DNA from: a virus
Strand: one strand, 5' to 3'
IMG/VR virus record: IMGVR_UViG_3300033148_006102
Coordinates: 32,001 to 96,000 of that record
Length of the DNA stretch: 64,000 nucleotides
Within the stretch, counting starts at the first letter, position 1. Every line of letters begins with the position of its first letter. A program made the position numbers and the translations under genes. Positions 1 to 64,000 of this stretch are shown here, piece after piece. The notes under the pieces are model-generated. The model was not told the origin of the DNA. It worked only from the letters and a program-made list of their open reading frames with translations, and searched no databases.

Positions 1-11
1 GAGCCATCGCG

Positions 12-227
12 ATGCTTCCTCTGAGCGAGGACGGCCGGCGTAAGTTGGCGAAGCGCATTCTGAGGGATTGGCCGGAGAAGATCGAAGAATTGGTAGCTTC
101 GTGCGAAGGCAACACAGGCGCGGAATTCCAGGAACGATGTGCGCGCTGGGCCTTGGCGAAGCATTGGGATGATAAGGAAGACGATGAAGCCAGAAGTGTT
201 TTGGAACATGAACATGCGCGGTGCTGA
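12..227 (+). CDS. hypothetical protein, probably 5'-truncated by window edge
   Basis: ORF track; frame is open from the window start. Confidence 0.5.
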   Translation: MLPLSEDGRRKLAKRILRDWPEKIEELVASCEGNTGAEFQERCARWALAKHWDDKEDDEARSVLEHEHARC

Positions 228-585
228 TCCTGAACTGAGGGACACGCATCAGAAGTGGGATGAAGCCATGTTGAAGGCTGAAACTGCCTTCATCGAACAA
301 GTAATAGGTGCGTACCGCGAGCTCGGCAATGGTGACTTCATGCTGGTATCGTTGGCACGCAACCTGCGCTCACGCCTACGTAATGAAGTAATAGATTGCG
401 CGTACCACGCGCGGATGCAGGCGAAGACGCTCAAATCAAGCGCGAAGAAGATCTGTCGTAACTGTGATCTGTTGCGGTACGTACCAGATTCAATGAGTCA
501 CAGCAAATCATCAGGCTGTGAGGTTATGGGGAATCGCGAGCCCGATATGGAGGCTTGCGATGAATTTGTGGAGAAAGAAGGGTAA
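184..585 (+). CDS. hypothetical protein with C-terminal Cys cluster
   Basis: AAGGAAG before ATG 184; stop overlaps next start (TAATG). Confidence 0.65.
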   Translation: MKPEVFWNMNMRGADPELRDTHQKWDEAMLKAETAFIEQVIGAYRELGNGDFMLVSLARNLRSRLRNEVIDCAYHARMQAKTLKSSAKKICRNCDLLRYVPDSMSHSKSSGCEVMGNREPDMEACDEFVEKEG

Positions 586-983
586 TGACACAGTTAGACG
601 TAGCTAAGGCGCTTCAAAAAGGGGCAGAAGATGCGCTGGAAGGGGAAATGCGGAAAGTTCCGGAGACCTTAGAAGCAGTTAAAAAAGCCGACGATGTAAT
701 TGCGCGGCAACAAGCGAAGAAGAAGGAAGCAGATGCGACTAACCCGTCGCATTACAAGGATGTCGGCATTGACGCGCTGACAGTGATGGCCCTGAACAAT
801 CAGGACTATGACTTCTGTCTTGGCAATGTGTTGAAGTACGCGATGCGCGCCCAGCACAAGAACGGGACAGAGGATTTGCGTAAAGCTCGCTGGTATCTCA
901 CATACATGATCGGCCGTTCGTATGGTATGAGCGTGGAGGATGCGATCGCGAATTGCCGGTTGCCCTACCCAGGAGATAAATGA
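585..983 (+). CDS. DUF3310 (SaV-like) domain protein
   Basis: NPSHY...FCLGNVLKYAMRAQHKNGTEDLRKARWYL motif. Confidence 0.85.
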   Translation: MTQLDVAKALQKGAEDALEGEMRKVPETLEAVKKADDVIARQQAKKKEADATNPSHYKDVGIDALTVMALNNQDYDFCLGNVLKYAMRAQHKNGTEDLRKARWYLTYMIGRSYGMSVEDAIANCRLPYPGDK

Positions 984-1294
984 TGCTGAAAAAAGGCGCA
1001 TTTTATTCTCCAAGGGATGTTGATGACAGCTATGACGTCAATTCATGGCGTTGGATGTACGGTACTGATCGAGATGTGCGCGTACATATAGAACAAAACG
1101 CATTGGACTATGCAAAGCACATGGCTCGAAGGGCAGCGGCCGCAGAAGCGCGGCTTAACAGTATTTTGATGCGGGTTGTGGGCACGATAGCTGGTGAGGA
1201 AACACGAGCATTGCATCACATCAGGGACATGTGCATGGATTCGTTGTACCCAGAAAGGAAAAGAGCACGTGAGAGAAGACAAAGAAGCGCCTGA
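980..1294 (+). CDS. hypothetical protein
   Basis: ORF coupled to the previous stop. Confidence 0.6.
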   Translation: MMLKKGAFYSPRDVDDSYDVNSWRWMYGTDRDVRVHIEQNALDYAKHMARRAAAAEARLNSILMRVVGTIAGEETRALHHIRDMCMDSLYPERKRARERRQRSA

Positions 1295-1475
1295 AGAGAT
1301 CATTCAACAGATCAAGAAACAGGCAGGTAAAGCAGCAACTGCGCTCAATCAAGGCACATGGGAAGAGGTCTACGATGAGTCGATGAAGCTGTATGACATC
1401 ACAAAACATCTCGTCGAACGTGTCGCGGAAGAGCGGGACGCTGAAGAGGATGAGTTAGAAGAGGATGAAGATTGA
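1269..1475 (+). CDS. acidic hypothetical protein
   Basis: GTG start inferred; stop overlaps next ATG. Confidence 0.5.
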   Translation: MREDKEAPEEIIQQIKKQAGKAATALNQGTWEEVYDESMKLYDITKHLVERVAEERDAEEDELEEDED

Positions 1476-1678
1476 TGGCACGAGTTCATTGCGAAGTGGA
1501 ATACACGCAGCAACTGAATGAAGACACTGAACGCATGCAGGACTGCGTGGTCGTGACATGCACCAAGTGTGGCGATTCCCAGATGAGCTGGGGCCACGGC
1601 GACGCAAGCGTACGACGCTGTTTGGCGCTGTTGTCAGAGGAATGCGTCGAGAACAATTTCTATGTAGTTGATGAATAA
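1475..1678 (+). CDS. small Cys-rich (zinc-ribbon-like) protein
   Basis: CTKC and RRC motifs; coupled start. Confidence 0.6.
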   Translation: MARVHCEVEYTQQLNEDTERMQDCVVVTCTKCGDSQMSWGHGDASVRRCLALLSEECVENNFYVVDE

Positions 1679-2168
1679 GCAGAAGGAAACGGATATGGCG
1701 GTAAACGCGGATCGTGCGATTGATAGGCTGGTCAATAAAGAGCGAAAATTCGCGAAAGCGCTCTCGGAGCCAGAATCGGTAGAAGTCTCGCTTCATTTGT
1801 TTCGTAAATGGCTAGAGTTTCGCCATATCGAAAAAGAAGAGGCGCATGAGCTATTCGCCAATCGTCTCAAGGGATTTCGCGGCGCACCAGCGGCGTACAT
1901 GAAATTGCAGCATGAATTGGATCAAGTATCTGGCAGTCATCTGCTTGACCATGCGCGAGCATTCAGGACAGCTGATAAGGCAGTTGTACTTGTGTCGCAG
2001 CCATATACCGACCCAGGTACCGCTGAGCGCGAAGCTATCGAAGAATACTGTCAAGAGCATGGTATGCGTGTGCGCTTCTGCTCACCAAGCGAATCATGGC
2101 ATTATCCAGAGCACACAACGCTTGTTGAATTTTGGAAAGCGGAAGAATATCCGCAGTCAGAGAAGTAA
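1668..2168 (+). CDS. hypothetical protein
   Basis: 166-aa ORF in operon. Confidence 0.65.
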   Translation: MMNKQKETDMAVNADRAIDRLVNKERKFAKALSEPESVEVSLHLFRKWLEFRHIEKEEAHELFANRLKGFRGAPAAYMKLQHELDQVSGSHLLDHARAFRTADKAVVLVSQPYTDPGTAEREAIEEYCQEHGMRVRFCSPSESWHYPEHTTLVEFWKAEEYPQSEK

Positions 2169-2170
2169 GC

Positions 2171-2440
2171 ATGCCACGAGAAGGTCAGTATAAATTAGAT
2201 GAGATCGGCGCCGTTCTCGAAGACGAAGACGGCGTGCGCGAGGTCTGGCATGATGGACAATGGGTCAAGTGGTACCGAAATTCGGACCATAAAAACATCG
2301 TGGAATTAAAACACGAAATGAAGGAACTGAAGGCTGTTGTGTATGACCTTGTATGCGCAACAATTGTTCAGCATCCGTCACATTCGGTTGCCAAAAATCT
2401 CAAGGGATACTATCTCAAACACAAAGCAACGAAAGGATAA
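2171..2440 (+). CDS. hypothetical protein
   Basis: ATG 2171 just after previous stop. Confidence 0.6.
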   Translation: MPREGQYKLDEIGAVLEDEDGVREVWHDGQWVKWYRNSDHKNIVELKHEMKELKAVVYDLVCATIVQHPSHSVAKNLKGYYLKHKATKG

Positions 2441-2441
2441 A

Positions 2442-3221
2442 ATGGATACGCTTATTGTAGTTGAGCCGCATTTCGAGCTCATTACACCACGGGAAGATCT
2501 TGGGCGCATGCTGAAACTGCTCGAGGCTGCCGGCCGGACTTGCTACAAGTCTGAGGCAATGATAAAGGAAGACTCGGCCGGCAAGTTCATTCAAGGTATT
2601 GTCAAGCGCGGTCATGAGTCCGTGATCGAGCACTGTGTTATCACAGGGCGTTTTGTGGGCGATAGGACCATGTCGCATCAGCTGGTGCGGCATAGGATCG
2701 CGGCCTATTCACAGGAATCTCAGCGATATTGTGATTATGGCAAAGTCTCAGCCATGCAGATCGTGGCGCCACCGGATACTAGGTTGCCGCCAGGAATATA
2801 CGAACGGGACGAGAACAAGCTTATCCGCTTTACCAAACGTACTGGTGAAGGCCCATTCAGGCTGCAGGCCTACATGGCAGAGGATAATTGGTCTATTGCG
2901 GAAATGGCAATAGCCAAAGCTTTTCTTGGTATCAACTTCGATGCTTACTGGACATATCAGTGGTTGCGCAATCACGGCCTCAAGCCAGAGGACGCGCGGT
3001 TGGTGCTTCCAGGTGGATCCAAGACCGAAGTGGTGACTACCTTCAATTTGCGGATGTGGCGGCACGTGTTTGAGGAACGCGCGCTCAATCCACATGCGCA
3101 GTGGCAAATCAAGAAGATCATGCGCCAAGCATTGGAGATCTTCGGGGAAGAGTTGCCAGAATTGTACGGTGACCAGTTGGAACGCTTGAAGGAACAAGTG
3201 GCAAATGAACAAAGCAGTTGA
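2442..3221 (+). CDS. thyX: flavin-dependent thymidylate synthase
   Basis: GHESVIEH, SHQLVRHR-x-x-x-YSQESQRY, EDARLVLP, NLRMWRH, HAQWQI motifs; AAGGA before ATG 2442. Confidence 0.95.
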   Translation: MDTLIVVEPHFELITPREDLGRMLKLLEAAGRTCYKSEAMIKEDSAGKFIQGIVKRGHESVIEHCVITGRFVGDRTMSHQLVRHRIAAYSQESQRYCDYGKVSAMQIVAPPDTRLPPGIYERDENKLIRFTKRTGEGPFRLQAYMAEDNWSIAEMAIAKAFLGINFDAYWTYQWLRNHGLKPEDARLVLPGGSKTEVVTTFNLRMWRHVFEERALNPHAQWQIKKIMRQALEIFGEELPELYGDQLERLKEQVANEQSS

Positions 3222-3606
3222 TTGTGAAGGGACGGAGTTGCGGCCAGGTGATCTGGTCGCCTCAGCCCCTACGGATGAACAAATCCATTGTGCACGCGTC
3301 GAGGCCATCCTTGAGGAGGAATGGTTGGAATTGAAGCACATGAAGACCGGTGAGAAGTATCAGATGCTAGCGCACGGCACATTGCTCATGAAGAGTAAGA
3401 CGATGACCTACAAGTCGCGCAAACGGCGTCGACGCAAGCCTGATCATCACCGGCGTGCACAGGAACGTCGGCAAAATCATTATCCACCGAAGCCTACAGC
3501 TTCTGAGGATTACAATCCTCAGGCGTACCATAGTGATATGCGTGAGCCGCCGGAACCTGAATATCAATCTGATAACCCGCAGTGCTACCACAGCGACGAA
3601 AGGTGA
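3205..3606 (+). CDS. hypothetical protein, KOW/SH3-like N-terminus and basic low-complexity tail
   Basis: LRPGDLV motif; RKRRRRK; repeated YHSD. Confidence 0.55.
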   Translation: MNKAVDCEGTELRPGDLVASAPTDEQIHCARVEAILEEEWLELKHMKTGEKYQMLAHGTLLMKSKTMTYKSRKRRRRKPDHHRRAQERRQNHYPPKPTASEDYNPQAYHSDMREPPEPEYQSDNPQCYHSDER

Positions 3607-4199
3607 TGATGAACGCAGCGATATTCGGTGGGATGGCTTCTCACTACACCGATCTGATCAAGCGATTGATCAAGATTGGTTTCAATAAATCAGACGCCAC
3701 ATACTACGCGAACAATTTTGTGCAGACAGTCATGCAAACTAGCGCGCCAAGTGTACCGGCGTGTCAGTTGGACGAGCATCCGATGGCGACATGCATCAAG
3801 CAGTTTTTGGCGTTGCCGGTGCTTGAGCAATGGGAGGTAGTGAAACGGCTGGATCCGCGATACTCCGATCGTTACCGCGGCTATTCGCGTGAATGGTTGT
3901 TTGTGAATCTTGTCCAAAATCTACTGAGACAGCATATTGACCTGAAAACTATCTACATGACTGTGGAATGGTATGCTACAGGTCGCATAGCGGCATACGA
4001 AACATTTGAACGACAACAGCAACAAGGAGAAGTACCTGATGGGGATGATGATAGGAGCGATCCAGCCAGTGGGCTCAGCGATCCCGACAGTGTCGAATGC
4101 ACTTATGTTAAGCATGTCATTCATTCAGACCAGCCCAATAAGAACGGAGACATTTTCGTTCACGAGTCGGCCGATAAAGACGCCGGCGATAGTGACTGA
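3606..4199 (+). CDS. hypothetical protein
   Basis: coupled TGATG start. Confidence 0.6.
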   Translation: MMNAAIFGGMASHYTDLIKRLIKIGFNKSDATYYANNFVQTVMQTSAPSVPACQLDEHPMATCIKQFLALPVLEQWEVVKRLDPRYSDRYRGYSREWLFVNLVQNLLRQHIDLKTIYMTVEWYATGRIAAYETFERQQQQGEVPDGDDDRSDPASGLSDPDSVECTYVKHVIHSDQPNKNGDIFVHESADKDAGDSD

Positions 4200-4252
4200 G
4201 GTGTCGAATATCGCGGACGAATCCGTGCTTGCGAAATTGGGAGTACCGACGT

Positions 4253-4753
4253 ATGCCTGAAGCAAAACGACATGCTCCGATGTGTTTAACAGATGAAGAG
4301 TGGGAACTCTCGGCGGAAGAGTTGTGGAAGCTCAATGACGAATTATTGGCGGCGGCTGATAGATTTATGGCAGCAGGCGGTAATAGGCAATTCAGCCCAG
4401 AATCTGGGAAGGCAGGTTCATTGAGACTCCGTGCTAGTCTTGTGCGTAGGCTTGCGCGAGTAAAAGAGTCGACGGCACCACAACGTGCATTGGCTACTGA
4501 GCTACATGAGCTGTTCTGTTACAACAATCACACCGATATGAGCGGTGGGTGTTACGAGGAAATTGATTACCGAGACAGCAAGAGACCAATGGAACTTGCG
4601 CATTATATTATGTGGTCAGGTAACACACATGCCGACTGGTTGAAGAAAGCGAAAGCGCTCGAAGAGACATCGGCGCTGTCGTATGGCGAGCTAATCGGCG
4701 CCACGCAATCCATGATTCCGCACTTCAAGTTTCCAGATAGTTTGAGGCGATGA
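4253..4753 (+). CDS. hypothetical protein
   Basis: GGGAG before ATG. Confidence 0.6.
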   Translation: MPEAKRHAPMCLTDEEWELSAEELWKLNDELLAAADRFMAAGGNRQFSPESGKAGSLRLRASLVRRLARVKESTAPQRALATELHELFCYNNHTDMSGGCYEEIDYRDSKRPMELAHYIMWSGNTHADWLKKAKALEETSALSYGELIGATQSMIPHFKFPDSLRR

Positions 4754-4769
4754 CGGAACAAAACGATTT

Positions 4770-5144
4770 TTGTCGAATGATGAATTAGCTGCATCCACAT
4801 CGATAAAGACATCCATTTCGCTATTAGCGGATATTGCTCCGTCATTAAAAGAGCTGATGAGCATGGATTTGGATGCGCTCGATGACGACAAAGACGCGAA
4901 AACAGAATGGGTAATACATGCTTATACGCTATCTCGGGCGCTTAAAGAATCAGCGGAGATGTATTTGAATGCCTGTGATGCGCTGCGTGAACGCGTACTT
5001 ACGGCATTAAGCGAAGAGGCAGTGGGTAATTTGGATAAATTGGCGCATAGCGTGTTTCACGATAACATGACGGTTTACTATAAAAGGGAATTCAGATGTA
5101 CGCGTGATGCATTGAATGAGGACAAGACAGATGATCAGTCGTGA
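4770..5144 (+). CDS. hypothetical protein
   Basis: ORF track; start uncertain. Confidence 0.55.
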   Translation: MSNDELAASTSIKTSISLLADIAPSLKELMSMDLDALDDDKDAKTEWVIHAYTLSRALKESAEMYLNACDALRERVLTALSEEAVGNLDKLAHSVFHDNMTVYYKREFRCTRDALNEDKTDDQS

Positions 5145-5448
5145 TGGCCTAACCGGTAGATGGTGGACGCTTGGACCAGAAACACCATGGCTGCCACACC
5201 CAGATGAGTGGGTAAATGTCCGTGGGAACCATACTGTGTACTCGTGGATGTTTTATCATCCTGGCTCAGAGAAATGGGAGCCAGTATTTTCGTTGCGCGA
5301 AGCTCGTGATCTAGCGAAGCATGGCTATGTACTGGTATGCTTTACGGAGCACGACGAAGTGAATCGGTATATTGAGGACCAGCGTCGACAGGAAGCGGCG
5401 AAGTGCGGTCAAGACTTCGGGCCGGACAAATGGCGGCCAAATTATTAG
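5131..5448 (+). CDS. hypothetical Trp-rich protein
   Basis: ORF in operon. Confidence 0.6.
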   Translation: MISRDGLTGRWWTLGPETPWLPHPDEWVNVRGNHTVYSWMFYHPGSEKWEPVFSLREARDLAKHGYVLVCFTEHDEVNRYIEDQRRQEAAKCGQDFGPDKWRPNY

Positions 5449-5459
5449 AATCTGGGATT

Positions 5460-6182
5460 ATGGCAAAATCACAGGAACGCGCATTGGTGCCAGGTAAGCT
5501 AGCGGATTCGGATCTTAGTCCGAATCTATTACGCGAACTGGCGCCATTGCTCAAAGATAGAATAACGCAGCCAGATAACGCTCACGATGCGCGTGCGTTG
5601 AAGCATGCGTTCGAGCTGGTTATGCCGCGGATGATCGAAGCGGCAAAGATGCTGGGGTTGACAGGTGTTGAGGCATTGATGCGCGCTACGGACGAGGTCC
5701 TGGCTGATAAAGGTCCGCGGCAAGAGTTGTATGATGCGTGGATAGCCTGCGCAGGTGATTTGGATCCTGACGAGCAGCTTAAACAAAATGCCCGTATTGC
5801 GGCGCATAATGCTCCGATTGATAAACTGGCGCCGTTGGCACATAAAGCTGTGATAAACGCCATGATGGAGCTGCGTGGCGAGTTCAGTGCACGCAAACTA
5901 TCGATTGACAAGTACCAGTTGGGTACTGAGGCATATGATGTGTTGCGGTCTCGTGAGGACTATGGCGTAAAGGGTCATTCGGACGGTAGCCTTACCTTCG
6001 AGCACATATTTATTCAATTGATGGATGACTTCCCGTTCCGCGGGATTCGTGCACTCAATCATGAAAAACAGCTGGCGATAACTTTGGAAATCGGCGGCGA
6101 ATTTGTAGTTACGTCGGGTGAGTCTCCGCCGCGATTCAAGCGGCCGGATGCGCCTACAACAGTAGAGGCAAAGGTGAGGTAA
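5460..6182 (+). CDS. hypothetical protein
   Basis: long ORF; start ATG lies within a palindrome copy. Confidence 0.65.
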   Translation: MAKSQERALVPGKLADSDLSPNLLRELAPLLKDRITQPDNAHDARALKHAFELVMPRMIEAAKMLGLTGVEALMRATDEVLADKGPRQELYDAWIACAGDLDPDEQLKQNARIAAHNAPIDKLAPLAHKAVINAMMELRGEFSARKLSIDKYQLGTEAYDVLRSREDYGVKGHSDGSLTFEHIFIQLMDDFPFRGIRALNHEKQLAITLEIGGEFVVTSGESPPRFKRPDAPTTVEAKVR

Positions 6183-6518
6183 ATGGCTAAGAAACTTCGA
6201 CGGCGCGGCAAAAAGAAGATGCCACATCTGTGGAAGGACATGTTGGAAGTCCTGCAGGATATTCAATGGAGCGGTAGCGTGATTTCAGTGCCGACAGGCG
6301 GATCGCTATCGCAAACATGCCCCTCCTGTGGAGCTGTCGAAGTCCGCGGCCATTATCCGGACTGTAAGATCCAATATTTTATACAGATATTGGAATTGCT
6401 GACGTCCGAGAAGATGAACAAGGTATACGAGGTGTTCCGTGACAACCTGACTGAGATCATGGAGCCGCCAACGTCCGAGGAAATGTTCAACCTGTTGTTG
6501 GACCGGGAAAGGTCATAA
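6183..6518 (+). CDS. hypothetical protein with CxxC...HxxxC zinc-binding motif
   Basis: CPSCGAVEVRGHYPDC. Confidence 0.65.
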   Translation: MAKKLRRRGKKKMPHLWKDMLEVLQDIQWSGSVISVPTGGSLSQTCPSCGAVEVRGHYPDCKIQYFIQILELLTSEKMNKVYEVFRDNLTEIMEPPTSEEMFNLLLDRERS

Positions 6519-6931
6519 TGAACGGTTTTGACATATTTGATTGTGGGCCAACTAAAAAGAAACCTAAATGCGAAGAGTGTCCAGAAGAGGCCGCGTGCGA
6601 GTTAACGCCACCACGGTTGTTTATGGAACAACTGATTGAGATCTTGGAAGAATCCGAGATGTTTGAGGAAGTAATCAAGCCTGTGCCGCTAGGTATGCCA
6701 CTACTGCTGGATAGCTACGACAAGGTAGCGGAAGCATATGACATGGCAGCGGATGCGTTTGATCTGACAGCACAGTACATTCGGGAGTATCCGAAGAACG
6801 ATGCTCTGGCACATTTTATCGCCGCGCAATTTACAGAAGCATTGGGCAGAATAATTATACGGCTACGGACACTCAGGCGTATTCGGGAAAAAATGAATCA
6901 ACCGGATCCACCTGATCCGCGGTTGAATTGA
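6518..6931 (+). CDS. hypothetical protein
   Basis: coupled TAATG start. Confidence 0.65.
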   Translation: MNGFDIFDCGPTKKKPKCEECPEEAACELTPPRLFMEQLIEILEESEMFEEVIKPVPLGMPLLLDSYDKVAEAYDMAADAFDLTAQYIREYPKNDALAHFIAAQFTEALGRIIIRLRTLRRIREKMNQPDPPDPRLN

Positions 6932-6938
6932 GGAAGCG

Positions 6939-7142
6939 ATGGCAGCGATTGACAAATTGCTGGACGCGATTGATGACTTGGCCAAGTACACACGCTGGCG
7001 CGGTACGCACGGCGATACGGCCACAATGGTGTTTCAGCTTCACCATCTTTCTCGCCACGTGCGACGTGAGTTGAGTGAGGAACGTGCGGTTGAGCACCCG
7101 GACAAACGAATAACCACAAAGGTACGAAAGGAAACTGATTGA
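6939..7142 (+). CDS. hypothetical protein
   Basis: GAGGA before ATG. Confidence 0.55.
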   Translation: MAAIDKLLDAIDDLAKYTRWRGTHGDTATMVFQLHHLSRHVRRELSEERAVEHPDKRITTKVRKETD

Positions 7143-7345
7143 AGCACATCAATGACCGGGAACCTAATTTTTGTGATGAAGATGGTGCCTTTCATCTAGT
7201 ACGTTGCTTCGCGTGTAGTACTACGCCACGCGGCCGCGAGAACTGGAAGCTAGCCGTTTCGTCGGGGCGCTGTTGCCACTGCGGGTGGACGGAAGAACAG
7301 GCAAAACAAGATGCCCAAGAACGACTCAAGTCAGCCACCAGATAA
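7139..7345 (+). CDS. small Cys-rich hypothetical protein
   Basis: CFAC...CCHC. Confidence 0.55.
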   Translation: MKHINDREPNFCDEDGAFHLVRCFACSTTPRGRENWKLAVSSGRCCHCGWTEEQAKQDAQERLKSATR

Positions 7346-7508
7346 ATACGTCGACACGGAGCCAAGTAACAATCGTTGTTACCATTGTGGCCGCGAAACG
7401 ACATTTTCATTTAGGCTTGGCCAATACTACTGTGATCGTTGCGGCATGCCCACAATTTCCAGTTGTGACGGCGCCGAGCGCATGGGTCAGTTGAAAGATG
7501 AGGAGTAA
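7311..7508 (+). CDS. small zinc-ribbon protein
   Basis: CYHC...CDRC; stop coupled to next ATG. Confidence 0.5.
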   Translation: MPKNDSSQPPDKYVDTEPSNNRCYHCGRETTFSFRLGQYYCDRCGMPTISSCDGAERMGQLKDEE

Positions 7509-8137
7509 TGTACAACAACACAGTATCCAAACGACCGACACATATCATTTGTGGCGTACCGCTTATCCAGAAGGCAATGGAAGATACAGGTGTGCCATCA
7601 GAGAATTGGGCGTACCCGACAGAGCATCGTCTCGGGGATCCTGTGCACGATGATTACTACGCGGAGATCTGGACCAATGGCATGGATTGGCAGGTGGTTT
7701 ACTGGTTGCTTGAGCAGCGCAATCTGGATAACCCGGTCGCGATTCCGTTGATCACCTTTGACGACTACAAGGACCGCGAGGCCTTTCCGGACTTCGATGA
7801 GTTCTTGATTGCACTTATATGGGAGCGCCGGCGTTCATCGCGCAAGGATGACAACAATTGGGGAATATACTGGGATTCGGTATGGCCGTTCTTTCAGATT
7901 CAGCTCGATAGGACGCAGCACACGAATGCAACAAAGCCTGGTGAGCCGTTTTGGGTAGGCGCGAAGTTTGAGCACGCCGGCGGCCGATCAGAGTTCTATG
8001 TGCATCGTACTGTGGCTGAAATGGCTGTGGTATATCGTGCTGCACAGGATGAAGCGGTCAAGCGCCATAAACAGAAGTATCCAGACGAAATGGATATGAA
8101 AGCGGAGACCGAATTTCCTAAGACACGCATGCCATAG
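7508..8137 (+). CDS. hypothetical protein
   Basis: GAGGAG before ATG; last gene before terminator. Confidence 0.7.
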   Translation: MYNNTVSKRPTHIICGVPLIQKAMEDTGVPSENWAYPTEHRLGDPVHDDYYAEIWTNGMDWQVVYWLLEQRNLDNPVAIPLITFDDYKDREAFPDFDEFLIALIWERRRSSRKDDNNWGIYWDSVWPFFQIQLDRTQHTNATKPGEPFWVGAKFEHAGGRSEFYVHRTVAEMAVVYRAAQDEAVKRHKQKYPDEMDMKAETEFPKTRMP

Positions 8138-8147
8138 GATCTGAGGT

Positions 8148-8181
8148 AAAAGAAATAGGGGCACATGCCCCTTTTCTTTTT
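8148..8181. terminator. bidirectional intrinsic terminator between convergent genes
   Basis: AAAAGAAAT-AGGGGC-ACAT-GCCCCT-TTTCTTTTT. Confidence 0.8.
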
Positions 8182-8389
8182 ATCTGAGGATCGACGGGCG
8201 GCGCCGAATTAGCGCAACCGCGTGATCTGTAGTTCTAGGCAGAAACATCGATGTAACAACAGCGTGGCTGCCAAAGAGCGCCGCCCAGAGCCATTGATGC
8301 ATGGCAATACAGTACAGGGCAACACCAGTTGTTACAGGCAGGCTGAACAACAGGCCTAGACACAGGCTTATCAGCAACATGCGGCGCAT
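8180..8389 (-). CDS. small membrane protein
   Basis: two hydrophobic stretches. Confidence 0.55.
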   Translation of the reverse strand: MRRMLLISLCLGLLFSLPVTTGVALYCIAMHQWLWAALFGSHAVVTSMFLPRTTDHAVALIRRRPSILR

Positions 8390-8404
8390 GGTTGTTTCCT
8401 TTCT

Positions 8405-8578
8405 TTATTCGTATGTGCCGACGCAATCAGCGTCAGACGACTGGGTAGTTTGTGCTAGTATTGTGCGCATCAGGGGTTCCAGTTCGAAATCCGCGTCGCG
8501 CAGGTCTTTCAGCTCCTCGTTGTCGTAAACCTCGACAACTTCTGTTTCTTGTTCGACTTGTGTGAGGTAAACGAACAT
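8405..8578 (-). CDS. acidic 57-aa hypothetical protein (below ORF-track cutoff)
   Basis: read manually: MFVYLTQVEQETEVVEVYDNEELKDL...; abuts previous stop. Confidence 0.5.
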   Translation of the reverse strand: MFVYLTQVEQETEVVEVYDNEELKDLRDADFELEPLMRTILAQTTQSSDADCVGTYE

Positions 8579-8827
8579 TTAGAGGCGATACCATTCTTCG
8601 CAAAACGGTAGGCCGATGACGGTCAGTCCGTCTTCGTTTTCGGCGACTTTGAGTACGCCGTAGTTGGTGTACTTCCAGTGGCTGCATTCGCTGTAGATCC
8701 AGGCAATACCTTCTTCGGCTGCGCTGGCGTCAGCTTTGGTGGCAAGTTTGACGTCGTCATCTGGTAGATTTGTAAAACAGATCACGAACAGCGCCGCGAT
8801 AAGCATAATGAATAGAACGAGTCTCAT
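8579..8827 (-). CDS. small protein with N-terminal signal/TM segment
   Basis: AAGGAG RBS; hydrophobic N-terminus. Confidence 0.6.
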   Translation of the reverse strand: MRLVLFIMLIAALFVICFTNLPDDDVKLATKADASAAEEGIAWIYSECSHWKYTNYGVLKVAENEDGLTVIGLPFCEEWYRL

Positions 8828-8907
8828 GGTCTCTCCTTGAGTAGAGGGTTGAGAAATATGGTTGTTCTTCAGTGGCTTATGCCACGAAATAGGCTATTTT
8901 TGGCAGT

Positions 8908-9267
8908 TTATGAGACATACCACGTTGCTTGGGGATGGAGCAGCGCCCACCCAAGTAATACATTGCAGGCGTGACCAGCGTTGCCGCGGGTTGCTGCCCA
9001 GTAGTCTTCGTCTTTATCTATCCCGAGTTCACGTACCATACGTTCAAGTTCAGGTACGGTATCCGTAGCATGACGTCCATGCAGATTACGGAGACTGAAT
9101 CCGAGATCCCGCCAGATGGTCGAGTAGTTGTACGTGATACATATGTCGGCCGCACAGCTGTCAATAGGATTGCAGTTGAGGTCGGCCATCAAGATACTGC
9201 CTTCGCGGTGAGGTGGTACTGAGACTGCGCGGCCGTCTGGGTTTTCGAGTCGTACAGTGAAGCTCAT
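8908..9267 (-). CDS. hypothetical protein
   Basis: ATG coupled to previous stop. Confidence 0.6.
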   Translation of the reverse strand: MSFTVRLENPDGRAVSVPPHREGSILMADLNCNPIDSCAADICITYNYSTIWRDLGFSLRNLHGRHATDTVPELERMVRELGIDKDEDYWAATRGNAGHACNVLLGWALLHPQATWYVS

Positions 9268-9461
9268 TTGACACCATCTTCTAAGCCGAATTTGTACGCC
9301 ATACGAATGAGTTTGCAGCTGAACCACGAGTCGGCAGACGGAACGACTCCAACTTTCTTACCATTTCGATAAACGTTATGGCGTTGAATCGGCGCATCAC
9401 ATGTTGGTGAGTATGGTTCCTCTTCAAAACGTATTTCGAATTTGGGTGGCGTATCAGCCAT
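9264..9461 (-). CDS. hypothetical protein
   Basis: AAGGAAG before ATG. Confidence 0.55.
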   Translation of the reverse strand: MADTPPKFEIRFEEEPYSPTCDAPIQRHNVYRNGKKVGVVPSADSWFSCKLIRMAYKFGLEDGVK

Positions 9462-9732
9462 AGCTTCCTTTCTATTCAGCCCACTCACCGTGCAGGTGCG
9501 CACTCAGTTGCTTTCGGTCGAAGCATTTACGTTCAAAATAAATGCCTTGGATGAAACCAATGGTATGCATGGTGGCTGAGATATCGTTTTTCTTGGCAGA
9601 TTTCAGAGCGACCTAGCAGAGAGCGTATGCCATCGTGTGCGATGGACTTACCAATCGTTGGCCGCTGTACCGCATATAACGATGGATCAAATCAATGATT
9701 TTGTCTTGTGTGAGAGCAGGCATAATTCCTTT

Positions 9733-10284
9733 CTAGAATAATTCGGCCATGCGTTCATCAAAGAACCCATCAGGCCAATCACTCGTAAAGTCGCCTTCGT
9801 CATTGATTTCCAAAGTGACGTTTTCGCCATCTTTGGTTATGTATATGACTGTGACATCTTTGGGTGTGATGCACGGTGTGTCTTTATCTTCGTGATGTTC
9901 GCGGATGCGACGCAGAATGCGAAGCATGAGGTGCTCGCTGTGCGTCTCCACGAAGATAGTGTTACCGAGTTTGTGCGACTCAATTAATAAATCGCCAAGT
10001 TCGACCTGGACCTTTGGGTGCAGGCCGGTCTCTGGATACTCGATTCCGATGATGTCGTTTTCGTTGCCCAGTAGCGCATTTACTACGGGTTCGATCATTG
10101 TCCAACCGAAACCACCGATAATGAGATTGGACATCATCCATGTACGACCAGCATTGTATTTGGTAGGTCGTCGGTAGTTGAGGTTGCGCCGTGCGTCAAT
10201 GTATGTGCATTTGCGAGGGTCGCACAACCCTTTAAGGAGTGAGGATTTACCTACGCCGGTAAATCCAAAGATGAGAGTGATCAT
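9733..10284 (-). CDS. miniature ABC/AAA_21-type ATPase with DUF3696-like C-terminus
   Basis: Walker A GFTGVGKS, GFG signature, IEYPETGLHP, ETHSEHL, terminal WPDGFFDE. Confidence 0.75.
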   Translation of the reverse strand: MITLIFGFTGVGKSSLLKGLCDPRKCTYIDARRNLNYRRPTKYNAGRTWMMSNLIIGGFGWTMIEPVVNALLGNENDIIGIEYPETGLHPKVQVELGDLLIESHKLGNTIFVETHSEHLMLRILRRIREHHEDKDTPCITPKDVTVIYITKDGENVTLEINDEGDFTSDWPDGFFDERMAELF

Positions 10285-10829
10285 TCGTCCTCCGTACAAT
10301 TGGTGGCAATAGCTTCACCACCGATGGTCACTTCATTTGGCAGCGGATCTGTATAGATTTGTGCTTCCATCCCACAGTTGTGACAGCGCAAAATTCGATA
10401 CAGGCCGCCATGCGCCTTGTTCGTATGGGTAACGTACACAAGTCGGTGGCCGCGGTACTTCATCGTTGTTCTTGCGTCGTGCTCCATCAATTTCATGCGA
10501 TTCCAGTCGGATGTTAATTTCGCTGGAACGCGCGCACGATCGTGTAGCAGTGAAAGGTATGCTTTGTACGCTAGCTGCAGGTCATCCGGTGCGTAGTACT
10601 CGCCGTTGAACAAGCGCAAGCCACCATCGTCCGTATGACAAGAGCATACAGCCCACCAGCCACGCGCGTCTTCAGGTGCGGCGCAGTCATCTAGATGTTC
10701 CGCAGTGATTTGTGCGAGGCTGATTGTTTCATATGGAACATGAGGGTCCAGCGGATGTACTGCGGTCTCCGCGATTATGTTTCGGTCCTCTAGCTTCGTT
10801 AGAATGAAGAGGCCGTTAATATCCATCAT
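10281..10829 (-). CDS. hypothetical protein with C-terminal zinc-ribbon-like motif
   Basis: CHNC; coupled to next gene. Confidence 0.6.
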   Translation of the reverse strand: MMDINGLFILTKLEDRNIIAETAVHPLDPHVPYETISLAQITAEHLDDCAAPEDARGWWAVCSCHTDDGGLRLFNGEYYAPDDLQLAYKAYLSLLHDRARVPAKLTSDWNRMKLMEHDARTTMKYRGHRLVYVTHTNKAHGGLYRILRCHNCGMEAQIYTDPLPNEVTIGGEAIATNCTEDE

Positions 10830-11053
10830 GTAAACATCTCCTTTTGATGGGGCGGCTCAGCTGGGAATTCGAGCGCGCCATACGCGTCGTCGGTAATTCC
10901 GCAAAGCCGCCATTGTTTGTCTTGAAGGCGGAACCAATAGATGCGTTCGAGTTGAATGCCTATGGTCCCGCCCAGTTCCAGGTAGGTCGAAACCTTATGC
11001 TCAGAGCATAGGGTTTTGATCAATGTGTTCACCGATCGCGCGCTGGTACGCAA
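10826..11053 (-). CDS. hypothetical protein
   Basis: ORF track; start uncertain. Confidence 0.45.
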   Translation of the reverse strand: MRTSARSVNTLIKTLCSEHKVSTYLELGGTIGIQLERIYWFRLQDKQWRLCGITDDAYGALEFPAEPPHQKEMFT

Positions 11054-11219
11054 CGATCACGCCTCCTAAGATGAAGTTGAGTGTTATGCTGGCACTGAGC
11101 AACATCCCGGCGAACAGTGATGTTTTGTAGCCCCAAACACTTAACAACAGTACGCCGATGAATACAAAGATCAGAAAGCCAATCCAGGCTTTCTTGCCCT
11201 CAAGAGTTCTAGCAGGCAT
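11001..11219 (-). CDS. small two-TM membrane protein
   Basis: GAAAGGAGG RBS; two hydrophobic helices. Confidence 0.65.
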   Translation of the reverse strand: MPARTLEGKKAWIGFLIFVFIGVLLLSVWGYKTSLFAGMLLSASITLNFILGGVIVAYQRAIGEHIDQNPML

Positions 11220-11289
11220 GTTGCCTCCTTTCTAATGTTCTCTTCACTCTCTTATGCCATGAAAAGCTGGTATTTTGGCATAATCCCAG

Positions 11290-11318
11290 TTGGCAAAACC
11301 GCACCACCAAGTTATTCT
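11290..11318 (+). promoter_or_regulatory. sigma70-like promoter
   Basis: TTGGCA-N17-TATTCT upstream of ORF 11359, directly abutting a 23-bp palindrome. Confidence 0.55.
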
Positions 11319-11358
11319 GCTTGGCCGTTGTAAATCCTATTGGTAGTGGGAGATAACT

Positions 11359-11829
11359 ATGACTGATATGACGTTTATGTGGCAGGACGCAGAGGCTTGC
11401 CAGCACGCGTCGCGTGCGTTGGACAAGCTACGTTGGCGCTTTAACTCGGACATCGAGACTTCGCCAGATTTCGATGGCGAGGATGAGGAAGGGCTGCAGC
11501 AGGTTCGCTGGGCGTTGCAATCGCTTCGGGGTATCATGTGTTTGGAGATCCCGGATGAGAGCGACCACGCAGCTGGACCGATCTGGAAGACTTTGCTCGA
11601 GATGATGCGGGATCGCTTCGCTGAGAAGTTCAAGAATCACACGACTAACGAAGTTCTGACGTCATGGGAGAAAGCGTGGGAGAAATTCTGCGCACAGCTC
11701 TATCAATTCCCGGAAGAACCGTTTCGCCTCACATCTGATGAACAGGCTCTTGTGTATCCTATACTGTTGGAGTGGCTTGATCGTTTGATTGCCGAACAAC
11801 AAGATCTCCAAATGAAGATGTACGCATGA
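11359..11829 (+). CDS. hypothetical protein
   Basis: GGGAG before ATG. Confidence 0.7.
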   Translation: MTDMTFMWQDAEACQHASRALDKLRWRFNSDIETSPDFDGEDEEGLQQVRWALQSLRGIMCLEIPDESDHAAGPIWKTLLEMMRDRFAEKFKNHTTNEVLTSWEKAWEKFCAQLYQFPEEPFRLTSDEQALVYPILLEWLDRLIAEQQDLQMKMYA

Positions 11830-12044
11830 GAGACCCGTGTACCGACCCCGTCCCAGGTGATACGCTTTCGCGCGAATCACATAGCGGTGTGCGTACAACC
11901 TGGCGAACGGTGGTGGAGGTAGACGGGGATACCCTTACATATGTATCCAACAACTTCCAAGGCAAGGTCCGGAAGTGTAAGAAACTCACTTGGTACGACT
12001 GGGCCAAGCGAGCCAAAGTTGTTACGCGTGGTGAAGAGCTATAA
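11826..12044 (+). CDS. hypothetical protein
   Basis: ATGA overlap with previous gene. Confidence 0.6.
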   Translation: MRDPCTDPVPGDTLSRESHSGVRTTWRTVVEVDGDTLTYVSNNFQGKVRKCKKLTWYDWAKRAKVVTRGEEL

Positions 12045-12054
12045 TGCTAGCGAG

Positions 12055-14256
12055 ATGTTGCCACCGCATTTACAGAAGATTGCTGTACCGATCAGTCAAC
12101 GACTTCCGACATTAAGCGCGGCAAGTCAAAAGCGCTTGATGCAAGCCGGCGACGTCCCGTTTCAGCCCGTTACTCCAGAAACTACTCAGCAGGGAACCTT
12201 CCCAGGTTTTTTGCATGGTATGCGCGAAGGTATGCGTCAACAGGAGATGCCGCCAATCGTACAGCGTCTGCAGGATTCCATAAAGAAGCATTGGGATATG
12301 TACCAGCAGACGGGTAACGCGCATCATTTTGAAACAGCTAAGCAGTACGAAAACATGCTTCGATCACAGGCCGGTGCGATGGAACGAATCGCACGGGTGA
12401 TGGCCGGACCGCCAGGTGATCGGTACGAAGCGCACTGGATGCAGTACGATTCCATTAGGAAGCGGAAGAAGCGCGAGAAAAAGGAACGGGTAAAAGAAGG
12501 CGATTGGTTTCGCTACCTTGGTGAGCCAGTAGGTCTTCGCATGAAGACTGCGACGTATATTTATCCTGGCGACGAGGTGATTGTCACGGCTGTGAAGCAG
12601 GACAGTGGCGCACCGCTGTATGAATTGATGGCAGCCAAAAACGGCAAGATTGCAGCACCACAACGGATAGATACGTTGGAATCCGTGCCTAACAAAGAAG
12701 CCAAGTACGACGGCCGGCGCGGTCCGAAGATGAAGGCGCTCAAGAAGGGGCGTCGTTCATTGGATCCGGAAGAGCGCAAATTGGTGATGGACCGCGGCGC
12801 GGTATGGCAAAATGGCCCAGGTCACGAAATGTCGCCAGCTGTTTGGAAGTCAGTGGTTGATGGTAAAACATGGTACGTCTGCAACACACATAGAGCTATG
12901 AATGTATCACCTACGCTCAAGGGTGCGATTCGCAACTATGATTTCATCAAGACAACAGCTGGATTGAAGGAAGCTGGGTTTAGTCGCAAGATGCTGGGCA
13001 ACTTGGCGACCAGTATTCTTTTAGGTGGGCCAGCGGCATTGGGCGCACTGGGTACAGGTGCAGCAACAGCAGGTCTTGGTTCCGCCATGCCATTTGTTGG
13101 TGGTATCGCAGGTGGCACGCTCGGCCGCGCAATATTTGGTGATAAAGCCAACAAGATCATGCAGTGGGCGCATGCGCCGACGTTGAAGGATATCAAGAAA
13201 AAGCTCAAGAAGCAGGCTCCGCATTTGTCTCCAGAAGAGCAATTATCCTTGGCAAAACAGCATCATGCATATTTGGAGGCCATGCGAAAGGGCAAGACCG
13301 CCGCAGAAGAAAAGAAGGATAGTAAGCCATTAGCGCCGATGCGTGATATAGGCTTGGGTGTAGCCGGTGCTGGCGGCGGATTTTACGGATTGGATAGATT
13401 ATCTAGCGCCATTCTTCGTTCGGCGGGAGAAGGTGACCCAGAGCAGATGTCACCACATGATTTCATGCGACGCTACTACGGTCCTGACTACGAAGACGAC
13501 GTACGTGCAGCTCGTGCATATACGGAAGAAGGAAAGATGCCGAGCGGCGTCACGGAAATGGACTGGGATAGATTTGATCGTGAAGTACCAGTATATCGAT
13601 CATCGCCAGAAGCCATGCAGGCTATCGCCAGTGCGCCGGTACATGGACTTCGTGCGCGTACGCCATTAACCGGTGAAGATATCGTCCTTATGCGTAAGGG
13701 TTATGGGGAAAGTTCGCCGGAGTACAACACCACACTCGGAGAAGAATTGACGCATGCCGGGCAAAAAACGACGTTGCCTGGTCGTTTGGCCGAGTTCTTC
13801 CAGAATGCGATTACTGGCGGAGGGGATTTCAGCGATTATTATAATCGTTCGGAAGAACTGGGACCACGTTACGCGCATGCACGTCGTATGTATGAAATGC
13901 ACACTGGAAACGATGTGCGGTCACCTGAAGATGCCATGAAGGCCGTTCACTGGTATGCTAGTCAGCTTGAGAAGAATGAAGCTGGTGAGGAATTGCCGAG
14001 CACGTTTGAAATACGTGGTGATGAAGATCGTTGGATGCCGCGGCAGGATGCAAGAGGCGCATGGGAATGGGATGAAGATCATGCACATCCGTTTAACCAC
14101 CAAGATCTACCAACACCTACGGAGCGTGCTGAAGAAATGGCACAAGCGATGCCGGGGCTCATTTCGTACGAAGTCCCGCCTCACATGCAGGACATGCTGC
14201 CACCAGGAGCACTTACTGAAGATATGTTCGCGTCCGGTCCGGCGCATATGGTGTAG
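12055..14256 (+). CDS. large multi-segment (polyvalent-like) probable virion protein with zincin-like motif
   Basis: ATG 12055 chosen because the track start overlaps the previous gene; Gly/Ala hydrophobic segments; EELTHAGQ...YYNRSEE motif; several KxA motifs. Confidence 0.6.
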   Translation: MLPPHLQKIAVPISQRLPTLSAASQKRLMQAGDVPFQPVTPETTQQGTFPGFLHGMREGMRQQEMPPIVQRLQDSIKKHWDMYQQTGNAHHFETAKQYENMLRSQAGAMERIARVMAGPPGDRYEAHWMQYDSIRKRKKREKKERVKEGDWFRYLGEPVGLRMKTATYIYPGDEVIVTAVKQDSGAPLYELMAAKNGKIAAPQRIDTLESVPNKEAKYDGRRGPKMKALKKGRRSLDPEERKLVMDRGAVWQNGPGHEMSPAVWKSVVDGKTWYVCNTHRAMNVSPTLKGAIRNYDFIKTTAGLKEAGFSRKMLGNLATSILLGGPAALGALGTGAATAGLGSAMPFVGGIAGGTLGRAIFGDKANKIMQWAHAPTLKDIKKKLKKQAPHLSPEEQLSLAKQHHAYLEAMRKGKTAAEEKKDSKPLAPMRDIGLGVAGAGGGFYGLDRLSSAILRSAGEGDPEQMSPHDFMRRYYGPDYEDDVRAARAYTEEGKMPSGVTEMDWDRFDREVPVYRSSPEAMQAIASAPVHGLRARTPLTGEDIVLMRKGYGESSPEYNTTLGEELTHAGQKTTLPGRLAEFFQNAITGGGDFSDYYNRSEELGPRYAHARRMYEMHTGNDVRSPEDAMKAVHWYASQLEKNEAGEELPSTFEIRGDEDRWMPRQDARGAWEWDEDHAHPFNHQDLPTPTERAEEMAQAMPGLISYEVPPHMQDMLPPGALTEDMFASGPAHMV

Positions 14257-14258
14257 CT

Positions 14259-14462
14259 ATGCGATATCCGCCACATTTGATTTGGCTGAAGGAAGCAAAC
14301 GACCTAGTCGCGCAGAAATTCGAGCTTGGGCCGGATGCCCTAAAAGATAAGCAGACGCCAAAGCGCATTCTCAAGCGCGATACTCATTACACTGGTGATA
14401 ACTTGCGCGGCGACAGTGCTGGACCGCCTCATATCCAGTCGACGCCCAGCGCAAGTTTGTGA
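14259..14462 (+). CDS. hypothetical protein
   Basis: ORF directly after previous stop. Confidence 0.5.
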   Translation: MRYPPHLIWLKEANDLVAQKFELGPDALKDKQTPKRILKRDTHYTGDNLRGDSAGPPHIQSTPSASL

Positions 14463-14507
14463 CTATGCTGATAGAGGACAAATGACCTGTTTTGACCAGG
14501 AGTAGCA

Positions 14508-15233
14508 ATGTACGCCAACCCATACTTCATTCAGGGTTTTGTTGATCGTCTTACGCAATTTGCTGAGCATGAGAAAACAGCGCGTGGCCCAGTAGGTGAG
14601 GGCGGCAAGTTCATGCAGATGCTTGGCGATATCATGAAGTTTGGGCCAGGGGGCGCAGTAAATGCATTAACCGCACCACTCTCAATTCCAATGAATTTGT
14701 TGACATCGGCTGCTGGATCAAGGAGCGACCTGTCCAAATATCTCGGCGATGAGAGCAAAGGGCGTGGACTCATGCATCTTCTGCTCGGCCGCGGGTCTGG
14801 ACGTGCAACAGAGCGTGCAGCACAAGAGCTTCGTGATGTCACATCGCCCGAGGAACTGGGGGCGTTACAACAGGCAGTCGGTAAGTCATCAGCGCCAGGA
14901 CGCGTAGGCGGCGCAACAGATAAGATTCTACACGCGTTACAAACGCTTCAAGCAGCAGGCTCAGGCAACGTGGTCGGATTGGCCATGAATCCATTGCGTG
15001 CATTGATATCGGCTAACAAGCCGCGCGAGCGTTTGATGGAAGGTTTGGGTGGTGATAGGCCTGGATTCTTCCGCAGGTGGTTTGATCCGGCTGGCGGACG
15101 TGCCAAAGGTCTTGGTGCGATGATTGCAGAACAGTCACCGGAATTTGCAGAAATGTTGCGTAGTCGTATGGAAGCGCAGAAGCAAACAGATGCAGGCAGC
15201 GCATTGAGAGGCATGGTGCCGGCACCGGCGTAA
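14508..15233 (+). CDS. Gly-rich probable virion/head protein
   Basis: AGGAG RBS; N-terminal YFIQGFVDRL...EKTA motif. Confidence 0.65.
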   Translation: MYANPYFIQGFVDRLTQFAEHEKTARGPVGEGGKFMQMLGDIMKFGPGGAVNALTAPLSIPMNLLTSAAGSRSDLSKYLGDESKGRGLMHLLLGRGSGRATERAAQELRDVTSPEELGALQQAVGKSSAPGRVGGATDKILHALQTLQAAGSGNVVGLAMNPLRALISANKPRERLMEGLGGDRPGFFRRWFDPAGGRAKGLGAMIAEQSPEFAEMLRSRMEAQKQTDAGSALRGMVPAPA

Positions 15234-15245
15234 TCGAGGAGTAGC

Positions 15246-15785
15246 ATGTACTATAACATCTATTTTGCGAAGGGCTTCATGGACAAGCTTGCGGCGCTTG
15301 CGCCGGACGAGAAGATTGCGTCTGCGGCAATGGCCCAGCTCGAGGAATTCGAAAAGCTCGCAAAGATGACGCCGTTTGGTCGTACAGCATTGACCGCGGG
15401 CCTTGGTGCGTTGGGCGGCATTGGTGGTCTGGGCGGCATCTGGGGCTCAATGGGACCATCTGCTGAAGAATCACAGATCCAACGGCTGCAGAACCAACTT
15501 GGCAATGTGCAGCAGAAGTACCAAGGACTTGAGCAAACTTCTGGTGCGCAGCAGCAGGCTCTTGCGCCATTACTGCAGAACATGTCACACGAAGATTACA
15601 TGAAGTTCATGGCGTCACAGGGTCATAAAGATCCATTTGCCGCGGAGGCAGGCGATGTTCCGGATTGGTTGGAACCTGAACTGACTCGACGTAAACAACA
15701 ATTCATGCAGGCAGGCTTGCATCAGGCGCTGCAACCAACGCCGGCGCCGGTGCCGACAGCGGCACCACCAGTAGCCGGAAAGTAG
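15246..15785 (+). CDS. probable virion/head protein with coiled coil
   Basis: GAGGAG RBS; N-terminal YFAKGFMDKL...EKIA motif. Confidence 0.65.
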   Translation: MYYNIYFAKGFMDKLAALAPDEKIASAAMAQLEEFEKLAKMTPFGRTALTAGLGALGGIGGLGGIWGSMGPSAEESQIQRLQNQLGNVQQKYQGLEQTSGAQQQALAPLLQNMSHEDYMKFMASQGHKDPFAAEAGDVPDWLEPELTRRKQQFMQAGLHQALQPTPAPVPTAAPPVAGK

Positions 15786-15871
15786 GCTTCTGGGACTATG
15801 CCAAAATCCCAGTTATCGGGGGTTTCTACCAGTTGAGGTCTTCGATAGCCCCTGGACAAAGGGGGAGTGTA

Positions 15872-16156
15872 ATGTTTGGAGCAATCTATAACTGGTTATT
15901 CGGCGCAAATGTCGGCGCAAAATTCGTTTACAACCGAGAGCGGAACTTTGGCGCGGCCAATGGCTATTACATGATTGGGCCGGTCAATCGTTTGGAAATC
16001 ACAGTGGACGGCAAAAAGGTCACCGTTAAAAAGGTAGGCAAGGAGGTTTTGCTGTTCACGGGAGCTGAGCTCAAGAAAGCACGCGATCGGGCGCGCAAGA
16101 ATCTTGAAGACATCCCAGTGGGGTGGAAGAATTACGTATCTAAAGGAAATTCATAA
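15872..16156 (+). CDS. hypothetical protein
   Basis: GGGGAG before ATG; palindrome copy upstream. Confidence 0.6.
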   Translation: MFGAIYNWLFGANVGAKFVYNRERNFGAANGYYMIGPVNRLEITVDGKKVTVKKVGKEVLLFTGAELKKARDRARKNLEDIPVGWKNYVSKGNS

Positions 16157-16434
16157 TGCCGTCTAATCTTGTAGGACCGGGAAAGCGGTACAGTGAAAAG
16201 GCATGGGGTCAAGCCAAGGATCTCGCCGAGAAGTCATATGACGAACCAGGTCCCGGTGCGTCAGATGCGGAGAAGGCGAAATTCTACGGTACGGTTAACA
16301 AGATCACCAAGAACATTCAGCACGCGCATGGCCGCAAGGGACGCTCCGCCAAGAAGCACAAGAAAGACATCAATAAAGAGGCTTTCTGGCGTGGTTTCAT
16401 GGATCGGCTTGCGCGGTTAGATGACGAAGGATAG
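16156..16434 (+). CDS. small basic probable virion protein
   Basis: C-terminal KEAFWRGFMDRL motif. Confidence 0.6.
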   Translation: MPSNLVGPGKRYSEKAWGQAKDLAEKSYDEPGPGASDAEKAKFYGTVNKITKNIQHAHGRKGRSAKKHKKDINKEAFWRGFMDRLARLDDEG

Positions 16435-16439
16435 GGCTT

Positions 16440-17522
16440 ATGGCTCGCGAGCGCATCTATGGTCTTGAAGGCTTCCGGGACCGGGCAGTCACTGGCATCA
16501 AGTTGTTCAATATGATCGTTGAGCAGCTCGAGCCGGATGTACGTATTCAGCTATTTGAGGCGTTGATTGAGGAACATCTGGCTGTAGGGCAATCTACGGA
16601 CGCCGTAGTTCAGATCCAACAAGATCCTCGTCAAGTTGAGAATGCGCTTGAATTCACAGAGGCATTTCTGGTCGCGCGCCAGGCATCATTACCGAGTGGC
16701 TTGGCAGTCAAGCAGCCCGCGCGGGTCGGCACCACCGCGGATATTGGTGCTACGTACGCGCCAACAGGTGGTTTGACACAGCGCGGATATTTCACCAGTG
16801 CGCCAACAACGGTGGACGGGATTCTGCTGGAAGATAACGACCGTATTTTGGTCAAGGACCAGATAAATGCGGACGAGAACGGAATTTACTACGCAGTTGA
16901 CGCAGCCGCCGGTGAATGGGACCGCGCAACGGACTTTGATCAAGATGAAGATGCGCGACCTAACTCATACCTGTGGTGCGAAGAAGGTGCCACGTGGGAA
17001 GACACCAGCTGGGTGCTGACGACGGATCGGCCGATTGTGGTCGGCGGTCTCAGCGGTACAGATCAAACATGGATACAGTTTGGTGGTGCAGGTGCGCTTG
17101 TTGCCGGCGATGGCATCAGTATCTTTGGCACAGTCATCTCTGTGCAACTAGACGGAGATTCAGCACAGGTATCGCCGGCAGGACTGAAGACGGCCGTACC
17201 CGTGTTGACGGATAAAGCACGGGCGTGTTTAACGACCACAACGGACGGCCAGCCAGCCTTTTCAGGAGGCATAACATCGACACCAGCTGGAAACAGTTAT
17301 CCCGCGGTGTTTGTAAACGGAATACAGTACAGGGTGGCATTAGACGACAGCGAACGTACTACCGCGCCTTGTTACTTCAGCGGAGATGGTGGCGCAACTG
17401 CGCGAGCCATTGCAGATATTGTTGCAGGAGATCGCCTGTACTGGAACGGTAGCCAAGTTATGCCGCCATTTCAGTTGGCGCCTACGGATACCATTATCCT
17501 AGCGTACGTAGATCACGTCTAG
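16440..17522 (+). CDS. virion fibre/decoration-like protein
   Basis: DGILLEDNDRILVKDQ...ENGIY...WDRATD domain typical of phage fibre proteins; C-terminal domain shared with 17538-18887. Confidence 0.7.
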   Translation: MARERIYGLEGFRDRAVTGIKLFNMIVEQLEPDVRIQLFEALIEEHLAVGQSTDAVVQIQQDPRQVENALEFTEAFLVARQASLPSGLAVKQPARVGTTADIGATYAPTGGLTQRGYFTSAPTTVDGILLEDNDRILVKDQINADENGIYYAVDAAAGEWDRATDFDQDEDARPNSYLWCEEGATWEDTSWVLTTDRPIVVGGLSGTDQTWIQFGGAGALVAGDGISIFGTVISVQLDGDSAQVSPAGLKTAVPVLTDKARACLTTTTDGQPAFSGGITSTPAGNSYPAVFVNGIQYRVALDDSERTTAPCYFSGDGGATARAIADIVAGDRLYWNGSQVMPPFQLAPTDTIILAYVDHV

Positions 17523-17537
17523 GTAAGGAGTTATGAC

Positions 17538-18887
17538 ATGGGTGACGGCAAACAACTGTTTATTGATAGTGTTGAGAATGACAAACTGGCACCGAATGCG
17601 GTAGCTGGCAGTGCGTCAGGCGCGTCAGGAGACAATGTCATTGAGGCGGCATCGATAGATACTGCCGATTTGGCTTTAGATGCTGTGGATAACACGATCC
17701 TCGACCTCGCCGGAACCTATGATTTTGGTGGCGGTGGTGGTGATGTTCAAGTTGCTGATACGCCAGCTGGCCCAAGTAGTGCTACGAACAAGAACTACGT
17801 TGACGGCGTCGCGCAAGGCCTCAAGATCAAAGAATCCGTTGTGGCAGCGACAACTGGTCCGCTCACCTTAGCCACGGACTTTGAAAACGGCGATACGCTC
17901 GACACATCTGTAACGTTAACGACAGGCGATCGCATCCTGATTAAGGATCAGGCGTCCGGCGTTGAGAACGGTATCTATGTCGTACAGGCTTCTGGTGCAC
18001 CGGTGCGTGCGGCAGATCTACCCGCAGCAGATAACGCACGAAGCATCTTCGTCTTTATTGAAGAGGGCACGGTCAACGCTGATACTGGTTGGGTATGTAC
18101 CAACGATGCAGGCAGCGATGTCGTCGGCACAGACGCACTAGCTTTCACGCAGTTTACTGGTGCAGGTACATACACAGGTGGTAACGGTATCGACGTCTCC
18201 GGCACAACGATCAGTGCGGATCTCGCAGCGCCAGGCGCCGGAACAGGTGGTTTGGAATTTGTCGGCATTGAGATGGCAGTAGATGCTGGTAACGGTATCG
18301 AATTGACTGCTGGGGGTGTCGCAGTTGAGCCATATAGCGGCGCAGACACGAGCGTTGCTCCGTTGACAGTGGATGGCGACGGCGCCGGTGTCGATACAGA
18401 CGATGTTACGATTGAGCATGCGGCAGGCGTCCTTAATGTGAAGGCAGATGGTATTGGCGCCACGGAATTGGATGAAACCGATACATATGACTTCACAGGT
18501 GGCAGTGTTGACGTAGCTACACAAGCAGCCGGAAACAATTCTACGAAGGCTGCGTCGACGGCATACGTCCAAGGCGAGGTTGCCCAAGCAACAGCTGGTG
18601 ACAAAGAGCTCACACCAGCGGTCACAGCAGGCAATTACTCCACAACTGGCATCACCATTTCAGCTACGCCTAAAGGCTATGTTGGCGTGGCAATAAATGG
18701 TGAGTGGTATACCGTTGGTAATGGCGTTCGCACGAAAGACTGCTATTTCAGTAACGATGGTGGAGCAACGGCAAGAGCTATTTCCGCGATTGTGTCTGGC
18801 GATACGTTGTATTGGAATGGCCCACAGGTGACGCCGCCGTTTGAACTCGCAGCGACTGACCGCGTCGACTTGCACTACGAAGTCTAG
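17538..18887 (+). CDS. virion fibre/decoration-like protein, paralogous to 16440-17522
   Basis: ATNKNYVD, GDRILIKDQ...ENGIYVV...FVFIEEGTVNADTGW. Confidence 0.75.
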   Translation: MGDGKQLFIDSVENDKLAPNAVAGSASGASGDNVIEAASIDTADLALDAVDNTILDLAGTYDFGGGGGDVQVADTPAGPSSATNKNYVDGVAQGLKIKESVVAATTGPLTLATDFENGDTLDTSVTLTTGDRILIKDQASGVENGIYVVQASGAPVRAADLPAADNARSIFVFIEEGTVNADTGWVCTNDAGSDVVGTDALAFTQFTGAGTYTGGNGIDVSGTTISADLAAPGAGTGGLEFVGIEMAVDAGNGIELTAGGVAVEPYSGADTSVAPLTVDGDGAGVDTDDVTIEHAAGVLNVKADGIGATELDETDTYDFTGGSVDVATQAAGNNSTKAASTAYVQGEVAQATAGDKELTPAVTAGNYSTTGITISATPKGYVGVAINGEWYTVGNGVRTKDCYFSNDGGATARAISAIVSGDTLYWNGPQVTPPFELAATDRVDLHYEV

Positions 18888-18907
18888 ATAATTGAGAGTT
18901 AGGCCTT

Positions 18908-21900
18908 ATGGGACACGTCAAACAGACGGCCGTCAACAAGGTTGGCACGCCTACATACGAATCGTTGGAAGCGTTCTTGAATTTCTTCGCATCTTCAAGC
19001 GCGTATACCGGTGGCGTGTGCACGGATGGCGGTAGCGGTACATTGAATGTGACGGGCGGCTCGGCCATATTCAAAACCACGGACGACATAAATGCCGTAG
19101 TAGAATGGGCGGACTTTCTCGGCGAAATCGGAATGGCGTTGGTCGATAATTCGGTCAACTATATCTACGCAGATTATAACGCTGGTTCACCAGCGGTTGC
19201 TTCTACGACAAGCCCAACTATTTTTGCCGATAGTACCGTTGCGCTATTTGCCGCCGTATTCCGTAAAGGCACCGACCTGCACATCATGAATACGCCAGGT
19301 CAGTACGCAGATTTCATTCGTCAGAACAACATTAAGTTCTGGGAAATGTTCGGACCTCACCGTGTTAGCGGTATCTTGATCAGTGAAACTGGTACGCGAA
19401 ACATTGCTCTTTCAGCTGGCGCATACTACGTGGCAAATGTGCGGTTGGATTTCTCTTCGTACGATACTAGCGGTGCAGATGATTTCTCATATTGGTACAA
19501 CGATGGTTCGTGGCAAGAAGTCACGGCGCAATCGCAGATCGATAATACACAGTACAACGATTACGGTGTAGGTCTGGATTCATTGACTCCCAATCGTTAC
19601 GGCGTGCACTGGGTATTTTCTGATTGGGACGGCGACCATATTCAAGTTGTATATGGTATAGGCGATTATACGCTGGCGAAAGCCGAGGCTGCTACGATCC
19701 CAGCCAATTTGCCGCCGATTGTCGCACAGTATGGCTTTGTGGTCGGCAAGATCATTATTCAAGAAGGTGCGTCTACTTTTATCGCAGCTGAGAGTCCTTT
19801 CGCTGTACAGTTTTCAGCTTCTGGTGCTACCAGCCACCTGGACTTAATAGACCTACAGGGCGGTACCACTGATCAGTATTATCATTTGACTGCAACAGAC
19901 TATGCGAACCGGCCGACCTGGGTAAAAGCAACCACAAGGCTGGTCCATGTATCGCAAGGCGGCAATGATGGCACGGCCACCGGTATGCCATGGCTACCAT
20001 ATTTGACTTTGAGCGCAGCTATCTCAGCATTTGGTGATGATACTGTCTATGTTTTACACGGAACCATTACAGAAACAGCTGTCGTTGATATTAGTGACAG
20101 GAAGAACATCGCGATTATTGGTGATGGGAACAAAGCGACAAATCTTCTCAACTCCACCACAACGCAGACATTGGAGTACACGCCCACTGCCGCCGGCGGC
20201 GAGGTCGCTCTCATTGGCTTTAAGATACGAAATACTAATGATGATGCTGCAAGCCAGGCGCTGAAGCTTGGGCCGATTGGAGCATCAGGCACGATCGATG
20301 GTCTATGGGTTCAGGATGTCCATTGTGCAGCGCGTGGTGGTTCAGCTGGTATAGCGCAAATCACCACGGATAACGCAGCGGGTGTATGGAGCGAGCATTT
20401 CATTGATGGCTTGACGATTGAGTGGCTGCAGGCGCCTACATCACCATCAACATCGTATGGTATTGATTTACAGACAAACTTGAATGCCGCTAATGTTATC
20501 AAGGTCAGTAATACTAGATTCTTGAACATTGGCTGGGGTGCTGGCGGAGTAAACGATGTCGCCGGTATGATCTTCCCGACAACAGGTGCTACGTCGGCAC
20601 AGTTCGAGATTGATGGTGTTCGCGCTCGCGGTATCGACATAGCGACGACCGCGGCTAAGTACATCCTTCATGGTGTAAACGTTAATTCACGCGTACGTGT
20701 CTGGGATGCGGATGTCGATGTATATTTGGGTGATGATTTGGCTGGCGCATTCTACGGCATGAATTTTGTTGAGGCATTTAATTGCCGCATGCGCGCGGAG
20801 CGTGATTACGGAGAGCATACAGCATTAGCAGCTAATATCGGCATGCGCTTGCTGGAGCAATCAGATGGTAACCATTCGTATATGGAACTGACTGCAAAGC
20901 CAGCCACTGCATTTGATTTTGATGAGATGACGGCCGCGCTAGTATTGGAAACTGGATTCACGAATCACAGTCGGAATACAGGTATTCTGCAGATTAGTGG
21001 TGGTGCCGGCGCAACTATTACCGTAAATGCCAACCAAGATGTCGCAGCAGTAATTGTTAGTACGTCAGGTGCTATTACAGCAGCTACTGCCGGACATGTC
21101 TCAGCCACGATAAAATTCACTCGCATTGCTGGCGTCGGGACAACAGATTTCCAAGATTTTGATGCCTGTCGTATGGTCGGTTTTGGCGGCTATAGTCGAA
21201 TAGGCTTCATCGATGCCGCACTTGAGTTGCTTACAAGCACCAGCACTACGCTTACAGATTGTGCTGCACTGGGGTTGGTGAAGGATTCATTGCTAGGCGC
21301 AGTATACGAGCTGTATGCAGGTTTACTCCAATATATAGATGCCGGTTCACCAGCTACGTTAACTGGATCTGCCATTATGCCGCGGTACAGGTCTGGTGCA
21401 TCAGGTACTCAGGATGTCTATACACAATCAAACGCTGTAACTGTCGCGCGATTTACGAAATCTGCAGATTCGAATATCAGCGTTAAAAACACCGAAGGCC
21501 AGCCGGTCATAGGTATTACGGAAGTTGTAGCTGGAACAGGCTGTGCTGGCGGCGGTAGTGATGGTTCTATCACCGTCAATGTTGGCGGCGGCGATGGCAT
21601 AAACGCTAATGCGAATGATGTTTCAGTGGATCCGTATAGTGGCGGTGATACTTCTGTGGCGCCAGCGTTTGTTGATGCAAACGGCGCAGGTGTGGATACA
21701 GATGATTCGACATTGACACATGCTGCGGGTGTACTCCAGGTTAAAGATGACGGTATAGGTCCTACACAACTAGCAGATACTGCGGTAGTAGCTGATTCAT
21801 ATACCAACGCTGATATTACAGTTGATGCTCAAGGACGGATTACAGCCGCCGCTGATGGTTCTGGCGGAGGAACACCGTGGGCTGAAGCCACGACGTTCCA

Positions 21901-23467
21901 TTGCCATGTTTCTGAGGGTGGAGATGATGGTACGGCTGACGGCAGTCCAGAGAAGCCATATCTGACATTGAGCGGCGCGCTTTCGGCAAATGGAAGCGAT
22001 ACAGCATATTATCTGCATGGAACGATAACGGAAACATCAACAGTTGCGCTGGCCGCATATACGAATATTGCAGTCATTGGTGAGGGTGAAGAAGTAACGC
22101 TGCTTACGAAGTCAACCACTGGTGTTACGCTTACATACATTCCGACAGCATCAACAAAGCGCAATGTGGTCATTAGGGATCTCACAATTGAGAATACTTA
22201 CGACGGCACAGGTAGTGAAGCTTATCACATCGGGCCTGGTTCCAGTGGTGATATGAACGGTTTCGTGATGCGTAATGTGCGCGGCCGCGCCCGTGGTAGT
22301 TTTCTTATCGAAATCGAGAACCAAGGTGGAACTGATTGGTCGGACTGCACACTTGAAAACTTGTCAATTGAGTGGGGCGCAGAGCCAACGTCGCCAGGTG
22401 CGACGACTGTCGGTTTCGAGATGAACGCGTTCGATGCTGGTGATGGCGAAGTTTTCATCAATGGTATGCGCTTCATAAACTTCGGTTATCCAGCAGCACA
22501 TTCGGTGAAGATCGTTGGCGTTCGTGGCCCGACGGCGGCAGGCGACATTCCTATTACCATTGCGCATGTGGAAGGCCGCGGTCTGATTTCATATTCAGAT
22601 GAAGACACGGCTGTGTTATCGGCGAGTAACTTCTCACCTTCGTCTGTATCCACGATGATAATTCGTGATGCGAACATTCAGATTGACATGGGTTCTGATA
22701 ACACATCGAATAATTACGGTGTGTACTGTCTTGAGATCTATGATAGTTTTGTAGAACTTGCTAGAACGTTTTCGGCTAATCCAAGCAGCGCGGATACAGT
22801 AGCTATTTATCGTCCAACGAAGCGTTCTGCGCATAATACTGGACAAACCATAATCACTGTGTCAGCAACATTAACAGCGTTTGATGATTCGCAGTCTGGG
22901 ATCGAATTGCAAGCTGGCGCAGATAACTACTGTCCCACTGAAAATACTGGTATTCTCAAGCTAATCGCGTCGGGAAGCAGCACGACGATTACTTGTTCGG
23001 AGTCGGCGGATGTGGCAGGAGTTGCTGTGTTGGGCGGATCGCGGCTCACGGTAGGAAAGATAACGGGTATTGTGGAGTTGGACCAGAGTGGCTCGTCCAA
23101 TACTTTTGTTAATTTTGATGGTGTGCGCTTTGACTATCCGGCTGCTGGAGGCAGTGAACAATTTGTTATAGCTGACGTAAATGCGATACTACATGAAGTG
23201 GACGCAGCTTTGACGCTTACAACATGCGCTGGCATAGGGGTTATACATACAGACTTAGGCACCATATATCATTACGTACACCGTGGTGTGGCAGCTTATC
23301 ATGCGCCTGGTCCAGGTTCGTATACGGGTTATGCAGTCCGAGAGCGTTCATCAGGATTAGGTACAACATACTTGCGGACTCCCGCAAACGGCGGTATTCA
23401 GCGTTCGAACTTTACATCGTCGTATACCGGACTTTCAGTAGATAGAACGAATCAGAGCTACGTTTAA
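18908..23467 (+). CDS. 1519-aa tail fibre/tailspike-like protein with two predicted beta-helix regions
   Basis: two copies of HVSxGGxDGTAxGxPxxPYLTLSxA...HGTITET followed by beta-helix-like repeats. Confidence 0.75.
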   Translation: MGHVKQTAVNKVGTPTYESLEAFLNFFASSSAYTGGVCTDGGSGTLNVTGGSAIFKTTDDINAVVEWADFLGEIGMALVDNSVNYIYADYNAGSPAVASTTSPTIFADSTVALFAAVFRKGTDLHIMNTPGQYADFIRQNNIKFWEMFGPHRVSGILISETGTRNIALSAGAYYVANVRLDFSSYDTSGADDFSYWYNDGSWQEVTAQSQIDNTQYNDYGVGLDSLTPNRYGVHWVFSDWDGDHIQVVYGIGDYTLAKAEAATIPANLPPIVAQYGFVVGKIIIQEGASTFIAAESPFAVQFSASGATSHLDLIDLQGGTTDQYYHLTATDYANRPTWVKATTRLVHVSQGGNDGTATGMPWLPYLTLSAAISAFGDDTVYVLHGTITETAVVDISDRKNIAIIGDGNKATNLLNSTTTQTLEYTPTAAGGEVALIGFKIRNTNDDAASQALKLGPIGASGTIDGLWVQDVHCAARGGSAGIAQITTDNAAGVWSEHFIDGLTIEWLQAPTSPSTSYGIDLQTNLNAANVIKVSNTRFLNIGWGAGGVNDVAGMIFPTTGATSAQFEIDGVRARGIDIATTAAKYILHGVNVNSRVRVWDADVDVYLGDDLAGAFYGMNFVEAFNCRMRAERDYGEHTALAANIGMRLLEQSDGNHSYMELTAKPATAFDFDEMTAALVLETGFTNHSRNTGILQISGGAGATITVNANQDVAAVIVSTSGAITAATAGHVSATIKFTRIAGVGTTDFQDFDACRMVGFGGYSRIGFIDAALELLTSTSTTLTDCAALGLVKDSLLGAVYELYAGLLQYIDAGSPATLTGSAIMPRYRSGASGTQDVYTQSNAVTVARFTKSADSNISVKNTEGQPVIGITEVVAGTGCAGGGSDGSITVNVGGGDGINANANDVSVDPYSGGDTSVAPAFVDANGAGVDTDDSTLTHAAGVLQVKDDGIGPTQLADTAVVADSYTNADITVDAQGRITAAADGSGGGTPWAEATTFHCHVSEGGDDGTADGSPEKPYLTLSGALSANGSDTAYYLHGTITETSTVALAAYTNIAVIGEGEEVTLLTKSTTGVTLTYIPTASTKRNVVIRDLTIENTYDGTGSEAYHIGPGSSGDMNGFVMRNVRGRARGSFLIEIENQGGTDWSDCTLENLSIEWGAEPTSPGATTVGFEMNAFDAGDGEVFINGMRFINFGYPAAHSVKIVGVRGPTAAGDIPITIAHVEGRGLISYSDEDTAVLSASNFSPSSVSTMIIRDANIQIDMGSDNTSNNYGVYCLEIYDSFVELARTFSANPSSADTVAIYRPTKRSAHNTGQTIITVSATLTAFDDSQSGIELQAGADNYCPTENTGILKLIASGSSTTITCSESADVAGVAVLGGSRLTVGKITGIVELDQSGSSNTFVNFDGVRFDYPAAGGSEQFVIADVNAILHEVDAALTLTTCAGIGVIHTDLGTIYHYVHRGVAAYHAPGPGSYTGYAVRERSSGLGTTYLRTPANGGIQRSNFTSSYTGLSVDRTNQSYV

Positions 23468-23470
23468 GGA

Positions 23471-24040
23471 GTGGCTGTGTACGAGAACGTTATTATTAGT
23501 CGTAACGACGATCGTGTTCTTTTGTCGAACTCGGAAGAGATGGCTGTGCTTGACGCAGCTGATTGGGTTATTGACGCGGATATGGCAGCGGTTTCAGATG
23601 AGAATGGTAAGCCGAACGTGCCGCGTAAGTACTGGAAGCTTCCGAATGTCGGCGAGACTGTCGTTACTGAAATGCCGCAAGAAGAGAAAGATGTGGTGGA
23701 TGCCGACGAGGTTGCCGCGTACAAACTACAGAAGAAGCGGGAACTCGCCGACGAATGTCACGCATACATTATCAATAAATGCCCTGCGCATAATCAGATC
23801 ACGTTGTTTGGGATGCACTCGATCGCGCATCGAGAAAACAAGAACAATCGTGCGGATTACATTCAAGCGTTTTGGAATTGGTTGGATGAAGTAATCGCAC
23901 ACAACCACGTGAAGCAAGCCGAGGTCGATGCTGCGGCAGATACGGCGGCAGTTGATGCGGTGGCCCAGGACTTCAGTACGTTTGACACAGACTGGGGTAC
24001 GGGTTGGTTTATCGCGGAAGCACGTGCTATTCCTGATTGA
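23471..24040 (+). CDS. acidic protein after fibre gene, possible assembly chaperone
   Basis: position directly after the fibre gene; AAGGAG before GTG. Confidence 0.55.
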   Translation: MAVYENVIISRNDDRVLLSNSEEMAVLDAADWVIDADMAAVSDENGKPNVPRKYWKLPNVGETVVTEMPQEEKDVVDADEVAAYKLQKKRELADECHAYIINKCPAHNQITLFGMHSIAHRENKNNRADYIQAFWNWLDEVIAHNHVKQAEVDAAADTAAVDAVAQDFSTFDTDWGTGWFIAEARAIPD

Positions 24041-24053
24041 TTTGGGATTATAC

Positions 24054-24081
24054 TAGATTACCACGTTTGGCTCGCTATACT
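24054..24081 (+). promoter_or_regulatory. possible sigma70-like promoter
   Basis: TAGATT-N16-TATACT upstream of TSCPD gene; weak -35. Confidence 0.35.
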
Positions 24082-24126
24082 AGCGGGCCGTACTAATCTC
24101 TGGTAGTGGATTAGAAGAGACACACG

Positions 24127-24579
24127 ATGAACGAACGTGAGCACTTACCGCCAGTGCGCAAGGGCTGTCGGTACGAAGGTAATCTTGGCAAGACCAAATT
24201 CTATCTGACGTTGAACTATTTCCCTGATGGGCGCCTCGGAGAGATGTTCGTAGACTTGGCTCGTGAAGGGGCTGAGCTCCGGACGATGTATCATCAGTTG
24301 TCAATGTTAGTTTCACGGCTGTTGCAGTATGGATTGCCAGCAGAGAATCTGGTCCGTTGGTGGAAGGGCGTACGTTCTGAAATCAGTGGATTCATGAATG
24401 GTTGTGGAATTGCGGAGCTCGATAACAAGTCATACAGCAGTCTGTTTGATATGTTTGCCGCAATCATAGAACATGAGGCAATCGGCGAAGATGCAAGAGA
24501 GGCTAACAGCGGAGGAGTTTCAGGTCAAATACGGACGTGTCCCGAAGAGGAAACTGAAGAGGCGGCTGAAGCAGCATGA
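24127..24579 (+). CDS. stand-alone TSCPD-domain protein (class II RNR C-terminal/NrdJb-like)
   Basis: GKTKFYLTLN...GRLGEMF...LVSRLLQYG...LVRWWKGVRSE pattern. Confidence 0.7.
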   Translation: MNEREHLPPVRKGCRYEGNLGKTKFYLTLNYFPDGRLGEMFVDLAREGAELRTMYHQLSMLVSRLLQYGLPAENLVRWWKGVRSEISGFMNGCGIAELDNKSYSSLFDMFAAIIEHEAIGEDAREANSGGVSGQIRTCPEEETEEAAEAA

Positions 24580-25015
24580 TCTTGAGGCTATGGCGACGGA
24601 TGGGCAAAGCGAAGCCATAGAAGTACGTATTCCCGGCAAGATCCCATCTTCCAATCATATTTACGCGACAGTTCAAGCGGGCCGGAAGACACGGCGTGTG
24701 TTGAACAAGAAGGGTAAGGCCTACAAGACATATGTGAAGGCCTTGGTCGCAGACGCATGTCGTAAAGCTGGTGGACTTCGTAAATCTAGATGGTATAAGT
24801 TTACCTTATTCACATACTTTTCGTTGATCACACAGAAGGACGAAGTACGTAAGCGCGACGTATCGGATTGCATCAAGTTAATTGAGGATGCGACAGCTGA
24901 GGCGTTGAGGATCGACGACAAGCATAACAAGCGTGTCGAAACTGAGAAGTTCAACAATGATGGCGAAGAGTATATTGTGGTCAAAGTGAGGGTTTACGAA
25001 CCGCTGGTGGAGTGA
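24491..25015 (+). CDS. rusA: RusA-family Holliday junction resolvase
   Basis: IPGKIPSSNH...KRDVSDCIKLIEDA...IDD acidic catalytic pattern. Confidence 0.75.
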   Translation: MQERLTAEEFQVKYGRVPKRKLKRRLKQHDLEAMATDGQSEAIEVRIPGKIPSSNHIYATVQAGRKTRRVLNKKGKAYKTYVKALVADACRKAGGLRKSRWYKFTLFTYFSLITQKDEVRKRDVSDCIKLIEDATAEALRIDDKHNKRVETEKFNNDGEEYIVVKVRVYEPLVE

Positions 25016-25917
25016 TGGCGAAGTTTACGGCCAAGCAAGTCGAAGACGCACTCGAGGAATACCATTATCGTAAGAATCCCGCCTGGGGCATCATCTTCCA
25101 GATGGGCTTTCAGATTAAAGATGACTGGTACGGCCACCAGCGTGTGGTGGATGGGATTGCTTGGCGTCGCCAGGCACACAAGTTTACGATCGACATTATC
25201 GAGATCAAAGTTAACCGATCTGACTGGCTCGCTGAGCTCAAGAGTGAGAAGTGGAAGGATACTTTTGAGATCGGCCAGCGGTTCTGGTTTGCGGCACCGC
25301 GAGGCGTCATTAAAGAAGAAGAGCTCCCGGCCGGCTGTGGGTTGTATCACGTCAATCCGGATGCGTCGAAGGTGAAGGTGCGTATTGCGCGTAACGCCAA
25401 GTCATTCACCCAGCGAGAGATCAAGACGCACACGATCCTGCGCCTCTTCATGAAGTACCAATGGAAAGTTGACGAGATTATTGAAGAGCGCGTCCAGGAA
25501 TTGTTGGGCGATAGACAGGAAGAAGTCGCCGAGCGCATACGCAAGGAACATGAGAAGGATCGCAAGATCAAGAAGTTGGAGAAGCAGCTTGAGCGTAATC
25601 CGCTGATTAATCCGCACATGTACATTTCACTTGAAGAGCTCTCGAATGCGCTAGGCGTGTTTGTGTGGAAGGACAAGATCTCGGAAGAAGAGCGGCTCAA
25701 GCGGTTGCGAGAGAAGCTATTGAAGCAGCTGAAGGTCACATCCCGTATGATGGGTTACAGCGGTCGGCAACTGCGCTCATTGATTAAAGATATGGATGAG
25801 TTGGTGAAATTTGCGGACTTTCTGCAGGATCTACGGACTCAATCGAAAGATAAGGTCATGGAGCCAGAAGAACGTGAAGATGCTGACTGGGAAGATGAGG
25901 ATGAAGACGATGGGTAA
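25012..25917 (+). CDS. MmcB-like PD-(D/E)xK nuclease with C-terminal coiled coil
   Basis: VDGIAW...IIEIKVNRSDWLAEL...FWFAAPRGVI...ELPAGCGL. Confidence 0.75.
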   Translation: MMAKFTAKQVEDALEEYHYRKNPAWGIIFQMGFQIKDDWYGHQRVVDGIAWRRQAHKFTIDIIEIKVNRSDWLAELKSEKWKDTFEIGQRFWFAAPRGVIKEEELPAGCGLYHVNPDASKVKVRIARNAKSFTQREIKTHTILRLFMKYQWKVDEIIEERVQELLGDRQEEVAERIRKEHEKDRKIKKLEKQLERNPLINPHMYISLEELSNALGVFVWKDKISEEERLKRLREKLLKQLKVTSRMMGYSGRQLRSLIKDMDELVKFADFLQDLRTQSKDKVMEPEEREDADWEDEDEDDG

Positions 25918-26215
25918 GCGGCGAATGTGCGAAGAGGAAGAAGATCGGCGTCGCCGGCCGAACGAGTTCTTCGATGATTGGGAGAAAGAGAAGGATTTCC
26001 GCGAGGAAATGAATCATGAGCGTGAACTCGAGAAGGAAATGGACGAGTTAGATCGAATAGAAGCGGAAGCCTGGGAAAAGGAAATGGAACTCGAGGCTGA
26101 GGAAGCTGAGCTGCTCCCAGACTGGGATTGCATGTCCTGCGGCTACGAGTTTTGTGATGAAGAGGGCACGGAGTACTGCCCGTATTGTGGGTCATGGGAT
26201 ATAAGGAGGTATTAG
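25910..26215 (+). CDS. highly acidic protein with C-terminal zinc ribbon
   Basis: E/D-rich; CMSC...CPYCGS. Confidence 0.65.
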   Translation: MGKRRMCEEEEDRRRRPNEFFDDWEKEKDFREEMNHERELEKEMDELDRIEAEAWEKEMELEAEEAELLPDWDCMSCGYEFCDEEGTEYCPYCGSWDIRRY

Positions 26216-26620
26216 ATGGCGAATAGATACCCAGATTATAAATACAAAGCGAAGGTAGTACGTGTCGTTGATGGCGACACTATTGAGGTCATTATTGATC
26301 TCGGCTTTCGTTTGACGATTCAAGAGCAGATCCGCTTAGCCGACATTGATACGCCAGAACTGCGCCCGCGCAAGGGTACGAAAGCGCAAAGAGAGCAGGA
26401 AAAGCAGAAGGCACGCGAAGCACGCGACTACGTAATGATGAAGTTGGCTGATTACTATTACGGTTCATTTCCATCGACGGCCAAGGATCTGTACATCCGT
26501 GTCTATAAGGGTGATTCCTTTGGGCGTTGGATCGCAGACATATATCTGTCGGCAACGGCCACAAAATCACTTAATCAGATGCTTCTTGAAGAAGGACTGG
26601 CAAAGCCGTACAAGCGGTAG
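26216..26620 (+). CDS. thermonuclease (SNase) family protein
   Basis: VVRVVDGDTI...IRLADIDTPE...DSFGRWIA...NQMLLEEGLA. Confidence 0.9.
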   Translation: MANRYPDYKYKAKVVRVVDGDTIEVIIDLGFRLTIQEQIRLADIDTPELRPRKGTKAQREQEKQKAREARDYVMMKLADYYYGSFPSTAKDLYIRVYKGDSFGRWIADIYLSATATKSLNQMLLEEGLAKPYKR

Positions 26621-26740
26621 TAGACTGCCAGAAGCTTGGTCACAATCAATTTATACATATGCGGCGGTAGGCGTTTGGCTATCTTGACCAAGCCTATGCC
26701 GAAACGGCGTCTGCCGCCGCGCCAATTTGAAAGATTCCAA

Positions 26741-28768
26741 ATGTCATTAGACACATTAACTGCAATTGAGATCTTGGGGCCAGATGGTCCAATCGCAAAG
26801 TATCTCGACGATTACGAGATGCGTCCACAACAAGTGACGATGGCGCAAGCTGTGGAGAATGCGTTCATCAATGAGAGAAATCTGATTGCGGAGGCGGGAA
26901 CCGGAGTTGGTAAGTCATTTGCTTATCTGATACCAGCTATTCTGACTTCCCGTCGAACACGGCAACCAGTGGTAATATCAACTGGAACGATCGCGCTGCA
27001 GGAGCAGTTGCTACGAAAAGACATACCGTTTTTGCAGGAGGTTTTGAAGGATATCCCATTTACGGTGGCGTTGGCAAAAGGACGCTCGAACTATGTTTGT
27101 CCTCGGCGCCTAGCGAAGGCCGAATTTCAGCCGAAGGATAAGCGTATTCTTGATCGTATCCGCCACTGGGCGGCGCGCACTAAGGACGGTTCCCGGACGG
27201 ATCTGGATTTCAAGGTATATCCGTATCTATGGCAACAGGTATGCAGTGACCGGTATGACTGCAAAAAGAACCGGTGCAAAGGCTGCTTCTATTACTATAT
27301 GCGCTCAAGCCTGGCGAAGGCAAACATCGTGGTGGTCAACCACAGTTTGTTGTTGATCAACGCGATGCTGCCACCCAAGGCGCGTATCATTCCGAATACA
27401 AGTCGATTGATTCTGGATGAGGCTCACGAGCTTGAAGATATCGCAAGCACAGCGTTCGGAACGGAACTACGGCGTTCACAGATTGATTATCTGTTGAGCG
27501 ATATAGCACGTTTCATGCGTAATGACGCAGATGCCATGGGAGTCACTGGGCTCCTTAGTCCGCTGAATCACGCTGAAGAAGCTATGCACCCAGCGTATGC
27601 AGATTTGAAGGCTGCTATGGGCCGCGGTAAGTGGAGTTCGCGTGCCAAGCGCATTAAGATCCCTCTCGAGTCGCGCTCGGTGGACGCGCTTATTGGTGCA
27701 TTGGCACAACTTGGTAAGCTATTCGAATATAAGCATTCGGAAGCGATCGCCGAGTACGGGACTGAGGATGAGGCTGTGATCCGCATGGACTCGATTATCC
27801 AACGTTCTATGTCCTTTGCGCATCAGTTGGAGCAGTTTGCGAACGTGGAAGCACCGGATGCATATGTGTATTGGATTTCGCAGACTGGGGCGAAGACAGA
27901 CAACATTACGTTGAATATACGGCCGATCGAAGTGGCAAAGCTATTTGAAGAATACATCTTAGATCAGGCTAGCAGCGTAATCCTCACAAGCGCAACATTG
28001 GCGACGGACGCAGCGGATAGTCCTTGGCCGTTTGGTCATTTCCGGCAGCGGCTGGGATTCAGCATGGGCGGAGAAGATTTCTTCAATACCGGCAACAACT
28101 ATCCAGGTTCCACAGCAGCGGACGAGCTACAGGTGGATACGCCTTTCAATTATGCTGAGCAGGTTTCGCTGTACATTCCATACATAGCAGAGCCGAAGGC
28201 AGAGACGTATCTTGATGAGGTGACGGAAGAGGTTCTCGAAGCGATTAAAAAGTCGGCCGGTGGTGTGCTTGTATTATTTACGAGCTATCTGGCGCTGAAT
28301 ACGGTGTACAGTAATGTGGAAGATCGCTTTTATGCAGATGGCGTAAAAGACGTGGTATGCTTGAAGCAGGATTCCGGCGGAAATCGTGGAAAGTTGTTGG
28401 ATGCTTTTGTTCATGCGCCGCAGAAGGCTGTACTATTTGGTACGGAAAGTTTCTGGAAGGGTATCGACGTACCTGGCGACAGTTTGACGACTGTGGTCAT
28501 TACGAAGTTGCCGTTCCCAGTACCGACAGATCCGCTGCACGAAGCGCGGATGGAAGCAATTGAACGGCACGGCGGAGATCCGTTTGTGAGGTATTCGGAA
28601 CCGCATGCGCTTATCAAACTCAAGCAAGGCTTCGGACGCTTGATTCGTAGATCTACGGATAAAGGGCGAGTAGTAATATTGGATAGTCGTTTGTTGTCAC
28701 GGCGCAAAGGCTATGGGAAACGCTTCCTCGCAGCGTTACCACAGGTGCCGAGAGAAGATGACAATTGA
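26741..28768 (+). CDS. dinG: DinG/YoaA-family ATP-dependent helicase
   Basis: EAGTGVGKS, Cys cluster, DEAH, LTSATL, SFWKGIDVPGD, QGFGRLIR. Confidence 0.9.
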   Translation: MSLDTLTAIEILGPDGPIAKYLDDYEMRPQQVTMAQAVENAFINERNLIAEAGTGVGKSFAYLIPAILTSRRTRQPVVISTGTIALQEQLLRKDIPFLQEVLKDIPFTVALAKGRSNYVCPRRLAKAEFQPKDKRILDRIRHWAARTKDGSRTDLDFKVYPYLWQQVCSDRYDCKKNRCKGCFYYYMRSSLAKANIVVVNHSLLLINAMLPPKARIIPNTSRLILDEAHELEDIASTAFGTELRRSQIDYLLSDIARFMRNDADAMGVTGLLSPLNHAEEAMHPAYADLKAAMGRGKWSSRAKRIKIPLESRSVDALIGALAQLGKLFEYKHSEAIAEYGTEDEAVIRMDSIIQRSMSFAHQLEQFANVEAPDAYVYWISQTGAKTDNITLNIRPIEVAKLFEEYILDQASSVILTSATLATDAADSPWPFGHFRQRLGFSMGGEDFFNTGNNYPGSTAADELQVDTPFNYAEQVSLYIPYIAEPKAETYLDEVTEEVLEAIKKSAGGVLVLFTSYLALNTVYSNVEDRFYADGVKDVVCLKQDSGGNRGKLLDAFVHAPQKAVLFGTESFWKGIDVPGDSLTTVVITKLPFPVPTDPLHEARMEAIERHGGDPFVRYSEPHALIKLKQGFGRLIRRSTDKGRVVILDSRLLSRRKGYGKRFLAALPQVPREDDN

Positions 28769-28789
28769 TTATTCCGGAAGGAGGAAATT

Positions 28790-29317
28790 GTGGGGCGAGG
28801 CATGCGGAAAGGAACGAGCAAGCGCCGCACACGAAAGAAAAGGAGAGCGATTCCGGAGCCGATACCGAAGCATGAAGGACCTGATTTATCTGAACCGATT
28901 CCAGGAGACGGAGATACAGGTGGGATCGATACTCACAACTTCATATTACTGAAAGGCGAATACACAGGTGAGCGGTTGACTCGAGTACCGCTATCGTACC
29001 TACGCTGGATGGCTGCATCCGGGCACGAACATGCAGATTACGCCGAAGCAGAAATGCAGAGGCGCGGTACTCGAAAAGCGACCATTCATTTAACCGCGCA
29101 CGCTATTGACCGAGCATCGTTGAAGTGTTTATCTGTGTGGATCGCAACGCGGCAAGAAAATGAAGGAATCTATTCTTGGTTGATGCGGATAGCTGAAGAA
29201 GCGTTGAAGAACGGGAAGCAGGACAGCCGCGATAAGGAAGTCTACCTGTACAAAGGTGTGCGATTTATCTTCGTGTTTGACGGCAAGTTACCTGTATTGA
29301 AGACGCTGGCCGACTAA
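28790..29317 (+). CDS. DUF3820-like domain protein
   Basis: GEYTGERLTRVPLSYLRWM motif; start uncertain. Confidence 0.55.
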   Translation: MGRGMRKGTSKRRTRKKRRAIPEPIPKHEGPDLSEPIPGDGDTGGIDTHNFILLKGEYTGERLTRVPLSYLRWMAASGHEHADYAEAEMQRRGTRKATIHLTAHAIDRASLKCLSVWIATRQENEGIYSWLMRIAEEALKNGKQDSRDKEVYLYKGVRFIFVFDGKLPVLKTLAD

Positions 29318-29349
29318 TTTGGGATTATGGCATTATCACAGGAGAACGA

Positions 29350-29631
29350 ATGGCAGAAGAAATTGCTGATGTCAAACCAGACGCCACTGAAGCCGATAAC
29401 ATTAAAGTGGAGTCGTTCGGCTGGGAGCAAGCTGTTGAGGTTTTACGTGGAGAGCGCCCAGTGCGGCGTACCTGCTGGGAATCGACAGAACAGATTAGCC
29501 GAATGGTCCAGGACGGTAAGTTGGCAGAAGGCACTATCCAGCTTCGGCGGCGCGATGCTACCGGTGCGTTGGATTACTACGTGCCGTCCGCGGATGATAT
29601 GCGGGCGGAAGACTGGGTAGAGGCTGTGTGA
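29350..29631 (+). CDS. DUF2829/Tad2-like protein
   Basis: FGWEQAVEVL...VRRTCW...YVPSADDMRAEDW pattern. Confidence 0.55.
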   Translation: MAEEIADVKPDATEADNIKVESFGWEQAVEVLRGERPVRRTCWESTEQISRMVQDGKLAEGTIQLRRRDATGALDYYVPSADDMRAEDWVEAV

Positions 29632-29879
29632 TGCCGAAGTTTAGAAAGAAGCCTGAGACTGTGGAGGCGATATGTATGTTGAAAGACATACCTGTCTCCA
29701 CAGGTCGCGGGTTGATTCATGTTGCCGCCGGAGAGTGGTTAGTAACATACCCGGACGGTGAGCAAGGGATAGTGGATGATGTTACGTTTCGGCGGTTGTA
29801 CGATCCGGCAGATCGTAAGGCCGCGGAGTACCTTACGGGGATTATTTTGGATGGGCAAAGCAACAAAAATACTAAATGA
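29631..29879 (+). CDS. PGDYG-like small phage protein
   Basis: KFRKKPETVEA...AGEWLVTYPDGE...FRRLY pattern. Confidence 0.6.
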   Translation: MPKFRKKPETVEAICMLKDIPVSTGRGLIHVAAGEWLVTYPDGEQGIVDDVTFRRLYDPADRKAAEYLTGIILDGQSNKNTK

Positions 29880-30165
29880 AGACAAGGCTCGACAGGCCTT
29901 GCGCGAGATCCTTGAGATTATTGGGGAATTCGCAGCTGAAGACGTAGATGGTGAGCTACTGGTCAACACCGGGTCTCGCCAGGTACCGATTGATATCGTC
30001 GATGCGAAGGCACATCTGTGTTTCAATGAGAAGCAGCAGATCGAACTGCATTACGCGCTATTTGAGCACCTTGGCTGGCTGGCACCGGAGATTGGTAACA
30101 TCAATGAATTGACTGTTGACAGATTCATTGAGCTAATGCGCCAAGACGGATGTTTTGATGGCTAA
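29851..30165 (+). CDS. hypothetical protein
   Basis: ORF in operon. Confidence 0.55.
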   Translation: MGKATKILNEDKARQALREILEIIGEFAAEDVDGELLVNTGSRQVPIDIVDAKAHLCFNEKQQIELHYALFEHLGWLAPEIGNINELTVDRFIELMRQDGCFDG

Positions 30166-30343
30166 ACTGATGAGTGGAGGATCGGCGTGGTCCAGCTCGC
30201 TGGTGAATGGAATAAGCTTATGGCTCGACGTAAGCGCTCTAAGCCACCACGGGAATGGCCGGACGATGTCGTTTTCCTGCTATTATTGCAGTTAGCCCTT
30301 ATGGGCCTATTCGGATTGGTTTTATTGATCGTTCGTTGGTTTT

Positions 30344-30730
30344 ATGGGTAGGCTCATGTACGAATTTCACGCGCTGAAAGCACTTCTGCCCAAGTTTGGC
30401 GTTGCGAATGCGGTCCCGGCTACTGGTGAGCGTCAAGGTTATACGATTGATGCATCAGACATGGAAGCGGACGAAGGCACGAACGAGCCGAGCATGCGGA
30501 CAGACGACTATATGCGTGATCCGTACATGACTCATGCGATGGAGCTACTGCAAACTGATGATCCATCAGATCCAGAAGTCCACGAATTAAGCAAAGTGTT
30601 GGCGCGACAATTCAACAAGGTACGACGTGCCGTACCTTCGTTGGATGATGTGTTTGATCGCCAGCGTACAATGAAGCCAGGCGGGGAGGTCCTCGATAAA
30701 GGAGATCTGCCGGTCGACGCCAATATGTAG
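30344..30730 (+). CDS. hypothetical protein
   Basis: 128-aa ORF. Confidence 0.55.
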   Translation: MGRLMYEFHALKALLPKFGVANAVPATGERQGYTIDASDMEADEGTNEPSMRTDDYMRDPYMTHAMELLQTDDPSDPEVHELSKVLARQFNKVRRAVPSLDDVFDRQRTMKPGGEVLDKGDLPVDANM

Positions 30731-30767
30731 CTACATTGGTATCAGTGGCTGCAGGAGGAAAGGTTAT

Positions 30768-31193
30768 ATGAACGCATATTTCATGCAGGGTTTGAGGAAC
30801 ACGCTGACGAAACATGCAGAAGAACTCCCAGAGGGTATCTGCGAACAGCTGCGCAAGTTAGGCATGATCGGTGATGACGAAGCCGAAGGTGCCATGGCTG
30901 AGGACGGCATGGGCGAAGGTGGAATGCCTATGGATACGTCTCCAGGCGCCCCAGATGGCGACGAAGGCGACGCACAGCAGATTCTGCAGTTGATTGAACA
31001 ACTGCCGGAAGAGGCGCGTGTCATGTTGCTTCAGCAGCTGATGGCGCAACTGCAATCAGCAGCACCGCCAGAAGCACCATCACCAGATGGCCTTGACTAT
31101 CTCAATGAGGATGAGGGCGAAGAGGGCGCAGGCGAAGAAGAGCCCAAAGAGCCCGCCGAAGAGAAAGAAAAGGCTGCGCACCTGTACACCTAA
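30768..31193 (+). CDS. acidic low-complexity probable virion/scaffold-like protein
   Basis: N-terminal YFMQGLRNTLTKHA motif; GGAGGA RBS. Confidence 0.6.
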   Translation: MNAYFMQGLRNTLTKHAEELPEGICEQLRKLGMIGDDEAEGAMAEDGMGEGGMPMDTSPGAPDGDEGDAQQILQLIEQLPEEARVMLLQQLMAQLQSAAPPEAPSPDGLDYLNEDEGEEGAGEEEPKEPAEEKEKAAHLYT

Positions 31194-31203
31194 GGGGTAA
31201 CGC

Positions 31204-33198
31204 ATGGCGTTCACGTTACTGGCGGACCAGTTCAATCTGCCGGCTGAGGATTTTATCCGGACGATTGTGCAAGAGCGGTTCCCTACGCTTGATGTGCGTA
31301 AGGGTACGGCGCTATATCGTTTGGTGATTAAGCCGGCTGCATTGCTCATTGAGCCGTACAGGCGCATGCAGAATGTCTTGCGGCGTAACCAGACCATTCT
31401 CGCATTCGAAGATATGCTCGAGTACGAGTTGGATCAGTTGATGGCGAACTATTTTATAGATCGCCGCACATCCAGCACAGCCACAGGCATTGTACGTGTA
31501 TACGTTTCGGAAGCTGTGGAATTGGCTATTCCTCTTTCAGCACGTTTCTCAACCAATACAGGCTTGATCTTTCAGCCGTCATCACCTGTTGTAGCTACAG
31601 CGGCTGAACTGTTACTCAATGAATCTGGTGGATATTACTACGCGGATGTGCCAGTAATTGCGGAAGCACCTGGCGCGGATTACGTAATTGAATCAGGGAC
31701 GATTGTTAACTTCGAAGGCGTGAGCGCTGATTTCGTTGACAATCCTTCGGCTACTGCAGGCGGTCAGAACATTGAGTCAAACAGCGAACTTGTGGAGCGC
31801 AGTCGCGGCACGATTGCGACGCGCACACTTACATCCGAGAACGGCATTCGCGCCACGTTGCTCGATAACTTTGATTCGGTAACGGGCGTAGATGTTATCG
31901 GTTATCTGGATGCAGAGATGGAGCGGGATGTCATCCAAGCGGTGACCAGTTTCCGGGAACTGTTCGGCGTCCGGTTTGCGCGAAAAGTCAACGTATGGGT
32001 TGATCCGACTACGAATTTACCCACATCAAGCCCAACCGGTGTATACAAGGCTGCCATTATTGATGTGCAGAATACGTATGCAGATTCGTTGCAGGTAGGC
32101 GACCCGTATTTCTTCCACAAACTTGAAGTGGATGCGGACACTGTTGAGTCATACGAGTACAGTGTTCAGCGTGGTGATATGGTAGTTATCAGCACAAACG
32201 GCGGCTCGGTTGATGACGGCCGATACACGGTGCTGAATGTAATCTTTGGTGTGTGGAAGTCCGGTGAGGCAAATACACATTTCTTGCTGCTTGACGGTGT
32301 GTTCGCAGATACGGCTTTTGATGCAGTCACACCGAACAACGCGGATTTCACCAAACACGAATATACGATTGAGTCATCTGTGCGAGTGGATGAGTTTCAT
32401 GTGGGTGGCAAGGCCGACATCTACGTAAATTCTACGAATATTTCAGAGCAGGTGATTCAGATCCCACAGGTGACTACTGTGACAGGTTCGTCGCCGGCGC
32501 GGATGATTGATATACCGATATCTGCTATCCCTGTGACGTATTCAGATGTGGGCGCCACTACGTTGGGCAGCACGTCGCTGTATGAGGACTCACAGACATT
32601 CCTGTTACCGTTTCTGGACATCGTGTCGATCGAGGTTATTGACTTTTCGAATGCAGCTTTGGTATTGCGTACGCTGGATCGCGGAGCAGACTATACGTTC
32701 ATTACTCGCAATCCGGATACTCGATTCACTGAGCAGGAAGATTCGTTCATTCGTTTACTGGACGATTCATTGGCGACCAGTGGTGCACGACTCAAGATTA
32801 CGTATCAGACGAACTCAGATATTCCGACGATTCAGGCTTTTGTGTCAGATCCGGAGAATCGTGACACGACCGCGGATCTGCTTGTGCGCAGCGTGAAACC
32901 TATCCAGGTTGATTTCCTCATGTCGTATGCGGGCACGCCGACTATTGATGAAGTGACAGGATTACTCGAGGCATACGTTGAATCACGGCCGCAAGGTGGA
33001 ACGATTCGTGCTAGTGATGTGGTAGCTTTCCTGCAAGTTTTTGGAGTCACGTCTGTTACGTTGCCGCTCACAATGACCGCGGTATCGTTCGCTGACGACG
33101 GTAGTATTGAAAGCCAGGTAAGTACAAATAGCATATCTATTGGCGTCCGCGAGATTTTCCAGTTGAGCGCGTCTCAGCAGATCACTAAGCTCGAATAG
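31204..33198 (+). CDS. baseplate J-like wedge protein
   Basis: LDVRKGTALYRLVIKP, ARFST...F, VIAEAPGADYVI, VDNPSATAGG...ESNSELVER pattern. Confidence 0.8.
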   Translation: MAFTLLADQFNLPAEDFIRTIVQERFPTLDVRKGTALYRLVIKPAALLIEPYRRMQNVLRRNQTILAFEDMLEYELDQLMANYFIDRRTSSTATGIVRVYVSEAVELAIPLSARFSTNTGLIFQPSSPVVATAAELLLNESGGYYYADVPVIAEAPGADYVIESGTIVNFEGVSADFVDNPSATAGGQNIESNSELVERSRGTIATRTLTSENGIRATLLDNFDSVTGVDVIGYLDAEMERDVIQAVTSFRELFGVRFARKVNVWVDPTTNLPTSSPTGVYKAAIIDVQNTYADSLQVGDPYFFHKLEVDADTVESYEYSVQRGDMVVISTNGGSVDDGRYTVLNVIFGVWKSGEANTHFLLLDGVFADTAFDAVTPNNADFTKHEYTIESSVRVDEFHVGGKADIYVNSTNISEQVIQIPQVTTVTGSSPARMIDIPISAIPVTYSDVGATTLGSTSLYEDSQTFLLPFLDIVSIEVIDFSNAALVLRTLDRGADYTFITRNPDTRFTEQEDSFIRLLDDSLATSGARLKITYQTNSDIPTIQAFVSDPENRDTTADLLVRSVKPIQVDFLMSYAGTPTIDEVTGLLEAYVESRPQGGTIRASDVVAFLQVFGVTSVTLPLTMTAVSFADDGSIESQVSTNSISIGVREIFQLSASQQITKLE

Positions 33199-33255
33199 CG
33201 GCCGGCGCGCATTCTCGTCAATCGCTCGCAGCTTCTGGCAGGATCCGCCGGTCGC
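33198..33255 (+). other. GC-rich stem-loop after baseplate J gene
   Basis: GCGGCCGGCG (33198-207) pairs with CGCCGGTCGC (33246-255). Confidence 0.4.
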
Positions 33256-33535
33256 AGCCTTTCATCTGGGATGATGCCAAAATCCCATTGATATGCGGCA
33301 TAAGACTATGAGAATTTGGTTTCTATGTCCAACTATCCTGTTGATGTGAAACCGAGAGTAAAAACTTTACTGCAATGGGGGAGCCGCACCGCGGCTTTTT
33401 GACACAACGGAGCCGCGAGTACTGGCGAACGCTGTATTAGTCGGCTTCCTGGGCATGGTGGTCTGCCGCAATTGGCTCAGTTTGCTCAACGCACAGACTC
33501 ATAAACCCGTGTACCCGTTTGTCCGTGACGTCTTA

Positions 33536-33904
33536 ATGGCCTCGGACGGTTTGCCACAAGAAATTATTGATGACTGGGTTGAGGCCATTTCCTTTGAAGA
33601 GTTGTATTGTCCGGATGCACAGGCCTCGGGACATCTAATCGATAATCTTGGTGAGATTCCAGTCGATACACCATTGCGTAAATTCGAAGAGGCGCTGCAG
33701 CACCGACTACACACCGCTCGTCATAGCTTGGAATACGCAATGACGCATCTCACGTCCGAGGATGTTCGCAAGCTTACATGCGGTCTGTATGTTGAGCTCC
33801 GCAAGGACTACGACATTCATCAGTATTACATGCGACCACCGGAAGAAATAAACCCGGAAGAGGGGATGCCGTTGCCGCTTGGAACGTTGCCACCAGACTG
33901 GTAA
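33536..33904 (+). CDS. hypothetical protein
   Basis: ORF; start uncertain (33455 or 33536). Confidence 0.55.
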   Translation: MASDGLPQEIIDDWVEAISFEELYCPDAQASGHLIDNLGEIPVDTPLRKFEEALQHRLHTARHSLEYAMTHLTSEDVRKLTCGLYVELRKDYDIHQYYMRPPEEINPEEGMPLPLGTLPPDW

Positions 33905-33923
33905 AAGTTTTTCACAAAATCTC

Positions 33924-33952
33924 TTGATTCTTGATGCTATCACAGATACCTT
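33924..33952 (+). promoter_or_regulatory. sigma70-like promoter of tRNA unit 1
   Basis: TTGATT-N17-TACCTT; same -10 as the promoter at 49967. Confidence 0.6.
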
Positions 33953-33966
33953 TACGTCTTACTGTA

Positions 33967-34107
33967 ATGGATAGCTTTTGCTACATGTTGCGGATGAGAC
34001 CAATGCGTTTGATAAGACAAGCCGAACCGAAAACGACACCAGTCACCCATAATATGGGTCGACAGGTGATTGATTTCGCGTGGAAGGATCCCGGCCGGTT
34101 TGCTTAA
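33967..34107 (+). promoter_or_regulatory. leader peptide ORF 1 (46 aa; alternative ATGs at 33985, 33994, 34003)
   Basis: MDSFCYMLRMRPMRLIRQAEPKTTPVTHNMGRQVIDFAWKDPGRFA*; last codons overlap the antiterminator strand. Confidence 0.65.
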
Positions 34108-34166
34108 AAGACGCTGAACATAGTAGCGCAAACCGGCGGGAACTCAAAAGCCCGCCGGTTTCTTTT
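34094..34166 (+). terminator. mutually exclusive antiterminator/terminator (attenuator 1)
   Basis: GCCGGTTTGC (34094-103) pairs with GCAAACCGGC (34128-137); AAACCGGCGGG (34130-140) pairs with CCCGCCGGTTT (34151-161), followed by a U-tract. Confidence 0.8.
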
Positions 34167-34171
34167 TGACA
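34161..34171 (+). promoter_or_regulatory. boxA-like variant
   Basis: TCTTTTTGACA, followed by ACTTTGTGA. Confidence 0.45.
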
Positions 34172-34200
34172 ACTTTGTGATCACCGGGAGCAGCATTAGA

Positions 34201-34283
34201 TCAGGGCAACCTTCGGGGTGAAGGAGCGGGCTGTTAACCCGTCGTGAGAAATCACATGCTGGGTTCGACACCCAGGCCCTGAG
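34201..34283 (+). tRNA. trnN: tRNA-Asn(GUU), long variable arm, no encoded CCA
   Basis: TCAGGGC/GCCCTGA acceptor, GCGGG-CTGTTAA-CCCGT, CTGGG-TTCGACA-CCCAG, G73. Confidence 0.75.
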
Positions 34284-34286
34284 CCC

Positions 34287-34314
34287 TTGAACCCTCCTCG
34301 CAGAATGTTATAGT
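34287..34314 (+). promoter_or_regulatory. promoter for HNH gene
   Basis: TTGAAC-N16, extended -10 TGnTATAGT. Confidence 0.5.
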
Positions 34315-34342
34315 GTAGTTAACTTTTGTAAGGAGGGTTCGA

Positions 34343-34888
34343 ATGGGAACATCGCAGCATGTTAAAGATTGGCGGGCGCGAACAAAGGCACGGATGGTCG
34401 CGGCAATGGGAGGCGCATGTGTTTGTTGTGGTTACGACACGTACGAGGGAGCGCTGCTTTTTCATCATCGAGATCCGAGCACGAAAGATTTTTCGTTGAG
34501 CGGAGTTCGAATGAATCCGAAGAAGTGGTCACGGATTGTCGAGGAACTGAGAAAATGTGTGCTCGTTTGTTGGAACTGCCATATCGAGTTACATGCGGGC
34601 TTACGAAACATACCTGTAGGTGCGGCGGGCTTTGATGAATCGTTTGCCGATTATCGGGCAGAACAACGGGCGAAACTTTTTGATACGTGTCCTGTTTGTG
34701 GGGATAGAAAACGTAAACGACGGAAGTACTGTTCCATCGCATGTAGCCATGAAAATAAAAAGCGTGTATCTGATGAACAATTACGCGCAATGGCAGAACA
34801 AGGAGCAAACTATTCGCAGATAGGACGCGAGTACGGGATTTCTGGAAATGCTGTGAAGAAACGACTGGAGAAATTAAACGGGGTGTAG
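34343..34888 (+). CDS. HNH endonuclease with zinc finger and C-terminal HTH
   Basis: CVCCG...FHHRDP...CVLVCWNCHIELH; ANYSQIGREYGIS. Confidence 0.85.
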   Translation: MGTSQHVKDWRARTKARMVAAMGGACVCCGYDTYEGALLFHHRDPSTKDFSLSGVRMNPKKWSRIVEELRKCVLVCWNCHIELHAGLRNIPVGAAGFDESFADYRAEQRAKLFDTCPVCGDRKRKRRKYCSIACSHENKKRVSDEQLRAMAEQGANYSQIGREYGISGNAVKKRLEKLNGV

Positions 34889-34953
34889 TTCAGAGGAAGA
34901 ACGCCGTGTTTGGGACGCGGAGGCCGGGATTTCAAAATTCCCCACCCCGACCA
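34879..34953 (+). tRNA. trnP: tRNA-Pro(UGG)
   Basis: cloverleaf, TTTGGGA loop, CCA end. Confidence 0.9.
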
Positions 34954-34962
34954 CTTGAGGAT

Positions 34963-35040
34963 GCCTAGCGAGGCCGAAGTAGTCGAGGCACTTGGTTGTG
35001 GTCCAAGGGGAAGTGGGCGCAAGTCCCATCGCTAGGCCCA
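34963..35040 (+). tRNA. trnH: tRNA-His(GUG) with G-1; atypical T-loop CGCAAGT
   Basis: CTTGG-TTGTGGT-CCAAG, C73, CCA end. Confidence 0.85.
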
Positions 35041-35050
35041 GATTGAAAGA

Positions 35051-35124
35051 GCGCCTGTAGTTCAATGGAAGAATGACAGCCTTCCAAGCTGTAGACGAGG
35101 GATCGATACCCTCCAGGCGCTCCA
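35051..35124 (+). tRNA. trnG: tRNA-Gly(UCC)
   Basis: ACAGC-CTTCCAA-GCTGT, U73, CCA end. Confidence 0.9.
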
Positions 35125-35135
35125 GCTCTTTGACA
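35125..35135 (+). promoter_or_regulatory. rrn-type boxA
   Basis: GCTCTTTGACA; no -10 element at promoter spacing. Confidence 0.55.
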
Positions 35136-35158
35136 TCTGAAACGGCCAAACAAAAAAC

Positions 35159-35228
35159 GGGCGTAGATACAGGCTCGATGCCTGTCCTTTCCCGGTTGGG
35201 TAAGGTAGCTTAACGCAAAGCGACGCCC
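35159..35228 (+). ncRNA. circularly permuted, anticodon-less tRNA-like RNA (YrlA-like topology)
   Basis: order: GGGCGT, T-arm ACAGG-CTCGATG-CCTGT, capped acceptor-like stem, TA plus D-arm GCTT/AAGC, ACGCCC. Confidence 0.55.
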
Positions 35229-35233
35229 TTTTC

Positions 35234-35307
35234 GCCGCTCTAGCTCAAGGGCAGAGCGCCACTCTCGTAAAGTGGAGATCCCAGTTCGACTCTGGGGAGC
35301 GGCTCCA
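35234..35307 (+). tRNA. trnT: tRNA-Thr(CGU)
   Basis: CCACT-CTCGTAA-AGTGG, CCA end. Confidence 0.92.
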
Positions 35308-35333
35308 AATTTCTTTTACATGAAAGGATAATT

Positions 35334-35522
35334 GTGGATTTGGTGACGAAAGAAGACGTAAACATCGACTTCGCAGAGGAAACAGAATTTCAGCTGCAGC
35401 TACTCGACCACCGCGTTGCGCCTACGTTGGTCGTCAAGCGCGGTGGTGACATCGTCCTGATCAAGATTTCGAAGGCCAAGGCCGAAGAGCTCTTGAAACT
35501 GGACATTACGGTAGAGGGATAG
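35334..35522 (+). CDS. small hypothetical protein
   Basis: GAAAGGA before GTG; last base of stop is tRNA G1. Confidence 0.55.
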   Translation: MDLVTKEDVNIDFAEETEFQLQLLDHRVAPTLVVKRGGDIVLIKISKAKAEELLKLDITVEG

Positions 35523-35595
35523 CCACTATAGCTCAAGGGAAGAGCACTCGCTTGGTACGCGGGCGATCTCAGTTCGACTCTGAGTAGTGGCTCCA
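35522..35595 (+). tRNA. trnT: tRNA-Thr(GGU)
   Basis: CTCGC-TTGGTAC-GCGGG, CCA end. Confidence 0.92.
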
Positions 35596-35615
35596 CATCA
35601 TTATGAAAGGGATCG

Positions 35616-35799
35616 ATGATTGAACGTGAGCGGGAAATTGAAGAACGTTTCTTGTTAACACAAATGACCAGCGAAGTTGGCAAAACGATGGCGACGCACA
35701 TAACAGTAGGAGCCATTCAAACGGTCGAACAGCTGAAGGAACAGTTTTGCGAATACGTAGACTCGTGTTATGCAAATTTTCGCTCAAAGATAGGAGTAC
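35616..35799 (+). CDS. hypothetical ORF with no stop before tRNA-Thr(UGU); frame continues to 36152
   Basis: GAAAGGG before ATG; frame open through the tRNA. Confidence 0.4.
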
Positions 35800-35874
35800 G
35801 CCAGCGTAGCTCAACGGCAGAGCTTTCGACTTGTAATCGGAAAGACGTCGGTTCGAATCCGACCGCTGGCTCCA
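35800..35874 (+). tRNA. trnT: tRNA-Thr(UGU)
   Basis: TTCGA-CTTGTAA-TCGGA, CCA end. Confidence 0.92.
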
Positions 35875-35891
35875 AACTTGAAAAGGACGGA

Positions 35892-36152
35892 GTGGAATAC
35901 AAGGTTGGCGATCGCGTCATCATGGCCGGTCGCGGAATAAACGAGATAGTAGAACTTCCGAATCCGCCCGAAAAGACCACAATCACCCTGCTGTCACCGA
36001 GTGGTCAGGTATGGTGGGCCGGAGTTGAAGACATTGTGCGATTCCCTGAGAAAGAGTATTACGATCAGTTTATAGCAGATTCGGAAAGACTTGATCTTTG
36101 GGGTGTACCCGCTTTGTACAGATGGCGGGACGAAACATATCCGGAAACGTAG
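35892..36152 (+). CDS. small hypothetical protein (KOW-like YKVGDRV)
   Basis: AAGGA before GTG; stop is tRNA-Phe U8-A9-G10. Confidence 0.5.
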   Translation: MEYKVGDRVIMAGRGINEIVELPNPPEKTTITLLSPSGQVWWAGVEDIVRFPEKEYYDQFIADSERLDLWGVPALYRWRDETYPET

Positions 36153-36221
36153 CTCAGTTTTGGTAGAGCACCGGCCTGAAGAGTCGGGTTGTCGCCGGTT
36201 CGATTCCGACCGGTTCCACCA
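36143..36221 (+). tRNA. trnF: tRNA-Phe(GAA)
   Basis: CCGGC-CTGAAGA-GTCGG, CCA end. Confidence 0.9.
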
Positions 36222-36292
36222 ACTTCCGACATGGACAGTTTTCCCGCTATATTGATGTAGAGGGAAAACTGTCCTTTGTTCGGGAGAATAAC

Positions 36293-38821
36293 ATGCCTGA
36301 TGCTGATCTCAGCCTGATCCTGAAGGGAAGTCGTGAAGTACATACGGCTTACCAAATCCAGATCATTTACGACGGCTTGAATGCGACACAACAAACTGCT
36401 GCAGCCACGCTGTTGGCAGAATACGGCATAAATGCCACAAATATCACGGCGACGAGTGCGCCGTTGGATGATATCGAACGCGCTCTGCAAACTATGTTGG
36501 CGACATTTATGGGAACTGCAGCTACAGGCTCAGGACCAGGTGTCGCTGACTTGGCGGCCTTGAAAGCGATCATTGCAGGTGATCGTACAGACAAGGACGT
36601 GCGGCTAGTCGAATCAGTAGGGTTAACCTATCGTTTCGATGCTGACAGCATTGTGGATCCTACAACAGATCCTGACATTGAAATTCCGGATGACGTTACG
36701 CATCCAGCCCCAGGTCGCTGGTATCTGGTTGAACTGGATGAAGCTGACGAAATTCTGTACGTCAACACAGCGAGTTGGCTGACGGCCACGCATATGCAAG
36801 CGGCTGTCGACGAATTGGCACCGGTGATGCATTCGCCAGTTGCAGATATTGCTGGATTGACGGCGATTGTCGCAGCTTCGCGTGCAGACAGGATGCTGGC
36901 CTTTGTTGATGATCAGAATCGTTTGTATAGTTTTGATGCTGCGGATACGACAGATCCGACTACGCGCACAGACATGGAAATTCCTGATGACGTGACGCAC
37001 CCAGCGCCAGGTCGTTGGATTCGAATGGCGTATCATGCATCTGAGCATGAAAACGGCGGTGTTGATGAGATCAGTGTTGCCGGTCTTAGTGGCCTCTTAG
37101 CAGATGACCAGAATCCGGTTAATCACGCAACTGATCACCAGCATGGCGGCAGCGATGAAGTCGCAACTGCCACACCTGGCGCCAACGCTATTCCGAAGGC
37201 AGACGCATCTGGCTTGCTTGATGGCTGGATCACACAGGCTTGGGACGCGATCGTCGTGGGCACTAACACGGCGGCTACGGATAAGACCAATATTGATGCG
37301 GCTATCTCAGCTGTATCTGCTGGGTCAGGCGATCGTAAGACCATCCTGTTGATGGGACGGTTTGCACTCGGTGCTAATGTGTTCGCGGCAGCGGATTACA
37401 TTACTTTCAATGCTGAGCAAGCATATTTCCGCAAGACTGCAGACAACGCTGGTACGATTTACTTCACCGGTACTGAAATGGTTATGCTCGGCGGTTTTGT
37501 CGAGAACGCCGGTTCATCGTCTAGCGGTGGTTTCTTTGGTGGTCATAAGTGGGAAGGCGGCTTTGTTCTTAGCTGGCCAGCCGCAACACTTATTTCAACT
37601 TCGCAGACCTATGCGCAGTTATCATACCGCGCACAGAGCGGCCTGCCTGTTTCGATATCTGGGGCGGGTTCACAGATTACCGCGAATTATGTAAACGGCG
37701 CAACAGCACCAACCAATAGTTCTTGGGATGTCGCCGCTTCGTCTGGAACGATCACACTTTCTGGCGATAACGTTAATTATCGTAATGGTGGAGGCGGCCC
37801 AGCTGTTGTGGTTTCAGGCTCGGGATCATACTGGCGTGGTAGAGCAAGTGGCGGTATTACAGTAACAGGTACGTATTCGCATGTTGAGGTACCGAACGGT
37901 GCTGCGACATGTAGCGTTACGCAATCTGGCCAAGAAAGCTTTGTAGACGTTCGAGCATCAACTGGCGCAATAGCGCTGAGTGGTATCAATATCACAACGC
38001 GCATCCAATACACTGGTTCCACAGTGTCATCTTTCACGAATACCGCGTCGGATTCAGATATTTTGGTTCGCATGCGTTACCTCGGTAATGCAGTAAATAT
38101 CGCGTTGGGTACAAGAAACACGTACTCGCTGCTCGTGCGGGATACAGCTGGTGGTACAGCTGATACTCTAACGCTGTTATCAGGTACGGACTGTCCAGAA
38201 GCTAAGATTCAGACAGTTCAGCCGACAGTTGATATCGGTGGCGCATCTTTGACAGGCTGCTCCATGACGGTGATGGCTACTGCAGCAGGCGCAGCGGTAA
38301 CAGCCAAGAATGGCTCAGTCGGTAACACGATTGACATTTATTGCGATACGCAGCCGACAGTCGAGGCAGACGCGGCACTTGAGAACACAATTCGTTGGTA
38401 CGACACTTCTGCCCGCGGTATCCTTCGGATGGCGTGGGAGAAGGGTCGCCTGTACCAGACCAAGGAAGAGCTCATCGACTTTGGTGGTACCGGTGCGAAG
38501 AACACGACTATTCAGGTCGACGCGAACGAATGGTGCGAAGGTGTACCGTTGGTTATCGAAACCATTGTTGCGGGTACAAACCCAGGAGCACCGACACAGG
38601 TTGTACCGACTTGGAATGCTGGCGGTATGACAGATCCAACACCGATTGCAGGTGTTGCGGTCAATACGAAGAGTACAGCAGATCTCTTCGAACAGTCTGC
38701 AGCAGCAGCTACTTTGAATCTTGATCCACAGACCGGCGGTGCAGCCTCTGTGGTTGATGCGACCGGCAAGGTGCGGGTCCGTTTCACAACCATCAGGAAT
38801 CTGGCAATGCCGGACGAATAA
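36293..38821 (+). CDS. 842-aa fibre/virion-like protein with internal repeats, inside tRNA array
   Basis: duplicated EIPDDVTHPAPGRW module; HxxxHxxGGxDE repeats; beta-helix-like Ser/Thr/Gly-rich region. Confidence 0.7.
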   Translation: MPDADLSLILKGSREVHTAYQIQIIYDGLNATQQTAAATLLAEYGINATNITATSAPLDDIERALQTMLATFMGTAATGSGPGVADLAALKAIIAGDRTDKDVRLVESVGLTYRFDADSIVDPTTDPDIEIPDDVTHPAPGRWYLVELDEADEILYVNTASWLTATHMQAAVDELAPVMHSPVADIAGLTAIVAASRADRMLAFVDDQNRLYSFDAADTTDPTTRTDMEIPDDVTHPAPGRWIRMAYHASEHENGGVDEISVAGLSGLLADDQNPVNHATDHQHGGSDEVATATPGANAIPKADASGLLDGWITQAWDAIVVGTNTAATDKTNIDAAISAVSAGSGDRKTILLMGRFALGANVFAAADYITFNAEQAYFRKTADNAGTIYFTGTEMVMLGGFVENAGSSSSGGFFGGHKWEGGFVLSWPAATLISTSQTYAQLSYRAQSGLPVSISGAGSQITANYVNGATAPTNSSWDVAASSGTITLSGDNVNYRNGGGGPAVVVSGSGSYWRGRASGGITVTGTYSHVEVPNGAATCSVTQSGQESFVDVRASTGAIALSGINITTRIQYTGSTVSSFTNTASDSDILVRMRYLGNAVNIALGTRNTYSLLVRDTAGGTADTLTLLSGTDCPEAKIQTVQPTVDIGGASLTGCSMTVMATAAGAAVTAKNGSVGNTIDIYCDTQPTVEADAALENTIRWYDTSARGILRMAWEKGRLYQTKEELIDFGGTGAKNTTIQVDANEWCEGVPLVIETIVAGTNPGAPTQVVPTWNAGGMTDPTPIAGVAVNTKSTADLFEQSAAAATLNLDPQTGGAASVVDATGKVRVRFTTIRNLAMPDE

Positions 38822-38834
38822 TAGAGGATGAACG

Positions 38835-39080
38835 ATGGCAGTAACAAGAGATGATGTGGTCACGAAGTTTGACGCACTTCCTGACACCGGTACCATTCGC
38901 GCCCTCGGTTCGGACTACAACATTGTCTGTACCAAGGACGAGGAAACGCCGGCGAACCCTCCGCTGATCGTGGCGGTACAACCACTTGATGGCAGCACGC
39001 ATGTCTTTCTTCAGCATCAGAATGATGATACGCCAGAACCATATGTCGAAGGACCTTGGGAGGCGTTAATTACAGCGTAA
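38835..39080 (+). CDS. hypothetical protein
   Basis: GAGGA before ATG; coupled to next gene. Confidence 0.6.
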   Translation: MAVTRDDVVTKFDALPDTGTIRALGSDYNIVCTKDEETPANPPLIVAVQPLDGSTHVFLQHQNDDTPEPYVEGPWEALITA

Positions 39081-39630
39081 TGAATTCATTCTTTACTGCG
39101 GATCTCCATTTGGATCACGCGAAGATACTACGGCCGGACTTTTGTGCCCGGCCGTATTCTTGTGTAGAGGAAATGAATGAGGCGTTGATCGCGAATTGGA
39201 ACGACCGCGTTACCAAACATGACCAGATATACATACTTGGCGACGTTTCATGGGAGAAACGCGCGATAGAGCATGTACAACGATTAAATGGTCAGAAGTT
39301 TTGATCATAGGTAATCATGATCGAAAGCTACTACCAAAGTACAAGAAGTCAGGCCTATTCCAGTGGGTAAAACCGCTGCACGAAATCAAGGTCGACGACC
39401 AGAAGATTGTGCTTTGTCATTACTCCATGCGCACATGGAATCGTATGCAGCACGGATCCTGGCATTTATTCGGCCATAGTCACGGAACGCTCCCGCCGCA
39501 TGGTAAGTCATTCGATGTAGGCGTGGACTGTTGGAACTATGCGCCGGTCTCATATGAAGAAGTAAAACAAAAGATGGACACACTCGAGATAATATCAGTT
39601 GATCACCACAGACCAAAAGAAGGAGAATAA
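39080..39630 (+). pseudogene. calcineurin-like metallophosphoesterase with a 1-nt frameshift at about 39300
   Basis: ADLHLDH and LGDVS in one frame; GNHD, LCHY and HLFGHSH in another; break at AAG-TTTT-GATC. Confidence 0.8.
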
Positions 39631-40021
39631 CTTGGCAATAAAACTGAACCAATTTCAAAACGGTCGACAGCGAGAGCATACTGTATCGATTCGCACTATC
39701 ATGGAACGTGCATTGGCGCGGACCGAAGATCAAACGCCTTTTCTAAGGGGTGTGCTGTTGTTAGATAAAGAATGGCGACAGATCTGTACAAAGCTGGACT
39801 ACATTGATGCTGCGCTAGCAGCGGCGGAACGCTACGAAGCTTCACTCAATGATAGCAGTCAAACGGCGGAAGATATGATGTTTGAAGCTTTGCGCGAACG
39901 TCTACCCAGCGATGTTGTCGACATGATGGAGTCGGTCACGCCATTCCGCAAGGATGGCAGTACACCGGCAGTTGAGGCAGTTGAGAAACTGGGAAAGTTT
40001 GTAGACAATGCGAAGCTTTAA
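39599..40021 (+). CDS. hypothetical protein
   Basis: ORF; start may be TTG near 39632. Confidence 0.55.
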   Translation: MITTDQKKENNLAIKLNQFQNGRQREHTVSIRTIMERALARTEDQTPFLRGVLLLDKEWRQICTKLDYIDAALAAAERYEASLNDSSQTAEDMMFEALRERLPSDVVDMMESVTPFRKDGSTPAVEAVEKLGKFVDNAKL

Positions 40022-40208
40022 GCAATGTGTTGAAGAATACAAACAAAATCATGCCTGTTTTTGCCTATATTGCGGTCACGACGAGCTGATAGTTCAAGAG
40101 CGATCTGGTCCTAAGATCGAGATGAAACAGCTTGTGACGTGCCCCAAGTGCAAGAGGGCCTGGTGGGAATACTGGGGCTTGATCAGTGTTGAAGAAGCGC
40201 TAGCATGA
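40008..40208 (+). CDS. small zinc-ribbon protein
   Basis: CLYCG...CPKC. Confidence 0.6.
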   Translation: MRSFKQCVEEYKQNHACFCLYCGHDELIVQERSGPKIEMKQLVTCPKCKRAWWEYWGLISVEEALA

Positions 40209-40283
40209 GGCCTCGTCGTCTAATGAACAGGACACTACCCTCCGAAGGTAGAGATCCAGGTTTGAGTCCTGGCGGGGCTACCA
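40209..40283 (+). tRNA. trnR: tRNA-Arg(CCG)
   Basis: CTACC-CTCCGAA-GGTAG, CCA end. Confidence 0.88.
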
Positions 40284-40297
40284 ATTGAAAGGAACAG

Positions 40298-40783
40298 ATG
40301 AAGATTTTGCCCAAGCCATATGATTGGGATATATGCATGCTTGAGATGGCGGCCACACTCGCCAAGATGAGCAAAGATACGTCGACACAGGTTGGCGCAC
40401 TGCTTGTCAGCCCTGATAAGCGGCGCATGTCAGGAGGCTACAACGGCTTTCCGACGAACATTCCCGATTATGAGGACTGGTGGAATCGACGCGAAGACAC
40501 AGAAGGTGAATTTACCAAGTACGAGCTGGTGGTCCATGCTGAGGAAAACGCCATCTGCCAAGCGCGTACGGATCTCACGGGCTGGACGCTGTACTGCACG
40601 CATCAACCATGTCTTCGGTGTTCAAGGTTGATAGCTTCGCAAGGTATTCGACGTGTTGTATGGGATGCGGGTCATGAGGTGACGCGCATGGATCTACAAA
40701 CAGAGAAGGCGCTGAAGCTTTTCGAAGAAGCGGGAATCGAAGTACACACGATTCATTACCGGGATACATATAAGGGGGCGTAG
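40298..40783 (+). CDS. dCMP deaminase (ComEB/T4 cd-like)
   Basis: SKDTSTQVGA, GYNGFP, HAEENAI, PCLRC zinc motifs. Confidence 0.9.
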   Translation: MKILPKPYDWDICMLEMAATLAKMSKDTSTQVGALLVSPDKRRMSGGYNGFPTNIPDYEDWWNRREDTEGEFTKYELVVHAEENAICQARTDLTGWTLYCTHQPCLRCSRLIASQGIRRVVWDAGHEVTRMDLQTEKALKLFEEAGIEVHTIHYRDTYKGA

Positions 40784-40851
40784 CTCAACGGAATTAGAGC
40801 GCTGGTCTACGGAACCAGAGGTTGAAGGTTCGAATCCTTCCGTCCCTACCA
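40774..40851 (+). tRNA. trnR: tRNA-Arg(ACG)
   Basis: CTGGT-CTACGGA-ACCAG, CCA end. Confidence 0.92.
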
Positions 40852-40984
40852 TCTTGAAAGGAAACTGTGGAGAAGCAGGAAGTTGTAATCAAAGTAGTTG
40901 AAAAGGGTGGCAGCGGAATAAGTATCCTGTCGCTGCTTGGCATCGCCGGCGTACTGCCAAGCAGTATGGTTGGTATCAGTAATT

Positions 40985-41058
40985 GGCCACGTCGTCTAAT
41001 GGAAGGATACCAGGCTTTCAACCTGGAGACCGGGGATCGATACCCCGCGTGGCTACCA
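40985..41058 (+). tRNA. trnE: tRNA-Glu(UUC)
   Basis: CCAGG-CTTTCAA-CCTGG, CCA end. Confidence 0.88.
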
Positions 41059-41076
41059 ATTTCACAAGGAGAAGGA

Positions 41077-41262
41077 ATGGCAGAAGAATATGTGACATCG
41101 TTGGTGGACAAACCATCGATTGATATTACTGCACCAAAGGCAGTACAGATCGATATTCGTGAGGATGGGAAGGTGCTCTGGATCAACGTGGACGGGATCT
41201 GTCGTTTACGTTGTTGTCAGATTGAGCTCCTTGAAGTTGAAGACAGGCGAACGAAGAAATGA
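41077..41262 (+). CDS. small hypothetical protein
   Basis: GGAGAAGGA before ATG. Confidence 0.6.
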   Translation: MAEEYVTSLVDKPSIDITAPKAVQIDIREDGKVLWINVDGICRLRCCQIELLEVEDRRTKK

Positions 41263-41567
41263 AGATGTATATTTTGGTCAAGGAGGATGTGCGCTTAGGC
41301 CTTGCCGCCGTAAGTATCGCGCACGCTGCCATGGCCGCCTATTTGGCATACAAAGACACGCCAGAAGTAAAAGAATGGCTCGCCGGTCCTTTCTACAAAG
41401 TTGTGTGTAAAGTGACTGCGCAAGAGATGGAGCAGGCTAAGGACGCCGGGGACTATGTCAGGATCACAGATTCAAACTATGCGGATGGGACTGTGATAAT
41501 TGCACTGGCATTCAAGCCGCGGGAAGAATACCCGAAGGCGTTCAAATACTTCAAGCTTTTCAAATAG
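41259..41567 (+). CDS. pth2: peptidyl-tRNA hydrolase, Pth2 family
   Basis: KMYILV...AAVSIAHAA...EWL...KVVCKV...ITD...ALAFKP. Confidence 0.8.
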   Translation: MKMYILVKEDVRLGLAAVSIAHAAMAAYLAYKDTPEVKEWLAGPFYKVVCKVTAQEMEQAKDAGDYVRITDSNYADGTVIIALAFKPREEYPKAFKYFKLFK

Positions 41568-41642
41568 GTCGCGTGGCGCAACAGGGAGCGCATCAGCATG
41601 ACACGCTGAAGGTTAGAGGTTCGATTCCTCTCGTGGCCACCA
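41567..41642 (+). tRNA. trnV: tRNA-Val(GAC)
   Basis: TCAGC-ATGACAC-GCTGA, CCA end. Confidence 0.88.
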
Positions 41643-41656
41643 AATTTGAGGAAAAC

Positions 41657-41905
41657 ATGCTAGAACCACAGAAGACAAAACACATCAAAGAATACCCAGT
41701 CACCATAGAAACCATATTTCCTTTGGATACGTTTGACGTGCGATGGACAGAAGGTCCGGCGACGCAGCGCGTAAAGATTCGACAGGTAGAAACAGGAATC
41801 TATTTGATGTGCGACAACGATGTGCGCCCGCTCGAGGTCACAATTCCTTGGGAACGATTCTTCAATAAAATTGAAGAGCTCGTATTATCGAGCAAGCCGA
41901 TATAA
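41657..41905 (+). CDS. hypothetical protein
   Basis: GAGGA before ATG. Confidence 0.6.
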   Translation: MLEPQKTKHIKEYPVTIETIFPLDTFDVRWTEGPATQRVKIRQVETGIYLMCDNDVRPLEVTIPWERFFNKIEELVLSSKPI

Positions 41906-41981
41906 GCCCGCATAGCTCAACTGGGAGAGCGCCTGACTTACATTCAGGAGGTTGGGAGTTCGAAACTCTCTGTGGGCACCA
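41906..41981 (+). tRNA. trnV: tRNA-Val(UAC)
   Basis: CCTGA-CTTACAT-TCAGG, CCA end. Confidence 0.92.
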
Positions 41982-41982
41982 T

Positions 41983-42060
41983 GGCCGCATCGTCTAGTCT
42001 GGCTCAGGATACTGCCCTCTCAAGGCAGAGACGAGGGTTCAAATCCCTCTGCGGCTACCA
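41983..42060 (+). tRNA. trnE: tRNA-Glu(CUC)
   Basis: CTGCC-CTCTCAA-GGCAG, CCA end. Confidence 0.9.
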
Positions 42061-42078
42061 CAATTTTGAGAAAGGAAA

Positions 42079-42154
42079 AGCCCCGTAGCTTAATTGGAAA
42101 AGCGTCCGCCTCCTAAGTGGTCAGATCTCGGTTCGACTCCGGGCGGGGCCGCCA
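42079..42154 (+). tRNA. trnR: tRNA-Arg(CCU), A1:C72 mismatch
   Basis: CTCCTAA loop, T-arm TTCGACT, GCCA end. Confidence 0.8.
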
Positions 42155-42159
42155 ATAAC

Positions 42160-42435
42160 ATGACACACAAATTCATCAAAGAAAAAATAGAACCAAAACT
42201 TGCGGAGCTTGAAGCGAAGTTTCCGCGACGTTCAAAAGTGAGAGTGCGGAGCGCGCCTTGGGAATACCCGCATTGGCAGCGCATAGGGCACGTAGTTGAC
42301 TATGACGTGCGACACAGCGCAAATGATAGTTTGCGTGGTGTGATCAAGATTGTCGCACAGGATGTAGATCCTTGGTATGCATGGGAAGAGGATGTTGAGA
42401 TTCTTTGGGATGCGCCATCTGGGACTTTACCATAA
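42160..42435 (+). CDS. hypothetical protein
   Basis: ORF between tRNAs. Confidence 0.55.
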   Translation: MTHKFIKEKIEPKLAELEAKFPRRSKVRVRSAPWEYPHWQRIGHVVDYDVRHSANDSLRGVIKIVAQDVDPWYAWEEDVEILWDAPSGTLP

Positions 42436-42444
42436 TCACAGAAT

Positions 42445-42520
42445 GCCGCTGTCGTTCAACGGAATAGGACATCCGCCTTCTAAGCGGAGAATCGGGGTTC
42501 GAATCCCTGCAGCGGTACCA
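42445..42520 (+). tRNA. trnR: tRNA-Arg(UCU)
   Basis: TCCGC-CTTCTAA-GCGGA, CCA end. Confidence 0.9.
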
Positions 42521-42521
42521 G

Positions 42522-42593
42522 GGCACACCCGCATGGTGCGGACTTGCCTCTCATAAGGGCAAAGATTGAGTTCGATTCTCAGGTGTGCCACCA
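42522..42593 (+). tRNA. tRNA with CAU anticodon (Ile2 or Met), reduced D-arm
   Basis: GGCACAC/GTGTGCC acceptor, CTCATAA loop, CCA end; no U8. Confidence 0.75.
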
Positions 42594-42684
42594 AATTTCT
42601 CTTGCAACGGTGAATCGGCATAATAGGATTCACGCAGGACTTTATTTTGCCGGAACAGTCCGCCGGCTTACAAAGGAGATCGCA

Positions 42685-44082
42685 ATGATGCATCACAGTA
42701 ACTGTGTGGTCACGCTCTGTGACCAGGACAACCGCCCATTCAGAGAATACAGCCACCACCGCGAAGGCGACGCCTCTCGCGCTAAGGTTAGTATTTCGTA
42801 CGGAACTGAGTACAAGTTCATGTTCCGTATCAGGGACCATCTTCGCCGGCGCGTCGAGTTCACGATCGACGGGTCGCAGGTAGGCGAGCTCATCTTCGAG
42901 GGTAACTCGCAGACCTATCTCGAGCGCTTCATCGACAGCGCACGCAAGTTCAAGGTCGTACATCCGGAGAGTAGCGAGTGCCAGGATCCGGGTAATCCGA
43001 AGAACGGCCAAGTCGAATTGACGGTATGGACAGAGAAGGCGCCGCCTCCGCCACCACCAAGGCCTGCGCGGCGTGCATTCCGCAGCCGTGGTATCACGGG
43101 ACAGACCATAGGTTGTTCTGGTATGAACAGCCCCGTCTTTGGTTCTTCTGCAGGCTCACTGGGATCCGCAGGTCCTGAATATGAGATGTTGACCAACGGC
43201 GCGGCCGCAACAGGCGAGGGCGGTTACTCGAATCAGGAATTTGGGTCGACTACCTGGCGCGGCGACGCAGGTGAGCCGATTACCTTCCAGTTCAAGATTA
43301 TGGGGAAGGAAGATGAGCATGCGCCGAACAGTAAGTTCTTCTACTGTGCGAAGTGCGGTGATCAGGTTCCTGTAGGCTCTAATTATTGCGGCAGGTGTGG
43401 TGCGCATATAGCAAGCATGAATCCTGACGGGTGCACGATTCATCTCGGCATCGTGCTTGATGAGTCGTCATCTATGGAAGGCGACTGGGATATGACGATC
43501 GACGCGATCAACGAGTATCTCGATACGCTGCAGGGTGACGACCACCGATACAGGGTCTCGATCACAGCCTTCAATACGGTGAGTCGTCCGGTCTTTCATG
43601 CGACGGATCTGACGAAGGATGTCCGGATAAGTCGGCACAACTACCGGCCTAACGGTATGACGGCGTTGTACGACGCGATCGCGGATGGTATCGGTAGCCT
43701 CGAAGACAGCGTATGGGATTATGACGGCAAGGCCATGCTGGTGATCATGACAGATGGCCAAGAGAATAGCTCCAGGAACTTCAGCCTTGACCGGATCCGT
43801 AAGTTGATCTCGAGCAAAGAACGCGATGGCAACTGGACGTTTGTCTACATGGGATCGCACAACGATGCTTGGAAGCATGGCAGCGCGCTCGGAATTAGTA
43901 AGGCGAATGTCATGCAGTTTGATCAGGCACAGGCGCAGCCGTTGATGCGCGCGTTTGGTGCAAGTACGCAGGCATATGCCAGCAGCGCGGATGCAAACTC
44001 GCAGGCCATCTTCGCGTCGAATAAAGCGGATTACAAGAATATCGGCGCAACGGCGATAGACGATCATAAGGCGGATTGTTAA
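42685..44082 (+). CDS. fusion protein: N-terminal beta domain, double zinc ribbon, vWA domain
   Basis: CAKC...CGRC; LDESSSM MIDAS, TALYDA, MTDGQEN; AAGGAG RBS. Confidence 0.85.
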   Translation: MMHHSNCVVTLCDQDNRPFREYSHHREGDASRAKVSISYGTEYKFMFRIRDHLRRRVEFTIDGSQVGELIFEGNSQTYLERFIDSARKFKVVHPESSECQDPGNPKNGQVELTVWTEKAPPPPPPRPARRAFRSRGITGQTIGCSGMNSPVFGSSAGSLGSAGPEYEMLTNGAAATGEGGYSNQEFGSTTWRGDAGEPITFQFKIMGKEDEHAPNSKFFYCAKCGDQVPVGSNYCGRCGAHIASMNPDGCTIHLGIVLDESSSMEGDWDMTIDAINEYLDTLQGDDHRYRVSITAFNTVSRPVFHATDLTKDVRISRHNYRPNGMTALYDAIADGIGSLEDSVWDYDGKAMLVIMTDGQENSSRNFSLDRIRKLISSKERDGNWTFVYMGSHNDAWKHGSALGISKANVMQFDQAQAQPLMRAFGASTQAYASSADANSQAIFASNKADYKNIGATAIDDHKADC

Positions 44083-44154
44083 CGTTTTCCGGCCCCAAAG
44101 CATAAGTAGTGACGGGCTCTTGACTTTGTGATGCACCTGTGTTTTACTCGGCGC

Positions 44155-44637
44155 ATGAAAAAGTTCAAGAGCCCAGCTAAGCACCAAACACCGTTATATC
44201 GAGCACGATGTGCGTATCGTGATATGTCACGTCGTTGCGGCAATCCTAACGGAAAGAATCCAGCATATGTTGATGTTGAACTCCGAATGACGATGGAAGC
44301 ATGGCTGGAGTGGTCGCTGCCGCATTACGAAAAGTTTATAGCTGAAAACCCCGGTGTGTCGCCAAGCGTATCGCGTAACGGCGATGTAGGTCATTATGAA
44401 ATCGGGAACCTGGAAATCGTGTCTTTACAAGAAAATCGTCGACGACAGAAGACGAAGTTGTTGGTGCGACCAAACGGTACGAAGCTTTGTTGTACGTGCA
44501 GGGTGGTGCAGCCAAAAGAAAATTTTTGTAAGAACAGAACACGCGCAGATGGCTTGAATCACGAGTGTCGTAGCTGTCGCGCCATTCGTGTGCGTGAATG
44601 GCGCGCAAAGAAAAAGAAGGCTCCTACTCCTAGATAG
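44155..44637 (+). CDS. HNH-like homing endonuclease with C-terminal zinc finger
   Basis: AYRDMSRRC.NP...SVSRNGDVGHYEIGNLEIV...EN; CCTC...CRSC. Confidence 0.7.
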   Translation: MKKFKSPAKHQTPLYRARCAYRDMSRRCGNPNGKNPAYVDVELRMTMEAWLEWSLPHYEKFIAENPGVSPSVSRNGDVGHYEIGNLEIVSLQENRRRQKTKLLVRPNGTKLCCTCRVVQPKENFCKNRTRADGLNHECRSCRAIRVREWRAKKKKAPTPR

Positions 44638-44693
44638 CGAGGAACCTGTCTCTTAAACAGGGAAGCGGCGTGCAAGTCGTCGAGGAGCCACCA
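44619..44693 (+). tRNA. trnK: tRNA-Lys(CUU), T-loop TGCAAGT, no U8
   Basis: GGCTCCT/AGGAGCC acceptor, CCTGT-CTCTTAA-ACAGG, CCA end. Confidence 0.8.
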
Positions 44694-44701
44694 ACATATA
44701 A

Positions 44702-44776
44702 GGGCTCATAGTTCAATTCGTAGAACAGCTGACTCATAATCAGCCGATCTCGGTGCAAATCCGGGTGAGCCCACCA
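44702..44776 (+). tRNA. tRNA-Met(CAU), elongator-like (Met or Ile2); T-loop TGCAAAT
   Basis: GCTGA-CTCATAA-TCAGC, CCA end. Confidence 0.85.
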
Positions 44777-44798
44777 TCGCTTTCCTTGAAAGGATGGG

Positions 44799-45263
44799 AT
44801 GTCATATACATACGAAACTCTTGTTGAAGTTCAATGTTATAAGTGTGGGATTCGCTTTGGACTGATCCAGAGCTATTACGATCTGCGGAAGCGTGATAAG
44901 AAAGAGTGGTATTGTCCGAACGGCCATACACAGTATTTCATAGGTGAAACTGCTGAACAACGGTTACGCCGTGAATTGCGCGCGGAGGAAGCAAAACACA
45001 GGAAAACCAAGCAAACACTGAAGACACAGCAGACAAGGACTGCAAATTATAGGGAAGACAACGACGCTAAGGATCGCCAGATGATTTCCTTGCGTGGCAC
45101 GATAACCATGTTGCGCCGATACATGAAGGATGGTAAATGTCCGTGTTGTCACAAGACAGTTGATGATTTACCGGGGCATCTAAAAGAAAAGCATCCCCAT
45201 TTCATGGCGCCGGTGCAACCCAAGAAAGAGAAGGAATGCCAAAACCAGAACAAGAACGAGTGA
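44799..45263 (+). CDS. zinc-binding coiled-coil protein
   Basis: CYKCG...CPNGH; CPCC...HLKEKH. Confidence 0.7.
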   Translation: MSYTYETLVEVQCYKCGIRFGLIQSYYDLRKRDKKEWYCPNGHTQYFIGETAEQRLRRELRAEEAKHRKTKQTLKTQQTRTANYREDNDAKDRQMISLRGTITMLRRYMKDGKCPCCHKTVDDLPGHLKEKHPHFMAPVQPKKEKECQNQNKNE

Positions 45264-45508
45264 ACCTCAAACTGGAGCTGACAGGCCTGCGGGAGTGCGA
45301 TGCGGTCAGTATTGTCAAGCTGATGTGCATGATGAACTACTTCGGCTCGGCCGGTTGCTCGCGAACCATCAAGCTGTTCGTGGACGGCGACGGCGCATTT
45401 AATTTCGGTCGCGTGCTGGTCGACGGCGAGGAAGTATCACGCAAGGAGCGGCTGAAGCTGATTGGGGAATATGACAAGGAAGATGGGCTGGACTTCGCGT
45501 TCGATTAG
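45236..45508 (+). CDS. hypothetical protein
   Basis: GAAGGA before ATG; last base of stop is tRNA G1. Confidence 0.65.
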   Translation: MPKPEQERVNLKLELTGLRECDAVSIVKLMCMMNYFGSAGCSRTIKLFVDGDGAFNFGRVLVDGEEVSRKERLKLIGEYDKEDGLDFAFD

Positions 45509-45584
45509 GGAGCGTGGCGCAATGGTATAGCGCATCGGTCTTTTAAACCGAGGGTTGTGGGTTCGAGTCCCACCGCTCCCACCA
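45508..45584 (+). tRNA. trnK: tRNA-Lys(UUU)
   Basis: TCGGT-CTTTTAA-ACCGA, CCA end. Confidence 0.93.
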
Positions 45585-45585
45585 T

Positions 45586-45660
45586 TGGCGCGTAGTGTAA
45601 TTGGGAACACGGCAGACTCTGGATCTGCAGTAGAGGGTTCGATTCCTTCCGCGCCAACCA
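45586..45660 (+). tRNA. trnQ: tRNA-Gln(CUG)
   Basis: GCAGA-CTCTGGA-TCTGC, U1-A72, CCA end. Confidence 0.92.
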
Positions 45661-45695
45661 AATTTATGGCCGTTCAGATGGACGGAGAAAGGAAG

Positions 45696-46289
45696 ATGAT
45701 GAAGCGGAACGTACTATTGTTAAACAAGAATTGGCAGCCGATCGCGTCGGCGCCGTGGAGAACTGCGGTAAAGATTGTGATTCGCGGCCATGGGTACGTC
45801 GTGGATCATCGAACTTTTGAACGCTTGGATTGGGTAGCTTGGGTCGCTACGCATTCGGCCGGTATCGATGCGGATGTAGACCGGAGGAGATACATCCAAA
45901 CTGGTGTACGGTTAATCGAATGTCCGAAAGTAGTGACCCTTGCCCGATTCGGCGGTTTACCCAAGCGTCGCCTGGCGTTCAGCCGTAACGGCATTTATGC
46001 CAGAGACAGCCATCGTGGTAAGCCGCAGTGTCAGTACTGCGGATCTTACCCAACTGGTAGAAGCCTGACGTTGGATCACGTTATCCCGCGGGCGCAGGGC
46101 GGAAAGACGCAGTGGGAGAATTGTGTTGTGGCCTGCGAAAAATGCAATATGCTCAAAGCAGATCGCACACCAGAACAAGCAGGCATGCGCCTGTTGAGTA
46201 AGCCTAAACGGCCAGAAGTTTTCCAAGCGTTGCTTGGCGAACTCGAACCGGAATGGGAAGTGTTTGTGAAGCAAGGAAATACAGCATGA
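45696..46289 (+). CDS. HNH endonuclease (HNH_5/McrA-like)
   Basis: VLLLNKNWQP...CQYCG...LTLDHVIPRAQGG...WENCVVACEKCN.LKADRTPEQAGM. Confidence 0.9.
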   Translation: MMKRNVLLLNKNWQPIASAPWRTAVKIVIRGHGYVVDHRTFERLDWVAWVATHSAGIDADVDRRRYIQTGVRLIECPKVVTLARFGGLPKRRLAFSRNGIYARDSHRGKPQCQYCGSYPTGRSLTLDHVIPRAQGGKTQWENCVVACEKCNMLKADRTPEQAGMRLLSKPKRPEVFQALLGELEPEWEVFVKQGNTA

Positions 46290-46471
46290 ATGGGACTGAG
46301 CTGAGAGAATACATACGGAAGCAGGTCCGCAGGTTCCATTACATGAGCCTGTGGGATCTTGTCAGTGAACGAAGTAGCCTACCCAGAAATGGAATGCTAC
46401 ATCGAATCCTGGGACACGTGATTGATTACCGACTCTTGGAGTCGGCGCGACAAAGAGCAGGTACAACGTAG
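46286..46471 (+). CDS. small hypothetical protein
   Basis: ATGA overlap; stop overlaps tRNA-Trp 5' end. Confidence 0.5.
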   Translation: MNGTELREYIRKQVRRFHYMSLWDLVSERSSLPRNGMLHRILGHVIDYRLLESARQRAGTT

Positions 46472-46541
46472 GTCGGGCGCTGGGTCGCAGGACGGTCTCC
46501 AAAATCGTCCTTGGTGGGTTCGATTCCCACCCGGCCTGCCA
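46470..46541 (+). tRNA. trnW: tRNA-Trp(CCA), reduced D-arm
   Basis: AGGTCGG/CCGGCCT acceptor, CTCCAAA loop, G73, CCA end. Confidence 0.82.
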
Positions 46542-46558
46542 ACAATTTTGGAGGTAAC

Positions 46559-46759
46559 GTGGAATTTGAATATGAATGCAAACTTTGCGGAGCGATCGTC
46601 AAACTAGCGGATCTTGATAAACATCTTGAAGAGGAGCATTGGCTCTCTGCGGATGTTAAAGCTGCGCCCAAGAGTGAGTTCTATAAGCTCCACCTCGAGG
46701 GAGATTGTTATGCGATTGCGGCAGACAGCCTGCCAAAAATAAACGGTTCTGTGGCATAA
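46559..46759 (+). CDS. small C2H2-type zinc finger protein
   Basis: CKLCG...LDKHLEEEH; GGAGG before GTG. Confidence 0.6.
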   Translation: MEFEYECKLCGAIVKLADLDKHLEEEHWLSADVKAAPKSEFYKLHLEGDCYAIAADSLPKINGSVA

Positions 46760-46818
46760 GACTGTGTAAGGGCAATCTTATGTGGGATGGCCCGTAATGT
46801 AACGGCTAGCACATGGAA

Positions 46819-46893
46819 TGCGGGATCGTTCAATTGGTAGGACACCTGACTTTGAATCAGGCAATGAGAGTTCAAATCTCTCTCCCGCAGCCA
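46819..46893 (+). tRNA. trnQ: tRNA-Gln(UUG)
   Basis: CCTGA-CTTTGAA-TCAGG, U1-A72, CCA end. Confidence 0.92.
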
Positions 46894-46907
46894 AAAAAGG
46901 AATAGCG

Positions 46908-47399
46908 ATGAAAAAACACAGTCATGGGAAATACGTGATGTTAGTGTTTTCCGATGGTACACGTGTTCTAGAACATCGCTATGTGATGGCGCGACATATT
47001 GGTCGGAAACTACATAGTGATGAAGTGGTGCATCATCGGAACGGAGACGGAAAAGATAATCGTCTACGCAATTTACGGTTATGGTCTTCGAACAGTGAAC
47101 ATACACAACATCACGCGCGGGAGCGTAGTCGAAGTGTCACATGCATGACCTGTGGTAGGTCCTTTGTGTTGAGCCTGGGCGAGTATACGCGCAGGAAACG
47201 TCGAGTAAAACATGGTTTGTACTGCTCACGCTCGTGTGCAGCGCGTTCACCATATACGCGGCGCGCGGAAAGCAAAATTGGTGATTACATACAGCTGTGT
47301 AAAGATTTACCAGGTATATCGATCAATGAAGCAGCAAGTATTCTGAGGGTTTGTCGTAGGACCATATGTAATTGGCGACGACGCCTGAAGAACAATTAA
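46908..47399 (+). CDS. HNH endonuclease (HNH_3) with zinc finger and HTH
   Basis: EHRYVM...VVHHRNGDGKDNRLRNL; ISINEAASILRVCRRTICNW. Confidence 0.88.
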   Translation: MKKHSHGKYVMLVFSDGTRVLEHRYVMARHIGRKLHSDEVVHHRNGDGKDNRLRNLRLWSSNSEHTQHHARERSRSVTCMTCGRSFVLSLGEYTRRKRRVKHGLYCSRSCAARSPYTRRAESKIGDYIQLCKDLPGISINEAASILRVCRRTICNWRRRLKNN

Positions 47400-47435
47400 C
47401 TTTCTTTTGAATCTTTCGTCAAAGGAGAACGAAGA

Positions 47436-49031
47436 ATGGCGAACAAGTCAATTTTCAGCACCCAGCGGGGGCCTGTACATCGACAGTACGGGGAAAGTGT
47501 GAAGACCGTTGATACGGTCAATGAGGCAGGCGGAGAGGCTTACAGCTTCACAGCAAAGTCTGCATTGGCGCAGTTGGCATCGACGGGCTGCTTTGGCAAC
47601 ACGTTCTATGTGAATGCCAAGAGTCAGCTTGACAAGGTTCAGGAATTGTTGCCACAGGTTGACAGCGAGTTTTTGGCCAAGCTGGCCGTATATGCCCGCC
47701 AGAAGGGTTACATGAAGGACATGCCGGCGCTCATGCTCGCGTATCTCTTCGCGCATGCGAAGGATTCTGCGACAGTTGGCGCGTATTTCAAGGCAGCGTT
47801 CCCGGAGGTCATGGACAATGGCCGTATGTTGCGAAACTTTGTCCAGATCATCCGTAGTGGCGTCACCGGGCGTAAGTCGTTCGGTACGGCCGGCAAGCGT
47901 GTGATCCAGGACTGGTTGACTAACCGGTCATACTGGAAGTTGTTCGGCGAAGCAGTTGGCAATGATCCGTCGATGTGTGATGTGCTCAAGATGACGCGGC
48001 CGCATCCAAAGGATGATGAGCAGCGTGCATTGTTTGGTTACATCACTGATGCGAAGGAAGGTTGGGACCGCGAGGCTCTGCCGGACTTCGTGAAGGAATT
48101 TGAGGCCTTCAAGCAGGATCAGACCAAACCTGTACCGAACGTTTCATTCGAACGGTTGTCTGCCCTTCCGCTTGGAAAGGAACACTGGATCGAGATCGCC
48201 AAGAAGGCGACTTGGTTCCAGACGCTCAAATCTCTTAACACGTACAAGCGTCATGGGGCGCTTGAGCATTCTGATGTTGTCGACATTGTCGCTGAGCGTT
48301 TGGCAGATCTTGAGTTGGTCAAGAAGGCCAAGGTATTTCCGTACCAGATCTTTGTGGCTTACAAGGCCGCGAATGACCTGCCACGGAAGATTACTAATGC
48401 GCTGCAGGATGCGCTGGAGCACGCGCTCCGAAACATCCCATTTTATGAGGGCCAGGTTTACATCTTCCCAGATGTTTCCGGCTCAATGTTATGGGGTAAC
48501 TTGACAGGTCATTCGCAGAGTTCAATTCGTTGTATTGACGTGGCGGCATTGATCACCGCGGCGATCATGAAGACGAACTATCTGGCGGAAGTACTTCCGT
48601 TTGATACACGCGTGCATGATGCGAAGTCATTGAATCATCGTGATTCAGTAGTACGCAACGCAGAGATCTTGTCGCGCTTTGGCGGTGGCGGAACGTACTG
48701 CGAGCTTCCGCTGCGTGAACTGAACGACCGTAACGCGAAGGGCGACCTGTTAATCTACGTCTCGGATAACGAGTCGTGGGTCGGCGCCGGCTATCGCAGC
48801 CATACAGGCTTGCTCAATGAGTGGGCGAAGTTCAAGCAGCGTAACCGGCAGGCCAAGATGGTCTGCATTGATCTGCAGGCTAACACCAGCACGCAGGCAA
48901 CGGATACGCCGGACATCTTGAATGTCGGTGGATTCTCTGATCAGGTGTTCAACGTTATCGACGCCTTTTTGAAGGGTGGATCTGATAAGGAACATTGGGT
49001 CAAGGAAATCGAGAAAGTTTATCTAGGATAG
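47436..49031 (+). CDS. rsr: Ro60/TROVE-domain RNA-binding protein
   Basis: NEAGGEAY...GCFGNTFY...LAVYARQKGYMKD; C-terminal vWA with DVSGSM, SDNESW, VGGFSDQVF. Confidence 0.92.
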   Translation: MANKSIFSTQRGPVHRQYGESVKTVDTVNEAGGEAYSFTAKSALAQLASTGCFGNTFYVNAKSQLDKVQELLPQVDSEFLAKLAVYARQKGYMKDMPALMLAYLFAHAKDSATVGAYFKAAFPEVMDNGRMLRNFVQIIRSGVTGRKSFGTAGKRVIQDWLTNRSYWKLFGEAVGNDPSMCDVLKMTRPHPKDDEQRALFGYITDAKEGWDREALPDFVKEFEAFKQDQTKPVPNVSFERLSALPLGKEHWIEIAKKATWFQTLKSLNTYKRHGALEHSDVVDIVAERLADLELVKKAKVFPYQIFVAYKAANDLPRKITNALQDALEHALRNIPFYEGQVYIFPDVSGSMLWGNLTGHSQSSIRCIDVAALITAAIMKTNYLAEVLPFDTRVHDAKSLNHRDSVVRNAEILSRFGGGGTYCELPLRELNDRNAKGDLLIYVSDNESWVGAGYRSHTGLLNEWAKFKQRNRQAKMVCIDLQANTSTQATDTPDILNVGGFSDQVFNVIDAFLKGGSDKEHWVKEIEKVYLG

Positions 49032-49036
49032 GAATT

Positions 49037-49178
49037 TGGGGCGAATGCGGACGGGATTACATTGATTCATAATCCGTTGGTCGGAGGTTCGAATCCTTCC
49101 CTCGCCACCACTATGGCGAGGTAGCTCAGTCTGGTAGAGCAGCGTATATGTCAAATCTCGTCGATTCTCGTCGCCCCA
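49037..49178 (+). ncRNA. Y RNA (YrlA-like) containing a permuted tRNA-Met
   Basis: TGGGGCGA/TCGCCCCA outer stem, GAATGC...TACATT motif, T-arm then capped acceptor then D-arm. Confidence 0.8.
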
Positions 49179-49195
49179 TCCTTTTCCTTCTTATT

Positions 49196-49274
49196 TGGGT
49201 GAATGCCGGTATGGGAGTACATTTCTGCGTGTAATGCTGAACCATGACCACTCTCTACCATCTTTCGTCACCCA
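49196..49274 (+). ncRNA. Y RNA 2 (no tRNA-like domain)
   Basis: TGGGTGA/TCACCCA stem, GAATGCCGG...GTACATT, 3' TCGTC. Confidence 0.7.
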
Positions 49275-49285
49275 CCCTTTTGAAA

Positions 49286-49353
49286 TGGCCGAATGCCGAT
49301 TGGACTACATTGTATCCATCACAAACAACGTCTAATCATAAGCTCGTCGGCCA
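49286..49353 (+). ncRNA. Y RNA 3 (no tRNA-like domain)
   Basis: TGGCCGA/TCGGCCA stem, GAATGCCGA...CTACATT, 3' CTCGTC. Confidence 0.7.
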
Positions 49354-49362
49354 TTTTCTTTT

Positions 49363-49759
49363 GGGGGTGAGTAGGATCGACTGGTCGTTACTGACTGGAA
49401 GAAGCGTGTCGCAGTTGACCAACACCTGCGTTATCAAGATGGTCGCAAACCCAGATGGCAACATCCATCACATGAGCGATTACGCTCGTCCGCAGCTTCA
49501 GGCTGCATAAAGGACAGCTCCGACCAGGTAGCTACCACACCTGGCTGCGGGATACCAACCCAAGGTGAGAAACCAAACAGAGTTAGGTCGGTGAACATGC
49601 CGCAGAGGGGATTCACCATCGAAGTTACGGCGGATAAGGCGTGACCGGGCTGTCGTCGGCTCAGAGGATCGCTCGAAAACATAGATGACGACTACACACG
49701 TAGAAGTGCCGGAATGATCGATACAGCACACGGGGTGCGACTCCCCGTCACCTCCACCA
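49363..49759 (+). ncRNA. ssrA: tmRNA; predicted tag (A)ANPDGNIHHMSDYARPQLQAA
   Basis: GGGGGTGA...GGATCGAC 5' end, G3:U70, T-arm plus TCCACCA 3' end, tag ORF 49445-49510 ending in AA. Confidence 0.9.
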
Positions 49760-49765
49760 GATTTT

Positions 49766-49873
49766 GCCGTCGAATGCGGTGATAATTATTACCCCGCACT
49801 GAAAACTATTTCGGGAATTTGGCTACCGGAAATAGGCAGTAGGAAGCCGAATAGCCTACGGGGAATCGGCGGC
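49766..49873 (+). ncRNA. unassigned multi-branch structured RNA candidate
   Basis: GCCGTCGA/TCGGCGGC outer stem enclosing three hairpins; begins with GAATGCGG. Confidence 0.4.
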
Positions 49874-49907
49874 CCATATTGAGAGCGCACGGGGGTTCCG
49901 TGCACGC

Positions 49908-49957
49908 GCCGCGCAACGTTCATGCTCATGTCCGTTGCGCGGCTGCTTTCTTTTTTA
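49908..49957 (+). terminator. intrinsic terminator ending tRNA/Ro60/tmRNA unit 1
   Basis: 11-bp GCCGCGCAACG/CGTTGCGCGGC followed by TGCTTTCTTTTTT. Confidence 0.7.
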
Positions 49958-49966
49958 CGAAGAGGG

Positions 49967-49994
49967 TTGACATCCGATTTATCGAATGTACCTT
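49967..49994 (+). promoter_or_regulatory. sigma70-like promoter of tRNA unit 2
   Basis: TTGACA-N16-TACCTT. Confidence 0.65.
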
Positions 49995-50014
49995 GAGATG
50001 TTCGCGGAGCTTAG

Positions 50015-50130
50015 CAGGCTTGCACTGCGATTTCGGTTTCTCTGTTCCGACCTGGCACGCTATGCGTGATTAAAAACAGAGTGGTGGACTGGGACAGTGG
50101 ATGGAGGACACCAAATCCGCCGGAAGCCTG
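50015..50130 (+). ncRNA. long irregular hairpin RNA candidate
   Basis: nested pairs CAGGCTT/AAGCCTG, GCGATTTCGGT/ACCAAATCCGC, CTCTGTT/AACAGAG, CACGC/GCGTG. Confidence 0.4.
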
Positions 50131-50184
50131 TCACGCCCTCGTCTTGATCCGGGACGCTAACTTGGATCAGCTTTTTGAATTTGT

Positions 50185-50262
50185 TGCGGGGTGGAGCAGT
50201 CTAGTCAGCTCGCAAGGCTCATAACCTTGAGGTCGTCAGTTCAAATCCTTCCCCCGCCACCA
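50185..50262 (+). tRNA. trnfM: initiator-type tRNA-fMet(CAU) with disrupted T-stem
   Basis: GCGGGGTGGAGCAG...GCTCATAACC...TTCAAAT...CCCCGCCACCA; 1:72 mismatch; T-stem GTCAG/CCTTC has 2 of 5 pairs. Confidence 0.7.
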
Positions 50263-50275
50263 ATTTGGAGAAAAG

Positions 50276-50341
50276 ATGAAGACGTTACTGAGTTACTCGT
50301 CCTTGTATCTGTGCCTCTCAGGCGCGGAGGTTGGCGTGTAA
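50276..50341 (+). promoter_or_regulatory. leader peptide ORF 2, MKTLLSYSSLYLCLSGAEVGV*
   Basis: GGAGAAAAG before ATG; 12 consecutive Leu/Ser/Tyr/Cys codons; stop inside the antiterminator strand. Confidence 0.75.
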
Positions 50342-50401
50342 CTGGATCTTCATCACCTACCGGTCCCAGAAACCCGCCAGCACAACCTGGCGGGTTTTCT
50401 G
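50331..50401 (+). terminator. mutually exclusive antiterminator/terminator (attenuator 2)
   Basis: AAACCCGCCAG/CTGGCGGGTTT terminator with T-rich tail; 50331-345 can pair with 50366-380 (12 of 15). Confidence 0.75.
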
Positions 50402-50405
50402 TTGA

Positions 50406-50416
50406 GCTCTTTGACA
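50406..50416 (+). promoter_or_regulatory. rrn-type boxA
   Basis: GCTCTTTGACA directly after attenuator 2. Confidence 0.6.
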
Positions 50417-50433
50417 TTTGTGACGGAACTAAT

Positions 50434-50523
50434 GGTCGGTGTTCCCCATGGCGGTCTGTAAAACCGTTGTCGTTAAATATTTGGGGTAGTAGACGAATGG
50501 TCCAATTCCATTACCGACCACCA
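50434..50523 (+). tRNA. trnY: atypical tRNA-Tyr(GUA): no D-stem, long variable region
   Basis: GGTCGGT/ACCGACC acceptor, GCGGT-CTGTAAA-ACCGT, AATGG-TCCAATT-CCATT, A73, CCA end. Confidence 0.72.
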
Positions 50524-50540
50524 TTTCTTGAAAGGAAAAC

Positions 50541-51029
50541 ATGGGAAGAGAAGTACGAATGGTTCCACCCAACTGGAAGCATCCAATAGGCGATCGTGGA
50601 TACCTACAACCAATGCACGATGAGAACTTCGAAGAAGCACTTGCGGAGTGGAAGAACGGTCAGGCTGCATGGGAAGCTGGCACGCACGAAGATTTCGCAG
50701 AATATGGTGAAGACACCTCCTGGGAAGATTGGGCCGGCGAAGAGCCAGAGCCTGAATACTATCGGCCATGGAAAGCCGAAGAAGCCACGTGGTATCAGCT
50801 CTGGGAGACGGTTAGCGAAGGTACGCCGGTAACACCACCTTTTGCAACAAAGGAAGAGCTCGCGGACTACCTAGTCAATGTCGGCGAAGACTTCGGCCGG
50901 CGACAGACATGGCCGCGCGAGGCCGCTGATAACATGATGCGAGAAGAATGGGCGCCTTCGTTCATTGCTCGAGACGGCGTGATAATGGAGCCTAAGGATC
51001 CTGCTTTCTTTTCGGGAATGAAGAAATAA
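50541..51029 (+). CDS. acidic Trp-rich hypothetical protein
   Basis: GAAAGGA RBS; YQLWETVSEGTPVTPPF. Confidence 0.7.
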   Translation: MGREVRMVPPNWKHPIGDRGYLQPMHDENFEEALAEWKNGQAAWEAGTHEDFAEYGEDTSWEDWAGEEPEPEYYRPWKAEEATWYQLWETVSEGTPVTPPFATKEELADYLVNVGEDFGRRQTWPREAADNMMREEWAPSFIARDGVIMEPKDPAFFSGMKK

Positions 51030-51032
51030 TAA

Positions 51033-51109
51033 GCCTCCGTAGGCGAATTGGGATAGCCGCTTGACTTAGGATCAAGTGTTTGTGAGTTCGACTTTCACCG
51101 GAGGTACCA
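51033..51109 (+). tRNA. trnL: tRNA-Leu(UAG), short variable arm
   Basis: CTTGA-CTTAGGA-TCAAG, CCA end. Confidence 0.88.
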
Positions 51110-51114
51110 ATATT

Positions 51115-51236
51115 GAAGAGTACGGCGACGCAGCGAACTGCGGACGGGGTAGGCGGGTTGCTAGCACTTGGCCTGCACGGGCGGAATAAATCGAAAGACG
51201 CCGTGAGCAGAGGTAATTGAACTGCCCGTACTCTTC
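51115..51236 (+). ncRNA. unassigned five-helix structured RNA candidate
   Basis: perfect 11-bp GAAGAGTACGG/CCGTACTCTTC stem closing four hairpins. Confidence 0.55.
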
Positions 51237-51244
51237 TTCATTTT

Positions 51245-51321
51245 GGCAGCGTAGGCGAATTGGGATAGCCGCCGTACTCAAAATGCGGTGTTTGTGGGTT
51301 CGACTCCCACCGCTGCTACCA
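51245..51321 (+). tRNA. trnL: tRNA-Leu(CAA), short variable arm
   Basis: CCGTA-CTCAAAA-TGCGG, CCA end. Confidence 0.88.
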
Positions 51322-51330
51322 CATTCAACT

Positions 51331-51413
51331 GGCTGGATGGCGGAACTGGTAGACGCGCACGGTTGAGGGCCGTGTTCCCAGGAGTGAGGGTTCGAATCCC
51401 TCTCCAGCCACCA
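51331..51413 (+). tRNA. trnL: tRNA-Leu(GAG), long variable arm
   Basis: CACGG-TTGAGGG-CCGTG, CCA end. Confidence 0.92.
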
Positions 51414-51423
51414 GTTTGACGGA

Positions 51424-51500
51424 GCCTCCGTAGCCCAACTGGGAGAGGCACTTGGTTTAAGCCCAAGTCAGTGTCGGTTCGAATCCGACCGGAGGTACCA
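51424..51500 (+). tRNA. trnL: tRNA-Leu(UAA), short variable arm
   Basis: CTTGG-TTTAAGC-CCAAG, CCA end. Confidence 0.88.
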
Positions 51501-51501
51501 A

Positions 51502-51589
51502 GGAGGTATGGCTGAGTGGAAAAGCTCCCGGTTGCTAACCGGTGGACAGGGTAACACCTGCGCAGGTTCGAATCCTGCTACCTCCGCCA
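51502..51589 (+). tRNA. trnS: tRNA-Ser(GCU)
   Basis: TTGCTAA loop, long variable arm, G73, CCA end. Confidence 0.9.
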
Positions 51590-51608
51590 ATTTTCTTAAA
51601 GGAGAAAA

Positions 51609-51980
51609 GTGAAACGATATAAGCTGAACCTATCAACAAGATTAGTCGGCACGCTAAATATAGAAGCCGAATCAAAAGAAGAGGCCCTGGAAAAGGCAAA
51701 CGTACGAAGTGATAACAGTAATATCGAATGGTTGAATCACGACCAGGCAGCTGAGATCACCGGTGTTGACTGTCTGGGCGAGGCCACCATCCGCGAATAC
51801 ACCTTCACGGTTAAGCGACAGCTTCAAGGTCAATGTGAAGTAGAGGCGGCTAATGAAGACGAGGCCCGCCGAAAGCTCGACAGTATCATGGAGCATAGTG
51901 ATGGTGACATCGAATGGGATGATGATGGCTATGACATCGAAGATGTTGAAATTGAGGAATGGGAAGCTGACGAGGAGTAA
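51609..51980 (+). CDS. acidic protein with two DpnD/PcfM-like repeats
   Basis: LNIEAESKEEALEKA and CEVEAANEDEARRKL. Confidence 0.6.
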   Translation: MKRYKLNLSTRLVGTLNIEAESKEEALEKANVRSDNSNIEWLNHDQAAEITGVDCLGEATIREYTFTVKRQLQGQCEVEAANEDEARRKLDSIMEHSDGDIEWDDDGYDIEDVEIEEWEADEE

Positions 51981-51981
51981 A

Positions 51982-52479
51982 ATGTCGGCAAAATGTAAAA
52001 CACCAAACAAAATAGATCTCAAGAAGCTCGATCTTTATCGAGTCAAATTTGAATGGAATGGTGAGACAGTTTACGGTCTTGTCGATTTGTACGATAGAGA
52101 CTCTGATGAATACGCCGAACGTGGCTTAGTACTTGTGGATCATTGTGTGCTGAGGACACGATATGCGCTACCGCCAAGTAAACTGACACCAATGAAATGT
52201 TCTTTTGAACCTGATGATGAATTTGACCAATATGTTGAGCAGCAGGCCAAAGAGGCGCAAGAGCTCCATAAATCGCTGCCGAAGGACAAGCTCTGTGTTG
52301 GCCATATGTTTTCAATCGGTGTGGGCGATGGTTATGCGTCTTATGTGGTAACAAAGGTATTCAAGAAGAATTGCGATATTGAATGGCGCGGCTTCTGTGT
52401 GGATCGTTGGACGGACCATCACTTCGGATGGGGCGGCCGCTTCCCGATCGATGAGATCATGCGGTACGTGGGACCATAG
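51982..52479 (+). CDS. hypothetical protein
   Basis: GAGGAG before ATG. Confidence 0.65.
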   Translation: MSAKCKTPNKIDLKKLDLYRVKFEWNGETVYGLVDLYDRDSDEYAERGLVLVDHCVLRTRYALPPSKLTPMKCSFEPDDEFDQYVEQQAKEAQELHKSLPKDKLCVGHMFSIGVGDGYASYVVTKVFKKNCDIEWRGFCVDRWTDHHFGWGGRFPIDEIMRYVGP

Positions 52480-52487
52480 CTTTGACG

Positions 52488-52703
52488 ATGTACATACGCG
52501 AGTCCGCGGATGAATATAGGCCGATCTCAGATGAGGAATTCGATGAGATCAACCGCAAGTGTGATACTGTTTCAGGTGATGCAATTTGTGAAGTATGTGG
52601 AAAACCATATCGTGATCACCCTACGTTGAAGATATACCAGGATCGACACACAGCGTGGTGGTTTCCGAAGATCCTTTGCAACGGGCGCTATGGTCATACG
52701 TAG
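52488..52703 (+). CDS. small hypothetical protein with CEVC...H motif
   Basis: last base of stop is tRNA G1. Confidence 0.55.
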   Translation: MYIRESADEYRPISDEEFDEINRKCDTVSGDAICEVCGKPYRDHPTLKIYQDRHTAWWFPKILCNGRYGHT

Positions 52704-52789
52704 GAGGGTACCGCTGAAGTGGTCGGCAACCGGTCTTGAAAATCGGGGTGGTGTAACAGCCAGGGGTTCGAACCCTCTACCCTCCGCCA
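52703..52789 (+). tRNA. trnS: tRNA-Ser(UGA)
   Basis: CCGGT-CTTGAAA-ATCGG, long variable arm, G73, CCA end. Confidence 0.88.
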
Positions 52790-52896
52790 AATTACTACGC
52801 CCTCGGTGGCTAAATAGACCTCCGAGGGCGTAGCGAAAAGGCTCGACGCATTCTGGGAAGGTTTTTCAGATCTGTCAATTGCAATCTTTTGTACGG

Positions 52897-52969
52897 GGCC
52901 GCGATCCGCTGGGAGTGGGGTGCGTCTGCAAAACGCACAGATCAGGTTCGACTCCTGACGCGGCCTCCA
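52897..52969 (+). tRNA. trnC: tRNA-Cys(GCA)
   Basis: TGCGT-CTGCAAA-ACGCA, U73, CCA end. Confidence 0.88.
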
Positions 52970-53089
52970 TAATTTTTTACCTGCCTCCGCGTTTGTGGAG
53001 GCAGCTGTCGTTGCTGGTTATACTGATAAAGAGAGGCTGTCTAATTTGGGACTATCGCATAGTCCCAGGTCGGTTCGTGGAGCTAGCTC

Positions 53090-54595
53090 ATGACCATTCC
53101 CGCCAGACAACGAGATACGGTTTCACGTGAAAACCGGCTTGTAGATTTGCTCCAAAAGTACATCGCTACTCTGTCAACTTCAGACCAGACACTGGCGCGC
53201 GCAGATCTAGCGTCAATGGGTATTGAGATTGACAATTATGCTAAGGCCGGTGCGGCTTCTTTGGAAGCGTTGCGCAGTGGGCTTGGCTACGTCCAATCGC
53301 AATATGGTGCCGGGGAAGGCGAGTATGTCCCGCAGGTCAAATTGACCATTGAGTCATTTGTCGCGGATTTTGCTGCAGCCTTAGCGGAGCTGAACACTGC
53401 TATTGAGGAAGCACGGGCGATCAATCAATTTTCGATCGAGCTCATCCTGGAGCGTACAGATCCTTCAACCAGCACATGGTTCTATATGAAAGAAGCTGTA
53501 GCGGGTGATACGACGCTGAGCTTAGCTGGTTTTGAGAATGTGTTCATTTCATCCTACGACACGTTACGTGTTGCGTGCATGGAAATGAAGCTACATTTGA
53601 GCAAGAATATCCGACGACTCGTTATCACGGATGCCTATGTGGGCGCGTACGAGATTGAGCCGGTCGAAGATGATGGGACTGTATCAACCTGGGCGTATCC
53701 ACTAACGTTGGATCTCATAGGTGGTGCGCTATACGAGCGAGGCACAGCAGCGCCATTTACAGCCACACGTCTTCCGGTTGGTGCAGTTTATTCCCGGCGT
53801 GCACAGCTGTTTGCGCCGTTGTTAGGCTATCCGTTGGAATCTAGCGCGTTAACGTACAACACGCTTTATATGTTCGATGAGCTGAGTTGGGTTCTTGGAT
53901 CCACTCCGCAGAATGGACTCATCAAGCTTTTAGATGGCTATGATACAGAAGTAACTATTCGTCGGCCGTACATGCAAGGTAGCAGTGCAAACGCGGCGTT
54001 ATTTACGGTGGCACCAGGCGAAATTGGCTTCTTCCGGATGCTGTACGTGTACGACCACATATATCCACGAGGTGGTTTGCGGCCGCGCTATGTGCTGTTC
54101 GCCAGCGTAGATGGCGCTACGTACAACATTAATGAGGCGTTGTTTGCCGATACGCCAGACGTTTATAATCGTTCACTTGATGATCAGGTAAACGGTTGGT
54201 TCCCGCTTGATTCTACGAAGGCACCGCTAGCACATTATGGCCGTTGCACCTTGCGGAATATCGCGATCCAGACAGCAGATTGGAGTTACCTAAATGATTC
54301 GATCTATGTGGATGTGACAGAGTCGTTTGTGTTGGATAACGTGCGTCTTCATAAAGACGGGGATACTAATCCCATGTTCTCGATGCACAGCGATTGTACA
54401 GTGCATTTGACGAACTGCCATTTTGACGGCGCTATGGCATGGCCTATCATCGAAGAGAATGGTGGTACACCAACAGTAAATGTATTGGTTAATTCAAGCT
54501 TTATGGGAACTGGTTTCACCGAGTGGCTGAAGGGCCAAGGTGTGACAGCGAATGGCGCTGTCGGTCGTAACATTGAAAACGGGGCAGTAGTCTAA
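53090..54595 (+). CDS. probable virion protein, C-terminal beta-helix-like region
   Basis: 501-aa ORF upstream of structural block. Confidence 0.65.
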   Translation: MTIPARQRDTVSRENRLVDLLQKYIATLSTSDQTLARADLASMGIEIDNYAKAGAASLEALRSGLGYVQSQYGAGEGEYVPQVKLTIESFVADFAAALAELNTAIEEARAINQFSIELILERTDPSTSTWFYMKEAVAGDTTLSLAGFENVFISSYDTLRVACMEMKLHLSKNIRRLVITDAYVGAYEIEPVEDDGTVSTWAYPLTLDLIGGALYERGTAAPFTATRLPVGAVYSRRAQLFAPLLGYPLESSALTYNTLYMFDELSWVLGSTPQNGLIKLLDGYDTEVTIRRPYMQGSSANAALFTVAPGEIGFFRMLYVYDHIYPRGGLRPRYVLFASVDGATYNINEALFADTPDVYNRSLDDQVNGWFPLDSTKAPLAHYGRCTLRNIAIQTADWSYLNDSIYVDVTESFVLDNVRLHKDGDTNPMFSMHSDCTVHLTNCHFDGAMAWPIIEENGGTPTVNVLVNSSFMGTGFTEWLKGQGVTANGAVGRNIENGAVV

Positions 54596-54777
54596 TGTTT
54601 GTAGAAAATCTGGAAGCAATCAACGCGACCACGGTTAGAGCTACGTTTGATGATGCTTCAACCGTCGATGTCACCGTATCATATGCAAATCGCCAATTTA
54701 CTGTATCATCAGAGGGACTCACTGCTCCGCAGGAAGCTGCAATCAGAGCGTGGGTAGATGAATTCGGACCGCCGTAA
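54595..54777 (+). CDS. small hypothetical protein
   Basis: coupled TAATG overlaps on both sides. Confidence 0.6.
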   Translation: MFVENLEAINATTVRATFDDASTVDVTVSYANRQFTVSSEGLTAPQEAAIRAWVDEFGPP

Positions 54778-56270
54778 TGGTACAAGTGCCGGTACATCTG
54801 GAAGGCTCAGTAAAAGCTGCTAAGGTTAAGGCCGAGCTGCAGCCGTTGCAACGTAACGTTGTTGAGGCACTACGGCGTTCTCCAGGTTTGGTTGCGGCGT
54901 ACGGTACCGGTACAGGCAAGACGTTGGCCAGCATAGCAGCGGCGCATGAACTCGGTATGCCTATCGAAGCAATCGTGCCTGCTGCTCTTCAAGAGAACTA
55001 CGCCAAAGAAATCGCAAAGCATGTCGAAGGCGAGCAGCCGGCACGCATCCGATCGTATGAAAAGGCGACGAAAGATCAGACGATTGATCCGAATGCGTTA
55101 ATGGTGCTGGATGAGGCACATCGAATTCGAAACGCGATGTCTAGTCGTAGTGCGACGCTTCAGGGTCTTGCACCGCATGCACAGAAACGATTGGCATTGA
55201 CTGGTTCGCCAATTTACAACCGCCCAGCCGACATTGCTTCGCTGGTGAACTTTGCAGCCGGCAAAGAAGTTTTGCCATCGAATCCGAAGCAGTTCAAGAA
55301 GATGTTTATCGGCGAGCGGAAGCTGATGCCGAGTTTGTATGCGCAGCTACGCGGTGTACAGCCCGGTGTTGAAGAGTACGTGAAGGGTGATCCGTATCTT
55401 TACGAGCAGCTCAAGAAGTACGTGCTTTACAAGAAGGATCAAGGGAACGAGCACTTTCCGAAGCAGGATGACGAGGTCGTCAATGTTCCCATGTCGAAGG
55501 TACAGAATCGCGTATACCGTGGTTTGCTCAGACGGCTTCCTTTCTGGGCGCAATACAAGTTCAAGCGTGGATTGCCGCCGTCAAAACGTGAAGCACGTGA
55601 GCTCAATGCCTTCATGGGCGGTGTGCGGCAAGTATCGAATACGCCATCGGGTTTTTTACGTAAGCTTACGCCGGAGAAAGAGCGTGAGCATACACCGAAG
55701 ATCAACAAGGCGGTCGAGACGATTAGGAAGAATCTCAAGAAGAACCCGCGGCACCGGGCTGTGATCTTCACGAATTATTTACAGAGTGGTGTGGATCCGA
55801 TCGAGCGTCGTTTGCGTGAGGCTGGGATTCCTCATGCGGTATTCAAGGGTGGATTGAAGCCGGAAGAGCGTAAGCAGATCGTGCACGATTACAACACGGG
55901 CAAAACACCAGTATTAGCGATCACTTCGTCTGGGGCTGAGGGTTTGGATCTCAAAGGCACGCGAGCAGTTCACCTCATAGAGCCACACTTCAATGATGAA
56001 AAGATCCAGCAGGTAATTGGCCGCGCTCGCCGATACAAATCGCATGAGCACCTCCCGGAGGATGAACGGAAGGTTAAGGTTCTGCATTACGCAGCGCAGC
56101 CACGTGCTGGCCTGTTGAAACGCCTGTTTACCAAGCAGAAGCACGTGCCGGGTGTTGACGAGTACTTGATGGGCCTATCGCACAGAAAAGCACAACTGGG
56201 TAAGCAGTTGGAGCGAATGATGCAAATCGCGACGAAAGAACGACTTAGGGCGCCACACATGGCAGCCTGA
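54777..56270 (+). CDS. SF2 (SNF2 / poxvirus D6-D11-like) helicase
   Basis: GTGTGKT, LDEAH, LTGSP, SSGAEGLDLK, EPHFN...QVIGRARRYKSHEHLP. Confidence 0.88.
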   Translation: MVQVPVHLEGSVKAAKVKAELQPLQRNVVEALRRSPGLVAAYGTGTGKTLASIAAAHELGMPIEAIVPAALQENYAKEIAKHVEGEQPARIRSYEKATKDQTIDPNALMVLDEAHRIRNAMSSRSATLQGLAPHAQKRLALTGSPIYNRPADIASLVNFAAGKEVLPSNPKQFKKMFIGERKLMPSLYAQLRGVQPGVEEYVKGDPYLYEQLKKYVLYKKDQGNEHFPKQDDEVVNVPMSKVQNRVYRGLLRRLPFWAQYKFKRGLPPSKREARELNAFMGGVRQVSNTPSGFLRKLTPEKEREHTPKINKAVETIRKNLKKNPRHRAVIFTNYLQSGVDPIERRLREAGIPHAVFKGGLKPEERKQIVHDYNTGKTPVLAITSSGAEGLDLKGTRAVHLIEPHFNDEKIQQVIGRARRYKSHEHLPEDERKVKVLHYAAQPRAGLLKRLFTKQKHVPGVDEYLMGLSHRKAQLGKQLERMMQIATKERLRAPHMAA

Positions 56271-56288
56271 CATATCGTCATCTACATA

Positions 56289-56316
56289 TTGACATTGCTA
56301 TATTGACAGGTATCCT
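56289..56316 (+). promoter_or_regulatory. sigma70-like promoter
   Basis: TTGACA-N16-TATCCT before ORF 56337. Confidence 0.55.
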
Positions 56317-56336
56317 TTTGCGATGCGGAGACCCTG

Positions 56337-56936
56337 ATGGCAAAGATATATGTAGACACCGACGATGGCGGCCGGTCTGTTTACTACGTACGAGAAGACG
56401 ACTTAGTTTTTTGTCTGCGAACAATTGGGAAATTTGCTACGAGAGCGCCAGTAGAGACGATTCCCGCATCGTCGAAAGAAGTGCGATTTGCTGAGGCGCT
56501 CAGTCGTGTACGTAAACACTGGGACGAATTGACCCAGGAACTGCGGCCGGACGTATGTAGGCGCATCCAGGATACCTGGGGCCGCCAACCTGCGTGGTTT
56601 TTTGAGCAGGGAAATTCGCATTACCGGGCCGACATCAATAACGCCAACCAAGCTATTGACAGCATTCTCGCACGTCGGGATAAACAGTCCAGCCACCTCT
56701 TAGCAATTCAAGATACCGGTGCAAGAGCGCTCACCTTGGTCAGTAACTGGGCTAGGTTAACACAAAACGAAAAGAGCTCGCTTGCACGCCTCCATATTTT
56801 GTTGGAGGCCGCGGAAGAAAGATTAGGCAATCCCGTGGAAGGCGAGGATGCTGAGAAGTATATTGGCGAAGCTCTATTTGGGACACGTTTCAGAGATCTA
56901 CGTGAGATCGTAGATGAAGTATATGCGCGCTTGTAA
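56337..56936 (+). CDS. hypothetical protein
   Basis: GGGAG before ATG. Confidence 0.65.
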   Translation: MAKIYVDTDDGGRSVYYVREDDLVFCLRTIGKFATRAPVETIPASSKEVRFAEALSRVRKHWDELTQELRPDVCRRIQDTWGRQPAWFFEQGNSHYRADINNANQAIDSILARRDKQSSHLLAIQDTGARALTLVSNWARLTQNEKSSLARLHILLEAAEERLGNPVEGEDAEKYIGEALFGTRFRDLREIVDEVYARL

Positions 56937-57277
56937 TGGCTATGATGCTATTGCAAGGACGACGTATGCATTACCTCACGTGGGAACAAATTTCTGAGAA
57001 TGAATTCCTGGGAAAATGCCAGGAAGGCACTATTCAAGCGCGTCTGATCCGTCGTCGAAAGGGTTGGATGCTGGAGCTTCGCATACTAACAAATCACTGG
57101 TTGCAGGACCCCAGTGTATCGGCGAAACCCACGGACCTGCAAGACAGAGCGGATCGAATTATCCGCAATGGCGTGGCCCGATGGCTTCGGGTCTCGGAAG
57201 GAGTAGAAAATGCCAGAAGATGCAATTGCAGTAGAAATGCTAAGTACGCCCGCGCAGTTTGCAGCGAGGCCGAGTGA
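56936..57277 (+). CDS. hypothetical protein
   Basis: coupled TAATG start. Confidence 0.55.
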   Translation: MAMMLLQGRRMHYLTWEQISENEFLGKCQEGTIQARLIRRRKGWMLELRILTNHWLQDPSVSAKPTDLQDRADRIIRNGVARWLRVSEGVENARRCNCSRNAKYARAVCSEAE

Positions 57278-57827
57278 GAACCCGCATTACAAGTTTGGGT
57301 ACAACCAGCAGAAGGATATTCTCGCGTTACGCCAGAGGATCCTTGACAACATTGAGGAAGATCATGGGTCAGAGCCGCTGGTCTATTTGGACGGTATGCC
57401 GCCGCGGGAGTTCTGTGCAGCGAACTTTCAAATATTCCGCAAAGAGAATGTGGTGGTCACTCGCCCACGCGTCGATCGAAAGCCTAAACTGTTATATGGT
57501 TTCGGCTATCAGGAAACCGGGCGTAGTATTTACGGTCGCTTCGGACTGCCGAACAAAGACGATATCTTGGAGCTTGGCGGCAAGATCCAGGACATCATGG
57601 ATAAAATGGTAGAACCCGATAGTGAGTTGATCAGAAAGCTTGAGCTGAAGAGCGCCGTCGCAGGCACCACGCCTATGCTCGAGAAAGCTGATCCTGCACA
57701 GGTAGTACCAAATACAGGTGGAGTCATCCGAAAAGATTTTAGCGGTACCCAGATCTACCAACGTGTTGTGATTATACAGCGGGATCAAGAAGCGTCGCAC
57801 AATGAATGGTTCGCGGTACTTGTGTAG
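57210..57827 (+). CDS. probable virion structural protein
   Basis: AAGGAG upstream; precedes baseplate/tail block. Confidence 0.6.
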   Translation: MPEDAIAVEMLSTPAQFAARPSENPHYKFGYNQQKDILALRQRILDNIEEDHGSEPLVYLDGMPPREFCAANFQIFRKENVVVTRPRVDRKPKLLYGFGYQETGRSIYGRFGLPNKDDILELGGKIQDIMDKMVEPDSELIRKLELKSAVAGTTPMLEKADPAQVVPNTGGVIRKDFSGTQIYQRVVIIQRDQEASHNEWFAVLV

Positions 57828-57839
57828 GGATGATTACCT

Positions 57840-60596
57840 GTGGCCGGTGGTATTACATCTGACCTGTTCGGAGGCTTTGAAGACGTAGATCCAAGGCCGG
57901 ATCCGAACCCAAATCTACTTGATTACGACACACTCTTCAGGGCGGTCGGCAATACGTTCCGTACGTTCCGGGCTGTTGACCGGGACTTGGTGCGGTCGAT
58001 TTGGGAAGGCATTACGCGCGTCTTTGATAACGAGTATCGTCAGCTCGAGCAGATTAATGCGTCGAAGAACATCAACACGGTACCGACGTATATTCGAAAG
58101 GATTGGCTGCAGTACGAACTGGAGTACGATTACCTTGGCACCCCGCATGCACATGTACTCCAACAGGTCGTAACCACCGGTGGCCTACCGACTGATCTCA
58201 ATGGGAAATATTATGTTGATCTCCTGCACTTCTATCAAGAGGACGCATTCCAGCTGTGGATAGATGGTAAGGAAGTACTACCGAACCTCGATCCATTCAG
58301 CCTGACGAATGTGCCAGCGCTTGGTGGAAGTACGCTGACTGGTTCTCGCTTGTGGTTTGATTCAGACTTGTCAATAGGCACTGTGCTTGTCATCCATGGT
58401 CTACGGCAGCAGGAACGGCTGTCATTTACTGGCGACGGAACAACAGCTACATTCTCATTCGGGAATGCAGTTGATATTAACAGCGCCACAGTTTATCTGA
58501 ATGATGTGCAGATCGGCGAAGGCACTGTCCGGTTTGTCGGGTCGAAGGTTATTCTAACTGGCGGTGTATCTGTTGGTGATACTTTCCGCATCACAGATGG
58601 CACCAACTCATATGGCGTGACGGCCACATCGCCGACGCAGACGTTCAATGTTGGGTTCATTCCGAATCGGGAAACGGCGAAGGTATACCTGAACGGTATC
58701 GAGATCCAACATGGCTTTACGCTGGAAAGTTCGCGGATTAGCTTCTTGGTGGCACCGCGAGTCGGCACGACTATTTCTGTTGTTGGAACCGTTATTCGGA
58801 CACATTCGCATGAAGAGATTTCATTCACGCTACCATCGCCAACAGATACGCTAACACTACCGGCAGATGTTGAGCCTTTTACATTGGATGCCGGTGGGGA
58901 CATGGATGGTTTCTTCCCCGTATTGGTATTTGTAGACGGTTTGCTTGTTCCGCCGAGTGCGCTCTCGTTCACAAGTAGTACTATTGTTGTGTTGCCAGGC
59001 GTTGTACCAGCAGGCACGCAGGTTGATATGTGGTGGGCGGTGGACGCCGGCCGTGTAGCGCATGTTCATGATTTGCAGACGATTCAGGTAACTGCACCGG
59101 AAACGACGTTTGTTCATGGTGGTCAATATGACGTCGGTGATCCCATTATGGTGACTGTCGACGGCGTACTTCAAGTGAACAACGATGACTATCGGCTTGT
59201 TGGTTTGCGTGGTCAGACGATCATCTTTACGAGCGCCGTACCAGCTAGTGCTATCGTGCACATCACAGGTCAGCGGTTCCAGCATACGTGGCGCGCAACA
59301 ACAGCGACGTTCCCGAAACGACTTGTGGCGGCCGAATCAATTCAAAACGGAATTGATTATCCGACTATCGTGATGGTGCCGCGCGTAGATGGGGAAGGCG
59401 ATTTCGAGATTCTTGACGGGGTACTTTACACGCCGCTCAAGATTGATGCTCCATGGTTTAAGAATGCCGATATTGACGAGGATACGGTTTACAACAACTT
59501 CGGTTCGTTGTTGGAATATCGTCAAGCTTCTAGTGAAACGTATACGCGCATTGTGCGGGCTTTATTTGCAGCTTACACGGCAGGTAGTCAGGTCTATACG
59601 TTAGAGAACTTCTCGCGATTGATCCTCAACACGCCTTTTGCGCAAGAATCAGGCAAAGTTTTATCTGTTGTAGCAGATAGCACAGGTGATCATGTTGTCA
59701 CTATCCGTGAATTGGATGGGACGGAAACGGCATACCGTGTACCAGCGATTATGACTGTAGATGTGATACCTGGGCAGGCGGTACGCCGATACCAAAGTCT
59801 AGCCGCGGGTGTACAGATCCATGACTCGGTGACGTCGCCAGATTGGTACGACGTTTTCCCCTTTTTGATCTACATTGGCGATCAGTTCAGTTCGACATTC
59901 GAAGCAGGGCGCGTACTCGATCGCGGTGTACCAGCGACTTATAAAGGGGATGGTTCGTACGTATCGGCCACGCACCGAATTTCAGATCCTTTGCTTGATG
60001 CGGACAAGTTGGAGGGTTTGCGCAAGGGTGACCGAATTGAGTACACCATTGGTGCAACCACGTATGTTGATTACATCGATCAGATTGATGAGATATCGAA
60101 GGAAATTCTGCTCGGTACGGATCCCACCACAGTAGTTGCAGTTGTTCCGCCAGGTAATGCGACGGTTGATTCCTATACTATTTCGTTCCGTCGTTTTCCA
60201 CGCTACGACGAAAACTTCTTTATGGATCAACCGGAGAAGCCGTACATCGACTATATAAATCAGCAGATGTATGAGCTGCTCAAGCAGTTTGTATTCCTTG
60301 TTGAGGTCACGGCCGAGTTGGTGACAGATCCAGAAGCAATGGAAACTTTGCGGCTACTGCTGAATACGGGCAAGCGAGCTGTCACGACATACGTGTTTTT
60401 CAGTTTCTTGGGCGGTGATGCGTTGTCTTCGCTCGATGGGCGTGACGGTATGCACGAAAATGTGTCTTTGAACATGCAGGATGACGTTACATTTACGACG
60501 ACGCCGGCATATCTGATTTTTGGTCAGACCACGCTTAGTACGGGCGGAGCACACCCGACGACAGGTGGTTACGTGGCGCCTAGCCCAGTACCGTAG
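57840..60596 (+). CDS. large baseplate/tail-associated structural protein with repeated beta-sandwich modules
   Basis: repeated VxVDG/VYLNG..Q modules; tail-wedge-like C-terminus. Confidence 0.7.
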   Translation: MAGGITSDLFGGFEDVDPRPDPNPNLLDYDTLFRAVGNTFRTFRAVDRDLVRSIWEGITRVFDNEYRQLEQINASKNINTVPTYIRKDWLQYELEYDYLGTPHAHVLQQVVTTGGLPTDLNGKYYVDLLHFYQEDAFQLWIDGKEVLPNLDPFSLTNVPALGGSTLTGSRLWFDSDLSIGTVLVIHGLRQQERLSFTGDGTTATFSFGNAVDINSATVYLNDVQIGEGTVRFVGSKVILTGGVSVGDTFRITDGTNSYGVTATSPTQTFNVGFIPNRETAKVYLNGIEIQHGFTLESSRISFLVAPRVGTTISVVGTVIRTHSHEEISFTLPSPTDTLTLPADVEPFTLDAGGDMDGFFPVLVFVDGLLVPPSALSFTSSTIVVLPGVVPAGTQVDMWWAVDAGRVAHVHDLQTIQVTAPETTFVHGGQYDVGDPIMVTVDGVLQVNNDDYRLVGLRGQTIIFTSAVPASAIVHITGQRFQHTWRATTATFPKRLVAAESIQNGIDYPTIVMVPRVDGEGDFEILDGVLYTPLKIDAPWFKNADIDEDTVYNNFGSLLEYRQASSETYTRIVRALFAAYTAGSQVYTLENFSRLILNTPFAQESGKVLSVVADSTGDHVVTIRELDGTETAYRVPAIMTVDVIPGQAVRRYQSLAAGVQIHDSVTSPDWYDVFPFLIYIGDQFSSTFEAGRVLDRGVPATYKGDGSYVSATHRISDPLLDADKLEGLRKGDRIEYTIGATTYVDYIDQIDEISKEILLGTDPTTVVAVVPPGNATVDSYTISFRRFPRYDENFFMDQPEKPYIDYINQQMYELLKQFVFLVEVTAELVTDPEAMETLRLLLNTGKRAVTTYVFFSFLGGDALSSLDGRDGMHENVSLNMQDDVTFTTTPAYLIFGQTTLSTGGAHPTTGGYVAPSPVP

Positions 60597-60625
60597 GCGC
60601 TTATCCTGTTAGCAGGAAGACAATT

Positions 60626-62005
60626 ATGGACAAGGTTCGCTTTCAAGATAACGAAGTCGCCGAAAAAGACGACATGAACGCCATTACGGACCTGACTCAG
60701 GATTACCTGAAAGAGTTCGTACAGGCTTTTGGTAACGACGCATTGTCGTTCCTGTTCAACAATTCACCGCCGTCTATTGCAAGCGAAGTTGGCCAGACGC
60801 TTACGTATGACATTCCGACGCAGCGTTATTGTGCGAGCGGTTTGATTGAACTGATTCCTGATGATGGTGGCGGCGTACATCAGGAGAGCGTTGTCAATTC
60901 AAGTCCGACGGTGACGATGTGGCACTGGATCTTCTTTACCATTATCGAAACCGAGCTTACTGGTACACGTACGATTGTAAATCCGGCGACGGGCGTAGGT
61001 GCGGCGACGCCAGGAACAGTCGTACAAACACAGTTAAGCTACCAAGTTGAGTCGGTGGAAACGGCTGTCGGTGCAGGCATGCCGTCGTTACCTGCATGGG
61101 GTGGTGCTGGTACACGCGTCGGAGAGGTGTGTTACGGTTACTGGGTAATGGATCCTACGGGTGGCGCCAGTTCATGGCAGCAGCTTGTAGCGAATGTACT
61201 AGTGTTACCAGGTTCCGTGGCTATTGGTGATCACGCAGCAGCGCATGTAGTTAGTGGAGGCTCGAACGAAATTCCTTTGCCAACGGGTACGGCGCGCGGC
61301 TTGATGGATATCAACTCTGGCAGTTACTTGGCCAAGATGTTGACGCATGTGAAGCCCGGAACGAATGAACCATTCAGCACTGTGATGGGTGGCGCGAACA
61401 ACTATCCGGCCAGTCCATATCATGCGGTGTCTTCGCCGGGGCGATACGCCGAGTTAGCTCTGACAGTTGGTTCAGGACTCTCGAAGGCTGGCGGTGTATT
61501 GAATCACGATTGGGGTACGCCCGGCGTTGATGCAAACAAGCCAGCCCGTGCTATTGATGTTGTTGCAGCAGCAGTCCCGAAATTTGCCAGCGGATATATC
61601 AACGTGTCTTCTGCAGGATCCTACAACGACATCAATCTTGTTCACAACTGGGGTAACAATCCGGCCACAGGTCAGCCTTACGTGCCACGCATGATTTATG
61701 TGCATGGCGTCGTAGAGGCACCGGGCGGCGTTTTGCGCTATGGCTGGGGTGTGGCAAGCAGTAATGATGTTGGTAATCACGCAACAGAGTGGGCTAATTT
61801 GGTGGCAAGCCAAGTATGCCTGGGTGGTTCAAAGGCAAACACGTCGTCTACAGAAGGTGTGCCGCTGACCGGTAAGCTGGTTCACAACATGTTAAATGGA
61901 TCGGTTTCTTACGAAGGTAAACTGCAGGGCCGTTATTCCAACTACGTGACTTTACGGATAGGCTCGAATCGAGACTTCCCGTTGATTTGGTGGATGATTG
62001 CATAA
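60626..62005 (+). CDS. tail/baseplate fibre-associated protein
   Basis: HAAAHVVSGGSNEI motif, also seen in 36293-38821; position in the tail block. Confidence 0.65.
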   Translation: MDKVRFQDNEVAEKDDMNAITDLTQDYLKEFVQAFGNDALSFLFNNSPPSIASEVGQTLTYDIPTQRYCASGLIELIPDDGGGVHQESVVNSSPTVTMWHWIFFTIIETELTGTRTIVNPATGVGAATPGTVVQTQLSYQVESVETAVGAGMPSLPAWGGAGTRVGEVCYGYWVMDPTGGASSWQQLVANVLVLPGSVAIGDHAAAHVVSGGSNEIPLPTGTARGLMDINSGSYLAKMLTHVKPGTNEPFSTVMGGANNYPASPYHAVSSPGRYAELALTVGSGLSKAGGVLNHDWGTPGVDANKPARAIDVVAAAVPKFASGYINVSSAGSYNDINLVHNWGNNPATGQPYVPRMIYVHGVVEAPGGVLRYGWGVASSNDVGNHATEWANLVASQVCLGGSKANTSSTEGVPLTGKLVHNMLNGSVSYEGKLQGRYSNYVTLRIGSNRDFPLIWWMIA

Positions 62006-62559
62006 TGAAGATACGAGAACCTATGTCCATTGCGGTTCGCGGGCGCATGTCCATGCAGTTGGGTCATTCACCAGATGATTCGATCGAAGCGTTCGTGCCG
62101 CAAGAACCGCAGGTGTTTCATTCCAACTTGTTTTTGACAGAGGGATACAACCTTCTAGCCGAGATTGTTGGTGGAAACTTCGTTGACGCCCAGGTCGCAT
62201 ACATCGACATAGGTAACTGGGGCGATTACCGAAACGGAATCGATGTGGGTGCGCGTGTAGCGGAAGATCTCACGGACACCGGTGTACGGAATTCGATCTT
62301 TCGAAAGGCCGTGTTGGACTTTAGCTATACGGCAAACTTAGCCGTGTTTCGTACGATCTTGCGGCCGTATGAAGGAAACACAGCTGGAGAGACTCCACCG
62401 TACATTAATGAATTCGCGCTGCTGTCTGCAGATCTGCGCGCTTTCAGTCATATTGTGCTACCGGAATCTGCAGGACTTGGTACGCCGGCTGTTCAAAAAA
62501 CAAAGACGGCCGGATTGCATGCTTTGTTGGTATACGAACTGGAATTCTTGCCGGCCTAA
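62005..62559 (+). CDS. tail-collar/baseplate-attachment-like protein
   Basis: YIDIGNWG...IFRK...FRTIL...EGN...INEFAL...FSHIVLP...KT pattern. Confidence 0.6.
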   Translation: MKIREPMSIAVRGRMSMQLGHSPDDSIEAFVPQEPQVFHSNLFLTEGYNLLAEIVGGNFVDAQVAYIDIGNWGDYRNGIDVGARVAEDLTDTGVRNSIFRKAVLDFSYTANLAVFRTILRPYEGNTAGETPPYINEFALLSADLRAFSHIVLPESAGLGTPAVQKTKTAGLHALLVYELEFLPA

Positions 62560-62571
62560 TAGGTAACGACC

Positions 62572-64000
62572 ATGACACAGAGACGCGTCTTTTCATACCA
62601 CGATCTGGAAACATCCCGCCAGCATAACCGGCGTTTTGCGAAAGTTATCCAGAGCGGTGTTTATTCCGGTTTCATTCCATCCATGGCGGCCGGCAGCACC
62701 AGCAAGATTGATTTGAGCCCAGGCACCTTTGATGCTTCGCGCGCTTTGACAAAAGAAGGTGTGCTCATCATCGAAGATGCGACGATCTATGACGCTGTCG
62801 AAGTATCACAGCCGGACGCAGTGAATCCGCGGTGGGATTTATTGGTCATTGAATATCAGTACACGACTAATGCAGCTTTGGCCGCTACCTACACACTGAT
62901 ATCTGGCACACCAAGCGCGACACCAACACAGCCCACCGCGAATGATTATCAAGTACCGCTTGCGTATGTTTACGTGCGAGCAGATACATCCGGCTCTTCA
63001 CCGCGAGTACCAAACATACTTGACGACGATTTGTATCCTGTGCAGCGCGCAAATTTGGTAAACGGTAGCGCAGAGGTCGGTGATCTTAAACCGGTAATTG
63101 CGCCAGATACGCAGCACGTGTACATCAACTCTGGCTCGTTCCACAATGCCGATGGCACAGCCGTGCTGACTTTTGAAGGCGGTTACTCGCCAGACATTGA
63201 TATTAGTTCCACGTCGGTATGGTACTACGTATACGGCATAACAGATAACCTAACGATTGTTGAGATTGAGAAGGTTAGTAGCCTAGCAGATGTGTCGGCA
63301 TTTTCCAGCACCGTCATGCCTTTGGTCATCGCTCGTACTGTGGCTGCTACTGGACCAACTACTAATGACGCACAGATAGCAGAGTTAATTGACCTGCGTA
63401 CGATTTTCTATCGGGCGCCAGCGCTGAATCTGGAAAACGATAAGTGGACCGATCACTTCCAGAATTCGATGTTTCTCAATATGGTACCCGAATACTTCGA
63501 AGATGATTCGGGGTTGTTGAATCTTGGTGTGTATGATTCAGGATCAACTACATATAATACAACGGATGTGGCCGGTGGGGCGTCAACACCAGACTTTACG
63601 CTATCCATTGATGCGGTTACAACTGAGTTGGTGATTACATACAATGGTTCGGGGTTATCGCAGGAAGCGTATATCATTCTTGATGATTTGTTGACGAACC
63701 CGAGCGCAGGCTTTACGCAACCTACGCATTTGCAAGTAATCGGCGAATCCAATTTAACGAAGAATTTGCGGTATTCATATGCGACGGCGAGCCCGACATC
63801 GCCTGCTTCCTTTATTACGATAAGCCAGAAGGTAGAGCCGCCAGAGGAAGCGCTGCCCATACTGTTTGCGTCACCGGGACCAAGTAATCTTTACTTGCGA
63901 CTTGAGCTACAAGCAGGCGAGTTTAGCGCGGCCGGCGAGACGCGTAGAATTGGGGCCATCGTAAGCTTCTTTAACATCGATCCAGCTACTGGTGCGCAGA
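62572..64000 (+). CDS. tail fibre-like protein, truncated by window end (absent from ORF track)
   Basis: open frame MTQRRVFSY...NPRWDLLVIEY...GTPSATPTQP...VPLAYVYV running off the edge. Confidence 0.7.
   Translation, partial: MTQRRVFSYHDLETSRQHNRRFAKVIQSGVYSGFIPSMAAGSTSKIDLSPGTFDASRALTKEGVLIIEDATIYDAVEVSQPDAVNPRWDLLVIEYQYTTNAALAATYTLISGTPSATPTQPTANDYQVPLAYVYVRADTSGSSPRVPNILDDDLYPVQRANLVNGSAEVGDLKPVIAPDTQHVYINSGSFHNADGTAVLTFEGGYSPDIDISSTSVWYYVYGITDNLTIVEIEKVSSLADVSAFSSTVMPLVIARTVAATGPTTNDAQIAELIDLRTIFYRAPALNLENDKWTDHFQNSMFLNMVPEYFEDDSGLLNLGVYDSGSTTYNTTDVAGGASTPDFTLSIDAVTTELVITYNGSGLSQEAYIILDDLLTNPSAGFTQPTHLQVIGESNLTKNLRYSYATASPTSPASFITISQKVEPPEEALPILFASPGPSNLYLRLELQAGEFSAAGETRRIGAIVSFFNIDPATGAQ

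Follow-up and report, generated by a model that had tools for sequence, protein, structure and literature searches.

The enterobacterial ilvGMEDA, ilvBN and thr leaders are multivalent attenuators, in which several amino acids are represented among the codons of a short Shine-Dalgarno-led ORF. A terminator and a competing antiterminator lie behind the ORF, and the position of the ribosome selects the fold. They control biosynthetic enzymes, and the supply of charged tRNA serves them as a proxy for amino acids. The trpL leader follows a four-region logic, pairing of regions 1:2 and 3:4 leading to termination and pairing of regions 2:3 to readthrough; its stop codon is placed so that the terminating ribosome masks region 2, and its start region is sequestered once the transcript is complete. 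The pheST leader (pheM) is a leader-peptide attenuator of a component of the translation apparatus, a host-borne synthetase operon, and senses the charged tRNA of one amino acid. T-box riboswitches likewise switch between terminator and antiterminator according to the state of one specific tRNA, but there the RNA itself binds the tRNA in its uncharged form, by means of a specifier codon and the T-box sequence, and no ribosome is involved. To our knowledge, the genes described so far as being under leader-peptide attenuation are those of amino-acid biosynthesis and of a synthetase operon.

The locus described here lies in a window of 64,000 nt. The window belongs to the 195-kb genome of an uncultured phage. 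Its predicted architecture shares the short ORF, the alternative folds and the four-region logic of the leaders above, and we consider it likely to be a trp/ilv-type ribosome-mediated leader-peptide transcription attenuator gating a block of phage tRNA genes (Table 1). What sets it apart is that the gated genes are tRNAs and small ORFs, not biosynthesis or synthetase genes: the genes under control would be the tRNAs that read the leader, giving a direct feedback on tRNA supply. The ilv and thr leaders have tandem repeats of few codons and trpL has two Trp codons for one amino acid, whereas this leader samples eight tRNA species through 12 nearly all different codons for four amino acids. Unlike in trpL, a boxA-like element follows the terminator, and unlike in T-boxes an ORF takes the place of the tRNA-binding RNA. 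Sequence similarity to the known leaders is absent: an Rfam search of 48900-53100 at E<=1 returned only tRNA, tmRNA, YrlA and chance matches, with no leader or T-box family. The preliminary description knew of no report of such a device for phage tRNA arrays, and this stands within the literature searched, where we found no published leader-peptide attenuator on these arrays.

Table 1. Features of the cassette, its upstream context and the gated block (positions in the window).
Feature	Position	Strand	Basis or remark
Strong hairpin with U tract	49906-49946		closes the unit before P2
Promoter-like site P2 (TTGACA, 16 nt, TACCTT)	49967..49994	+	read from sequence
tRNA-Met (CAU), initiator-like	50185..50262	+	ARAGORN; Rfam tRNA model, 42.5 bits
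Shine-Dalgarno GGAG	50267..50270	+	5 nt before leader ATG
Leader ORF, 21 codons	50276..50341	+	ATG 50276, TAA 50339-50341; homologue in relative
Long, imperfect 1:2 hairpin (anti-antiterminator)	50276..50354	+	MFE fold
Regulatory run, 12 Leu/Ser/Tyr/Cys codons	50285..50320	+	leader codons 4-15
Region 2, antiterminator 5' strand	50330..50336	+	last three sense codons, directly before stop
Intrinsic terminator (regions 3 and 4), U-rich tail	50366..50401	+	predicted; -23 kcal/mol, z = -6.4
boxA-like motif AGCTCTTTGACATTT	50405..50419	+	directly 3' of terminator
Tyr-like tRNA, first gene past terminator	50434..50523	+	GUA anticodon arm, fold
162-aa ORF	50541..51029	+	ORF list
tRNA-Leu(UAG), structured spacer, tRNA-Leu(CAA), Leu(GAG), Leu(UAA), Ser(GCU)	51033..51589	+	ARAGORN, Rfam
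Three small protein ORFs (123, about 165, 73 aa)	51609..52703	+	ORF list
tRNA-Ser(UGA), tRNA-Cys(GCA), last genes of the block	52703..52969	+	ARAGORN
Hairpin, weak U tract	52981..53004	+	-19.2 kcal/mol, z = -3.0

The leader ORF is presumably translated. Its GGAG lies in a GGAGAAAAG context that it shares with the 123-aa ORF at 51609. The ribosome-binding site and the 12 consecutive codons noticed initially agree with our counts: the run consists of 5 Leu, 4 Ser, 2 Tyr and 1 Cys codons, 11 of them different, and is the longest Leu/Ser/Tyr/Cys run in any of the six frames of the whole 195-kb genome (the runner-up has 10 codons). Runs of at least 12 such codons occurred in none of 60 composition-preserving shuffles. 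Each of the eight downstream anticodons is matched by a cognate codon within the run, as claimed; in the reverse direction, TCC has no standard-wobble reader in the downstream set. Coverage of 8/8 is reached by 3.4% of random draws when 12 Leu/Ser/Tyr/Cys codons are given, and by a random 20-codon ORF with a chance of 3.3e-4. Open 12-codon windows covering all eight anticodons number 11 among 258,379 and fall at four places, the leader being one and three lying elsewhere. Most species are sampled by a single codon, fewer than in classical leaders, and the response may be shallow.

The block downstream was said to contain eight tRNAs, for Tyr, Leu (four), Ser (two) and Cys. Seven canonical genes were called by ARAGORN between 51033 and 52969 (Leu-UAG/CAA/GAG/UAA, Ser-GCU/UGA and Cys-GCA), but the Tyr gene is non-canonical. 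An acceptor stem of 7 bp, A73-CCA, the T arm and a perfect anticodon arm with GUA are all present; a D arm is lacking, ARAGORN did not call the gene, and the tRNA model of Rfam gave no match at E<=1. This gene, like the Tyr-, Trp- and Cys-like genes of the relative described below, may not be a working tRNA. Four protein ORFs are interspersed among the gated tRNAs, one of which (162 aa) has widespread homologues of at most 55% identity in unrelated contexts. The hairpin at 52981-53004 probably closes the unit.

The intrinsic terminator announced after the leader was recovered as a strong predicted hairpin of 14 pairs (50367-50401, in silico) with a U-rich tail, the U tract of which is interrupted (UUUUCUGUU). 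With region 1 masked and region 4 not yet made, region 2 is predicted to pair with the terminator 5' arm at 50375-50381 in a fold of -18.8 kcal/mol. Judged from this phage by itself, the antiterminator does not stand out from shuffled sequence: when region 2 was shuffled 1000 times, 440 of the folds were equally stable, and 68 matched both its stability and its coverage of the arm. The competing 1:2 hairpin pairs the start codon with 50348-50354 and the codons AGT-TAC with the context of the stop codon; its MFE has a z of -2.5 alone and -4.5 together with the terminator. In which register regions 1 and 2 pair is ambiguous, as RNAalifold favours another helix, which itself covaries.

The core of the attenuator gains its support from comparison with a distant relative, found through its terminase (45% identity; contig JAJCZB010000071.1), which is the single informative relative found. 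A homologous cassette precedes the Leu block of this phage, with its position, the length of its ORF and the context of its stop codon conserved. The relative's leader (L026:8934-8999) again has 21 codons, with AAGG 10 nt before the ATG, and in both phages the stop codon lies in a GTAACTG context. Its terminator (L026:9032-9063, z = -5.0, in silico) occupies the equivalent place with a different stem sequence. The helix between region 2 and the terminator 5' arm keeps 7 of 7 pairs in both phages, with two compensatory double changes and one one-sided change, while registers slid along it pair at 23-67% only; the shuffle control of this two-phage pairing is weak (112/500), because the covariation rests on two sequences. 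For the antiterminator fold of the relative z is -3.4, a stability that 1 of 200 shuffles reached; the relative's 1:2-type hairpin has z = -4.4, the Ser-Tyr codons still pairing with the stop context. The antiterminator strand proposed at the end of the ORF is supported by pairing kept across two phages through compensatory changes, but not by its stability in the phage studied here alone; the core of the proposed trp/his/pheST-like geometry is supported by the relative.

The two leaders also differ as their blocks do. The block of the relative contains Tyr-like, four Leu and two Ser genes, plus Phe-GAA, Gly-UCC, Trp-like and Cys-like genes, and its leader has TTT, GGA and TGG codons, all three missing from the leader here. 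Within 13 codons it samples 11 of the 11 species of its block (chance 4.4e-6), and it is the sole place in the 18 kb examined to do so. The check suggested at the outset, that leader codons should co-vary with downstream anticodons, thus came out positively in one relative, where the codon set follows the tRNAs of the block.

The peptide encoded here starts with Met-Lys, followed by a hydrophobic stretch with no mature domain behind it. This start could suit a small peptide, hydrophobic or signal-like, that acts in its own right. We regard that explanation as very improbable: besides the lack of a mature domain, the two phages agree at only 7 of 21 positions, though composition and length are kept, and the conserved C-terminal residues coincide with the covarying RNA helix. 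Peptides alike in composition and not in order fit a codon sampler and not a functional peptide.

The first tRNA block of each phage is also headed by a cassette, the second one found, whose antiterminator in this phage makes a perfect helix of 10 bp, compared with 11 bp in the terminator. Among the species of that block, the leader of this cassette samples 18 of 21 here (p 0.013) and 16 of 20 in the relative (p 0.005); of block 2 it samples almost none. These codon sets bear on the idea of a real attenuator that senses general translation capacity or amino-acid starvation, its codons being shaped mainly by the 1:2 hairpin. The run does form the 5' arm of a conserved hairpin, with AGT and TAY pairing with the stop context in both phages, and any slow decoding, including that caused by uncharged tRNA, would yield the same output. 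However, constraints of the hairpin account neither for a leader in which every tRNA species of the block has its codon nor for the restriction of Phe, Trp and GGA codons to the phage whose block has those tRNAs, and the first-block leader has a complementary codon set. A general sensor therefore appears quite unlikely to us.

Upstream of the leader, P2 would start a unit made of tRNA-Met, the leader and the gated block; its -10 hexamer is identical to that of the island's first promoter-like site (33924-33952). The tRNA-Met, in which a 1:72 mismatch can be read from the sequence, lies upstream of the attenuator terminator and ends 4 nt before the Shine-Dalgarno sequence of the leader. The leader ORF is not at the head of the entire array, as 20 more tRNAs besides tRNA-Met lie upstream. 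The island also encodes a tmRNA, a Ro60/Y-RNA pair and a Pth2-like gene. Terminators commonly follow tRNA genes, and with tRNA-Met directly upstream the hairpin might be no more than the ordinary terminator of a promoter/tRNA-Met unit with a structured spacer, the codons of the ORF being incidental and the downstream tRNAs being transcribed from elsewhere. The behaviour of the antiterminator against shuffles in this phage would agree with this, and so would the homologous tRNA-Met of the relative, which has a trailer and a terminator, without such an ORF and with no tRNAs behind the terminator. We nevertheless judge this explanation improbable. The ORF, its length, the stop context and the boxA-like motif are kept at 45% terminase identity, and the cassette of the relative sits behind a protein gene, not tRNA-Met, yet still precedes the Leu block. 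Incidental codons would also have to account for the coverage of 8/8 here and 11/11 in the relative (chance 3e-4 and 4e-6), and the stretch from the terminator to the first gated gene contains no promoter-like site with a -10 hexamer.

Taken as a ribosome-mediated attenuator, the cassette would work as follows. RNA polymerase starting from the promoter-like site at 49967 would transcribe the initiator-like tRNA-Met and then the leader, and a ribosome would load at the GGAG/ATG as the polymerase proceeds. When the Leu, Ser, Tyr and Cys codons are all read promptly, the ribosome at the stop codon would cover region 2, the terminator would fold and transcription would stop. Without translation, region 2 would be held in the long hairpin by the 5' half of the ORF, which would also lead to termination. 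If any of the eight tRNA species were scarce, the ribosome would stall within the run and mask the 5' half of the ORF, leaving region 2 free to pair with the terminator 5' arm, and the polymerase would read through. It would then pass the boxA-like element, where it may become termination-resistant, and transcribe the Tyr-like, Leu, Ser and Cys genes. The new tRNAs would relieve the stall, which would amount to negative feedback. We infer that both outcomes, termination and readthrough, take place at this site and that decoding speed influences them. With a leader written in the codons of the next eight tRNAs and a switchable stop, the set is probably made only during slow decoding.

Phage tRNAs have been reported to offset tRNA-cleaving defences, and the switch might answer host anticodon nucleases, as an inducible counter-defence. 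This refines the attenuator reading and does not exclude it. The design would react to the loss of any single tRNA species, and the tmRNA, the Ro60/Y-RNA pair and the Pth2-like gene are found in the same island. On the other side, no link to a nuclease is visible in the sequence. The species that are sampled (Leu, Ser, Tyr and Cys, with Phe, Trp and Gly in addition in the relative) are those of the block itself and not a known set of nuclease targets. Ordinary supply-and-demand feedback explains the design equally well, and host tRNA decay in infection would also suffice. We rate a role in counter-defence as unlikely. A wider and rather tentative proposal, to which we give a low probability, is that the tRNA arrays of giant phages are self-tuning blocks, each with a sampler of one codon per species, in which losing one species induces the whole set, the trigger being codon demand, host tRNA decay or an anticodon nuclease (and in that last case counter-defence). 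No such cassettes were found in the other jumbo-phage tRNA arrays sampled.

At this locus a textbook device appears to regulate tRNA genes through the decoding speed of the codons that those tRNAs read. If this is true, it would explain the sorting of tRNAs into blocks in some giant phages, and expression of phage tRNAs would be conditional and not constitutive. It would also provide a simple, portable sensor for the availability of individual tRNA species, and the long-standing question whether phage tRNAs serve codon-usage matching, compensation of host tRNA loss or evasion of tRNA-targeting defences would become testable. With a homologous cassette in which RNA pairing and codon set both covary, this instance is a good candidate for a first experiment.

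The boxA noted after the terminator was found as a boxA-like motif that is kept after the terminator of the relative (L026:9068-9082), whose first gated tRNA begins 12 nt past it. The motif matches the E. coli rrn boxA core at 10 of 11 positions. A 10-nt core occurs 10 times in the window where 7.4 matches would be expected, which is no enrichment. Like the rrn-type boxA, a loading site for NusB/NusE, the motif heads a long, largely untranslated array of RNA genes, for which protection from premature termination would make sense. Unlike it, this putative Nus site follows a probable attenuator and not a promoter, and the motif recurs within the arrays: further copies lie behind a tRNA, at position 35125 in this phage and at L026:5228 in the relative.

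The virus record is 195,108 bp long, with direct terminal repeats, and within the window (its bases 32001-96000) ARAGORN detected 28 tRNA genes in a plus-strand island extending over 34-53 kb. The island additionally contains a tmRNA and a Ro60 gene accompanied by a YrlA-like RNA, and its last part harbours a leader cassette followed by a second block of tRNA genes (one Tyr-like, four Leu, two Ser and one Cys). An initiator-like tRNA-Met ends 4 nt upstream of the Shine-Dalgarno sequence (SD) of the leader. Judging from its sequence, a promoter-like site at 49967 seems to start the unit holding this tRNA-Met and the leader, and a strong hairpin just upstream of the site closes the preceding unit. 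The stretch of about 180 nt between the promoter-like site and tRNA-Met (49967-50184) ends with a weak terminator-like hairpin (50144-50170) and a T run; in the loop of this hairpin lies the stop codon of a small ORF (50101-50160).

All the elements of the preliminary description, namely the ORF, its codon run, the terminator, the boxA-like motif and the downstream tRNAs, are present in the sequence, with a reservation for the gene named tRNA-Tyr. The acceptor stem, A73-CCA and T arm of this gene are present and its GUA anticodon arm is perfect, but the D arm is missing; the gene was not called by ARAGORN and matched no Rfam tRNA model at E<=1. The run of 12 codons is the longest Leu/Ser/Tyr/Cys run in the six frames of the whole genome, the runner-up having 10, and a run of 12 never arose in 60 block-wise Markov shuffles, in which runs of 11 numbered 0.07 on average. 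With standard wobble the downstream set reads 11 of the 12 run codons and all eight anticodons are represented. Such full coverage was obtained in 3.4% of random draws given 12 codons of this kind, and with a probability of 3.3e-4 for a random 20-codon ORF following the codon usage of this phage. Open 12-codon windows covering the eight anticodons numbered 11 out of 258,379 and were found at four places, including the leader. Full coverage alone is rare but not unique; it becomes unique once run, SD, terminator and position are taken together with it.

Features of the leader cassettes and of their surroundings. Bare coordinates refer to the window, L026 to the first 18 kb of the relative's contig JAJCZB010000071.1 and L130 to an unrelated high-GC phage.
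Feature	Position	Strand	Remarks
First cassette	33924-34171		Head of whole tRNA island
Promoter-like site, first cassette			TTGATT, 17 nt, TACCTT
Leader ORF, first cassette	End 34105-34107
Antiterminator, first cassette	34093-34104 with 34128-34140		Perfect 10 bp
Terminator, first cassette			11-bp; then variant of boxA-like motif
Asn-like gene	34201-34283		Missed by ARAGORN
His-like gene	~34955-35045		Missed by ARAGORN
Ro60 (TROVE-like) phage gene, then YrlA-like RNA and tmRNA	47436-49759
YrlA-like RNA	49038-49180		64.9 bits vs cut-off 69
tmRNA	49363-49759		69 bits
SD GGAG	50267-50270	+	5 nt upstream of ATG 50276
Leader ORF	ATG 50276, stop 50339-50341	+	21 codons
Run, codons 4-15	50285-50320	+	5 Leu, 4 Ser, 2 Tyr, 1 Cys; 11 different codons
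Terminator hairpin	50366-50401	+	14 pairs, U-rich tail; -23 kcal/mol, z = -6.4
boxA-like motif	50405-50419	+
Tyr-like gene	50434-50523		D-armless
Downstream tRNAs			Leu-UAG, Leu-CAA, Leu-GAG, Leu-UAA, Ser-GCU, Ser-UGA, Cys-GCA (ARAGORN)
AAGG, relative			10 nt upstream of ATG L026:8934
Leader ORF, relative	ATG L026:8934, stop L026:8997-8999	+	21 codons as here; stop context GTAACTG common to both
Terminator, relative	L026:9032-9063		Stem sequence unlike this phage's; z = -5.0
boxA-like motif, relative	L026:9068-9082
tRNA-Leu(UAG), relative	Begins L026:9095
tmRNA, relative	L026:13004-13408
tRNA-like genes missed by ARAGORN, relative	L026 ~9668-9745, 9747-9815, 9894-9978, 8535-8612, 7675-7748		Cys-, Trp-, Tyr-, His-, Asp-type
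Other boxA-like motif copies	35125-35139; L026:5228, 12990; L130:9017

The predicted fold of the ORF region (50276-50354) is a long imperfect hairpin, followed by the terminator (z = -4.5 for the whole). In this hairpin the partner of the start codon is 50348-50354 and that of the AGT-TAC codons is the stop context. We numbered the regions as in the trp attenuator: region 1 is the 5' half of the ORF, region 2 (50330-50336) corresponds to the last three sense codons, and regions 3 and 4 are the 5' and 3' arms of the terminator. With region 1 masked and the 3' arm omitted from the folding, region 2 paired with 50375-50381, which is part of the 5' arm, at -18.8 kcal/mol; with a ribosome placed on the stop codon, the terminator formed. 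As modelled, the layout of leader and terminator is that of trp-type geometry, the exact register of the 1:2 hairpin being uncertain. This antiterminator pairing is no better than chance when judged on the sequence of this phage alone: shuffling region 2 gave an equally stable fold in 440 of 1000 cases, and both stability and arm coverage were matched in 68 of 1000.

A terminase homologue, 45% identical, is encoded on the MAG-binned contig JAJCZB010000071.1 (178,574 bp), the first 18 kb of which contain a tRNA array, a tmRNA and an initiator-like tRNA-Met. Immediately ahead of the Leu block of this distant relative we found a homologous cassette. It is preceded by a protein gene instead of tRNA-Met, and the trailer of the relative's tRNA-Met lacks an ORF of this kind, with no tRNAs lying downstream of its terminator; given this arrangement, it is the Leu block that the cassette accompanies. 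The helix between region 2 and the 5' arm is predicted in both phages (GUUGGCG/CGCCAGC here, GUCGGUGC/GCACCGAC in the relative). RNAalifold misaligned the differing terminators in a MAFFT alignment, and the stretch running from region 2 through the 5' arm was re-aligned. In this in-register alignment all seven shared pairs are standard in both phages, two being altered on both sides and one on one side, and slid registers were 23-67% paired. The shuffle control for this covariation is weak (112/500), there being two sequences only. The relative's alternative fold is significant on its own (z = -3.4, 1/200 shuffles).

The relative's leader stands before a larger set of tRNA species than the leader here. 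Four Leu, Ser-GCU, Gly-UCC and Phe-GAA were called by ARAGORN, and the block also includes a Ser-UGA with 86% identity to that of this phage, a Cys-like gene in which the acceptor and anticodon arms are conserved, a Tyr-like gene bearing a GUA arm and a weaker Trp-like candidate. Within the 13-codon core of the relative's leader, each of these 11 species has one cognate codon, and a single codon (Thr) is without a match. TTT, GGA and TGG occur in it and are absent from the leader of this phage, where the Phe, Gly-UCC and Trp genes belong to the upstream block and not to the second one. For the leader of this phage, coverage is 8/8 species in its own block and 8/11 in that of the relative; the relative's leader samples all the species behind it (11/11, chance 4.4e-6), and no other place in the 18 kb does so. 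The codon-to-tRNA correspondence noted in the preliminary description is kept at the homologous locus. The leader peptides share only 7 of 21 positions yet keep their composition and length, which points to selection acting on the codons and the RNA rather than on the peptide. A remnant of a lipoprotein signal peptide was considered and rejected, given the conserved ORF length and stop codon and the lack of a Cys at the lipobox position.

Another cassette heads the first tRNA block of this phage and has a counterpart in the relative ahead of its first tRNA, tRNA-Pro (L026:4100-4300). These first-block leaders cover 18 of the 21 species of their own block here (p 0.013) and 16 of 20 in the relative (p 0.005), and contain only 2-3 codons of the second block. 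The comparison shows a cassette design used twice per genome, with complementary codon sets, in both phages.

From these features we infer, as the likely reading, a ribosome-mediated leader-peptide attenuator gating the tRNA block, with its translation, termination, readthrough and dependence on tRNA supply. If the run is decoded promptly, the ribosome would reach the stop codon and mask region 2, and the terminator would form. A ribosome stalled within the run would mask region 1 alone, leaving region 2 to capture the 5' arm; the polymerase would then read through, pass the boxA-like element and transcribe the tRNA block, and the newly made tRNAs would end the stall. Without translation, region 2 would be kept in the 1:2 hairpin and transcription would terminate. 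The preliminary description had also proposed a counter-defence purpose for this switch, which we find doubtful. A feedback that follows ordinary supply and demand, or that makes up for host tRNA loss, would fit as well as a response to anticodon nucleases, and we found no sequence link between the switch and such nucleases. The proposed attenuator would follow the scheme of the multivalent ilv/thr leaders and of the four-region trp attenuator, and it largely displays their sequence-level hallmarks, but the genes that it would regulate, unlike theirs, are tRNAs. The cassette matched no Rfam leader or T-box model. We found no account of leader-peptide attenuation of phage or bacterial tRNA genes in the full-text literature outside subscription journals. 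New here is the homologous cassette in a distant relative, in which the putative RNA switch and the codon set both covary.

Further cassettes were sought in several collections. Homologues of a 162-aa ORF (<=55% identity) all lie in unrelated contexts and revealed no relative of the locus; Ro60 relatives (45% identity) have no tRNAs nearby, and among SNF2 relatives (identity <=39%) the nearest (G001) carries 17 tRNAs, scattered and without a cassette. The terminase search of IMG/VR gave no match, and an exact 26-mer from the leader is absent from that database. Two more large MAG-binned phage contigs (terminase 38% and 29%) carry few scattered tRNAs and no cassette, and a scan of the metagenome collection for the stop context plus the motif returned 9 matches, all random. 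No terminator-plus-leader cassette was seen in the examined DNA of ten jumbo phages sharing a similar tRNA-Ser(UGA); since the other jumbo-phage arrays sampled lack it, the cassette is not universal. Pectobacterium phage CBB, with single tRNAs separated by ORFs, was not comparable. The contigs retrieved by terminase similarity, JAJCZB010000071.1, CAZCPY010000001.1 and CAYMWP010000001.1, are phage-like (176-190 kb) and filed in bacterial MAGs labelled Dependentiae, Rhodobacterales and Anaerolineales, a placement that is probably a binning artefact and not evidence of the host.

The boxA-like motif (AGCTCTTTGAYATTT and variants) occurs in both related phages directly 3' of the attenuator terminators, after single tRNAs and ahead of tmRNA, and the L130 copy directly precedes a 13-tRNA array that has no leader. 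Scanning with the 15-nt pattern gave more than 120 matches, mostly random. The TTGACA within the motif was rejected as a -35 box: a -10 hexamer is absent at every allowed spacing, and the relative's tRNA starts 12 nt past the motif. The non-canonical tRNA-like genes of both phages have intact anticodon arms and acceptor stems and odd D or T arms, and may be non-functional. An unassigned structured RNA, closed by a long stem, lies among the Leu/Ser tRNAs of both phages (51115-51236; L026 ~10490-10610), at different positions within the block. Just 3' of the leader stop, CTGGATCTTC (50342-50351) recurs in the tRNA-Met trailer of the relative (L026:13929-13938) and not in the relative's cassette, which suggests that the cassette here was joined to a tRNA-Met trailer through rearrangement.
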